DNA of 64,000 nucleotides from Ascidiella aspersa (Eukaryota), in contig OZ004608.1 of the NCBI GenBank assembly GCA_963924565.1, forward strand, positions 27,156,001 to 27,220,000. The letters are read 5' to 3'. Under the pieces are notes generated by a model. It was not told the DNA's origin. It did no database searches and worked only from the letters and a program-made list of their open reading frames with translations. The position numbers were made by a program, and so were the translations under genes. Below, one piece after another: positions 1-64,000 of this stretch. How positions within the stretch are numbered: the stretch's first letter is position 1; every line of letters begins with the position of its first letter.

Positions 1-3000
1 TGTGTGACGTACTGAAAATAAAACAGTCGAAACATTGAACCGATAATTCACTGTATGACACGAACCAAAATTTTCTATCAATTAGGATTGCGAAAATGCT
101 GTGCAGAACCTGAAAATGTGTTTCATTTTGCTTCTGACGTCCGTATTCCGACGTTTCTTCCAATATTTCATAGGAGATGGCCGCAATTAAATCCGACGAG
201 TCAGGTTCCGTCATTTGTTGTGCAGATAAAGTTGCACCCGAAGCTATGAGTTCAGCTGACATCACCTGAAGTAGGATGTGAAGCATACTTACGAATTTAA
301 ACCAATATTCGGGCACCCAATATGATTTCCTTGGTTATCATGGGTCACATACAATAGGTGTTCGACTTACGTGCGATAGCCTACTTATATATATTTAACT
401 GGGTGGCACGCTCATGTTATAGACGAATATATAAGTTAAGCATTTCCTAACTAAACAATGTTATGTCAAAGACACCGGCTGATACGGATATTTTGTTAAG
501 CTATGATGCAACACCAGCTAACTTTATAAATAAACTTATCACGCCTGTTTTAAACTATTTCTATTATTCATTTTATAGCTAAACCGCCCCCTATTCGTTG
601 TTTTTTTTCCCTGACACGCCATTCTAAACGTAGCGGTGGTCTATAGAAATTTTACTTCTCTTGCGCTGTGTAGCCATACAGTTAAAAAAATACAAACCCA
701 TTTAGTGTCGTTTGGAGACGGAAAGAGCTGGTCTCCAAAGTAAAGCACGAACGCCGTTTTTATTCGTGAGCTTCCCTGCTCCGAAATCGTCCGACTCGGT
801 ATGGTTATGTTCATGGGAATGGACATTTCTTCGTTTTCGCCCTGCCTTACAATTGGGGCAAAAGACTTTCCGCCGTTGCTTGTATCGCCGCTGACTTCAC
901 TTATCTGTACAAACATGGTTTCGGTTTTTGCGAAGACATTTAAAAGACCACAACTTTTTAACTAAGTATCTAAAAAAAACAGAATTCCTTAACGAGTTAT
1001 ATGCTATATTTCTGAGAAACCTTTTTGGGAATTTTAGGAGACTATTCCTTAAAACACCTTCAAAATTTTAGCGTAGGATATAACGCAGACGAAAAAACAA
1101 TATAAGTGAGGGATTTAAAAAAAAAACTGAAAGCACAATCCAGGTGCTTAAAAAATAAAAAAAACGTCCAGAAATATTTAATGAAGAGTAGTAGTATAAA
1201 TTCAAGATTCTTGTTATTTACGCAACCTCTATATCTATAATTAACACCGAACCCTTACATTTGTTTTAAATTTGTATAAAACTGAAGCTTTCTATCGGAC
1301 AGCAGAAAAAGTGTTTGTCCATCATTAAATCATGCCATGAACAAAAATGTGACAATGCATTCGAGTGACGGCAGTGAAAAGTAATAACTTTAATTTAATG
1401 GAGTACTCTCATTAAAAACGGTTTATCACCAATGTATGTATCTCTTTCCCAAAACTACCCCCACAGGTTTTTTTCGCTTTTCCCAAACAGTTAATCAAAA
1501 CAAAAGTGTTATTTGCAATAGACAGTTTTGTTTTGTAGATAAACAACAAAACGCTGACAAAGGTTCACCTGGACAACAAGTTCAGTTGTCTCAACAGTCA
1601 AATCCTCGCCGTTGACTGGCTGATAGTTATGAATATACGAAGAGAGAAGTTGCACGAGTTGGGTAGACTCGATTTGACTGTCTTCCGAGGCAGTGGCTAA
1701 ATGCGAAACAATGTGCACCACGTCCCCAAGCAGTTCTGCCGTAACCTGTAAGGGAATTGAGCTTGTGTTGAGGTGTTGAAATAAACTTGGTATAATTTAG
1801 GTTAAATTTATTAGTTTTACAAATAAAACAAATTGCTTGGTAATATGTTTTTTGCGTTTGTTGTGTACAATATTGCTCAGAATCAAATGAGGTAGCCGGA
1901 ATACATTTAAACAATCTATAAATATAACTAAGGCTATACTTGCTATGGCAAAGAGGAACTGTGATTTGACGTGTAACTTGTGAAAATGACTTGACTGAGA
2001 CCTGCTAAAATAAGTAGCACAGAACACCTCTACAAATATGTAAAGCGAAGCTGAGGTACTTTGTGGTACTGTAGCTAACTTTATATAAATGTAAGGTACA
2101 CCCCACCGTCACATTTGACGTTGTTGCGGCTGTATCGACTGATACGAGATAAGACAGAACCACCGCGCTTTCGTTTTTAGTCAGATTGCCGCTGTACGTC
2201 AGAACTTCTAGTTTGGTCATCGCTTCCTCTGCGCCGTTTTGCGTGTCAATCGGTTCGGAAAGCTAAAAAAAATATATTTTGCTAAATTGCAGGTTCGTTC
2301 ACGATTACCGATACAAAACCTATAGAAAGCATAAGTGTAGCAAATCCATTAATAAGTTTGCAGTCAAACGTAAAATTTTATTAATTTTATCTAATCGGCG
2401 ATAAAAAAAATCATTTTTGTTGCTAAAAAAAGTTTGGTGTTAACTGCTCCGCACTGATGTGCTTTGTGGGATGTTAGACAAAAGTTTACATGCATTGTTA
2501 ATGAAACTGTTGCTATGTTACACACAAAAGTGCGTCAAATGAGTCACATTTATGCGTTTTTACCTCCAGGTCTTCGATTTGAACGGAACAACTAACACGG
2601 TTAATGCTGCTTTTGGAAAACGTCGAAGTCACGAACGTTCCAAGAGCCGTTACCTTCCTTATCGGTACACAAGTGATGGATGCCTGCGGTCGACCTGAGA
2701 ACACGCTTAGTTTGCTAAAATCTAATACCAAATTATTATAAACTTCTGTCATAACTCGATGACAGAAATTCCTTATCGCACTTTTAACTTCTTTTAATTG
2801 TTCCACTCTTTCTTACCGTCTGATGGACACAGCTCTTTAGAGTAGACGATTCTGTTTTCCACGATGGACGGAAATGTTAGGTTTTGAATAGTAGATTCTT
2901 CGCAGTAACCTATATAGTGACATAATTATACAGATAATACCAAGGAATAAACAATACAAGAATTATTAAAAGGAATCTTATGATCTTTAAATGTATTGTC

Positions 3001-6000
3001 AGTATACGCTACTTCTATACCATCAGTTATAAAATAAATAGTTTAAATAGCTGAGTAATCGTTCATCGTACTTTCTGACGGGTTTCCGTCGAGATAAACA
3101 GTGTTTTTCTCTTTTTTGTAGATGATGTAGCTCTGAAGAAGTGACGATCTTGAGATGGATTTATCCAATGAAGTGACCATATATCTGCAAATAACAAATA
3201 GTTTTTTGAATAGTTAGCTTACAGTGCGACAAGAAATCATCACTGTACCGTATTTGTTTGTTTAAAACGTTGGTGATGTTGACATCAAATACAAAGTTTG
3301 TCCGATAGCCAAACGCTTTTGTGATTTCATCGGAAAGGTGTTTTTTGAGCGACCCTTCTTCGACTGGGTTCGATGCTTGCAACAGGTTTTGTTCAAATTC
3401 AAGGTAGTATGTAATCGCTAAAAAATAATGTTTAGTCACGCCACTTTTTGCTGTCAAATATTCAAGCCCCAGCCTATTCAGACTGCTGAACAATACTTTA
3501 ACCGATCAGTATTTACAAACCCTATAGGAACATACCCATATTGTCCAGTTATTATTATAAATATTTGTGTTTACTTTTTTTAAACCTAATACATAACAAA
3601 TGTATATGATTTTTATCTCCAATATAAAGCGATGCGTTAAAGGTCTATTGGTCCTTATTGGTTGTGAAAGGGAAAGGGGACTTTAGAACGTATATGACAC
3701 GTTTTAAACGGGCCAATTATTTCTCCTTGCGCCGAAGGTACACACCATGGTCGGTCAAGAGTTATAGTCTATTACAAACTAATGTTTGTTTATTACAGAC
3801 GATATTACTTCGAATGTTGCATTCCCTATTACTTCCGAGAAGCCGATAAATATTTGACCGTCAATAGTTTTGATTTATTTAGGTTCAGTAAATAACCTAC
3901 TCTGGTTTGCGGTTGGCAAGCACACGAAGCTGCCGATTGTGTTTTGGCAATCCTCAAAAGCTGGACATGGACTCGTCGCCGAAACACACTCGTCAATATC
4001 GTTGCAGGCGAAACCGTCGCCTGCGTAACCGTCTTCACATGTGCAGTCGTACGTTCCGAATACGTTGGTGCAGTTTGCGTTGCGATCACAATGGTTTAAA
4101 GACGAGTTTAGACACTCGTTTGTATCCAGACAGACGCTTTCGTTTTTCTCATATCCTTCAAGCAAGTAAAAATATCATTTTAACCAATTTGGAGGGATGT
4201 CAATTATCGAATTTTGGTCCGCAAAGTACGACTTTGGATATCTATTAAATTAATGAAGTTGTAGTGACACAAAATGAATGTATAAACTACAGTTTGATTT
4301 TTAAAACCTTCCTATTTACAATGCCTGAACTACATAACTGTTATAGTATGACATTGGAGCATCATGGTTGGAGGTTGCGGTAAGACATAATAAGAATATC
4401 AAAGCCCATACAGGAGTAGGTATCATTTTGGACGTTTCGAATAACTCTTTATTCATTTTCAACATCAATGTTGAAAATGAATAAAGAGTTATTCGAAACG
4501 TCCAAAATGATACCTACCTCAGTATGACATTAATTATAAAATCTGTGGTTATGCTTATAATATTACTTTTGAAGATTTGCGATGGAAAAACTTGCTGCTT
4601 TAATATTGATTGATCGAAAGGAGAAGAAAAGTCATCGAACGTGGAAAGGATAAAATGGCGGTCGTTGGATTTTCCGCCATTTGCAGACATTTTAAGTTCT
4701 GAAGAGCTGACGTTTACTCCAAAAGCATAGACGGTAATATTGTTATATTCCGTCAGATTGTAGCTGTAAAAAGCAAGATTACAAGTTTAAAGTGAGACTA
4801 ATTTTAAAAATAACTATTTTGTTTTTTTAAATTAAAACCAATTTTATTGCTATTTTCTTTTATATTAAAATATTGATAAAAGCTACGATCTTAGTTATAT
4901 GAACATTACACATGCCTAAAGAACAAGCGTGGTAATGTAACCCCACACTTTTTGTTCCTACACCTAAATACTTTGTTAGGTTAATACTTAATGTTAAACT
5001 TTTAATTGTATTGAAATGTCAAATGGAATCGTTTCTTAATTTTATTTCTAATTTTTAGTTGGAAAATAGGGAAATTTGCACTTGGTTTAATGTTGATATG
5101 TTTGCTCAAGAAGAAACAAATTGAACTGGCAACCTGCGTTCGCCTATTATAGTAAAAAACTAAATAGTAAGAAAATTTACATCTAGGAAAACTTATATCT
5201 ATACTTACCTGCGCTCAAGGTAGTCGAAATCCGAAGCTGGTCCTCCCGTTATAAGAATCAGCTGCTTTGTTGATGATTTTCGAAACTTGGATGAGCTGAA
5301 GTCAAACTATAACGGTATAGCATTTTTTCAACAACAAAGCGATTACCAGATTATTTTTGAAACCGATGCACCAATAGTTTTTTGTCACATTGTCTTTGGT
5401 ATCATAATAATTGTTGCCTTTGATTTATAAAATATTGCATTAGTATACAGCTATTTTGAATATTGATGCTTTTTAAATCATAACTAACACTTGACAAATT
5501 GTTTTTAGTTGAATAGTGTTTACCCTAAAAATGAATACATTTTGTTTCCAATTACCATTAGGTCCTATATCGAATGACGTCGTTACTATACTCAAACAAG
5601 CAAAACATTAAATATCGAAAGTACTTTTCTCAGGTTATTAGGCTAAAATTTCCTTTATCGCTAATAATGTTTAGCTGTCTCAAGCTACTATTTTTTTTAT
5701 ATAACCTCCATTATGTTAGCTATACCTTGATAGCAAAATCAATCGCAAGAGCAGTTGGCCGGTTTCTGGACGGCAGGTGAAGCATAGTTTCGTTAATCGA
5801 GTTGTTTAAGCAAGCAATCGTTGAGCAATCTCCCAGCATTATTGCAGTGCTAAAAATAGAAAGTTTAATTTTTGTTAAAAAAGCGACAAGCAACGTTCTA
5901 TATGTGCATGGGTTCACACAATTTATAGAAACTCGCGTTCCTATGCAAATAATATGCTTCATATTCACAATGATTAGCATTATACGGGAAGTGTTTTCAG

Positions 6001-9000
6001 ATATATGGAGACGTCGCACTTAGAAAAAGAAAAATGTAAAACCCGCAAATTGTGCAAGTTGTTTGATACGTGTGGTTTTCTTTCGCTAAACTTTAGCTTA
6101 GAAATGACTAATCTAAGTCATCATCGAACATTCAAACAGTTTATTATGCCACAATAAGAAATGGTATAAAGGTGAGTTAATTGCTAGGTACAGATTCATT
6201 GCCACCCCAGAATATATGATTTTACACAGTTCAACATATGTGATAGTGTGAACGGCGCCCTTTTGACTGAAACCTTTCCTTCAACCGTAAAAAAACTAGT
6301 AAAACAGGAAATAAGTAGTTGAAATGATAAATTAGCATAACATAATATTGAACAAATTATTGTTTTTCGAAGAGTCTTTCGCTATAAATCCTTCACGCCC
6401 CCTTAGGTGGTGCGCACCCGCCAGTTTAAGAACCCCTGATTTAATGCTGTTATTTCATCCACACCATCAACAAATATTTTGATAAATTGTTAAAGCTCAA
6501 GTGCAAGTTTTTAAAGCTATTTTCATATTTCGAATGCATAATTGTAAGATGTAAATTTTGACTTTTATAAAAGGAAGATAAACTAAATATTTACTTAAAA
6601 TATTGTCCATATTGCAAAATGCCGACTTGTACTCTTGTTCCAATAAAACCATCGTAAATGCTCATTGCATCGGACAGCGCGGCTTTGATTTTTTCGAAGT
6701 CAGTTGTGGAAGTGATTGAACTATCCACCACATACATGATATCTGTGATTTCTGGTAGAAAAATAATATAGAACTTAAAACGTATATTAGAACAAAGAAA
6801 AACAAAGGATAAAAAATTTAACTTAGATTTAACAATATCAAATATTATGTATGTGTTATGTGTTTCTATCATTTTTACAATTATACTTTTCTTTGTTTAT
6901 TTTATTTTTGTTTTGATACTGAATTGTAAAATATTTTTTTTATAAAACATAATGATTGAAATATTGCAGTTATACAACAAACCATTTTTGAACGCCCCTT
7001 CTGTACAAGGTTACTTACTCAGCAGTTTAAATAGTAGAAAAATATATAAATTATACATAGGACACAGCTAAGATATTACAGAACTATAAATGCATGTCAT
7101 TTACCAGCAACCTGCGTTGTAATGACTTAAGTGACCTTAAGTCAGTGTTTTAAACGATTTGAATTGACTTAAGTCGGTTAGGTAAAACCATTTGACTTGA
7201 CTTAAGTCTTCTGGACAAATGACCTGACTTAGACTTAAGTCAGTGAGTCAAATAACTTCGGTTGAAATTATGTGTTTTCATTTAAAATTTTGTTATAAAT
7301 TTAGCTATTTATATGAAGTTTTGCACGTAAAACAATTATATTTTAACATGTAGTTAATTTTTGCTCATAATCGGACGAATTCATCGATTTTAATGGTGTT
7401 TCGTTTTTATATAATATCAGTGACATGACTTGGAGATGAATAGGCCTAATAACTTTGACTGGGATTGGACTGGGCAACCATTGCAAGATGACCTTAGGGC
7501 TTAAATCAATGTTTGGATTCCAAAGTACTTTAGTTAATAACAAACGGACGTCAGACCTAAATGCGATTTGTTTACCGAGCGGTCTTTGGCAAATGTAGCC
7601 AGCGTAGTTAGTGCACATGGAATCGGTCCATCCGTATCCATCGTCTCCATTGGAGATTAATACACAGTCTTCTTTTGCAGCGTTGGTCGGTTGGTCATCG
7701 ATCCAAGAACCAACATCATCGGACATCACACTTCCGTCAGCCCAGTGAAAGTTGCTGTTCATCAGTTTGCCTGGTGACATTGCGTGAGTGCGGGTATTTA
7801 GGTTGAGTTTTGCTATCCAATTTACGATTTTCATAGCAGAATAGATTTGGTTTTCGTTAGATGAGAAATATTTGTCTATTTTATTCCATTTTTGTCGTAA
7901 TACACTTTCATTATATGGCGTTTTTATTAATATCAATATACTAGTGATTTCTTATGTTTATTTTTTGTAAGCAACTTTTTTTTTTTTTTTAAGTTGTTAA
8001 AACGTCTGCAGTTCGTTCAGTGCCTAATCGAATATTGTATACGAAACGCATCATTAGTGGAAAAAATGCAAACTGCAAAGTTCAAAAAACCATAACTGCC
8101 ACAACCTGATCCACTGCTTGTTGGGTTGCGCCGTAAGCCAGTGTAGTAGGATGAGCTTCCATCTACATAACAGTCTAATTCGTTATCTATGTAGGTTGTA
8201 CGTAGGTGGAAAAAAGCTTACGTATTTTATAAAAGTGCATTAGTGTCATCGACCTGTCCTCTTTCCAAACCAAGTTATTTAAAAATGGTTGCGAGACGCC
8301 AGACAACCTTCTGCGCGTGTTAAAAGACTCAGTTTGCGAACAGGTTATGTTTACATTTCGTTACGTGTTTGGTTGACTTCGAGGACACTGCACTTTTTAC
8401 TTCAAATTTTAAAGTTTGTTTTTATTCGAGTAAGTATAAAACATTGTACCGACGGACAACAGATCAGGCATGACCTACTTGTGGCATTTACAGCTTTCAC
8501 GATGGTGTCCGCCACTGTTGAAATAAGATTCCTGATCTCTGTTTCATTCACTACATCACCGGAGTCCCTTTGAACATTCGCACACATTGCAAAGCTTATT
8601 TCTATACGAATTAAAACTAGCTTTTTGGGAAATGGAGCGCCCTGAAAATCAAAGTCGCCGACGCAAAGACGAAACCTTTTTAAAGTTTAATTATATCAAA
8701 GTTTTATTTTTTGCGTCGAGGGCAAATAACGAAAACTTTTCTAAAGGTAAAACCATGGCGAATGACCGTGAAGCCTTTCCATTGTTTCACTTTTCGGCAC
8801 TTTTAAAAACATCTAACAAGATGTTTTGCGGTTGGCAGCTTGGCACATTTTGATTTATTTAATTTAATTAACCTTAACAAGTTATGAAGAACGATTTAGA
8901 TATACAATTCGCAGTATATTTTGAGTAACTGCAGCTAAGTACCGAAGAAAATTTGATTATTTTTCAACGGCTTTTAAAGGGTTTAATGGTTATCTGCTTA

Positions 9001-12000
9001 CTACTATTTTAATCTAGATCGGGGTCTTTCAGGGTTCCTTTGATATTTTTTACGCAGTTAAACTAAGATAGCTAATATAGTTTCAAGTCCATGAATATGA
9101 TTTTCCACACACTATTTATAAGAATTATTGCCTATTTTTACATAGAATACACGTGTCCGTTAAGCGAACATTTCTAACTAATTGGGTTGTTTTGTTATTT
9201 GTCGGTTTCTTGTGGAACCCATGCGGTGGTCAATTGAACTCCGTGTGGTGGTTACTGGTCGAAGCCAATAAGTTTATTACACTTACTTGGCGAAAAAAGT
9301 GTATCCGAAAACCACGTTGTTAACACTGGTGTCGTTGTTGGTGATAGATGCATCGAAATTAATGGTTGAGAAATCGACCCAAACATATCGAGAAGTTAGT
9401 TTTGCTTGCGAGGATGACCACTACAGGGCAAATAATTTTACTTTAAGTTAATAGGATTTTCGAAAACATTTTTCATAGATTTGTTTGCCGCAATTTCGAG
9501 TAACCATGTTAAAAATCATGCACCCTAATTTATCTTATACTTTTAACCTTTAAAAATATTTTGACTTCAAGTTGCGTGTTAACCTTGTCAATATATAGTT
9601 ATATTTATATATATTGCCTAGACTATCAAATGTTGTAAATCAAATCAATTGACAAAACTTATGGGCATACAAGTATTACCTTATCAGAATAAATGGCTAT
9701 AAATGCGAAAATAGTAACGGCGATCCTGAGAGCTAACATATAAAATTGTTGAATTGTTGTTCACGCTATTCACGCGAGATTAATCATTAGAGATTGTATA
9801 AGTTATGCCATTCAACCAATTGCCGAAATATAAACAAAATTGTCATGTAAATCGCATACCAGATGACTTCGTAGAACGAAGAAGACTTTCGCCACCATTT
9901 GTTTAGTGAGGTAGTTGGCAATATGGAAAACGCTGTACTGCAGCTCGTAGTCTTGGGCAACCATGGAGTTAGATAGTGGACCAGCGATTCCAGTAGATTC
10001 TTCTCGTATTGTTAGTTTTGAATACACCTGTACAAAACAGGGAAAGGTTTTTAACGGTTTGTATTTCAATTTTAACAAACCTAAGCAAGGATTGAGTAAA
10101 GCATCTTTAGGAGTAATTTTAATTTTTGTAAAATTTTCCGCTTTAACAATCGTAAGAATAAACAAAACAAACTCTCTAATCTCAATTAAATATCTTTTTT
10201 AAGGCAAGGTATATTGCCGTTAAGTGAAAGTGTGTTTGAAATTTCCGATTAAGACAATAGTGGTTCAGGACGTTTCCTTAGGGACCGTATCACCAGTAGG
10301 GTCCAGGAGCCCACGAGGTATAGACCCAAGTTTTTAAATTATTATCCTTTTTTTGTTTGTGTTGATATCTATATAGTAAGTATAGTAGACTATAGTAGGT
10401 CTAGTAAGTGATGTTTTTGATATTTTGTTTAACTTTAGCGCCAACTCAAAAGCCAAACAACAACTTGCTCTGAGAAAAAAAAAACAGCGCGATTCTACTT
10501 AACCAGGCAGGCAGCCACTAAAAATGTTTTTTCGCTTAAAGGCAACTGTTTTGTCTTAGGGAAAGTAAGAAGAAAAAAAAGAAAGAAGTTAATTCTGGCT
10601 TGTACTTTTCATTGGCCAAGAAGGAGGCCGTAAATGTCTGAGCAGGTCATTCAGCCAAAGTCGTCTGGCAAACCGTTACCGCTAGGGTGAACAGGCCAGG
10701 TATCACTCAAGAAAAAAACAGGCCAGGTTATAGGACTGAGGCAACTTATATAGATTTAAAAAGTTATCTCGTGAAATAATTGTTATTACTGATGACAATA
10801 ATTGTTTATTATTGATTATATTTTGAAGAATACTAAAAATATATATTAAACAAAGCATTACCCGCATTGCGTATTTTGGGGAAGTTTGGGTTGATCCAAT
10901 GCACAAGAGGGAGACAAAGGGGTGAACAGCAAGTGATGAAAAAGAAAAGTCTGGAAGTCTGTATAATAAGAATTAATATAGTTTTAATGATTTGTAAAAT
11001 ATGGTTTTGACAAGCATTAGTTTCGTTACAACAATTGGTTTTCGTAAAACACAATTTATTTACCTAAGATAACGTTCACATTTTAACTTTGCTTGTATTC
11101 TGAAACAGCCTAAAAAATACTGAGAACGTTGACATATACTTACATGTAGCTTCGATTGTTTTCTGCAATTTGACCAGGGTACTGCCTTCCGAAATGAATC
11201 TAAACACAGTTACCAGTAATTAACTAAAGCGTAAACAATTCCGTAAAGTATAACCAAAACAATGTTTAGTTTGTTCTCAATTGATAAATAAGATATGGGA
11301 CTGTTAAAAACAAATGATAAAAGCTTCAGTTTTAAGGGCCATGCAAATCACGACGACATTTTGTGCAGTGTAAACTCATAAACTATACAAAGAGCATTTC
11401 TGTTAAATGAGACGAGTAGGCTATATCAAACAATATTTGGCATCATGAATGCTTTAAATTGAACGTTTTTCCTTTAAATAAAGTAAACGTAATTTTAGCT
11501 GCATATTTGCGCATTAGTTCACCGAGAACTGAAAGCGCCTAAGGATTAACAGTTCTATGACGTAGGTTTGTGACGTCATCCCTGAAAATTTACATGCCCT
11601 CCCAATAAAACTCCTGGATCCGCACCTGTTACGGTGAATGCTAAGTTAGTTCTGTTACGATTTTAAAAGTATCTACCGTGTTTTCTGTGTCGAAAATAGT
11701 GTAGCCATTGTCCTTGTTGTATGAATAGTTGTAGAATTGGTCGACTTGCGAGCTCAAAGCAGCCGAACTTACTTTGAACATCAGCTGATCTGCACGGGGG
11801 AAGTCTACAAAGCACAGTCCGCTTAAGTTGGTAAGTATGCAGTATATTTCACGTTGTAAATAGAGAATTCTGCCTCGACAAGCAAGGATATGGCAAACTT
11901 ACATCACTAAAACATCATTTATAACGAATTTAAATCTTCTAAATTTTCACTTTTAGATAAGACAGATTACCTTGAGGTCCGATTTGATACACCCACAGGT

Positions 12001-12770
12001 TTACTTTAGCGTTGCGAAAATTGTTAAGTGGGGCAAAAATAGATTACATTCTTGGTGTATATAGCAGTGTTGCAAACAAGTCATTTTAAAGTAACTCAAG
12101 TCACGGTCGGGTCATTTGAAGAATAACTTAAGTCTAGGTCAAGTCTTTTGCAAAAATAACAAGTCAATTCCAAGTAAAGTCATTATGAGAGCAAGTTAAT
12201 TTCAAGTCATACTATATTAAACTATTAAAATTGGTAAACTAAATTTGATAAACTTAACAAAATGACTTAAGTTCAAGTCAAGTCATTTTGGTCAACGGAC
12301 TTGAGTTAAGTCAATTCATTTAAAAAGAGTGACTCAAGTGCATTTAAGTCAAGTCTATGACTTAAGTCATTACAACACTGGTGTATAGTCACAGTATCAT
12401 GATATATTATAGCGTTTATATAGCAGAAATTCGCCCGGTTTGGAACAAATTGTTATTCAAGAAATCCTGTTGTTAAAATTTTGTTTGCAATTAAGGTTAC
12501 AACTTATATGTAGCGCTTTCGATGTATTCTTTCAAGTACTAGTTACAACTTACATGTAGCGCTTTCGATGTATTCTTTCAAGTGCTGATACGTTGCGTTG
12601 GACTTTACCATAGCAAGGCTAGCGTTCATCTTTGCGCATTCGCACTGCGCCGCATTAAAGCCAAACACAGTTTGGTTGTTGCTCACAAAATATTCCACTT
12701 GGTCGACAGTTAACCAGGTAGAGAGGGCTTCTCGAGAAAGTAAGATACAGATGAAGTACGAGAACAACAT
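1..12770 (-). CDS. Multi-exon secreted/membrane receptor, probably adhesion GPCR (signal peptide, CTL-like, C-type lectin, VWA, Ca-EGF, GAIN-like); 3' end lies outside the window
   Basis: ATG at 12770 starts the hydrophobic leader MLFSYFICILLS, and the first donor GTAAGT is at 12553. Downstream GT-AG exons encode CTL (~7576-7770), VWA (~6597-6752, ~5723-5840, ~5209-5310, ~4570-4763) and EGF (3901-4155) segments. A GAIN-like stretch (MNITIPSRTISEQGSSRIKTAFVLYFGDQLFP) is at ~700-950. No GPS or 7TM is visible, so the GPCR call is inferred from the architecture. Several middle exons were not phased with certainty. Confidence 0.6.
3901..4155 (-). CDS. Exon with two calcium-binding EGF-like repeats
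   Basis: DTNEC...CTNVFGTYDCTCEDGYAGDGFAC and DIDEC...CQNTIGSFVC match the cbEGF pattern. The exon is bounded by an AG acceptor and a GTAGGT donor. Confidence 0.9.
4416..4517. repeat. Perfect 50-bp inverted repeat (2-nt loop) containing a hammerhead-like motif
   Basis: Arm 4416-4465 is the exact reverse complement of 4468-4517, with loop CA. Confidence 0.95.
4570..6752 (-). CDS. von Willebrand factor A domain exons of the receptor gene (approximate span)
   Basis: Successive exons read TDIMYVVDSSITS...VQVGILQYG, PTALAIDFAIK, RKSSTKQLILITGGPASD and ITVYAFGVNVSSSEL, which is the usual order of VWA elements. Confidence 0.8.
7576..7770 (-). CDS. C-type lectin domain exon (C-terminal half)
   Basis: FHWADGS...WIDDQPTNAAKEDCV...WTDSMC...YICQ matches the CTLD signature. 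A GTAAAC donor follows. Confidence 0.85.
12065..12380. mobile_element. hAT-like MITE rich in GACTTAAGTC palindromes
   Basis: TIRs CAGTGTTG...CAACACTG; flanks GTATATAG / GTGTATAG match 7/8. Related copies are at ~7110-7260, 21156-21449, ~31910-32015, ~48200-48260 and ~50715-50990. Confidence 0.8.
12496..12587. repeat. 46-bp tandem duplication of an exon end plus splice donor
   Basis: 12496-12541 and 12542-12587 are near-identical. The intronic copy has ATAAGT where the exon copy has GTAAGT. Confidence 0.9.
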
Positions 12771-13971
12771 GGTGCTAATCGTTTGCAGAAAATGGTCAAC
12801 TGCTTCACTTGACAAGTATTTATGCTAAATAAGTTGACGACAAACTTTTTTGTGCGTATTGCAAGACGTCATAATGGCATTTAGGAATTGATGGTATTGT
12901 CGACCTTTAGACGACTTTATTTTGTTTTTATAAACTTTTAAACTCTTTTCACGCTATTAGAATAGACGTTTGCGTCAGCCTTGTAATATTTTAGAACTGT
13001 TTTGTTAAACTGCATATTTTGCCAAAATGAAATTAAAACCATGGTATGATTTGATATGGGCCTACATAGGTCTTGCCAACATTGCAGTTCTGTCACCAAA
13101 TTATATCCTAGTATTAAACATTTGTACTAATTTGGCTCGTCACTAACTGGATTAGTCGAAACCTGATACTTTTTATTGCTAGTAAAACATGAAATGTTAG
13201 TGCAAAACACATGCAAGGTTATTTTTTGAGTAAACACCCTTCAACCAAATGAAGTATCGCAGTACCCACTTTTAGCGATTTTAGAAAAAACAAACTCTTA
13301 CTTTGTTAATTCCATTTATTACAAGTTTAAAATAAATTGCATGGTACAAAAAATGCGTTGAAGACAAATTATTAATGTCCTGACGGTTTTAATGTTAACT
13401 TGGCATTAATTTGCTCATACACTGCTCAAAAATGCGTCTAATATTAAACCACGGCAGAGCTCGCATCATATGTTGTGAGCCTCTGTAATACACAAATTAG
13501 TTTAAATCGGGGATTGGTGACGTGAGCGTGTTCTTTGAAGTTTACACCTTAACAGCGAAAATGTTGAACTATACGACTCCTCGAGAATTGTCTAAATTAT
13601 AATCAATTTTTTTTCTATGCGATTTCTATAAAACGTTTACTGTATACGTTCGGCGAAATATGCCAAGTTTGTTTAACAATCCTATATCTTAATCGTTACT
13701 AATCTGTTGACGGTTCGTTCGTGATTTCTAATTCGAACACTTTTACTCTGGGGACCCAATTAGGCTACATATAGTATTTCCATTGAAATTTAATTCGTAC
13801 AATTCGACAGTTTGTCATGTTTATTGGACGGAACTATCAAAGCAAACTGTATTTTTTTTAACTATTTGCCAAATGATAACACACAATCGATTAAGGCGTC
13901 ATGCATTGCACTGTTTAAACTTGAAGTTTTAACGAATAAAGACCAACACGAAATACAAATAAAGATATGTT

Positions 13972-16900
13972 TCAAATAAAATTATTTTCGTATTGTTTCC
14001 AAACGCTGTCCAATCCGTAATCTTGAAGCTTTTTGTCGAGCAATTTCGCCTGGGAGGTGGAGAGGTGATTTCGCCAATCGCCGATGGACCCCCGCCGAAT
14101 AACCGGGCATTTGCCGTCTTTTACGCGATCGCTCTTAAAATTAAATATCTTGCGATTTTTAGAGTCAAGGTATTCCGTAATTGAGTTCGTTTCAGACTGG
14201 AATGTGTGCAGTTTTTAGGTACGTTTTGATTAGTGTTAAAATATGTACATAATTCGACTAAAAATGCAAGTTTGCCAGTCCAAAGTACAACCTCGTTGTT
14301 TTTTTTATATAGGAAGTTCTGCGAATACGTTGTATTAACCCAAAACTGTCAGTATATTTAAACGCACCTATTAATTGAATAATAATAATAATTATACCTT
14401 TATATATTTATTAATACAAACAAATAGAACGTGACTGGTAGTTGCATTATTGTACGAAATGTAGTATTAAGGCGACAACCAGTTTATTTAGCGACCAAAA
14501 CGAAAAGGGCAAACGACCGGTGACAGCGCGCATAAAAAACGAGAGAAGAGAAAATAAGAAAAAGGTTCACTTCGTGTACACGTATGTGGGAAATTACAGG
14601 GCCGCTACATGACCCCCTCCCAGAAGTGAACCTATCAAAAACGATCAGGGGGGTGAATCACACGACCAGCGCGCGTTTGTACGAATGTTTGCTCCAATTC
14701 GTTGGGCTAAAGGTGGTGTCGAGATGTTGCGCGAAGGAGGTCTTCCTCGGCGGGGTGCTTAAGGTACCTCGATCGGTTGTGTCTCGTCGATGTATGCTGG
14801 CTTCAAGCGATCAATGGAAATCGTTTGGTTTCGCCCACCTATATTCACTGTGAACGTCTTGTCGCTGCGCCGAATTACTCGAAATGGCCCATTATACGGC
14901 GGCCTAATAAGGGGCGGGCGATGCTTGTCAACTCGTACGAAAACGTAATTACTCGTGCCAAGTGATGTAAGAACGTCCGTCTTTGCTCTACCGTGACGCG
15001 ACATCGGGGTTGGCGCCAGGTGTCGAAAGGAATCATGTTACCTCAGTCTCCGAACCTTGGAGTGCACCGGTGCCGCTTGTGGGAATGTAGTGCTCTACCC
15101 CGTGTGTAGGCAATGATTCTGAAAAATGGGGAGTGGTAATCCTCGGAAATTCCCCGACTAGACGCGTATACTTTGACGCACTGCTCGCGAGGGCATTTAA
15201 CTGTGGTGCTGAATGCTCAATCTTGCCAATAGAATTACTAGAGAACGTATGGGCGTTGATTAGGCGTCGGCGTTTGATGTCAACCAAAAGCGCGTGTGCC
15301 CGCAGGAAATCCGCGCCCAACAGAGGTTTCCAGACATCGGCAAGAATGAACACCCATTGAAACTTGCCCAAAGGTAAATCCAAGGCAATCGGGCGCGTTC
15401 CACATGTACGTATTTCGCTTCCGTTTGCAGCAATCAGGGTTTTGCCAGGAGGGTTCAATCGGCGTTCGCGTCCAGTGGAAGGAAAAACACTGACCTCGGC
15501 GCCAGTATCGACCAGAAAACTGTAACCTGAAGTACGGTCAAACACGTGGAAAAGGCTACCTGTTGTACCGACCGTCGCAGAAGCTAGCGCCGATCGGCTT
15601 CCTCGTTTCCCGCTTCCCAAGAACAGGGAGGTCGACAACACTTGGCTTTATTTCCAAATCGTTTGTGATAAAAACACAAGCCACTATCACTTGACTTTTT
15701 GAACTTGTTTTGCGGCAGCTTTGATTTAACGCTGGCAGAAAAAGCATTCTGGGCATCATGGCGTCCAGCGTGCAATAAAACATCGGCTGTCCGAGCCATA
15801 GCACGGTAATCGGTAAAAGTCTGTGCAGCAAGCCCTGTGCGTACATACGTTGACATGAGTTGTAGAAAAAGTTCTTCGAATAAGAAACCTGCTTCTTCCT
15901 CGCCCAACAAAATCAACATTTCATCCATTAGTGCTGATGGCATTTTGTCGCCTAAAGGGGGCATCTGAAGGAGACGCTGCGCTCTCTGCGACTTTGTGTG
16001 AGTGAACATTTGGAGTAAACGCTCCTTCAGACTTGTGTATTTGTTGTCGTCCGGCGGATTGTCAAAAATGTCTATTAATCGGCCAGCAGTATCTTGGTCC
16101 AAAGCGGAGACCACGTGGTAGTACTTTGTGATGTCCGTTGTAATCTTTCGTAAGGCAAACTGCGCCTCGGTTTGCTGGAACCATACTTTCGGCTGAGCAG
16201 TCCAGAATGTCGGCAACTTGAGAGCGACTGCGTGTTGCGATTCTATGCTCATGCTTCAGTTAGCAAAGCAACTTGCGAGGTCACCAATAAGGCGACAACC
16301 AGTTTATTCAGCGACCAAAACGAAAAGGGCAAACGACCGGTGACAGCGCGCATAAAAAACGAGAGAAGAGAAAATAAGAAAACGGTTCACTTCGTGTACA
16401 CGTATGTGGGAAATTACAGGGCCGCTACAGTATAATGCAATTCTTCTTAAGTCACTCGGGTTTAAAAGTTGAGTTTCGTCTTGCCTTAAACGCGGGTCAT
16501 TAAAAGTTGTATTTGTTAAAATATGCGTGACGCCGGAATGAATATGGCTAAACGTGCAACCTGAAAAACTTACGAATTTGTTCATGTTTTGCTTCATGAA
16601 ATCGAAACTGGAATGTTCGATAATGTTTTCCATCACTTCCCGATCCTTTACCATGTCCTCTTGACCCATAAACTTTGCAACTTTTCTTATAATATCTCGG
16701 ATATTTGACTGCAGAAAAAATAGTTATCTGGATTATATTAAACTTTTACAAGTAAAAAGGCTTTTAATTAAAGGAAAAGTATTTAGGCTTTTTGGCAGCA
16801 AATCGTTCGTTACCACTTTTTTTTGTCACGTTTTGTTTCTTATTCAATTTTTTATTTTTGCAAACCTGTTATACCTTTTGTTTATTGTTAATAATTCAAG

Positions 16901-17839
16901 AGAGGTCGAGGCATGTTTATATCTTATTTTCCAGTGCTTCCCAACCAGTGGTTCGAAAGCTATTTTTGGTGGGTCGCGAACCATTTCTAAATGTTGCGGA
17001 TTTCTATTAGATCGGGAAATTGATTGCATTATTATTACGTAACATTTATGCAACAATATGACAATTACGTAACAGTTAGATGTGTTGTGCCGCATTACTC
17101 CAGCACGTACGCAAGTAGTAAAGATGCAGGTTTTTGGAACTTTATTCGTTTGATCATATCTTACTGTGAGTCGCAAAATAAAACTTGCATTAAAAGTGGG
17201 TCGCGAACTGAAAAAGGTTGGAAAGCACTGTTGTCTGTTGTATTCGTACACACTCACCACCATATCTTCATAAAGAACGATCAGAACATTCTTGTCGTCG
17301 ACGTATTTCATCCACTCCGTCACGTGATCAAAGTAGTCGCCGTAGTCGGTTTGGCCGCGGCAGAAAATGTCGACGTAATCGTCGAAGTTGCCCTTGAAGT
17401 GGTACAGGTTCTCGTACACCACCGTGTGGTGATAGAAAGAAACGCACACGTCCTTTGGGTGGCGCAACACGTACACAAATTTGCATTCCGACGCTCTTGC
17501 GAAATGGCCGCGCGGTAAGTGGCTGTGAAAGAGCGTCGGTTCGCGCCCTAGCGCTTTATGACGTAACAGCCTGTCACGGCCCACCGATTCGGAAAACAAA
17601 ACTTGTCCCGACAGCGTTTCGCCCTTTGGAAGGGCTTCACCTCGATTAGCGATCAGCCAAACGATGTTCATCATCCACGTAGTTCCACTCTTAGGGTATG
17701 ACGTCACCATAATGTCATATTTGTCGAATTTAAAATCGACAAGGTCGTTGTACTTCTCTTGCGAGCAGTGACTCGGCATGGCAAAGGTACCCCCGCTCTT
17801 CGTGGTAACCCTTGTAACCGTATGCTGTGGGATATCCAT
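13972..17839 (-). CDS. Cytosolic PAPS-dependent sulfotransferase (SULT family), 3 exons: 17839-17258, 16708-16574, 14196-13972; ~313 aa
   Basis: 5'-PSB loop SYPKSGTTW, 3'-PB RHPKDVCVSFYHH, YEDM and C-terminal RRGSIGDWRNHLS (RKGxxGDWK-type) are present. Both introns are phase 0 with GTGAGT/CAG and GTAAGT/CAG. Stop TGA is at 13974-13972. Confidence 0.93.
14468..14609 (-). repeat. 3' LTR
   Basis: Reads TGTAGCGG...AATAAA...GTCGCCTTA on the minus strand and is preceded by the polypurine tract. Confidence 0.95.
14610..14621 (-). other. Polypurine tract
   Basis: GGGAGGGGGTCA directly abuts the TG of the 3' LTR on the minus strand. Confidence 0.85.
14636..15037 (-). pseudogene. Integrase C-terminal remnant (GPY/F module), disrupted
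   Basis: Reads LAPTPMSRHG...YVFVRVD...PPYNGPFRVI...ISIDRLKPAY. An in-frame TAA at 14761-14759 precedes APRRGRPP, and the terminal TRAGRVIHPPDRF is in another frame. Confidence 0.85.
15033..15611 (-). CDS. pol: Retroviral-type aspartic protease (truncated pol), expressed by -1 frameshift from gag
   Basis: Catalytic FLVDTGAEVS and LLGADFL motifs are present. The ORF ends just after the RT-proximal HGVEHYIPT motif. Confidence 0.9.
   Translation of the reverse strand, partial: GKRGSRSALASATVGTTGSLFHVFDRTSGYSFLVDTGAEVSVFPSTGRERRLNPPGKTLIAANGSEIRTCGTRPIALDLPLGKFQWVFILADVWKPLLGADFLRAHALLVDIKRRRLINAHTFSSNSIGKIEHSAPQLNALASSASKYTRLVGEFPRITTPHFSESLPTHGVEHYIPTSGTGALQGSETEVT
15584..16252 (-). CDS. gag: Gag of gypsy element, 222 aa, intact
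   Basis: Begins LKLPTFW...WFQQTEAQFALRKIT and ends with the CFYHKRFG..A..C..PC knuckle typical of this gypsy group. The ATG lies ~35 nt after the 5' LTR. Confidence 0.92.
   Translation of the reverse strand: MSIESQHAVALKLPTFWTAQPKVWFQQTEAQFALRKITTDITKYYHVVSALDQDTAGRLIDIFDNPPDDNKYTSLKERLLQMFTHTKSQRAQRLLQMPPLGDKMPSALMDEMLILLGEEEAGFLFEELFLQLMSTYVRTGLAAQTFTDYRAMARTADVLLHAGRHDAQNAFSASVKSKLPQNKFKKSSDSGLCFYHKRFGNKAKCCRPPCSWEAGNEEADRR
15605..15611 (-). promoter_or_regulatory. -1 ribosomal frameshift slippery heptamer G GGA AAC
   Basis: An X XXY YYZ heptamer lies in the gag frame within the gag/pro overlap, and its -1 frame is the protease ORF. It is followed by self-complementary GAAGCCGATCGGCGCTAGCTTC. 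Confidence 0.85.
16276..16286 (-). other. Primer binding site, tRNA-Trp-like
   Basis: TGGTGACCTCG lies one nt after the 5' LTR. It resembles the TGGTGACCCCG tRNA-Trp PBS with one G-U wobble. Confidence 0.7.
16288..16429 (-). repeat. 5' LTR
   Basis: 140/142 identical to 14468-14609; AATAAA at 16308-16303. Confidence 0.95.
16932..17230. mobile_element. hAT-like MITE (family with 37628-37922 and 44555-44864)
   Basis: TIRs CAGTGCTTCCCAA...TTGGAAAGCACTG, with internal GGGTCGCGAA motifs shared among the three copies. It explains the non-SULT tail of ORF 16844-17839. Confidence 0.85.
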
Positions 17840-17952
17840 TCAGTTTTCACAAAATTGGTTTCATTGAGTTAAATTTAAACCCTGACAATTCGAACGCGTC
17901 TCTGATAATTAATGGTTGCAGGTTGTTTTTTGTCAATTTCTGTCCAAAATTG

Positions 17953-18036
17953 CACCGGGAGGTACTTTATATACAAAATATACACCGGGAGGTACTTTAT
18001 ATATACTTTATATACACCGGGAGGTACTTTATATAC
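17953..18036. repeat. Three tandem copies of CACCGGGAGGTACTTTATATA upstream of the sulfotransferase ATG
   Basis: Copies start at 17953, 17983 and 18015. Confidence 0.9.
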
Positions 18037-20792
18037 AAAGAATTAGTTCATTGATTAACTTTTTTTAATTTTAGGACACAATTAACGAGTGATATCTATG
18101 CTGGCATTGGCTTCCAATTGACCACAATCAACTTTTTTTATCTCAGACGTTTTGTACTTAAAAAATGCTTTGTTCTTTGCTAATTTCAGAGCCTACCGTT
18201 CACTATTACAAGTTAATGCTGGCCCTGCTGAGGTGTTGGATAGTCTAAATGGAAACCAGTGACCACAGAACAAACACTGCATTCGAACACAAAACAAACA
18301 CGCCATTCAGTTACATTTTCCGATTGAAGCGATGAGCTGGTAAGGAGATGTACAGCTATACGCCGTACAACTTACAAAGTGCCTACGCAACCATTGTTGG
18401 CGAAGATACTGTAGCTTGCAATATCGTAAAGCAACACGTAGGCTATTTTGATTGCGAACAAATCTTTCGTACCAATAATGCACATTTTCTATGTGTAAAC
18501 CGACAAGCAAGATTTACAAACTACAAGTTTGCTATTTGCCCTGCAGATCAGTTAGCTATTAATAATTAGCTCGTCCTAGCCGCAGTGCAGCAGTACAAAC
18601 TAGACTGGGTTTGCGATGGTTGTATATATACGAAGAACAGTGGCGTATCCCCTTCGGACGGTGAGTTAAACCAGACAAAAATTAACAAAAAACTATAATG
18701 TCACTTACAAAAAGGGAGGCCTTTAATGCGAAACCAAAATCAAACGCAAAACGCCGTTTTTCGTTTCTTGTTTGGTCGACCGTAAACGCAGGATTTTTTT
18801 TCTCTTTCACCTTTCGTTCGAATTGGCTAATCAGCAAGTGTTTGCTCGACAATTAACAACAATAAATCAAGCGGTCTCCGAAGCCACTGGTCTACGCAAT
18901 GATCAAAGAATGTTACCGTGGGCAATTGAGAAGCCGAATAAAAACCGTTAATCATCGAGAATAAAGTTAAAATTAATTTTTTAGGGGATTTGTTTAAAAT
19001 GTCCCCAGTCGACTTTTACGATCACAGCACATAAACAAATCCAGAATATTTGTTTTAAGTCGGAGGCATTTAGAATGACGTCACAAAGTTACATCAAAAA
19101 ACAATTGTTCTAAAAAAGAAACACCTGTTGTTTTCAAACGAACTCGCGCGCAAATACGAAGCTAAAATCCAGTTTAAATGTGCATATCGCAAAACAAATT
19201 GGGTTTATTTGTTGAAATTGACAAAACTTCAATTAAAAGGGTGCGACGCATATGGCACATCAAAGGATTCCAATATTGCTCTAAATAACGACATTTTTAG
19301 TTGAATTTAACACAAATTAGACTGTAAAGGTATAAGTCACACGACGCAAGCGTAGAATATCGACTTTATATTGAATGAATAGATTAAAAAAAACGATTGA
19401 AGTACATCAAAATTCTTACATTTACTTCAAGTATCGTCATAGTTCAAGTAATTTAAGAAACTTGTTATTCTCATGTAAACATACTATAAAATGAAAATAA
19501 TACTCGTGGCTCACTATAAATGGCTCTGCGGCCCAGATTTAGGCCGCGGCCCACAGTTGGCCGTGATGGTGTTTCTCGGGGAACTAAATTCATCGGAATA
19601 AGGCCTATATTCATCGGAGGATTTAGAACTTATTTCGATTAAGGTTTCGGTTTTGGTTTATTAATATAGGAGCGAAGTGAAATACTAACTGGCATATTTG
19701 TTTAAAAGACATGCAGTTAAGTTGGCTTTAGCCTCATTAACATTTCTCTTTCGTGGCATTAGTTTTTCCGGGTGATTAGATTTTCGTAACTATATTTAAT
19801 CATGTTATTGTTCTGTATGTGTGAAATATTTGCGCTTAACAAGGTTTAATATATTGACCATTACCACATTCCTTGTAAGTTTAATTTGGATTGCAGTGGC
19901 CCGCATAGTCGCTTTAACTGCTGTGAATGAATTGCATAAGTACTTTATTTCCTTGAAAAACCAATAATAAAATTTGGAAGGTTAGCCACAGGGAAAAATG
20001 TAATACAGGAAACAATTAACTTGCGGCACACAATTCGATTGCGGCACACAATAAAAAACATGTATACGTACAGAAATACACTTAGAAACTTGCAAGGGTT
20101 GTTACACATTATTGTGGTCGAACTAATCAAATGTTTTATTTTTTGTCGAACTAAATGTGTTTTTTTTCATGTCCAAAACAAAAATGTCACAATTCACTTA
20201 TCAAGACGAGCTGAAAGCGGTGGGCTTAAAAGCTGTTAATAATATTGTGATGACTAAAAATGCACCGAAAACATTATATAAAAAAAAAGTTTATAAAATT
20301 TTTTTACCTAAGTTTGGCAGACATACCTTTGGTTCTTCTACTTTACTCAATATAATATTTTTGTATTGTGTAGGTATCAACGGGCTCAAACTCTAAAAGA
20401 ATGTAAATCGGTGCGGTCAGTATTTCAGTAAATTCCATTTGTAAAATGATAACTGAAAAGATTTAGCCCAGGAAAACATTTATATTAAAGTCGTCAGGCC
20501 ACACATGTTTGCAGAATTATAATTTCTGTTTTTTTTTTGATTTTGCGTACTGAAATCATCCCAGTTCAAAAGTAAAAATTTTATCATTCCCATTGAAAAA
20601 GTAAAAAATCTACATTTTATTCAGCCCAACCGTTTCAGCATTTCGCACCTGCCATTTTGATTAAAACTTGTACTACATTGAAGTCCACAAATGTTCGTCA
20701 ATTTCGTTTGTGACGTAACACATGTGTCAGCTGTAAATTACTTGCTAGACTGCTAGTAAAGGTCTATATCTTAAATCCGGCTCTTTCTATTT

Positions 20793-21655
20793 CAGGGGTG
20801 GGCAAACTTTTTGGCTCGAGGGCCGCATTCAGAATCTGAATTTGTTCGAGGGCCGCACCATAGTATAATTGAGATTATATAAGCCATAACATAAAAATTA
20901 AAATAGTAAAAACACAAGCTTTTTATTAATTTTCAAGTGATCAAAGAAACGTAGATTTTATATAATACTTTGAAGATATAAAAAAAAAAAAAACGTTTGT
21001 CTAATTTATTTATTTGAATACAAGCCACATTTTCGCCTTTTATATTGTTTTGAGCAGATTATTATGGGTGAGTTTTACCTAACCACACATATATATTGAA
21101 CGAATTCACACAGCACAAGAACAAAACAGTTTAAAACTAAGTCAATCACTCCAGCCAGTGTTGTAATGACTTAAGTCACTGTTTTTAAATGAATTGAATT
21201 GACTTAAGGTTTTTTTTTTATCGGGTTATTTATCTTTTTTGCACACAAAACAATTTGCTATATGTTGCAAATTGTTAAGGTTTCAATTTTAGGACAAGGA
21301 CTTGACTTGAAGTTGTCTTGCTTTAATTATGACTTGGACTGGGAATTGACTTGTTGTTTGTTCGAAAAGACTTGAATTGGACTTAAGTTGTTTTACGAAA
21401 GACTTTAATGAGACTTAAATCATTTCAAAATGACATGTTTACAACACTGCATTACTCATATGTTAACAACTTGCTAAACAACTAGCAACTAATAAGATAA
21501 CACTTGCGATGCGGCGCCGAACTCAGAAATTTAGATTGTGACGTAATAGGTTGTTTAGCAATTTTTTTTATATTATTGCTTGAGGCCTCCGCGCGCCGCA
21601 CAGAAAATTGTGACGGGCCGCATGCGGCACGCGGGCCGTAGTTTGCCCACCTCTG
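20793..21655. mobile_element. Non-autonomous hAT (Charlie-like) element with nested MITE at 21156-21449
   Basis: TIRs CAGGGGTGGGCAAACT / AGTTTGCCCACCTCTG, perfect 8-bp TSD TTCTATTT and subterminal GGGCCGC motifs. Confidence 0.9.
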
Positions 21656-23581
21656 TTCTATTTGGTACGAAGAAAGTAACACAAAAAAAGGTCTAGAAAT
21701 ACCGCATACCGCAACGCACATTATTAGGGTGTCGGTAGCGTTTGGGTGTGGGTGGGTCAATTATTATTATATTTATTAAGAGTAATAAAGCTTGACCCAC
21801 CCAAACTAAAACGCATATTTATTATTAATAAAAGGTCTTAACTATAATTTGCATATTTTAACAACAGCTGCAAATATTTTCTTACTTAGCTATTTTACGT
21901 TTTACACCCTTTTTAGGTATGTTTTTAGCACAATTGCATTTTTTCACCGTTGAGCACAACATTGAGAGAATAACGGCTCTATTCAAGTTATAAATTTTAC
22001 AAACTTAAACTACATAAACAGTAAAAATTAGGGCGTTTCTAGAACGTTTTTTTAGTGAATTTTTATGTGTGTCAAATGGATAGCACCGCGTGGACTCAAA
22101 AAAAATCAGAAACAAACGCACAGTATTTTTTGCGTTCGCAAAACTTTTTACGTATATTTCCTGTGCAGCCGTATAGCTGAGGACTTACCTACAACCAGTT
22201 TGATAAATTCAATATTCAATTTTTTCGGTGCGCTTGGTACGCTTAAATGCATTTAAACCCAATTTGAGTTTCCGCACCAATTAAACCAGGAACAGAATAT
22301 TTCTTAAGCTTGCTTATTTGATGACGTCACATTTGTGACGTCACCTCTCAATTTTTTCACGACGCAGCCATAAAATATACCTGCGCACTAAGAATAATAT
22401 TTGCGCAGTAGAAAAATTTCTTAGAGGGAACACTGTGCGGGACCCATGGAACGGATTTGCTTTTTCGGTGATATCTTTCGAATTACAACTCAAAAACACT
22501 TGCGGTATTTTTTGTGGAAAGCTTACAGCTATGGGTACCTACAAAAAAAAAATAATTGAAATTTGACATATCCTTCTAAGTTTTGTTTTTAATATAAAAA
22601 GCATCCCTTTTTGTTCCATCGGTCCCATCCCACAGGACCTATGGAACACCCAATGGGCCTATGGAACAGAGCATGACTGCATCTAAAAAAAACTACGCTG
22701 AATATTGCTAAAGTGCATAACTCCTCAATTAATGTGGTAGAAACAATAGCACAAGAAAATTTATTTACAAGAATAAAATAAAAAAAACACAGAAACCAGC
22801 ACAAAATACAGAAATGATATTTTTTAAATTTTGGCTGAATTAGCAACCCGTGTTTATTATACCAATTATTTTTCTTCTTCATGAGAACACATCTAAAAAA
22901 ATAAGAATAGTCAAATGTGCGTCCCTAAGCGATTTCGTAGAGTCTCGAGTCTGACTCTACAGTCTGTATTCCCCCAATTGACGTAACTAAATACGATTGG
23001 CTAATCAGCTATCCACTCATAGGGGTGTCATATAATTCATCCATTTACAATACATGGTTGGAATATATGCACCATGCAATAACGCTTTTCCAATTTACAG
23101 TTGCGGCCTTATTAGTTCCAAAATTTGGTACTGCGCACGTCGGACTCGAACTCGGGTAGTTTTACGTGGTCTTACTCGAGTCCAGAGTCCGACTCCACAG
23201 TCCTGGTCCTCAGTAAACAATCCCTTATTAGATGCTCTGGTCTTAAATGTTGACATGCTGGTATCCTTAAAATCTAAGAATGTGTAATAAAATGATTGAG
23301 GGACCAATGGAACAGACTGTTCCAAAGGTCCTCTAACCAGCATTTCTAAGAAAATCACTCGCGGTTAGCTAGCACGCTGATATAAACGAATCAAACTAAC
23401 TTACAACACGTAGCTAGATATCACCTCTTTCTACAAAAACAAATTTAATGCTTTACAGTTACCTAAATACTATCAAAACACCTCGCAAATATCAAGCTAA
23501 TAAGTACATGTTTACCTAAAAAAGTGAAAAATTGTAATAAATCAACCATTTCCCAAAGAACGCTGGTCGCTGGAGACCTTT

Positions 23582-26500
23582 TTAGAAGTTTTGTACATAA
23601 AGTCTCATTGCCACAACCAAAATGTTATTCAGTTTTGCCAACAGGTGGCGCACTATTGAGATGTTCCATTGGTCCCCATCTATCATAGGTCCCGCACTTC
23701 CCCTTGTGTTGTACCGAATCCACTTTACATTTCCATCTCCGAATGTCTTCAGAAGAATGCCCCCGAAGTCTTCGATACTCCGGCTCTGCTTGCCACTGAG
23801 TACCTCAAGGTCAGCACTAGTGGTCAGGCTGTTTTCTTCCAGAACATTCTCGTTATTGGGGTTGCCAGGTCTAATCAGCTGGAAACGAACGCTTGAACGT
23901 GGGATATTGAGGAATTTGTGTGGACCGTGCCATTGAAATTCCACTCTGTCGATTCCCGTAAAGGCTGACTCCAAGGCTGCCTTAGCAGCATCCAACCTGA
24001 AATCCTGCTGAAAGACAAGACCGAAGCAGTCCAAGCTAATATTTTCGATAGTCCCTGAACAGTTGTATCCGAGTATTTCCTGTGTTGGACCACACTCTTT
24101 TGAATTGACGATGATTTTCCAAAAGTTGTTCATGTTTACTTCTTCACAAATCAGCAATTGATTTCCTCCTAAATATTCCGGGGAGTAGTCCCATTTGGCC
24201 GTGTAGTGTGCTGTCCTCACGCTAAAAAAAAAAAAAAAAGCATGTTCAGAATACTAGAAATTGAGTTACATTTACAACAAGGGATGTCTGATCGGAGTTG
24301 ATACCATGCCAATCGGTGGCATCGTTACATGTCCGATACCAAGATGGTATCGGTGCCGATCCGATAACAGAAACTAAAATGGGCTACGATTTGTGATACA
24401 AAAGAGCAATTTGACCTTGAAAGGAAAATTTATCAAAACATGAAAAGTTAACAATTGGTAGTAAATACTCTTCGTGACGCTAAAGCAAATTTCTGCTCGA
24501 AAACTTTCAAAAAAATTCATCTGAACTTTTTAATTTTGTCAAGTTTGCTAGTTTGAGCAGTTATGACGTTATTTGGCATCGAATCGGGTCGCTATTTTAT
24601 CCCCACAATACCGGGTATCGGTTTTAAAATAAAATTTCAAGTTACGGACATCCCTACTTACAATCGTGTTTCTATAGTCTTAATAATCCTGTGCATTTAT
24701 AAAAAATAGTTCTTTTATTAGTCAAACTACAATACTATATCTTATATTAAAACAGTTCAAATTGAACTTCGGGTCCGCCGCCTTTCCTGATATGTATTTC
24801 GTGTTTTACAGGCATTATGAATAATGTCTGTAAAACACGAAATACATATCTGTTCAAACCAAAAATGATGCGCAGTTTTAAAAATATATTTCCACAGACT
24901 TACTTCGGAGTGTTTCTAACATCGCTTCGACGTTCGGGTTGATCTAAAAAGAACACATTTTAGCATTTGTTTATTTTGGCTTAACCATCAAAAGGTCCGC
25001 ATCAGACTATTGGGGTTAGAGTTACATTGCAAAAATTACTTTGAATTAAAAAAACTTTGGTTTTATGCAAGAAAAAATCCACGTTGATATGATCACTATA
25101 CATATAAGGCTGCTAAACAACCAACATAGTACAACCGTTATTTGCTGAAGTTGCCCCTTGTGTTGAAGATGCTGCTTGCTCGATCGGGCGTTCGACTGTA
25201 CGCAAGGAAACTAGTTTAAATGTTGTTGCTCTTAGTTGGCTCTTTTACAAAATCTTCTGTAATGTTTGGAACACTTTTTTTAGGTAATTTTCAATGGAAA
25301 TATCGAAGCCATAATTTTCGATAAAGTCGCCATTTTGCAATTTACATACGTTTCAGCAATAACTCATGCCATATTCAGTGTAAAAAGTGAAAAAAGGTGC
25401 CGAGGGTGTATCGATGTTAAGTTCTCACCTTTATATCTTTTTACTACCTAGCGGTAAACACTGACCCATACATCGCCTTTTTTGCCGCTATTTTTTATTT
25501 TTTTTATGTTCTATCGCTTTTATCTTTATTTGATTTTTACACTGATGATGGCATGACTTATTTCTGAAACGTCTTTAAATTGCGAAATGTCAGTTTTATC
25601 AAATATTATGGTTTTGTAATGTTACTCTTAAAACTTAATATATACACTAATTAGTTAATAAAATTTAACTAGTATTACCTCTTACGGTTTCGGTCACATC
25701 TCCAAAGGGGAAAGCTAGTATGCCCGGTTGCGTAGAGTTGGGATCGTGGTGAAAAGGCACTGTATCTATTTATTGGTAGTAAACGTATTAACTAATAATT
25801 CACCATATTTGTTTATGTAGCCTAACAAAGGTATAAATCAGTGGTTCCCAACCTAGGTGCCGTTCAAATGGCCAAGTATTTTACAGCCATTTTTTCTAAC
25901 GGTAAGACGCTTGGTCATTTATTGTGTACGTTTAAATTACATGTGTAACTATTTTCTATATTTTTACATATCGTTGTTTACAGATCAGATTATGCGGTGT
26001 TAACAATCTCTTTATTTATAATAACAATCGACAAACTATATCGAAAAGGCTGGTAAAGCGGTAATTTATCAATCTATTGTGCTGTGGGCCATATAGCTTG
26101 CCAACCACTGGTGAATATACTCGCCCTCTGTTGTCAAACTTTTTTGTTACGTTGTTTTATTGCGCCATATATTTTAATTTGCCGAATTCTTTAAGGAATA
26201 AAGCAATAAAATATACAAAAATTGCTTTTCAAACAACAAACCTGCCGGTTGTGGTGGATGTGATGATTGAGTTGGTAGATTACCTTTAAATTTTAAAGTT
26301 TATAAAATTTTAATTATCTTCAGAAAAAAAGTATTTTTGCAAACCTAAAATAAGTATTTCGAGGCAATTGTGAAATTAAAAACTAAATGCAAATTTAACA
26401 ATAACTATAATGCACTCCACATGACACGAATACACTAATCAAAATATACTTTGTCAGCCTTACCTCTTGGTGGTTCGTCAATCGAAGGCACGAAATTAGA

Positions 26501-29463
26501 AGATGGCACGAAATTAGATGATGGCTGTCGCGAGCTTTCTTCAAGTATTTCTACATATTTTTTTCACCCATGTTTGTTTGTACATTAAAATCGGCCCAAA
26601 CTAACTTATTATCGTCAAAAATATTTCAACATGTTGTTAATAAGTTATCACTTACCTAAATGTGGAATGCCTTCCGCAGTGATATAGGGAGAGCTGAATT
26701 GTGTTAGGTCGGTTATTGTAGATTCTCTTTGGCCCGATTTATCGTTGTAAGCGTTAAGTTTTCTTTTGATTGTTTCTAGTTCCTGATCCAAGGCGCTGGC
26801 ATCAACCAGGTTACTTAAGGTTTGCAATTTTTTTTGGACTTGAAAATAAACAAATAGATTTTATTTAAGTGCAACTTATGATACCGCCATGACTTTACTT
26901 TACAGTTTTTCCTAAAAACGTTATTATTTCCTGCAACAAATAACGATTTGAACTTGAAAAGTTAAAACTCGTACGTCGATCCACAATAACAATAAGAGTA
27001 TGGTTTTAATTCAATTAATAGACTACATTTTTAGAATGAGCATAGTTTTAAATAGAAGTACTTTATCAAAAATAGTTGGAATACTTTTTTTAATTGTAGT
27101 GAAGTAAAATGTTATAACTTATAATACATTTGGTTATGAAAGTTTATAGGGGGACTTTATGCTTTAATAAGCTCAAGTCCGCCTATCGTTTTGCTGGCGT
27201 TCGTACAATGTCACGTCGCCTAATATAGGTTGTTCAGTATCTTAGCATTTATGACGCATCCGATCTTAGATTACAAAAGAATAAATTCGTTACAGCTCAT
27301 TCGACATAATAAGTGCAATTAAATCCTTACACTCAACTTATTCTAAGTATGCTTTGTGTTTTACTCAACTTCTAATAAAAACCTTTACAGATAAGGTATA
27401 CATGCAAACGAAAGCATAAAATAAACGGTTTACAAATTCTATTAAAACAATTTATCGCTACAACTGTTAAATTTTTATTGAAGTTAAACGTAAAAAAAGT
27501 TTTTTTTGTCTGTTAACTATACTTTGGTCGGTTGTTTATTTCCTAAAGATACATATAAGTAAATTATAATAATTACCCGCGTCACTATTTGGTCGTTTTT
27601 CACGAACTTCGTTTGAGCATGCAAACATGATGTCTTTAAGCTCAGCAAAAATATTTTTGTCTGCATCACATAACAGCAAATCTTTTACTTTGGTCAATAT
27701 TGAATAATCGGGTCGTATTATGCCACTGATTATTTGAATTGCCAAAAAAATCTTGTTTGGATGTCTCATCTCGTATGGTTCATGCCAAGTAATGATCGCA
27801 TAAAGCACATTTGAGAAACTAAAAAGAAAAATGTATCCTTTTTCTAATGTTTTAATTTGGACTATGTATAACATTTAGTTTTACCTGTACATATCTGCCA
27901 TCCATGTAGCTTTCTTGGCTGTATCTTTGCTGGAAAGATATTCTGGCGCAACGTATTCTAAAGTGAACTGCGTGATTTCAGCCGTGTCAATGGACGTGCT
28001 GGGTGCATCGATGGCTTTCAAAATGTTACAACCTCCGAAATCTGCCAACTTAACATTTAAATTACTGTCCAGCAATATGTTATCAGGCTTAACATCTCCA
28101 TGACAGTAGATGGTTTGTCCAACCGCAAAATTGTGAAGAAAGGAAAGGGCAGAATCAAGTTGAGTTGCGACCTGTAATCGTAGCCCCCAACTAATCTCAT
28201 CTGCTTCAAATTTTTCAATAAGGCTTTTCAAAGAACCAAATTCCACATACTCCAGTATAATGGCGACGTTGTGTTTCCAAAAGCAGGTCCCAAAGATCTC
28301 AACGATATTGGGATGTTTGCATCGCACGAGAACGTTTGCTTCCCGTTGAAGGCTGCAAAAGAACAACCACATTTTATTTTGTAATCTATGCTTTATTCAG
28401 GTGAACATAATACGTCGTAGCTAAGCAACAAAAAGCGCAGATTACCATATATTAAATTTGTATTTTTACATGTTTTATTAAAAAATTACCTAAGGTCAGC
28501 TCTGATCCAGAAGGGGGGGGGGGGGGGGGGGGGGGGACACGGCCATGGAACCCCTTTAAACCGTCTTTTGTTTTACTCATTTGGACTACGTAACCTACGT
28601 AAATGTAACCGTCTTTTTTTTACTTATTTGGACTACGTAACCTACGTAAATTTTACCGTCTTTTTTTTACTCATTTGCACTACGTAACCTACGCAACCTA
28701 CGCAAATGTAAAGAAAAATCGCGCTTTGAATTTAAATTATGTTTTTGTTAGTCTTGCGAATATTTTCCGTCATTTCAATACAAAAATATCATATTGTTTT
28801 GACGTAACTTGCGATGTCACGTTTTGAAGTCATTTCTGAATTCGTTTTATGGCCATTTAAACAAAAATCGTAGATCCGCCTCTGGTCATGGGAATCTGAA
28901 ACATGAGGTTATACCTTTAATGTACTGACCTTTTTTGTTTTTTCTCTAGGATGTCTGGTGTGCCAGTCACAAAATAGCATTTTGCAACGACTTCACCCTT
29001 CTCTGGATGTGTGCATCGTCGCACACTACCGTTACTACCGCACCCCAGGTAATCGCTCTCATCGTTTCGTGTCTTTAATGAGTTTGCTTCGAGAACTTCC
29101 AATTTGGAAGAGAAATGGCCCTTGGCAAATTAATGTTTTTATAACTCTAAACACAATGTATTTTCTACCTGTTACAAAATTTGGCATGGTTTTATGAAGC
29201 CTTTAGGCAGAAAATCACATGTTAATAAAATTTAATTAAAATTTATAAAATTATTTAATAATGACTTTAACGCAAACACACAATACAGTTATAGACCAAT
29301 CAAAACGGCTGACAAAAGTGTTAACTTGAGTTTCTTTGTCTTGATTTTGTTCAGCCAAAAGTAAAGTGTTTGGAAGCAGTTACAAGTATGAGTTTAGCTC
29401 TAGCCAATATTATAAATTTATTTTTCGCTTATAGTTATAGGTATTTACCTTATGACCTTCCAT
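23582..29463 (-). CDS. RIPK/TKL-like Ser/Thr kinase with S/P/T-rich linker and unrecognised ~213-aa C-terminal domain
   Basis: MEGHK (29463-29449) splices in frame to the exon at 29120-~28930 (LGCGSNGSV, VVAK). Exon ~28351-27885 has HPNIV, HGDVKPDNILLD, LADFG, TLEYVAPE and DMY. Exon ~27818-27577 has W..PY...IRPD...C....RP. Short linker exons at 26840-24904 follow, then a phase-2 junction into the last exon 24221-23582. Confidence 0.85.
24280..24655. mobile_element. MITE with CCGATACC/GGTATCGG subterminal repeats
   Basis: TIRs AGGGATGTC...GACATCCCT; a related fragment is at ~31545-31647. Confidence 0.7.
24789..24850. repeat. 30-bp inverted repeat with 2-nt loop
   Basis: 24789-24818 pairs with 24821-24850, with one G-U type mismatch. 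Confidence 0.9.
25308..25612. repeat. Spaced inverted repeat (~79-bp arms, ~80% identical) carrying type I minimal hammerhead motifs; probable Penelope-like element remnant
   Basis: Arms are 25308-25386 and 25534-25612. CTGATGA is at 25542-25548 and GAAACGTC at 25566-25573. Confidence 0.7.
28497..28884. repeat. Intronic repeat with G24 run and three ~48-bp tandem units
   Basis: G run at 28513-28536. Units ACCGTCTTTT..TTACTCATTTGGACTACGTAACCTACGTAAAT lie at ~28560-28710. The end GATCCGCCTCTG resembles CAG.GGCGGATC-type MITE termini seen elsewhere (e.g. ~48585-48597). Confidence 0.65.
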
Positions 29464-30126
29464 GAACAATAACAATTTCCAAGAAAAGTGGAACGGTGTT
29501 TTATCACGTCACAACTTGTCTTGGACAACATCAAGTGTAATCGGAGGCAATGTCTTATTATTTGAAAAAGTTGTTTTTTATAAAGTTATTACTGTTTGGT
29601 TTACCTGAAAATTAGATGAAAAAAATAATGAAAAAAATAAATTTGCTTTATGCTAACTGTTTAACAGAACAGAAACTATAGGAGCCGATCAGCAATGCAA
29701 TCGCTACGAAGTTTATGGTAAGGTGCATCACAAATCCAACTAAAGAATACACTTACGCCTAACGTGGGTCCGATATGGTCAAATAAATTCTTATGGGTCG
29801 TGAGCTGCACTGCAATATTTAACTTTTTTGAATTCATTTTAATTGTTCCATGCGACGCTCGGTGCTTAATTTCATTTATGCTGTCTTATGCTTTACAATT
29901 ACACATGCGTCATGCGTAGTTAAGTAGCTGTAGAATATGAATACTGGGACAATTTGCTTTTTTTTTTTTTTTTAAGTTTTTGAACAACTACATTTTATAG
30001 TGTCTCGATGTTTTGGTCCCATTTATTCATACTGGCTACTTTTTACGCCCAATTGAGGCTATGCCGCTGTGTAATGTCTAAAAAATCCACGGGTCACTTG
30101 CATATCTCGTCGTCTACATGTTAGTG

Positions 30127-30570
30127 CAGTGGTCGGCAAACTTTTTGTTGCGGCCCAAAGTAGTCTTTTCAGAGCTACTTGAAGGCGCACTACGTAAAGC
30201 CACTACGAAAACAGTGGCAGATTCAGGGGGATATTTGGTTTTAAGGTGAAATATTCTACGGTGCTTAATGACCAAAACACTGCCATGCTATATAAAACAT
30301 TATATGAAAGAAATATACGCGCGAAGCGGGAAAAATTTGCGTTTACATAAAGTTAAAGTTGGCAAAAAATATAGTTTTACAGGCTCACAAGACCACATTT
30401 TGCACATGCTTGGTCTTTCCAATCTGAGCCAATTTAAAACATTATATGCCACACCAATTGTTAAAATAAAGTGCAATGAATGTATGGCTATCATGCGGCC
30501 AACAACTACGGTACATGATAAGACCAAGCTATTCAAAAATAACTCGTGGTTCACAGTTGGCCTACCACTG
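30127..30570. mobile_element. hAT-like MITE
   Basis: TIRs CAGTGGTCGGCAAAC / GTTGGCCTACCACTG; perfect TSD TGTTAGTG. Confidence 0.85.
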
Positions 30571-32927
30571 TGTTAGTGACTACCACAAAAAATTGATCTC
30601 ACACGTACGTTGAACCGAACAATGCCACCTTAAAAGCGACAAATTTTCTCAGCTGTGGAAACTTATTTAGATCGAGATGTTCGCGGTAAAAAACTACTTA
30701 GCTGCGCAGAGAGAAATTTGTTTCTTTTTTTTACAACTAACATGAACATTGAAATTGAATATAAAAAAATTACATTTCAAATGAGCGAAAAACATCAAAC
30801 GGACATGTTTAATATGCTTTCTTTACATGGCCACAAGTAGCTATTCTAAAGCATTTCAAGAACAAAAAAATTGCAGCGCTCAGTTCACTTTCACACAAAG
30901 TTGTGCACTTTCCGCAACAGCATCCAAAACACATTTTGTAGTTTTATTTTGTTAGCAGGTCACATTCTATTCTAATTCTAATAACTAAACTAAAAAATTA
31001 CATGCTATATAAGGCGACCTAGACTAAGGAACAGTCGGGAAGTTTTAATATTTTAACAGTTACCTGAATGTTTAGTGGTGCGGGCCAAAAACCAAAGCAC
31101 ACCGCGGGCCACATATTTTGGTTCCGCGGGCCGCAGGTTGCACGCCCCTGTCTTAAACTATAGGACATATAGGTCTTTAAACTATATAAACGGCGCCATT
31201 GGTGCGCCGCTGTTTTGGCCGCGGACTGTTTGTTCCTGTTTGGGGTCAGGTGTGGGGTTAAAAATAGTGCTAGTGTTGAAATTATTAGGGGAGTTAGTGG
31301 TTAAGCTATGTGGTCAGATTTCGGGCTAGGTAAAAGGTTCATTATACCTTACTCTTGGCGTTTAGGTCTTATTTCGATTATTAGGTATTAGTCCTATTTT
31401 TTCCCTTAGGTAATAGTCCTACTTTTTATTTGTTTAATTTTTTACTTTAACTATGTTTTATTTCGAACTTGATGTTATTTTAATTTTGTAGATAAAAGCC
31501 AATAAATCGAGCACGAGCAATGTACAAATTAGGAAACCACAGTAATATCGGATCAGAGGCGATACTGACGTCGTCAGATCAGAATTTTTGCCAAAACTAT
31601 GGGGTGTCGGTATTGGAATAAAATACATATTATAGCAGACATTCCTAGTGCAAATATATGTGCCTAATGCGTCATGTATTCTACATTAAAGTTTAGCCAA
31701 TTTAAATGATATAAACGGCAATTTGTTTAAAAATTAACCCAAGTAGAATAGGAATCACATTTAGTACTTTTATGTTGTCTCACTGATGTCTAAGCAACAG
31801 CTTCAGAATTGCTGTTAGTATTATAGCTAAATTACTACATCGGAGGGAGCGCAAAGCATATGAAAATGACAAAAAATGGTGTAGTAGAAAAACGGTTAAG
31901 AATTACTGACCTTAGGTACTAAAACCTGCTTAAGTCAAGTCAAGTAATTTCACCAAATAACTTAAGTCAATTCATCAAGTTATTTAGAACCAGCATTCAA
32001 TAGTTAAAACACTGATTTACATTTTCACTAAGGTACACTGATAGTCTGATACACTGCATCCACACACTTGTGTGCAAACATTTGCACACGTGACGTGTGT
32101 TTTTCGGATTTGAATGCCTTAAGTTAAACATTATTTTAGGCCTGTACATCAGGCACTTTTACGTTTATATGTCTATATGGACATACTTATGTTCTTTAAG
32201 CGACTATAAAACCCTTTCTGCTTACCAAATCAATTTTATCACACCTTTGGATTGTAATCTATGTTGTTCTTAAATTTAACCCAGAATAAACATACATAAT
32301 ATAAACTGTCATGCACTGTGTACAACTAATGCTGATGCAGTGTGTTAGGCCTAGAAAACCATTTCCAACAAGAAACATGTGTACGTACTGAGTATAGGTT
32401 TTCTTGCAAGACTATAACTTGCTATGTAACTTAAATAAAGTTTGCCCTACGCCTGTTTGCATAAGTCAAATTTAAACTATGTCAAACTAAACAATGCTCA
32501 GCATAGATTAAAAGTTGTCCTGCTAAATATACGTATATAAGACCTGACTTCCGGAAAAGGTACAAATATAGAAGATTCAACTAATTAAAACCAGCTAATG
32601 TTAAATATCTTCTTTTAAATCCCTGTGGTAAATCAGTGGCCACTGCTTTAACTTAAAACATCAAGATGGAAAATTACAAAGAGGAACTTGACTAACCAGT
32701 GGGGCGTTTCGAATGTAACAAAGGTCGAAAGGTAGGATCACAGGTGAAAATTAAACTTTTATTGACTTTTAGGGATGTGAACGTAGTAATTACAACGTCA
32801 AATTGGCCTGCTTTTAAAAAATAATTTCCGTGCTATTATATTACGTTTGTTATACATTACTAAGGCTGAATATTTTTTTTTTGTTTTGGGTTTTTTTTGT
32901 TTTGGGCGGTTTTTGATGCATTTAACT

Positions 32928-33249
32928 CTGGGTTCTTAAACTGGAGTCCATTGGATGGCCTAGGGGTCCGTGAACTAGTTTTGGGGCGAGTCCATGAAGG
33001 CAAGTTGAAATATTAGTGCATATTTAAGAAGTAGGCTAATCAATTTTTTAAAGAAAACAGTTTAATTAAAAATAAAACGTTTCATTCCATTTTACTAAAA
33101 TCACCATCATATTAATCTAAAAGTCTATTTGATTTTGACGTCAATTATGACGTCATTTTTAAAAAAATTCTTGCCTACAGTGGTCCAAGCGTTCGCGTAG
33201 CAAAGAAAAATTTTTAGGGAACTGCGGTAAAAAAGTTCAAGAACCCCTG
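32928..33249. mobile_element. hAT-like MITE (family with 36995-37266 and fragment at ~48017)
   Basis: Ends (C)TGGGTTCTTAAACT / AGTTCAAGAACCCCTG; perfect TSD ATTTAACT. Confidence 0.8.
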
Positions 33250-33275
33250 ATTTAACTACATATACTAGCCTAGGC

Positions 33276-34711
33276 CAGTATTTCTCAAACTTTTACACCC
33301 CAGGGCGCACTTGTAAACTTTTCAAAACGTGGCGGCGCACCTGACGAGCGAGTCGACTGCTAACTTTGTTTGGATACTTTGTTTTTTCCTGGCAGTTTTT
33401 ATTACATAAGGCTCCTGATTTTATTATCTATAAAGCAGCTTGCGGAGTCGGTTAAAAATGACCGACTCCAACTCCTAAGTCCGACTCCAGCCAAATGTGC
33501 GATTTCGTCAATTTCCGAGTCCGTCTGTAACCTTACAGCATTTATTTTACCCAGAATTTACATAACTAAATTAAGGTGGATTTTTCACAATCCCCTCAGG
33601 GGTGTCATATATCTCACTCAACCACAATACATTGCTGGAATTTCGCCTTTTCAATTGGCATTTGGCGGCATTACTCCGACTCCACATGCCTGCTATAAAA
33701 TACGATGTGCTCAATAAGATAAAGAAAAATAAAAAAATAAAATAGGCCTTTCATGATGTAAATTATGAAAACACACGGTATGTTAGTTAGAGTTCGATGG
33801 AAACACAAAATAAGCCCCAAAAGCAACAACATCTAACTCGGAATAAATCCAAAATGTAACGGAATAAGACCTGCATGGACGAAATAACGCCAAAAAATGT
33901 AAAAAACAGAAGGTATGGGACGATTAAAAGACATCTTCTAGGCATCGGCCGTTTTGGTGTCGACGTTTGGGTGCCTTAGTTAAAAAAGCGCCGTTAGGGC
34001 GCCGCTGTTTTGGCACAGGATTGTTTGCCTCTGTTTAACGTTAGGCGCGAGCAATGGGTAGAATTAGAATTTGGGTTATGGTTAAAATTATTAGGGGAGT
34101 TAAGGTTGAAGTTATGGGTGTGGTTTGGGGTAAAGTAAAAGGTTGTTAAGGACATATTCTTGCCATTTAGGCCTTATTTGGACAAATTTAGGTCTTATTT
34201 TGATTTAAACGTTATTACGTGTAGCCTATTAGATATTAGTCCTATTTTGGTCTTACTCCGAACTGTTTTTTATGCCAAAGTTGATGTTGTTTTAATTGCG
34301 GTGTTTGTTTTAATTGCGGTTATGGCGGAAGCCCCGCTAGATATGTTGCAATAGTTCCTCTTTTTCTGTTAGCGAAGAGCCAACATCAACCATTGGGACT
34401 TCAATAAGGGCTACGAATCTAGCCATATTGCTCAGTGTTTATTCACAGAAAATAGTGACTAAAGTTTATTCTAAAATTATTCTCTAATTCTACAAATAAT
34501 TTAATACCAAATATTATCGTTCGCTTTTATTTAACTTTTCACTTCATCTCACTTGGTTTGTTTTGTTGCCTTTCTACTTTTGCGTTTTTCACTTATTACC
34601 ACTAATTGTTTTCCGCCTTTGTTGGGTGGGCAACAATAATACAGAATTTTTGTAACATTTTCTCGCGGCGCACCTGGCCATCTTCCACGGCGCACCGGTT
34701 GAGAAACGCTG
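33276..34711. mobile_element. Composite hAT-like element with nested repeats
   Basis: TIR-like CAGTATTTCTCAAAC / GGTTGAGAAACGCTG with GGCGCACC subterminal motifs. It encloses a GGAGTCGG/CCGACTCC repeat (~33436-33690) and an AATAAGACCTAA-family repeat (~33700-34290). Confidence 0.6.
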
Positions 34712-34827
34712 CTATAGGCAGTTGCGGTAAAACGCCGTGGTTCGCGGTAAAACGCAGCAGTTGATCATAAAATGTTAACAAATAAAAATATTTAGTAGTA
34801 CGTAACTTGTCATTATGTTTTTTGCTG

Positions 34828-35247
34828 CAGGCGTAAATGTTAAACGGCTCCGGCTCCAGAGCTCTCTTTTATCATAGGTTAGCTCCAGCTCCGGAGCTTA
34901 TTGATACCACTGCTCCGGCTCCATTACGACAAAAACTGAGGTTTAAGGATGAACGCTTAATTTGCAATATCTAGCGTTTTAAAATATTCACAAACGAAAC
35001 ACCACAATGGTTAGTTAGAAAAGGTGCGCCAAAGAGGCAACAATTCTTAATTTGGTGAACGGTTGCTGTTAAATTATGAGAATTCAGCTATTAGTGGAAG
35101 GCTAGTCGCATAGCATCTTATTAAATACATCGGAGCCGGAGCTATTTTTTAAACAATTGGCTCCAGCTCCAGCTCCATTTAAATTTCACGTAGAGCTCCG
35201 GCTCCGTTAAAAATGCACGGCTCCGGGGCTCCGGCTCCAAAGCCCTG
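34828..35247. mobile_element. MITE with GGCTCC/GGAGCC subterminal arrays
   Basis: Repeated GGCTCCGGCTCC and GGAGCCGGAGC motifs, bounded by CAGGC...GCCCTG. Confidence 0.65.
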
Positions 35248-36326
35248 GTTGTAACCGAACGAAAATTGGGCGTTCAACGAAAGCTTGCAAAATAACACGG
35301 GGAATCACGGCCATGAACCCTGTGGGAAATTAAGTATAATTGTTTTTCTAATAATATTGGAGTAGAAAAAGTCCTATAAAAAGAACTATAATATACGCAT
35401 ATATAGCCATTTTATTGTATTTAGTCATACTAACATGATTTGCTAAAAACGATTGCATTAAATTACCTTAGTTTAAATTATATATTATTTTGAGAAAAAC
35501 ACAAAGGAAACATATTGCGAAAGCTGGTTCACAACGCAGCGTAAAAAAACAATTGAAACTGTAAAACGGGAAAATCGATTATAATAATACAGAGCTAAAT
35601 TTGCGAAATTACCAACAAACTAACAAAAAATCGCGTACACCAAAGTGGTAGTTTTTCAACATTAAACAAAAAAAACTTAAAAATAAAACTAAGGTCAGCT
35701 TTACAGAAAAATAGTATTTATTATTTGTACACCTTTTGCATAAGCGAAAAAATTACACTGTGCTACAAAGGCATAATTACGTATGCAGCAAAAAATATAT
35801 AAAGAAAATATAAGAAAAAAAAAAACGATTCGATATTAGATATCACGGTAGGCGAATAATTTGTAAACATTTTTGCAAAAATAACACAATTTTTTTGCAT
35901 GAATAATTAAAAAAAATTAAATTATGTTGTTAAAAATTGCGCAGAAAGTAACAGCGTATGACATTCTCGGACTTTTTTGCAATTATTCGCCAAAATAACA
36001 TGTAGTTTGACAACCCGATTTACGTAATAAATTTTCGACAACTTGCGTTAACATGTTTAAACAGGGACTGGTTTGTACGGTTGAAGCAATAAAGCAGTTA
36101 AAAACAAACTAGTGGACGGCCTATAGGAATGGCAAAGATGATGTAAAAACAAACGGACTGAAAATAGGCTCAACACTACTGTATTCAACAACAACAAAAA
36201 AGCTAAAAGAAAAAAAAACTTTCTAACCATAACAAGACAGGAATGCTATAATTTACTATACCGATTAAAATTATTAGCGAAAATCGTCCCTATAATCCCT
36301 CCTTCGCCCTTAAAAAACCCTCAACA

Positions 36327-36597
36327 CTAAATCACGTAAAACCGGATCTCCGTTTTCTTGGCATTGTGCCCGTAACCGCGTTTCGACTGGATGAGGAAAG
36401 CGGCCGGCTTATCCAGTTCCCCTTCGTCCAGAACGCTGTCGTTTCGCGACGAAACCATCGAACTGTTGCTCTGTAACCGGCTTAGGGTGCGGCCATGATG
36501 GCTATCGGCGACGTCGTAGTTGTTGTTATTGCTGTTGTTCGTGAATTTTCCGGATCGCGACTTGACGACCCCGCTGTGCTTGTTCGGGGTGTTTAGC
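36327..36597 (-). CDS. Terminal exon of MANBA model: hydrophilic cytoplasmic tail ending ...EIRFYVI
   Basis: A CTGTCAG acceptor joins in phase 2 with the upstream TM exon. The frame is open for ~90 codons and its composition is GC-rich like the other exons. Confidence 0.7.
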
Positions 36598-39500
36598 CTG
36601 ACAGAGTATTTTTTCGTTTTTTTTTCAGTTTGGCAAGCAATTTTTACTTGGCAGCGGATACACACAGTTTTTGCTGACGAATCACACACAAGATAACATG
36701 TTCAGATAAGCAGAAAATAAACAATGTTGGTGCCTAATTTGGCCAAACTGGTTGTAGTTACTTCTTTTAAAAAAATAATTGCACAATTATCTTGTTTCAA
36801 GCCTGAAAAACCCGGAAGTCGAGGAATGTTCTACAGTTACCATTATGGTATAGTCAAATTGGACATTAGACAAGAAAAGCGCATTTAAGTCGTTTGTAAA
36901 ATACCAAATTTCCAGTAAACACCGCCAACGTCGAATGTTTATTTTTTTATAATAGCAAACTATAACTGCCGAGCTTTGAAACATTCATTTAAAACAGGGG
37001 CTCTTAAACTTTTTTTTACCGCGGAACCCGGAAAATTTTAAGGACCGGTGACTTTCAGAAATTTGCTGTTTAAAAAAAAATGTGAAATGAAATGAAGTAA
37101 GTATATTCAGTGCAAAAACGTTTTATTTTTAACTAAAGCCTATTCTTTTCTTTGAAAAATAGATTGCTTAAATATACACTAATAGTTCAATTAGGCCTTC
37201 TTGGGCCCCCTAAAACTAGTCCACGTACCCCCAAGGAATCCATGGACCCCAGTTTAGGAACCCCTGATTTAAATGAAGTAATTGTATTAGTAAACCATTA
37301 CCTGAGAACGAGACACGTGATCTGTACAGCTGCCAGGATGATAAACAGCAAGCCGACCACGGCGAAGGTTAGCTTGGCAGTGACGTCATCTAACCACGTT
37401 TCAGTGCTGATTATATCGGCTGGTGACGTCACTTCCAAATCGTCAGCAGCTGCGGAAAGAAGCACGGGCGTGAGTTGGTTTTGCACGGCCGCTAGTTTTA
37501 TGAATGGAAATACACGCAAATGGAGTTAAAACTAAATAAGGTACCTTAGAACTATGCCAAGCAAAACTAGAATATAAAATATATAAAGAAACTTTATAGT
37601 CTGTCTTTTCTGCAGCGTTATATAAAGCAGTCCACTCCAACCAGTGGGTACCGGTGGGTCGCGAAGCATTTTTAAATGTAAAAGTTTTTTTCATTAGATC
37701 CGAGAAATGATTGCATTATTATTACGTAACATTTATGCAACAATATCACAAATACTTAACAATTAGATGTATTGTTTCGCATTTACTATTTCAGTACGTA
37801 CGCCAGTAGTATAGATGCAGGTTCTATGTAACTTTGTTAGATTGGCCTTACATCATTGTAGTTCGCACAACAAAACTTGCATTAAAAGTGGGTCGCGAAC
37901 TGGAAAAGGTTTGGAAACACTGATATAAAGCATTTGGAAAAAAGTAATTTAAATTAAGTGCATTTGATATGCACTATTCCATCGTGTTGGCATAACTATT
38001 AGTGTTTTGCGTTTTAATGATGAAATTTAACTTCACCTAATTATTTTAGGAATAAAGAACGTTTTTTCCCTAATCTATTTTTTTTCACTTCCAAAGGAAA
38101 GCTAGCTACTGTTAAAAACAGTGATACCTTTGAATCAATGAATAGCAAAATGAGGGCCACTTACTCGCATTAAGGTTCTTGTAAATGTCGGCCAGCGACT
38201 TTATTTGCAAACTGTCCTTTAGTTGTTCAGCATCAACCGGAGTTTTCTCCCAGGAGTGGAAGACGAGTTTTACAGTTGGCTCGTACATCACAAACCCGTT
38301 GCTCGTAAAGCGCCCTATAATAGAGCACAAAGCCGGGTACTGTCAACGCCTTTTTTTGCAAGAGCAGTGGTTTCCAACGTTTTTTGTCCCGTGCACCCTT
38401 TTAGATGATATTCAAATCTAATTCGCCCCTACAAATTTAGTTTGCTAAAATATCGTTTACATTGATATTTTAATTTAATGCTTAGAACAGAAATTAAACT
38501 CTCGATTAAAAACTCAATACCCTCTAATATTCCTATTTGTACTATTTATCATGAACTTTGGTGAAAAATATTTTATTTAAAGAATATATATAAAAATATA
38601 AGAGTCAATGCTTTTAACAATCAGGGGGAATCGATTTTATACGAGCAGTTCTTTTTTTCAGCTGATATATGGCAAATGCAACAATAACACATAGCAGAGA
38701 CAACTAGTAAGAGATTTATATTATAACACAAATCCCCCATTCAAATTACAAAATTCCTCCCTAGTGGGGACCACTGCGCTAGAGCAATTAGCTTGTTAGG
38801 AGCATAATGGTCGGAGATTGCAATTAAACGTAGTAAAACATATCAAAGCCAAAAGAGAAGAGGGTGCCCTTGTACGCGATTTAAAGAAAACACTTTTAAC
38901 ATACAACGTTTGCACATTGTTACCAAAACTTTACGCGCTTTTAAAATTTTTTTTATCTTTATAGCATACTTAAAAATTACTTGTGAATATTTAAAACTAA
39001 AACGATATAAACTCAAAACAGGCAAGTAGGGGACATTTTGCGAACGCGGGTAAACCACCTCTCACCTTTGATCCCGATGGCTTCGATCCAAACAAAGAGG
39101 GCAGGAGCTGTTGTCACAAGATTGATCTGGAACATATTATCTCCAGCCGGAACAACGCTGCTGACCTGAGAGAAAATTAACATTTAAGTGTGTATAGATA
39201 GACAACAATTTACCATCGTACTGTTGCGCCCCCGCCGCGACCTGTGCACTGGGGCTTGGCCCCAGACCCCATACAGCTGCCCGGCGGGACGCAACCGCGC
39301 GAGTTCTTGTTGTTTGCAAAGGTTTCTGGTCAGATATGCTACCTGTCATAAACCACAACTAAAATTCCAATCAAAAGTATATTGTTACAACGAATTAAAA
39401 CGATATCAAATAGCATTAGTGAACGTTATTTTCAAGTTAATGTGAGACAGACAGCCACCGCCTATTGCAGCGACTGTCGGCTAAAACTTCGCAAAAGACT

Positions 39501-42500
39501 TCTCTAGAGAAAAAGCTCAAAGCCGCTAAGAAACGACATGTATATAGCCAATACGTAGGAAGAAAAAGAACACGAAAGTTACGTCATAATTGGTCAATAA
39601 GACTGGCCGGCACTCTAAAACATGGCTAGGCATTACAGCGGCCATTCTAAGGCCAAATTGCAGCGGGAGTCAGACGCCAGCAAAACAAGTGGCTTGTTTT
39701 GCAGAACGTGAGAACACCGCCCGCAAGACTGACAGTTATAGATTACGAGATTAAAGGTTACCAGTCAAGTTTGAAACGAGGCGAACTAAAGCAGAAAAAC
39801 TTAGGAATTTTACACCCAACAATACGGACAACTTTACATCATCAAATATTATATTTTATAACTGAAGAACATATTTGGCAAACGAAAGCTGAAACGCGTA
39901 ATCTAAAACCCTATTTATCACATCGTAAAATCACTTAATGAACTCTAAGATTTGGCTTATGGCAGTTAATCAATTTGGGTGTTTAAGTGTTGAAAAACAC
40001 TTAACACGTACAACACTTATATACTAACAATTACTACTGTAAAATACCAATTTTAATACAATAGGTAAACGTTACAAACTACCCCGGATGACTTTGGGCA
40101 GGACAAGGCGGGTAAAATAACTAGCCTGTGGTGAGGTTCGAACTCATGACCTCGGCCAAACCGGGGCGTTTCATGTTAGAAAATTTAAAGATGATTAAGA
40201 TTAAGGATAGGATTTCGCAAATGGTACGAAATGCCTATTTAACCATACCCCAAAAGCAACGCTTAAATCGATTTGTTTCTTAAACACAAACCTGTATGTG
40301 CGGTTTCTTGAGGCCCTGTATTTCCTTGAAGTTAAGTGGAAAGAGGAAGGCAGGAGTGACGTCTTGGTTGTTTTGCAGCGACACTGTGATGTAGCACAGG
40401 TTCTAAACAGGCGAAAGCATTTGTGATTATTACAGAGCCTTAACATAAACAGGTTACCAAAACGACGACAACGTCATTAATCGGTCAGAATAATTGTTCG
40501 CGTATAGTATTTTAATCTTACTACTTAAATACTGAAACATTCACACACGTGCGTACAACTGCATTTGACTTGTACTTAAATCCTTGGATGAACAGTTGAT
40601 TTCAGTTTTCATACATACATATTATTAAAGTTGATAAAAATACCAAATAGTGGTCCATGGTAACCAATGTGGTACCTTGTATAAAGAGTATCCATCACTG
40701 GTATAAATGGTCCGAAAATGATTAATAATTTAATTTATAATTTATCTTTAAAACACGAACTAGAAATCATTAAAAAATGACGCGCTATTTAAGAAAGGAC
40801 ACGCAACAAAACGTAATCTCAAGGGTTCGCTTCTCGAACAAAAAACAAATATGCAGTAACAATTCCGTTAGCGCGACAATATTACTTGGCACGGAAAGGA
40901 TGAAAAATTCGCAAACCAATAAACAATAGGGGGCACAGCCAATTAATCATTTTTCACATACAGAAATTAAAACCAATAGCACGGCGGCATTGTAGCTAAA
41001 GCGGTCGCGAACCTGATAGGGGCAGTTGCCGTAATGGAGAATCGAACCGATGCTTTCAACCAGCAGCTTGGAGGATCGGTGCGCCGGGATGCTGGCGTTC
41101 GAGGTGTAGCTGCCCAGGACTCCGAATTGCTCCCAGGAGCGCACAGAGACGAGGAGAGAATCGTCGGCGTCTTGGTCGAGGTCGGAGGCGGCGTAGACCG
41201 TTAGTTGAGTGTCGTCGTCGTACGCGATAAGAGCGAGCGGCGCGAAAAAGTCGAGCGCGAAGTAGTGCAGCATCTTCCACTTGCCTCCGTACTCTGTGCA
41301 TTGTTTTAGGTACATGTAAAATGGATACAGGGAATACGGTTAGTGTATTGGAACACAGTATACGTTGTTTTTTTTAGGCAGAACAGTTAATGATAAAGAC
41401 CAGTGCTCTTCAAACTTTTTTCCATGGTGCACCCTTAAGATGTTGTGGTGAACTCATGCACCCTATTTATTTTAAAGGAAAATCTAGGTGAAAAGACATA
41501 TGGAATTCACCTTTCAGATATTAATACTCAACAAAATTACTAAAAGTTAAAAAAAAACGAGGAATATCTTATTTAAGGAATTTTTTGTTGTTGCATGTCG
41601 AGAGGGCATATGCCCATTTAAGTTGTCATGGATTGCTATTTGTGATTATATTTTTCCTAAATCCACACAATAACCATCCCGAACCGGAACCAAACAGGTC
41701 ATTGATTTCGGAAAGGATATGTTGCCCATTTTAATTATGGAAATATCAGAAAAATCGCGCTTTGTGTTAATAATGTTTTATTTTCTGCGCATTGTTTTAG
41801 GTCAGTGGTTCGCAACCTTTTACGGCCTGTGGCACCCCAAAGAAAACATAAAAAGGTTGCAGCACTCCTATTAAAATTTTCGTTGAGTAACCCACCATAA
41901 TTTCAAGTGGTTTACTATAAATAAACGAAACTGGAACAATACAAATAAACTCTGAGCACTGTAGGAATTATGTTTTGTTTTACTCTATCATACACAAAGA
42001 GCGAAAGGCTTCGCAATAATAGCAAAAATAAAATTCCTAAAGATTCCAAAATATCTCGCGGCACCCTTGAGCATTAGAAACCGCAGCGCCCTGGTGTGCC
42101 ATTTTTAATGCTAAAGGGCGCCGATAGGTATTTGGGAATTGGTAAGCTTCTTGATGCAACTATTTTTGTACGGTTAAACACCATTATATGAATTGACATT
42201 TCGTACATGTTTTAAGTTAATGGTGGTGCTCCAGTTGCATTTATAGCACCATTTCGGTATAATAATACAACGAAAATCCCAGTGGGGTGTCGAAAATCAA
42301 TTTTTGTTTTGAGGTGTGCCGTAAGCAATAAAAGGTGGAGAGTTACTGATATAAAGAATACAGGCCTACAGGGGTTCTATACTTACCGGTCGACGACCAA
42401 GTGGGAGCTTGCCAAATGTCGTTTAGCTGCCAGTAGAGGGCGCCCATGGTGTGACCGGCGCCGTCCACAATCTCATTCCGACTGCGTCTGTAGAACTCGG

Positions 42501-45500
42501 TCTGCGCCTTGTAGCAGAGAGACTGCATCACCTGCCAACAGAAACACCTATCGTGGCTTCTATTCAATAAGTCGTTTATGGAAAATTTTGCCTCCCTCTT
42601 CGAACAATGTCTTTTTTATAGCCACAACGCTCATGTGCTTTCTCTGTTAATCTTTAATGTAAAATGATATGAATTATACAGCAAGGGCTTTGTGAAATAA
42701 TAAAATCAGTGTAAAGAGAGCTTAAAATGTAAATGGATGCTAGTAGGGTGTCTTATCACTGAGCACCCTTCTCACCCCTATAGCTTGAAAAAAAAGCATT
42801 TCAGCATAATAGTTGAGGCTTATCATTTGTATTAATTGCCAAGGCCTGCTGAGAAGTATGTATTTATTTAGTTATACGTGCGTATAAAACAACTAAATTG
42901 GAGTCTTACTTCTAACTAGATGGTTTGGGTATAACTTTTTGTTATTTGAATATAAGAGACGGGCCGCATGAAATATGGACTGTTCAACGGTTAATGTAAA
43001 TTGTGAGAGAAATTTAACAGACAATAAAATGTATTGTATAAGACAGACTCCTGCTTAAAATCACATGAATATTTAAACTGTTGAATACAAACAATGCCCT
43101 AACGGCTAACGTATCGGTTTCAATCTGATTTTATAACGCGTTATTTAGTCACGTATATATCTTACCTGAGTTAGGTAGAGCGTATCCTGAAAGACTTGCG
43201 TGCTGTTGCCCACGTCTGGCATGGCGAAATGCATTTTGATCTGGACAGCCATTTGCTGGTTGCCGTCGCCGTGGTGCTGCCGGTGGCTCGACCAATCGGA
43301 GTCCAGCGTCCAATCACGTGCCTCGCTGACGTGTTCTATCGCTTCGAATGATGGCCACGACTGAAATCCGTACTCAGATGCAAACCTTAAAGGCGATTTA
43401 AAGGAGTTGTATAAATCAGTTATTCCAATAACTGATTGGACAGCGATTATTGTATTTCAACATGAACAACAAATGCCTTAAAAATTGCCGTATTTAAGCG
43501 AAAAATTAAAATTATAGACCTAACTCCAAGCCTTGTCATGGCTTTGTCATACACAGTGGGCTTGTTTTCTATTACTTTCAGTCAAACGGTCAAAGGTCAC
43601 TTAGCACATGGGGCCTAGAAATTGTAGTTGTACTTATGGTTACGGCAGTTGGTGTTACTACCTTGTCGCGGTAGGAGCATTAACTTACGACGTGATTATA
43701 CCTAGTTTTAGGAAACTTGGTCCAATCCAAACAGTCGTCCTTGTAGTTATAGTAGTGGACGTCGCCGTACTGGACACTGTACGGGTTGGTCGCTACCCAG
43801 CCCTCATCCGCCGATTCTGCCGCATTGGTCGGACTGGATGACAGGAAGGGTCGGGAGTCGTCCAACGAAAGCACCAGGGTTCGAATGGTATCTTATGTTA
43901 AACAAAGGCACAAAAAACACATTTAAAAGCCAAAGTCTAATATTTCATCGTGAAAACTCAAATTAATAGTATTAGAAAAATGAAGAACTCTCCATCTTTG
44001 CAAGCACACGATAGGTATTTTTTGTTATTACTAACCCGACGTGATTTCTGAGAGCATTTTTCGTATAAAATATGACTTTGAAAAAATTTTAGTTTCAAAC
44101 CCACGTTAGTTTTCTACTGAAATTAGTTTTCGACTGAAACGTAGATTGAATTTTTAAACCTTGGAAAAGCAGTTTACGTTCCAGAAACACAACAAGTGTT
44201 TACTATAAGTATAATATTTCTTGTAAATTTACCAATATACAACTTAACGTAATCCTTCTTGTATCTGTCGAAGTGGTCGGTTGTGTTGTACCAATTTGTG
44301 GCCAGCGCAGCCTCGTTTTCGTTGTTTCCAGCCCAGGCCACTATCGAGGCGTGGTGTTTTAAGCGCCATATTTGGTCGGTGAGTTCCTGCAAATATGCGT
44401 AAGTTCAATAAGTTATCATTGTTGTAAACAAGTCGTTTGGAAAAATTATTTGTACTTAAAGCAAGTGAAGCCCGAGATCAAGTAATTGTTATAGCACGTA
44501 GGATAAATTTTAACAAAAATAAATAAAATTTTCAAGTTGATTCATCGTCTAATTCAGTGCTTCCCAACCAGTGGGTCGCGAAGCATTTCTAACTGTTACA
44601 GTTTTCTATCAGATTGGGCAATTATTGCATTATCATTGCGTAACGTTTGTAACACATTACGTAACAATTAGATGTGTTTTGTCGCATTAAATATTTTAGT
44701 ACGTATGTCAGTAATCATGCAGGTTTTATGTAACCGTTAATCTTATTTCCAATAAGTTGCATTTTAAATTTTTGCTAAACAATTTGTTCATATCTCATTG
44801 TGGATCGTTCAATAAAACTTGTATTAAAAGTGGGTCGCGAACTGAAAAAGGTTGGGAAGCACTGGCCTAGTAGTTGGCTTAATTCTGAATTCAAATCATT
44901 TCACTGAAAAGTTAAATCAGCTTAAGGAAAATTATACAGAAAACTTGAATCAAAGGAAGGTATTTAAAACCGGGTTTAAGAACCCCCTTTCATAGTTAAA
45001 GTTACAACAATGGTTAGATTCACTAAAAAAGTTTGCAACAATTACAACGGCCAATCAGTTAAACAAATATTAACATGGTAAACAGCGCACCGTAGTGTTC
45101 ATTTCTCTCGCTGGTTTAAATTGCAATTCAGCATATTTTAGAATTGCGATTTACGTTAACTCGAGTACGAAGGTCAGCGTAATGATAGCTCCTGCGAGCG
45201 TATTGTAAACAAAATATTAATTATTTTACGCCAACACTGATTGATATTTACATATCAAAATGTTGATTGCAAATATGCACTTTCGGGGTGCTGGTAAGAT
45301 GCTTTTTATCCCTGACTAGGGACGAAAAAAGTAGGAATGTGACAATTTTTCAGATACTGAATAAGAAATTTAATTGCACAATTGCTCGTTATTGCACAAT
45401 TACCTATTGAGTATTGGGTTGTTGAATAAGTAATAATTGAACCTTATTCGGAAAACATATTTTGACAAACCATCAATTACTAAAAACTATTTTAATGCGT

Positions 45501-48500
45501 TTTAAATCTGCATGGCACAGTTTTGTAACAAAAATCTTGATTCAACATTCCTAAAAACAAAACGCATTTAAAAAAATAACTATAAGACGGTTAATATACG
45601 ACTGTAACTTCAACATTTACTTGGAAACTGTCGGGTAATGCGAAATGGCAATAGTCGTGCCAATTTTGTAATAACTCTTAAGTAAAAAAAGCCTATTGGC
45701 ACATACAGTATATATAGATATCTGAATGTATCTAGACACTGGTAAGAAATGCTGAGCTAAGAATATAAGTGGGCTCGATAATGATGCCGAGTTCGAGTTC
45801 CCGTGACCTTTCGCAGTAACCAACCAAAGATAAAACAAATCTAGATACCTGGGTGACGTTGTCAAGAAACTCGTGCGAAGTCGGGTAGAGGGCGCAGGCG
45901 AACATAAAGTCCTGCCAGATCATAATGCCCAGCTCGTCTGCCAGTTGGTAGAAGCGGTCGTCCTCGTATATGCCGCCTCCCCATACGCGCAGCATGTTCA
46001 TGTTCGCCGCGTGGGCCGATGTCAGCAAGTTCTCGTACCTTGGTTATACAGCGATGTTGTTTATTTGAAGTGTGTGTGGCCTGTGTAAGGTTGCGTCAAG
46101 ATATTTCGTTTTTTTTTGTAACGCAGTAACAGTGCATCAAACAACAAACGAATACCATAAGCAGATTTAACTAGGACTTCATTTTATTTTGACTTCATTT
46201 TATTTTTATTATTCGATTTAACTATGACTTTATTTTTATTTTTTACTGACAGGCAGAGTAACTAACAGGCAGCCTTGGATAACTAGAAAATTCTAGTTTT
46301 CTAATTCTATGAATTAGAGCAAAATGCAACTAATTCTAATTCTAATTCTTGTTCTAATCTAATTCGGATTTTACCAAAAATGCTACTTTGTCCAACGGAA
46401 TTTTTATTTTCTCAGTCGAAAACAAACAATTTGAAAAAAAAACTTATGGTCGAAACGATTTGTTCGGATTAACTTTACACCCTAAATGCCAAAACCTTAA
46501 AAAATAGCAGAGAAATATTTGCAATTTACAATATGAATAGAACAAATCTGATATAAACTAAGTTGATGGTGAATAATTTAATGTACATCTAGTTTAAATT
46601 CCAGTTTATACTTAGTTTTTTTCAAGAATTCAGTAATTCTAAAATAAATTAATTCGAGAAAACTCAAAATGATCTAATTCTAATTCTAATCTAGTTTTAA
46701 AAAACCGAAAAAAATTAATTTTAATTCTAATCGAATTGTAAAGCTAAAATAAATCTAGTTGTCAAGTGTGCTAACAGGGGGTTCCTTTCTTTGTTCTGAT
46801 ATCATTTAAAACCGATTCAAATTACTAGGCCTACGAGGGGTCCAGCGCACAGCTGATTATCTTTATACAATTTGAAGCTTTTCCATTTATTTTAAATGCT
46901 TTTGCTGGGAGCGATTAAATAGTAAGTTAACTTTTTATTAATTGATAACAAATTAACAGAGAGGTGGCAATACACAAAATTCACCTTTCGTATGTGATAC
47001 GATTTTTAAACGCGTCGGCCGGAATCCAGTTGGCCCCCTTTGCCCACACGATGGCGCCGTTGATCCTAAAATAGAAGCTTAAACCCGGAGAGCCTTCGAT
47101 TTTCTCCTGAACCAGTTCAACCTTCCGAAATCCAAACCTTTATGACAAAATAATTGACTGTTTTAAAACATTTTTATTACCTTTTTAATCTTCCTTATCG
47201 GCACGCATAATTTAAGATTGTGTTAAAAATGTGCTTGTGCTACTTGTGCTGTTCCGACGATGATGACAAGCAATTGCGATAATTTGCAAATCAATCTTAA
47301 CTTTGCGTGCTTAAAACAAACTGTAATGATTTTTCATGCTATGGCACTGATCACTATTGTTTTTTATGTTGTATCAGAACCGTTAAAATTTACTGAAGCC
47401 GTGTTCATAGCCCCTAAACTAAATTATCGCAATTGTATGCATGACTGTAAAAAATCAAATTAAATACTGCGCTTTTGTAAAACTATCATAAAGTTTTGCA
47501 AAATCTGTTGGAGAAACAGCCCAAAGTCTTCAAACTAAATTATTGCAATTATTTCCGTTAACTTAAAGAATTTAAACTATATTTTTCTTCTTCGGAGAAA
47601 TCACATATGCATAGAGTTTTGCATATCATGTAAATAGCTAATTTTAGAGGCCAGCCAACCCGAATATATTAAACACGCCAATCTTGTTGCTCACCTGACA
47701 CTCAACCGAAATCACGCCATCTGATTGATTGTCACTACTCACGTTCGAGGACATTACAAAAAATTGAAACTGGAATACGTCTGTGTTTTAAATGCCACGC
47801 CAGTCGGTTGAAAAACGCTTTGTTATACTTCGCATCAGGGTCAGAATATTTTGTTTCTTTCATAAGCTAGGCATAAACCTAATTCATATCCGCTTGACAC
47901 TGTTATTGTCAAGCTTTTTTCCAAGTCAAGACTCTTAAGCTCACAGTTTTGTTAAAACAGTGTACAATTGAAAAAACAAGTAGTCCATCTATTTTTTTTA
48001 TCATGTTAAGTTAAGGCAGGGGTTCTTAAACTTTTTTTTACCGCGGACCCCTAAACATTTTTTTGCCTCACGTCGACCACGGTAGGTAAAAGATTTAAAA
48101 AAATGACGTCATAAATTAACGTCATAATGCAAATAGACGTTATAAATCAGCTGATTTCAGTCTAAAAACTGAGAAAGTGAAATGAAGTCTAAATACAGTT
48201 AAGTCACTGTTTTCAAATGACTTGAATTGATCAAACAAATTACTTGACTTGGGCTTAGGCTTTTTTGGCAAATGCATTACCTTTACGGTTGTCAATTAAA
48301 AACGTTTTTTTTGTAAAAAAATGGGTTATTTACCTCAATTTCTAGACATAAAAAAGTTTGACTGTTAGTTGTTTCGTTCTATATGTTTGCTATGTAAAAC
48401 AATTTTTTTTCTGGCGTCTCGCGAATCCCAGTAATGTATATGGTGTATGTCTTTGTCATTTCGTTTAAATCGGTTAAGCCAAAGGCGCGGTGTCTCCAAT

Positions 48501-51500
48501 AGGAGCCGTGAAACAGACCCGTATTTTGACGTAACTTTGTGGCTTCATCGCTCATTTTTTTATGGCTTCCACAAACTAAAATCTGGATCCGCCACTGACT
48601 GTACATTGTGATTACTACTGGCACAATCATCGCCTTCGTTACAGTGTAGTAAAGGTTTGCAAATCTTAACAAATTGAAAAATTACCGCCCCCCCCTCCAA
48701 ATAAAATTCTTAGACCCAGCCCCTCAGATACAGTCACATGTTGTTTTAAACTTAAAGAAAACGTCTGTTTATAAAAACATATTACACATGCGAAGTTGGA
48801 TTAATGGAAAGTGCTACAATGAAACTTGGGTATTATTTGCTTGCTTAAAAAGAAGGGGTTAACTTGATGAGTCAACCACTGATATATTTATTGCATAATT
48901 TACTAACCTAAAATGTTTGCTACTCTTGGCAAGACTTGTTGCCGAAATAAATTCCACCGAAATGTTGTAAAGAACAGGAGATCCATACCCATTTGGCCAC
49001 CATGGCTTGAACGGAACCTGAATATATGCAAAATGAAGAATACATTTAACATAAACAGTAAACACAGTTACCCATTTTAAAACGTTGATTTTTATTTTCA
49101 AGTTAAATTTATTATTTGATTGACCCCAATAATTTGGCACAGAATAAGTATATATATAAAAAAATATAATTTTTACCGGTTTTAGAAAATATTACCTTGG
49201 TCATGTCAATAGCCAAGTGAAGGTAACTATCTCCATGTGAGGTATTTGTCATCGTTACATTGCTGAAATGTGTATTGACCCCAAGTTCTTCTATTGTAAC
49301 TGTCACATTGCCACTATTTGAAGGCTTTTTACTGTTGTCCGCAACTTGAAACTTTAGGTCAAATACCAGTTGTTTTTTGTCTAAATAAATGTAAGGATAA
49401 ATTAGTTGTTAATATTATATAAATTTAATTTGGCAAAAAATAAAAAATACAGGCAAAAAAATGAAAATAAATTCTTTTACAAATCATAAGGCATATGTAA
49501 TACACAGCCAAAATTTGGTGCTAGAAGCAGACATTTAAAGGGAAAGCTATAAGTCAAATTTAGGCTAAGACGGATAGAACCTCCATAGCCTTATAGTTAA
49601 AGTAGTAAAACATTCAGGTTGATTGTAATAATTTTGTTGGGTGTATTTCCTTAAATCTAGTACAAACGCTAAAATTTTACTTTTTAATTTTATTTAACAA
49701 CTAAAATACACATTAAAATTTCCCTAGAAAAAGTGCAACCATGTATATCCAAATCCAAACATACCCCAGTCAAAAGCAGCTGAAGCGTGTGACAAGAATG
49801 GACTGGAGTAGGCTTCCAGGTAGACAGGCATCCAAATACCCTGAGTTGCAAATGCTGGACCCCAGTCCCAGCTGAATGAACATTGCTCCTTTCTGCAAAT
49901 TGTAATAGGCTATGTGTTAGGACTCCAGCCATAACACAGAAATAAGAGCAACATCAACATTGGACTAAAACACAGTTCGGAATAAGACCAAAATAGGACC
50001 AATACCAATACCGTCTAAATTGGAAAAGTCATGAACAATTTGAAATAAGACATAAATGGCCAGAATCAGGCCTAAACAACACTTTAACTAACCCCAAACC
50101 CCATTTCTAAGTACATTACTCCCCTAATAATTTCAACCCTAACCTTTTTTCTAACCCCACAAAAAACCTAAAACAGAGCACAAAAATCCTGTGCCAAAAC
50201 AGCGGTGCCCCAATGGTACCATTCAAACTAGGGCCCATACATCGACACCCCCGATAGTCCCATACCATCTCCAAACATTTTAGCCTTATTCCAACAGGTT
50301 TATGTTTTTTTCAGGCGATTAAGTTCTTATTCTGTTGTGGATATTAGGACATATTTGTCTTTATTATGTTGTTGGACCTAATACTATGGTTTTACAGATT
50401 TTTCTGTTTTAGGTATCATTGCTCTTTAGGTCTTATTGTGTGTTACCATGAAAATCTTTGTTAATGTGCATCAGAATACAACAAAGGCAAGAGTGGAAAC
50501 AAACATAAACCTTATAAGATTAACATGGCAAATTCCCTGCTGTACATCCGGTGGGCAGTTAGGTGGGATAGAGTAAGGCTGCTTCATAACTTGGTTGCTT
50601 GCAACTGTAATTGCAGACTCAAAAGCAACTTCCAGCATGTTGTATGTTGGCTGGAGAATTCCACTCACATTAAACCGCTGCACAAAACAAAAAACTTGTA
50701 ATTATACTAAATCACAGTGCTGTAATGACTTAAGTAAATGTCTCGACTTAGGTGCAATTAAAGCACTGATTTTAAATGACTTGGGTTGGAATAAAGTGTT
50801 TTCATTAAGCAATTTTCATTATAAAATTGGACCATTTATCTTCATTTTGCACATTGAACAATTTGCTTGCTACATGTTGTGTTTTTGTTGTTTTTTACTT
50901 GAGTTTGTTATTAATTTAAAATGACTTGACTTAAGTTATTCACAAATGACTTGACTGGGATTTAGGTTATAGGTCAATTCATTAAAAAATACTCAATGGT
51001 ATGCGACCAGAAAAGTTGAGAATCATTGTTTTAAAGCATAAACTTACATAGGCAACAAACATATCATGAGTCCTGCCAATAAGCTTTCCATTTAAGGATA
51101 CATTTGCAAAAGTGTCCACACCCTCAAAGACAAGCCAGTGCTCCTGTGCTGAAAGAAACTCCCCAGAAACACCAAATGTCCTGGAGTATTTCCAAGAACT
51201 TTGTGCTATCCACCTTAAATTGAGGTCATTGAAACCATAGTACGGATCCTGTCGGATAAAATGGTCAAAAAACTAATAAATGTTTTGGTAAGAATAGGCG
51301 GTGATAGTTTTGGTGTATTGAATACTTGGCAGCAATGCACATCATTACTTACTTAGACAGCAAGTATACACATTTAAATTAAAAATCCATACTTGTGTTG
51401 GGCTTTTTCCTTGCATCCAGTCGGTATGTACACATCCAGGAACATTGGTGTTCTGAAGTTGAATGACAACATTCGAGGATGGCTTTGTACCCACTGCAGT

Positions 51501-51590
51501 CCATGTTGTGCCACCTAAATCCTGGCGGATTAAACTTCCCTCGCTTGTAGCTTTACAAAGCAAAATATAAGCTAAATACAGCCAGATCAT
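36327..51590 (-). CDS. MANBA: Beta-mannosidase (GH2), ~18 coding exons, with C-terminal TM and cytoplasmic extension
   Basis: Signal peptide [12 protein letters not shown], then [80 protein letters not shown] (acid/base), [13 protein letters not shown] (nucleophile), [37 protein letters not shown] and SLADIY, in the order expected for MANBA. Confidence 0.96.
36995..37266. mobile_element. hAT-like MITE
   Basis: CAGGGGCTCTTAAACT...AGTTTAGGAACCCCTG; flanks ATTTAAAA / ATTTAAAT. Confidence 0.8.
37302..37491 (-). CDS. MANBA model exon encoding stalk plus transmembrane helix
   Basis: Encodes [23 protein letters not shown]. The phase-1 acceptor matches the donor at 38164, and a GTAATG donor is at 37301. 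Confidence 0.75.
37628..37922. mobile_element. hAT-like MITE
   Basis: Same family as 16932-17230; perfect TSD ATATAAAG. Confidence 0.85.
40074..40170 (-). repeat. Possible tRNA-derived SINE fragment
   Basis: A B-box-like GAGTTCGAACC sits in the T-arm-like hairpin GAGGTCATGAGTTCGAACCTCAC. No A-box or cloverleaf was found. Confidence 0.35.
44555..44864. mobile_element. hAT-like MITE
   Basis: Perfect TIRs CAGTGCTTCCCAACC / GGTTGGGAAGCACTG; same family as 16932-17230. Confidence 0.85.
46270..46770. repeat. Repeat element with AATTCT arrays
   Basis: TAATTCTAATTCTAAT clusters lie near both ends, with imperfect inverted ends (GATAACTAGA / TCTAGTTGTC). Confidence 0.55.
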
Positions 51591-52309
51591 ATTTATATAC
51601 AGCTTCACATCTGTTTAATTGAAACATAGGATAATTCCAAGTACAAAACAACACAAATAGAAGGTGTATGTACAATCAGACATCGTTGATTTTGTTATAG
51701 AGGTAACGATGGCTTAACATAACACAGCAGGCTACAGGCATATTTGACAACTTGCTATAGAAAAATAATATATTTGTCAACTACCCTACCCCTATAAGAG
51801 AGTATAACTACTCCATACGCACTCAAATTCACCTTAATTAAACCTGGACCAAGGGCAATCAAAAAAACATTGTCTTCTGAAAGTATATCAAAAGCAATAC
51901 CATCCTTCAACAAATTTCTAGAGCATTGATCAAAATTTGAGAAACCAAGCGTCCTTACACATAAGTGTACAGCTAACATTGCCATGGGCTGTCGTATTGG
52001 CTCGGTAACTTTGCAGAAAACCTTACCTAATTGCACTAATCCATCACAGCGATCACGCACAGACAGCGTGTTACTGCAGTTTGGTCGACTCGGTTCACCG
52101 AAATATTCTTATTCACTGCTGAAACTAAACAAACATATTTCGGCTTACCTTGCAATACGGACTAGACTTCAATGCAATATCAGCAATGCTTTAAAACTTG
52201 TACCCCAAAACTGATATACACCTTCGACATAATCATAGGTCACCGCAAGTTTGTTTATCAACAAAAATTCATGAATCAGCAAATCGGCATTCCCCAGAAA
52301 CTAGTACAA

Positions 52310-52790
52310 CGGGAACACACAATAAGACCTAAAAAGCAACAACCCCTAAAGCAGAAAAATCTATGAAATCATAGTTTTAAGACCAACGACATAATAAAGC
52401 CGAATACGCAGTAATAGCATAAGATCAAAATCGTCTGAATAAGACCTCAATCTGTCGGAATAGGGCCTAAATTCGTCGGAATTAGTCCTAAATTCATCGG
52501 AATAAGGCCTAAATTCATCGGAATAAGTCATAAATGCATCAGAATAATGCCTAAATTAATCGGAAGAAGTTCTAAATGGCCAAAATAACATGTGGAAATT
52601 ATTAGTGTTGAAATTATTACGGAAGTTAGTGATGTACTTAAGGGTTGGGTTTGGGGTTAGCTAAAGTGTTGTTTAGGCCTGCTGATTCTGACGTTTTAGA
52701 TCTTATTCCGACGGATTTAGGACTTATTCCGATTTAAACGGTTATAATACCATTATAAATTAGACCTATTTTGGCCTTATTCCAAATTGT
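52310..52790. repeat. Unclassified dispersed repeat with internal 21-bp minisatellite
   Basis: About 6-7 units of GAATAAGGCCTAAATTCATCG at ~52437-52580. Related segments are at ~19583-19660, ~31190-31470, ~33700-34290 and, inverted, ~49940-50450. Confidence 0.75.
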
Positions 52791-53751
52791 ACTACTGCGG
52801 TAACAAATTAGCTCATAAAAATCTCAAAGAAACTCAAGAGTGGATCTAGGGCTTAAAATATTTTAGACGTAACAAAGACATAATAAGAGGTAAAAAAGTA
52901 TAACCGAAAAGGTTGTTCAAACAACCACAGAAACTTGTGCCGTGTAGGCATACCTTATTTATGCTATTTATGTTATTCATTACGCTATGTTTATTTGTGC
53001 CTTTGTTGTGTTGTGGGTAATGTTTATGGCTTCAGTAAATTCAACAAACGCGAAACCAGCGTTAAAATTACCTCGCGCCTAACGAAAAGCGTCAAACTTG
53101 AAATATTTCAACTTTCCGCTGCCGAAAGTGTTAAGTCAAGTCATTTTAAGTTAAGTCCCGCGGCCTATCACAACGACATAGGGACTCTTGATATGTCGTT
53201 GGCCTATCGTATGGCAGCGCTTTCCCTTCGGGCGCCATGGAAGGTTTTCAGGTACGCCTCAAGCATAATGAAAATTAATTCAAAATAGAAACTTTTTTAT
53301 ATTTCTCTTTTGTCTTAGTGCGTTAATCCAAACAATCATTTTTAGGATGTGAGAAATTGAGAATACGAAGCCCATTCAACAAAAGCTTCCGAGCAAATTA
53401 AAAGAAATGCAGGTAAATTTCCAAAAAGTTGTCGCTCATTATGTTTGTCATTGCGTTTCTAGAGGTCTCCTGGTGTGTCGTTTGTTAAAAATATTAACAA
53501 TTACTTACGCTTAGTTTGGGTTTAATATATTGTTTCAAAATTAGGTATTTTTGGAAGAATTTGTATAAGATGTTTATGACAAATGTTGTTCCGTATCAAT
53601 AACCACGTCATCAAAGCGTGACCGCGTTTGTTTTGAAATTCTTAAAACGTTTTTACAACTCGTTCAGCAAAATTTCCAACTCCCAGATATAATTAGGTTA
53701 CGCTTCAAGCTTAAATGTGTAATTTTTAATTGGCGTGGCATTGTTAGAAAA

Positions 53752-56700
53752 ATGGTGCTGGTTTTCAAACGTGATGGGTGTGGGAGCGGAACTGCACAAG
53801 CAACCAAAAAGCCTCGAGGAGCAATTACCAAATTTCAACCAGCAAGCACTTTATCGAGGCCGTCTTTGTCTAGCTCCACTAAAATTCCAAGGTAAGTTAG
53901 TGTTAAGTATTTAAAGCTAGAAACATTTCGTTTGCCATCAAATAAAATGCGAGTGTAAAAATAATTTTAACATATCATAATTCAACAAAAATAAAAATAT
54001 CCCTTTCAAAATCTTGATTTTTTGCGATAATACGTATGACGGTACGTGGCAAGTATGAGTTTGTTTTATTGGTGTATTAACATAAACACATTTCTTTCCA
54101 AAAGCTGATTTTATGAATATCTAATGTGCTTTCGTCCGGGAATTTCTAATTGCTAAAACATTATTTGGGTTAGTCTTAGGAGTACTTTTATATGGCTGCA
54201 CAATTTTAAGATGCTTAAATATCTCCCAACACAAAACCGATTTGGGCGCTGGTCTAGAATCCTACCACAGTTATGAAATCAACGCACAAAAATTGAGTTA
54301 GGGTGTGGGTTAGTGTTTGAGTGAGGGTGGGTCAAGTATTATTATATTCTTAATTAGATAATAATACTTGACCCAACCTAACCCAAAACGCTAACTCGCA
54401 CCCTAACCCAATTAATGTGCGTTGTGGTAGGATTCTAGACCAGCGCCCCGATTTGGGCTGTATGCTCTTTGGTAAAAAAGTTTTATTTGTGAAAAAACCA
54501 ACAAACTTTAATTTCAGGCTAAATACGAGTCAGGGCATTGGCAAAAAAGGAAAGTCAACAGTGAACAGAAAATCTTATTTAGGAAAACCACAAAGTAAGT
54601 TGTTTTATAAATTATTATATCATATATAACTTTTTGCTGGTATATTTAATAATAATTAAAGGAGCCCACCTAAGTAACTCCATTGAAATTGTTTGTGTTA
54701 ATGGTTGACAGATACAAAAACACTTTTCCATGTCCTTTTCTCATGGTAATAGCAATACTAATAAACTATTAGTTTCACAATATTTTTGCTTATATATATA
54801 TACACTACAACCAGGTTGAAAAGTAAGGCCTGCGGGGGAGATTTTTTCCCATGCAGTTTCCCACCCAGCCGCGGTCATAGCCGCACAATTTATGTAAAAT
54901 CAACGTGAAATGCAGCCACCTGTAAAAATCGCTCAAGCGCGCAAAACTTACGTCGCGCTAACGGTTTTAAGTATAGTTCTCTATTTTTAACTGTTAAAAT
55001 TTTGCAAATAACGTTATTACAGCCGCGCAAATTTCGGCGGAAATGTAATTACAGCCTAGCAATTTTAAGCTGCAGAATTGTCTCCCCCACGCAAAATCTA
55101 AAGTTTCCAATCTGGCACTACACAGTAAGCAGGCAAATATTATTGCATAACTAAATATTTAATTTTTAGCCTCTGCTGTCAAAGCAAAAACTACCAATCA
55201 ACCTGTTGAAACTCGTGAAACTAAAAGGAGTGCGAAGATGGAAACAAAGTTCGTAAAGCCATCCGAAAATCTTAACAGAAAAGTTTTATCCAATCTCAGT
55301 AATTCGCCAGTTGTTTCAACAAGAATACCAAAAGAAGAGAAACTGAGCCCAAAGAAAGAGCAGAAGGAACTATTTCCTACTTTTGAAGATCAGAAAGGTA
55401 ACTTTTATCAGGGACACAAAACTATTTTTATTCATTAATATTTAACAAAGTAAACAAATATTGCTTAAATTGTTAGCTTAAAACAATGTAGAATAAACTG
55501 TATCTTTATAACCCTTTTTGTTTGCTGTGATCCTAGTTTTGTTAGGTTAATATAAAAAAGATGTTGTTTCTAACAACCTTCTATAATTAATGTATTTGCA
55601 TGTATTTTAAGAGTTATATATATCCCAAACTTGCAGGTTTTAGTTAAGTTTTTCAATGTAAGCTATTGCTTCTATATATATAGTGTTTTATGCTAAAAAC
55701 TGCCACCATACCCTAAATATGTTTCAGCTATTTGAAACTCTCTTGTGGTATCACCCTTTTTTTCAAATACACCCTGAATTAAGTCAATTTTAAAGACTAG
55801 AGTCAACTCAATATAGCCTAGTCTGTTACTGGGTCACTTTTAATCGTAAAATACCAATTTTTATTTAAACACACCCTATAAAGTTAATGGAGACTAAAAC
55901 GTGTAGTTGGCTGGTTGCACTTATTAGGTTCATTCTGCGCATTTCAGAGAGCAATAGAGTTTTATTTTTATATGTATATATTTTATAGTATAACCTATGC
56001 CATGGGATCTGCAAACAACATTCCATTAAGTTAGAATGTAACTTTGCCTACGTTAGAATCACTAGACATATGGCTTCACTCTTAATGATTTAAAAAAAAA
56101 TCATTTATAGACATTGACTTCGAAGTGGATCCAAGTTCGCTTGCAAGCATTTTAAACAACAAACCAATAAACTTTACCCGGATCAACCAGGATGGAAAGG
56201 TTTACCTGTGTAAAATATTAAATTTAAGCATAAATGTAATGTTGAGTTTGACGTTTTGATCAGGTTAATGATTAATGGTAAAAGTGGCATGCCTTATTCA
56301 GTTCACATTAAATTTGTGCCTAATTAGTTTGGCCGGCATAACATTCAACAATGTTTTGTTATCCAGTTCCAAATTGTATATATGTTTTTAGCACCGACCA
56401 AGTTCTGTTGCAAACAACTGCCTACTTTTTCCTGATGGAAGGCCATCTTTGTGCCGGAGGGTGCCGATTGAACTTAACAAGGGCGATTGCCGTGCATCGA
56501 TGACTGGACCTGGTAGAAGACTCAGCACCAAAAAAGGTATTCCACCTGTTAATAGGATGCAGACCTCAAGTGAAATACATTACCAAACAAATGTGTATCA
56601 CTTCCACTGTTTATAGTCTATTTTCCTTGGTCTTTTAATCTAATGTGTATAAAGACTAAGGTTTAAAACATATTTCAAATGTCTTTGTAAAAAGTTCATT

Positions 56701-59700
56701 ATATTCTGCAACATACCCTATAAAGTTGTTATTATTGTCACTTTGTTGTTTAATAAATGGTCTTTTGTTTTACGCCCCTTTATTTAAGAAATATTTTTCC
56801 TTCAGCCCCCAGGCCTTCAACAACCCAAAAGAAAACGTTTCTAAATCCCGTGGACAAAGGATCAAGACACTCTCTTTATTCTGTCATAAAAAAGGGTTTC
56901 TCCCATGCACCAGCAAGTCAAAAAGTTCAAATTGGTAGACAGTCTCTTCAACAGGGTAATCAACATCCGAAAAATGCTTTTTTAGGAAATTATATTGTAC
57001 ACAATGTATGCACTATGTAATTATGTATAGTTTACAAGTTAACTACAACAACAAGAGATCACAGCTAAATTTATTCCAGCTTCTTGAAATTTCTACCATA
57101 ATTTAACGAAAATATGCCATATCTAAAAAAAACAGTCAATACAGGCTTGTCATTTTTTTCTTTGTTAATTTTAGGTCGGAAAACTGCCCAGCCGACTGTG
57201 AAAATTGTCAATGACCTGAAGCCAATAAACGATCTTCAAACAAAGTCGCCAGGGGTAAGTGCTGTCTGTAAAAGCAAAGATAAAAAAAAATAGTTATTAA
57301 AGTATAAAATTTGCGCCTACATATTAAATTTTGACAATCGAATTGTATATTTCGTGTTAAACTGAAATGTACATAATTTTAAATCTAGCTATTTCGATAA
57401 ATATATCACAGTTAATACTATTCAAACGGTTTTGTGATTTGTTAGCTTGTTTTACTTTTATCTCGTCGCCTTGTATTATTCTAAAAAAAAAATTCTATGG
57501 GGTGCCGCGGCGCCCTGGTGTGCCATTTCTAATGATAAAGGGTGCCGATAGGTATTTCAGAATTTTAAAGAATCTGATTTTTGCTCAATTGATAAACTTC
57601 TTGATACAACTATTTGTGTACGATTGGGCGCCATTATATCAAATGAAATTTTCCTACACGTTTCAAGTTTTATGTGTTTCCATTTATAGTGACATTTCAT
57701 TAACATACTCAAAAAAATTCGAGTCGGGGTGCCGAAAATCTATTTATTATTTTTGAGGCGTGCTGTAAGCCATACAAGGTTGAGAATCACTGTTGTAAAC
57801 GGTAACGTTTTCTTGTAACATTGCCAGGCGCAAAGGATTTTGTCTCGCAAAAATGAAGTCCGTATTTCAGCATCTCCAGCACTCCGAGTGGCCTTTTCGG
57901 CAGCCGAAACCCCGCCACCCGGCAGAAGTGCAAAGAAAGGTAAACTTTTAAAATGAATACAGAGTGTTTGTATATTTGATTTTAATTATAAAGTGTCGGA
58001 CTTCAAAACAGGTCTGATAAGATGCAGTAGCGAAGTTTACATAGCATCTTGTTATGCCAGACAACCCAAATACCAGGCAGCCCTGTTCCTATTTAACTAA
58101 ATTCTGTGCTCATTTTCGCTACTCAAACTAGACTTAGCTGTTATTTTATTTATCGCCAATTGGTCGTCCCTAGAGGGAGAGGCAATAATTCTCCACAATT
58201 TATGAATTTTCGATAACAAACAAGTTTATCCCAACGAAACATTAAAATCACTAGAAATACACAAAACACAACATTTTTTTTGTTCATACTGCAATAATCA
58301 CTATAATATCTGTCAGAAAGGCTTGTAGTTTGTACTTTTAAAAATTAACCTACTTACTTGAATCTTTTTTTTGCAAGGTAAAAGAACCAAAATCAAATGG
58401 GCCGACGAAAACGATCCCCAAGTGCAGGTAAGTTCGTGAACGTACATGAATATTTTATAAACTGATTTTGATCAATAATGATGGCGTAAGTCCGTAGACA
58501 TTGGTGTAATTTAACAAAAGTGAATTAAATCAGTATAATCATATTAATCAGTATTTGTTGCGTTATTGTGTTATGGCCAAAAGGTTGGAATTTTTTAGCA
58601 TTTTACCTGCTTGCTACAGGTGCTGTCATGTTTTAAAGATAAAACCTGCTTTCATACAAATAAATCATTTTTTTATGTAAAAATTGTTTACAAGATCAAT
58701 TTAGTGGTCGTACATTTTGAACGACTCGTTGATTGCAGGACTTACATTCGCAAGTGCAATTTCACTTTATCAACTTTACCACTTAGTTCAGGGGTGTGCA
58801 ACCTACGACCCCCGGGACATATCCGTCCCGTCAACGCAATTTATGCAACCCGCGTACTATTTTACAAACTGCGCCATTTGTGATATTTTCTTGGCTATTT
58901 CAAGCACGTAAAAGCTCGCGGTCCACCTGTTCGGGAATTCCCCTTCAACCCTGACGATCAGCAATAAAAACAAAATTATTTTGCGCAAATCTTGTTGCTG
59001 TATCGACTGTAACATGTAGTTAGACCCCTTTTCAATTGCAAAACACCCTAATTTTATTCCTGATTGGCAGTCGTTGCGGTTGTTAGAAGAAGATGCATAA
59101 AGTCTATAACACAGTTAAAATTTAACAATACCTTTATGAGTTTGGTATTGGCACGCTACTAGAAATAGGTTGCTGCCTACCCCTGACTAAGTTGAACCAA
59201 GTCTTTATTAAAGGACAAGCTCGCGGTCCACCTGTTCGGGAATTCCCCTTCAACCCCCACGGTCAGCCATCGCAGACTTGCAGCTAAAACTCCAGTGTCG
59301 ATTTTGAAGAGCAGAAACCGAAAACACGCCAAGCGCAACTCTCTTACGCCCCCAGTGACCAAGAAAGACAGATTGCAGAGCGATTCGGCTGAAGGTAAAA
59401 TGTTGGCTGGTATATATGGAAATATGTAGAGCTTGGGTTGGACTAATAACTTTGTGACTTTTATGCGTTTCAACGCCGTTTGTGGAATATTTACCGACAA
59501 CAAGGTACTTGTTTGAATGACGGGTTTTAATATCCTCACAACTAGAGAAACAGTATTTGTAATATTATAGTTTAGGCGATATACAATGTCCTGTTTTATC
59601 CTTTTTTTTCGCACTATTACTTCCACTGCAGTGTTGTGACAATTTTTGTATTTGAGAAAGCTTTTTGACTTAACTTTTTCGCCAGCACAAAAAGCTGCTA

Positions 59701-62700
59701 AGCCAAGCACGACTCGCAGGACATTTACAGAGATTTACAGCTTTCGAAATTTTGACCTCGATTTTTTAGTTTTTTAATTTCAGGCGCATCTTTAAAAACA
59801 ATACGATTTTGAACGTTTCGTTATTTAAAAACTGCTGTCTTGTCACGAATCGCCCGTACATAAGTTCATGGTTTAAGGATTAAGAAACTAATGTTTAAGG
59901 ACCGTTTTTTCGTGTGCTTTCAGACGGCTGTGCGATCGAGATTGTCGACCCCCGACTACTCAACGACGACTCTCAATCGCCGTGCCTTCCCACCGCCCCA
60001 AGCAGACCAAACACGAGGGCATCCCAAAAGCCAAAACAACAACAACAACATCGACAACAACAGCAGCAAACGCTGCCTGCAAAACCGCGACGCAACCTTC
60101 CGGTCACAAAAGAAAAACTTCCAAGTCCGAAATCGAGCGAAGCCGCTACGATCAAAAATCAAAGCGGCGTGACTCAGCAGAAAGTGGTGCCCGTCGACGA
60201 GGTGCTGAGCATCATGACGCGGCACATGTCAAGCGTGAAACGGCGCAGCGTCCAGGCCGAGTTCCGCAACGTCATCGAACACGTGGCCAAGTCGCTGGCC
60301 GCGCCCCCCACCATACAAGAGGAGCCGGCCGACTCTACCGACCTGGATATAGAGATTAATGATTCCGAAAAGTCGCAAGAAATTGGCCAAGTCTCTAAAT
60401 CGTATGTAGTTGCCATCGCTTTTGTATTTATACGATTTTTTTAAAGTGTTGTAAAAATTACCCCCTTCCCCTCAAAAAAATAGCTTGATTAGGGTTAGGG
60501 TGCATCCATCTTATTAAATTTGCTATATATTTGATGAAAATTCGTTTTACTGTAGTGTGTTGTATGCTAATCTTTTTAATTTCATCTTCTTTTGAGAGAA
60601 AGATCCTTGGATTGTATTATATTCAAACAAAGGGTTTCGAGATTCCAATTATTTTAAAACATTTTGGAATGACTGGTCTATGTTTTAACTTGTACCCACG
60701 GTCATACCCATATATGAGATTATGTCGAACGGACTTGCTGTTTGTAAAACAATTCTAATGGTATACGTGCAATTTGTGCATTGTGCAGGCTGTAAAAATA
60801 CCTCAGCGGATCGTCTCATCTATCCTTGTCGTTTCTATGACAAAATGAATACTGTGTTTATCCTTCAAAAAAATAGGACGATCTTTCACAATTAGGCACT
60901 TTTTCTTATTTATTTTACACCGATCTCGGAAACAAGGATTCCTTGTTTTTGTACAAGAGAAAATTGTCTCAAGTCCTTGTCCGTCCTCTATTCTAGACCT
61001 TTTTTTCAGAGTTACCCCGATTACTAAAGATCGTCTTGGCGTCTCCACTAAAGCTCTAGAAGTTCCTCAGGTTTGCAATATTTTTTCGTGAAAATTGTTT
61101 TTCATGCTTATTTAATTGTATCGTAAATCGGTGTACCGGGTGGTTTGAAGGTCGAAAATCCCCCCCCAAAAAAGAAAAAGATGTTGTCATTTTTAGCGGT
61201 TCACTTTTTTTAAAACTAATAAATTTGTGGTTTATGCGAATGCTATTAAATATTCCCAAGTTTGTTAACTATATTTAAAAAAAGAATGAAATGCCAAAGG
61301 TGTCTTTTGATTTTCCTACTTAACTGTTTTTGTAAAATATTTAAAAAAATGTTCAAAAATGTTGTTTTTTTCGAAACTTACTAAGTTTTTTTAATAGACG
61401 TTTGGCAACAAAATGGCATGTTTTGACCAATTATAACAAGACCGCTCACATTTCGTTTACTGCATTTCAAATTTAATTTTCTCCTTTTCCTTTCCCTGTA
61501 ATCTTACCAGGTTGTCGGCAACGTTCTGACACCGGAAAACATGCGTAAGTTGCAGGAGAGCTACGAGGAAACTAACCGTAGTCTGGACGAGATCGCCATG
61601 GCAACGGAGCGGGTGAACAGGGAGCTGGAGCAGCTGAAACTCGACAAGGAGAAGCTCAAGGACTTTAGGGAGCAAAGTGAGTTGGAATAATTTGTATTAC
61701 CAAGTTATTTGCTTCGCTGTGATGTCGCGACTGACTCAGCCGCCAGTTTAGAATTCGTTATGTGATTAGCTGGAGAAAGTTCAATCCTTTTTATAGTAGG
61801 TTCTAAGAGTAAAGCAAAAATAAGACAATGACAACTAATAATTTATAATCAAAGCGCATTTTGGTTCGTTATAGTTTAATTTATTGTAAAACTGTTTATT
61901 TTACACACTAATTTAAATTTGGGCATTTAACCCTTGTTGTCTATATCTATGTTAGTTCTACTAAAATAAGCAATATGTGGGTGATTTTTTGTTCGCTTTT
62001 CGCAGCGCTACTTTCGTAGGTTCTTAAACAGCGGATTTCAAACCTTTTAACATGGCCGACCCCGTAGGTTTTCTTGAAATGATAGAGCCGGCAGGTTTTT
62101 TTTTAAGGTTTGGTTTGGGTGACCGCTAAGTAGTTTTAAAAGACCGCAAGTGTTTCATTTAAATACCAAAAAGTTGCACGTCCAAAATTTGGGAAACCGC
62201 TGGAGAAATTTGGGGGGCCATACTAGGATATCTATAATTTAAACGAGTAAAAAATTTAGAAACTCCTTGTGTAATAACTGCTTTAAAATTCAAATATCAG
62301 AATTCGCAAACTATACTCACAGTGCATTACACTGTCAGATCATTTATTGTCATTAAAACTCAATGAAGGTTGTGAACCGACCGATATAGTTTTCCAGTCA
62401 ACCGATTTAAAAAGTGTTGTATGGATACCGTCAAAATTCCTTACGTACCCCAGTTTGAGAATCCCTGTTTTGAAAGCTTTTTTTAAAACATTAAACATAT
62501 CAACCTTTCAGTGAAACTGAAACGGCAAATGAAAGAAGCCGCCGCGTCAATCATCAGCCCACATACCTGCATAGCCAAACAGCAAGCGACAAGCCAGGGC
62601 AAGGACGGCCTTAGTCTGGACAGCGTGGTCGACGTGGATTTGCAAGCCGGCTTGCTCGAGTTTCACCTCGACTCCGACTCGCCAATCCTGAGCGGAAAAC

Positions 62701-63615
62701 TCGAGTTTGCCCCGAAATCGAGAAACGTCGCAATTTTCGACAAGCCAAACCCTGCTGTAACTTGGCAGGAAGTCATCGCTACGGATAAAAATTCAGCAAA
62801 TCCTGTAAAATCAAGCCCCGCAAATTCGGACCGCTTCGCTCGTGATAACGATTCTCAAAGAGCTGCCACCGACAGCAAAAAGGATCCCTCGCCCTCTTTT
62901 GTATTTTCCAGTCGGAATTATCACGCTGCGAGCATTCAATCTGATGTTTCCTCTGCCAAAACTTCTCCCTCCATCATTTCAAGAGCACTCGCAGACCCAA
63001 TAGTCCGCCAAATGCCGAGTCCCGCCTTTAACGATCGTCATTCACATGAAAATCCCCTCTTATCGCCAGCCGAGACGCGCCTGTTTCGCGAACTCAATCT
63101 CGGCGGCAAGAAAAGCGAGAAATCTCCACTCGCAACCCTGCTTGGCAAACCGCACATGGAAACGAGCACCCCTGAAAATGACGCAAAACCTTCCGCTACC
63201 GCAATACCCTCGTCCGTTTTAACCCCTTCGGGTAATTCCCCGCCTGCCCCGAGCATTGCACGAGCCTCATCCTTTAAACCTTCGCCATGTCCGTCGCTCA
63301 GCACAGTTGGTTGTCCGACGCCAGGCTCCAACAGCAAGAAATTTCCTAACACTGTCGACCCCTCAATCAGCTCCGAAGGTTTGACTTTTAAAGCTAACCA
63401 ACCGAGTTCGCCAGAAGCTTCATTCGGGCTTTCGGATATCAAGTTGCGCAGCCGATCGATTGAAAGGAATCGAACTTTAGGGTCGGTTGTGGAAAGCTGC
63501 GCTCAAAGTGCCTCGAAAGAGTCGAAACCTAACAGCAAAACAAACGCTTCCATCGACACGTTTAATCAGTTTGACTTGTCCAGTAAAACGATACCGACGC
63601 CGAATCTACAGGAAG
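53752..63615 (+). CDS. S/P/K-rich, largely disordered protein with coiled coil; tastin (TROAP)-like mitotic protein; continues beyond window
   Basis: Mostly in-phase exons at 53752-53891, 54518-54594, 55170-55397, 56111-56199, ~56392-56536, ~56806-56955, ~57176-57254, ~57828-57939, ~58378-58427, 59214-59394, 59924-~60400, ~61511-61676 and 62512-63615. FEVDPSSLASILN recalls the tastin F..DPAALA.IL motif (from memory, not searched). A D-box (RKVLSNLSN) and many S/T-P sites are present. Confidence 0.65.
54244..54448. mobile_element. Foldback MITE with perfect 26-bp TIRs
   Basis: GGGCGCTGGTCTAGAATCCTACCACA and its exact reverse complement, flanked by CGATTT on both sides. The inner GGTCAA..ATTATTA..TAATAAT..TTGACCC hairpin also occurs at ~21750-21803. 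Confidence 0.85.
58912..58965 (+). repeat. Intronic copy of part of the downstream exon
   Basis: 40 bp are identical to 59217-59256, and the match extends to 54 bp with 4 mismatches. Confidence 0.9.
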
Positions 63616-64000
63616 GTAAATTTTGTAGGAATAGTTGAGATACAATTTACTAAAAATCATATATAGATTTGTTGGTTTGCGGGCCTTACCATAATAACGG
63701 ACCGGAGGCCAATGGCTATTTTGCATGCTTTAAAATTTATGGGCTGATTATAATAAATATACTAGCTGGGTGTATTCTTATTAATCTTAAAAGATAATTT
63801 ATCGTTTTACAGCTTTTGTACACGAATAGTTTGTTTAATGTACTGATTTAAATTTTGGATTAACTATTGTACCGAAATGTTTTAATTTTGTTTTGTTTGC
63901 AAAATTGATGCTGTCCTTCTTTATTTCAACATAATTTAAGGACCACTGATGTAAATAGTTATATCGAAAATTAAGGAATTTTGCGGCGATTCTCCAGGGC

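Follow-up and report, generated by a model that had tools for sequence, protein, structure and literature searches.

The minus strand of the window (the whole 64,000-nucleotide stretch of Ascidiella aspersa DNA analysed here) holds a complete GH2 beta-mannosidase (MANBA) gene, running from an ATG at 51590 to a poly(A) signal at 35416. RNA evidence was taken from a stranded run (X5, of which about 6% was read) and from assembled contigs (X3); these belong to different studies, and the tissue is not stated. The general listing of X5 joints leaves out those seen in fewer than three reads. The features of the gene are given below with the evidence used to place each one.

38165..51590, minus strand: catalytic part of the GH2 beta-mannosidase gene (ORFs, Pfam, tblastn and 6ddt alignments)
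39066..39168, minus strand: penultimate catalytic exon, coding for the first half of the last Ig-like domain (joint 39066->38314; X3 contig piece 39065-39168)
38165..38314, minus strand: last catalytic exon (PF17753; aligned to the 6ddt C-terminus; joints at both ends)
37450..38164, minus strand: intron of 715 nt, GT..AG (joint appearing as 'skips 715, CT..AC' on the plus strand)
37373..37449, minus strand: stalk part of the transmembrane (TM) exon (acceptor context; joint in three X5 reads and an X3 contig)
37304..37372, minus strand: transmembrane helix of 23 residues (Kyte-Doolittle)
36598..37301, minus strand: intron of 704 nt, GT..AG (joint 36596/37301 in two X5 reads and an X3 contig)
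36330..36597, minus strand: coding part of the tail exon (sequence; X5 depth 4.3-5.8)
36327..36329, minus strand: TAG stop codon of the terminal exon (sequence)
35390..36326, minus strand: 3' UTR of about 0.9 kb, with an approximate end (X5 depth, X3 contigs and poly(A)-signal scan)

The catalytic part is divided into about 15 coding exons between 51590 and 38165, some of the upstream borders being provisional. The start codon (51590-51588) was placed from stop-to-stop ORFs and precedes a hydrophobic run of 11 residues which, judged by eye only, resembles a signal peptide. The GH2 N-terminal sugar-binding-like domain (PF22666, E = 1.8e-23) was found in the exon ORF 50985-51272. Mannosidase_ig (PF17786, 24.6 bits) and Ig_mannosidase (PF17753, 26 bits) score above cut-off in an exon ORF of the gene and in the last catalytic exon, respectively, with PF17753 slightly below cut-off (21.2 bits) on the penultimate exon. 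The Pfam TIM-barrel models returned no family for two single exon ORFs. Two exon ORFs align with the nearest solved structure, 6ddt (E = 3.4e-24 and 7.2e-12), which together with 6ddu we take to be mouse beta-mannosidase. The NNENE and SEYG motifs, whose glutamates are presumably the catalytic acid/base and nucleophile, are identical to those of 6ddt, in agreement with a preliminary description of this DNA in which both were called intact. Searches were run exon by exon, and the full length of the spliced protein is estimated at about 1,020 residues. Against a full-length MANBA protein of vertebrate type, 12 tblastn HSPs cover 722 residues at 54.3% identity; the nearest proteins are from vertebrates, amphioxus and echinoderms (about 53-55%), with insect proteins further away. 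A search of representative proteins, in a library from which the species' own protein is absent, gave 95 matches, the closest being a 149-residue fragment at 53% identity. One of the six closest fragments in this search is a shark protein.

The last catalytic exon (38314-38165) contains SLADIY, which aligns with the SLTDTY chain end of 6ddt. It has no stop codon of its own and ends in phase 1 at a consensus donor (an A followed by GTAAGT). The preliminary description had joined this donor in phase 1 to a weak acceptor at 37491. Donor and phase are as proposed, being supported by three X5 reads and an X3 contig, but the acceptor lies at 37449, which is 42 nt (14 codons) inside 37491 and leaves the frame unchanged. 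It is not weak: a strong pyrimidine tract precedes it, with the context ...gcttctttccgcag before CTGCTG, also given as ...ttctttccgcag before C. X5 depth is 1.83 in the bin around the other candidate (37444-37577), and acceptor 37491 may see minor use besides 37449. The second junction, 37302->36597, was predicted correctly; it leaves the TM exon at a phase 2 donor (GTAATG), enters the tail exon at an acceptor with a poor pyrimidine tract, and is carried by two X5 reads and an X3 contig. The frame then stays open through phases 1 and 2 up to the TAG at 36329-36327. A single spliced X3 contig of 2336 nt spans both of these junctions as well as the constitutive upstream junction 39066->38314, for which there are again two X5 reads and the X3 contig. 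Read support for each extension junction is thin (two to three X5 reads) and on a par with that of the constitutive one. X5 depth reaches 8.54 in the TM-exon bin and 4.3-5.8 in the tail exon; the bins that overlap the last catalytic exon only in part have 4.19 and 2.09. At the 3' end, depth stays at 5.7-9.8 as far as the bin 35434-35567, then falls to 0.42 in 35300-35433; an AATAAA is located at 35416-35411, and X3 contigs extend to 35356.

The stalk part of the TM exon encodes a split Thr codon and 25 residues with a net charge of -6, and the acidic stretch from DIY to the helix is 31 residues long, shorter than the stalk of about 40 first suggested. The 23-residue hydrophobic helix had been anticipated, and its 19-residue Kyte-Doolittle means are 2.3-2.82 (best 2.82). 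So had a basic tail of about 90 residues, rich in Ser and Asn and ending FYVI: the tail exon supplies 89 whole codons which, with a split Arg codon, make a hydrophilic 90-residue segment that is basic beside the membrane, contains 27% Ser plus Asn, ends RFYVI and is probably disordered. The first 20 tail residues have a charge of +4, plus the split Arg, which together with the -6 of the stalk fits the positive-inside rule. Junctions, hydrophobicity and charge together place the two downstream exons in the MANBA transcript with a type I layout, as originally proposed. The protein would consist of a signal peptide, a luminal or extracellular GH2 ectodomain, the 31-residue acidic stalk, the 23-residue helix and a 90-residue cytoplasmic tail. 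A motif scan of the 89 exon-encoded tail residues found no YxxPhi, [DE]xxxL[LI], DxxLL, NPxY or KKxx motif, and Pfam found no family in the tail exon. The C-terminal YVI, hydrophobic at positions 0 and -2, does resemble a class II PDZ ligand as had been remarked, this being a weak pattern that we estimate to arise by chance in about one of every ten tails.

Several origins for the extension were considered. A GPI signal is ruled out by the 90 hydrophilic residues which follow the helix. Both introns contain repeats, a high-copy one at about 37712-37979 in the 715-nt intron and a very high-copy one at about 36908-37291 in the 704-nt intron, where the depth of X1 DNA reads is up to 39961 versus 39.6 for single-copy sequence. 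The TM and tail exons themselves are single copy (X1 depth 39.1 and 39.6, against 6,600-40,000 for the flanking intron repeats), which rules out an exonised repeat. Capture of the exons from a paralogue was likewise rejected, there being no second copy of the tail in the genome and only one chance match to the TM exon (E = 9.98). Polymorphisms are few, with one synonymous and two non-synonymous in the tail and two of each in the last catalytic exon; the tail counts give no sign of purifying selection, and the sites are too few for selection to be judged.

The extension is absent from the beta-mannosidases with which it was compared. Of the MANBA proteins surveyed, 145 have a recognisable C-terminus, and in none of them does a hydrophobic segment follow the last domain, an outcome of the C-terminal survey that bears out the preliminary description. 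In 142 of these 145 at most 49 residues follow the conserved NGF-type motif; in the A. aspersa protein there are about 181, including the TM helix and the 90-residue tail. Many mammalian entries end ...SLTDIY, the end that had been given for the human protein, and in all 11 invertebrate genomic loci which hold the last exon a stop codon lies 0-12 codons past the conserved end. When the TM and tail exons were compared by tblastn with 34 invertebrate MANBA loci, the best E-values were 0.37 and 0.91, and all matches were in the wrong place or on the wrong strand. Scanning metagenomes with the tail produced 588 pattern matches but no relatives, and the ESM Atlas gave no usable match to it. A search for homologous proteins (49-156 residues) with the tail exon was blank, and is uninformative since the last catalytic exon, used as a control, gave no match either. 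No MANBA with a TM helix and cytoplasmic tail was found in the portions of the literature examined or among the protein and locus sets compared. On the sequences examined, then, the anchored layout is a new architectural form of a known enzyme, absent from every other beta-mannosidase in the comparison.

Three probes were used to look for further copies across the 308-Mb assembly. Both catalytic-exon probes and the Ig_mannosidase family probe match only the MANBA locus, and a second gene encoding a soluble enzyme was not found with these probes. The same genome contains 23 Stealth_CR2 exon matches above cut-off, at several loci, and nine CIMR repeats within one 20-kb locus. From these gene families, the mannose-6-phosphate (M6P) route for soluble enzymes probably exists in A. 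aspersa, so that there is no obvious need for an anchor; the idea that the anchor substitutes for a missing M6P system is unsupported, given that Stealth_CR2 and CIMR genes are present.

It is very probable that the main mRNA of this single gene encodes the anchored architecture, a judgement which leaves aside where the protein goes. The competing idea that the TM and tail exons are a separate small downstream membrane-protein gene, joined to MANBA by read-through splicing and yielding no stable protein, draws on the low complexity of the tail, the failure to find relatives of it and the poor pyrimidine tract of its acceptor. We regard it as highly improbable. The last catalytic exon lacks the stop codon that is present in all 11 other MANBA loci compared at the genomic level, so that MANBA cannot terminate properly without the two exons. 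Moreover, the TM-exon ORF contains no Met, the 715-nt intron shows no RNA coverage for an alternative first exon save a two-stranded repeat signal, and the junction counts match those of the constitutive junction. A second alternative keeps the anchored form but makes it tissue-specific, with a soluble housekeeping lysosomal form arising by read-through and intronic polyadenylation. The sequence allows this: as the preliminary description had stated, the frame past 38165 closes after 17 further codons (...QRYHCF, stop 38114-38112), and an ATTAAA follows about 95 nt on, at 38018. The RNA, moreover, represents only two data sets without a stated tissue. Those data nevertheless contain almost nothing of the soluble form. 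X5 depth is 0.19 in the intron bin 37980-38113, versus 4.19 in the adjoining exon-end bin and about 4-8 in exons generally, no cluster of molecule ends was seen anywhere in the RNA examined, and the X3 assembly gave the spliced form. Read-through past 38165 is minor, and two such isoforms seem to us distinctly unlikely.

As to destination, since lysosomes have no other gene to draw on for their beta-mannosidase, we tentatively suggest, at slightly less than an even call, that the anchored enzyme passes through the secretory and endocytic pathway and arrives in endosomes and lysosomes. There it would either stay tethered to the limiting membrane or, like mammalian lysosomal acid phosphatase (ACP2/LAP), be released by cleavage of the stalk, and would act on the Man-beta-1,4-GlcNAc core remaining from N-glycan breakdown. 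The lack of a canonical lysosomal or endocytic motif in the tail weakens the case for an acid-phosphatase-like route. The same lack, together with the 23-residue helix, fits default delivery to the surface, where an ecto-beta-mannosidase of the kind suggested in the preliminary description (apical, for example, in a digestive epithelium) might be held by a scaffold binding the hydrophobic C-terminus and act on extracellular or dietary beta-mannosides, much as C-terminally anchored glycosidases do at the brush border. The YVI end matches the class II PDZ pattern, and an annelid beta-mannosidase is listed among putative digestive enzymes and predicted to be extracellular in PMC11083476. Against a surface role, the pattern constrains two positions only and, with MANBA the only gene, lysosomal N-glycan catabolism would be left without a beta-mannosidase unless part of the enzyme were internalised; we consider this destination unlikely. 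Returning to the anchored product of a single gene, a broader proposal is that the sole beta-mannosidase became an obligate single-pass membrane protein after loss of the stop codon and gain of two exons, and that its lineage-specific tail, as the preliminary description had proposed for sorting, now directs where it goes, and may also regulate it or retain it at a surface or phagosomal membrane, in place of transport as soluble M6P cargo. This we rate as rather doubtful, if a little less so than the ecto-enzyme.

Soluble lysosomal hydrolases are the textbook example of cargo sorted through receptors and, to our knowledge, very few lysosomal hydrolases are made as membrane proteins. Should the sole MANBA gene produce an anchored enzyme, simple exon gain would be enough to change how a core catabolic enzyme is sorted, and a soluble lysosomal hydrolase would have switched its mode with the M6P machinery still present. 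A tail without canonical motifs would also provide a natural test case for reaching or avoiding lysosomes. The practical weight of the anchored form is modest, pending conservation and localisation. There is a consequence for annotation, in that pipelines expecting a ...SL.D.Y end would truncate the gene and family surveys which discard TM proteins would miss it; one GH2 survey (PMC12243196) filtered out TM proteins in its analysis of secretion signals.

Among known systems, vertebrate lysosomal MANBA (GH2; 6ddt/6ddu) shares with the A. aspersa enzyme the domain order, the NNENE and SEYG motifs and the ...SL.D.Y sequence that closes the last Ig-like domain, but ends at or near that sequence, whereas the ascidian protein continues with the helix and tail. 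Two decapod MANBA proteins (P0131, from Petrolisthes manimaculis, and P0034) have a lineage-specific addition of about 30 residues past ...SLTDT, which is alike in both; these extensions have no hydrophobic segment (Kyte-Doolittle at most 0.72) and no similarity to the A. aspersa tail. Mammalian LAP is a membrane-anchored enzyme released by a proteolytic cut, with a short tail bearing a tyrosine-based sorting signal (reportedly the subject of papers by Braun in 1989 and Peters in 1990). Like the protein described here, it has a luminal hydrolase, then one TM helix on the C-terminal side, then a cytoplasmic tail, and it offers the best precedent for anchoring a lysosomal enzyme whose class is otherwise soluble; the MANBA fold is unrelated, however, and its tail is 90 residues long and without YxxPhi. 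Lactase-phlorizin hydrolase of the brush border and the Klotho-type glycosidases are type I GH1 proteins with a C-terminal anchor, short tails and digestive or signalling roles. They resemble the A. aspersa protein in that a single membrane pass near the C-terminus connects a big glycosidase ectodomain to a cytoplasmic tail, and differ from it in that the ascidian enzyme belongs to GH2 and carries a tail of 90 residues.

The minus strand of the window carries a complete animal beta-mannosidase (MANBA) gene. Stop-to-stop ORFs between 51614 and 38115 contain recognisable MANBA exon sequences, and a full-length database MANBA aligns with the window in 12 pieces (54.3% identity over 722 residues). 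Eight exon ORFs were tested against Pfam: four contain domains (Glyco_hydro_2_N2, E 1.8e-23; Mannosidase_ig; Ig_mannosidase), and no family was found in the transmembrane (TM) ORF, the tail ORF or two barrel exons. The barrel exons match the solved beta-mannosidase structure 6ddt (E 3.4e-24 and 7.2e-12) and share its SEYG and NNENE motifs identically, so that both catalytic motifs are intact, as the preliminary description held. Behind the first ATG (51590) lies a hydrophobic run of 11 residues, which we read by eye as a signal peptide. In the 308-Mb assembly, two catalytic exons searched separately match this locus alone, as does the Ig_mannosidase model and, on this basis, it is the only MANBA gene.

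RNA was examined over 35300–39300 in raw reads (X5, same species label) and three contig runs, including X3, which comes from a separate study; joints with fewer than three reads were reported only where a contig also shows them. The 3' part of the gene is organised as follows.

Exons and splice joints at the 3' end of the gene
38314–38165, minus strand: last catalytic exon, no stop codon, phase 1 end at donor A/GTAAGT
37449–37302, minus strand: TM exon (stalk and helix), phase 2 end, donor GTAATG
From 36597, minus strand: tail exon; its 89 codons end in FYVI and are followed by TAG at 36329–36327
About 0.9 kb ending near AATAAA at 35416, minus strand: 3' UTR, X5 depth 5.7–9.8
39066 to 38314, minus strand: GT..AG joint, 2 X5 reads and X3 contig
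38165 to 37449, minus strand: GT..AG joint, 3 X5 reads and X3 contig
37302 to 36597, minus strand: GT..AG joint, 2 X5 reads and X3 contig

A single X3 contig of 2336 nt carries all three joints, spans 36033–36596 and continues upstream of 39168. Support for the junctions into the TM and tail exons equals that of the constitutive junction, and X5 depth is 8.54 in the wholly exonic TM bin and 4.3–5.8 in the tail. The first mate lies on the plus strand in all X5 exon reads, which fits a stranded library of minus-strand RNA. Most X5 reads are only 95–99% identical to the window, and the RNA therefore derives from a different strain or population; non-synonymous differences from the assembly occur in the tail at 36421 and 36505 (Gly>Glu in X5, Asp>Val in X3) and in the last catalytic exon at 38225 and 38227 (Gln>Lys and Glu>Gly in X5).

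The preliminary description is upheld in having the last catalytic exon open past the conserved end (...SL.D.Y) with a phase 1 donor at 38165, and its phase 2 splice from 37302 to 36597, leading to a tail ending FYVI, agrees with both sequence and RNA. Its TM-exon acceptor at 37491 requires correction, since the RNA joins 38165 to 37449 instead. The site in use lies 42 nt further in with the frame unchanged, making the stalk 14 residues shorter than the ~40 estimated, and it follows a good pyrimidine tract (...gcttctttccgcag) rather than being weak as had been thought. X5 depth in the bin 37444–37577 is 1.83; a small share of transcripts may use 37491 or be unspliced here. The tail-exon acceptor at 36597 has an A-rich stretch upstream and almost no pyrimidine tract (aaaaaacgaaaaaatactctgtcag), yet is used.

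The encoded extension was analysed exon by exon, unjoined. The codons split at its two junctions encode Thr and Arg; at the 38165/37449 junction the Thr is the third residue of an N-x-T sequon that starts with the two final catalytic-exon residues, just outside the last Ig-like domain, and acceptor 37491 would yield the same Thr. The TM exon encodes an acidic stalk of 25 residues (net charge -6) followed by the anticipated 23-residue hydrophobic helix, with Kyte-Doolittle 19-residue means of up to 2.82 (the usual TM threshold is about 1.6). The tail is basic and Ser/Asn-rich, as described (net charge +5, of which +4 falls within the first 20 residues; of 89 residues, 13 are Ser and 11 are Asn), and the charge asymmetry between stalk and tail start fits an N-out/C-in topology. 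With 90 hydrophilic residues following the helix, a GPI signal is ruled out. Motif scanning of the tail turned up nothing beyond two CK2-type sites and the expected class II-like PDZ end, YVI; YxxPhi, [DE]xxxL[LI], DxxLL, NPxY, KKxx and class I PDZ ends are all absent.

The two exons are very unlikely to form a separate gene: the TM-exon ORF lacks Met, no one-stranded RNA coverage marking another first exon was seen in the intron upstream, and the joints tie both exons to MANBA. Their single-copy DNA depth, set against 6,600–40,000 for the repeats in the neighbouring introns, argues against a repeat, and their uniqueness in the 308-Mb assembly against a paralogue copy. The introns contain repeats (36908–37291, 37712–37979 and 39186–39300) that look like short dispersed, MITE-like elements, with word depth of 4,000–40,000 in the DNA run X1 against 39.6 for single-copy sequence and RNA coverage from both strands; one reaches to within about 10 nt of the TM-exon donor.

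In both X5 and X3 the main mRNA encodes a signal peptide (judged by eye), GH2 ectodomain, stalk, helix and tail, and the finding is real and better supported with the corrected acceptor than was first thought; from its sequence, the protein would be a type I membrane beta-mannosidase. Of the alternatives, a conjoined, non-productive transcript is the least likely, as MANBA would otherwise lack a stop. As a further rival, the gene might make two isoforms, the soluble one being rare. Past donor 38165 the read-through frame does end in QRYHCF, as previously proposed, and it closes after 17 codons, but X5 depth drops from 4.19 in the adjoining bin to 0.19 in the intron just beyond (37980–38113), and no molecule-end clusters were reported in RNA over 35300–39300. 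Transcripts are spliced to 37449 rather than terminating after the 38165 exon, and read-through makes up no more than a few per cent in the RNA samples examined.

Because the window gene is the only MANBA gene, the anchored enzyme would most likely travel in membrane form to the endo-lysosomal system and act there tethered or after release, for which lysosomal acid phosphatase is a precedent. Against this route, the tail has no tyrosine or dileucine signal, and a soluble route seems available, since the genome has genes with Stealth domains as well as a probable multi-repeat CIMR receptor gene. The rival destination is the cell surface, with an ecto-enzyme perhaps scaffolded through its hydrophobic C-terminal end. 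The 308-Mb assembly contains 23 exon-level Stealth_CR2 (PF11380) matches, all over cut-off, clustered and some in tandem, which suggests an expanded GlcNAc-1-phosphotransferase-like family. Nine CIMR repeats on one strand over about 20 kb (contig C7, 30155421–30175893) probably represent a cation-independent mannose-6-phosphate-receptor-like gene.

Stealth_CR2 loci in the 308-Mb assembly, by contig
C9, 4.69–4.73 Mb
C3, 10.08–10.17 Mb
C6, 27.78–27.80 Mb
C2, 17.39 Mb
C4, 32.77 Mb
C9, 10.38 Mb

A full-text literature search, judged by titles and abstracts, found no anchored animal MANBA, and at that level the architecture is not already well described. One paper underlines TMHMM segments according to other alignment legends, its human–fly MANBA legend carrying no such mention (PMC4006722); another tabulates an annelid beta-mannosidase as predicted extracellular (PMC11083476), and a GH2-wide survey excluded TM-containing proteins from its secretion analysis (PMC12243196).

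The 93-residue exon 41291–41013 gave 95 matches among 1.84 billion representatives, the closest a 149-residue fragment (53% identity). A profile built from nine full-length matches recovered 7953 proteins with E <= 1e-30 among 8000 candidates, vertebrates making up most of the best 120. The C-termini of 209 proteins were surveyed, 145 of which have the conserved NGF-type motif in the last 120 residues. At most 49 residues follow it in 142 of these and 63–90 in three (two decapod proteins and a fragment), compared with about 181 in A. aspersa, and none has a 19-residue window of at least 1.6 after the motif (maximum 1.15, against 2.82). The other 64 are short fragments or lack the motif; the eight with at least 300 residues have no hydrophobic C-terminus (Kyte-Doolittle <= 1.46). 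A metagenome scan with the same exon yielded 34 host-type loci with introns, none with a credible match to the TM or tail exon. Eleven of the loci, some of them near-duplicates, extend to the last catalytic exon (the other 23 do not reach it), and in each of these a genomic stop lies close behind the conserved end: directly after it in four, 1 codon on in three, 2 in three and 12 in one. Among the distant relatives that these comparisons cover, the anchor is found in 0/145 proteins and a stop in 11/11 loci. Tail searches were blank, as was the last-catalytic-exon control, and so do not demonstrate absence. Protein P0205 is named 'perforin 1 [Sarotherodon galilaeus]' at NCBI, probably in error: its score, Pfam domains and C-terminus are those of a full-length beta-mannosidase.

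The predicted membrane-anchored MANBA is a new architecture of a well-known enzyme, so far in one species only. Two decapod-type MANBA proteins, P0034 and P0131, have similar hydrophilic extensions of ~30 residues past the conserved end; they resemble the A. aspersa gene in this lineage-specific C-terminal addition but differ in having no TM segment.
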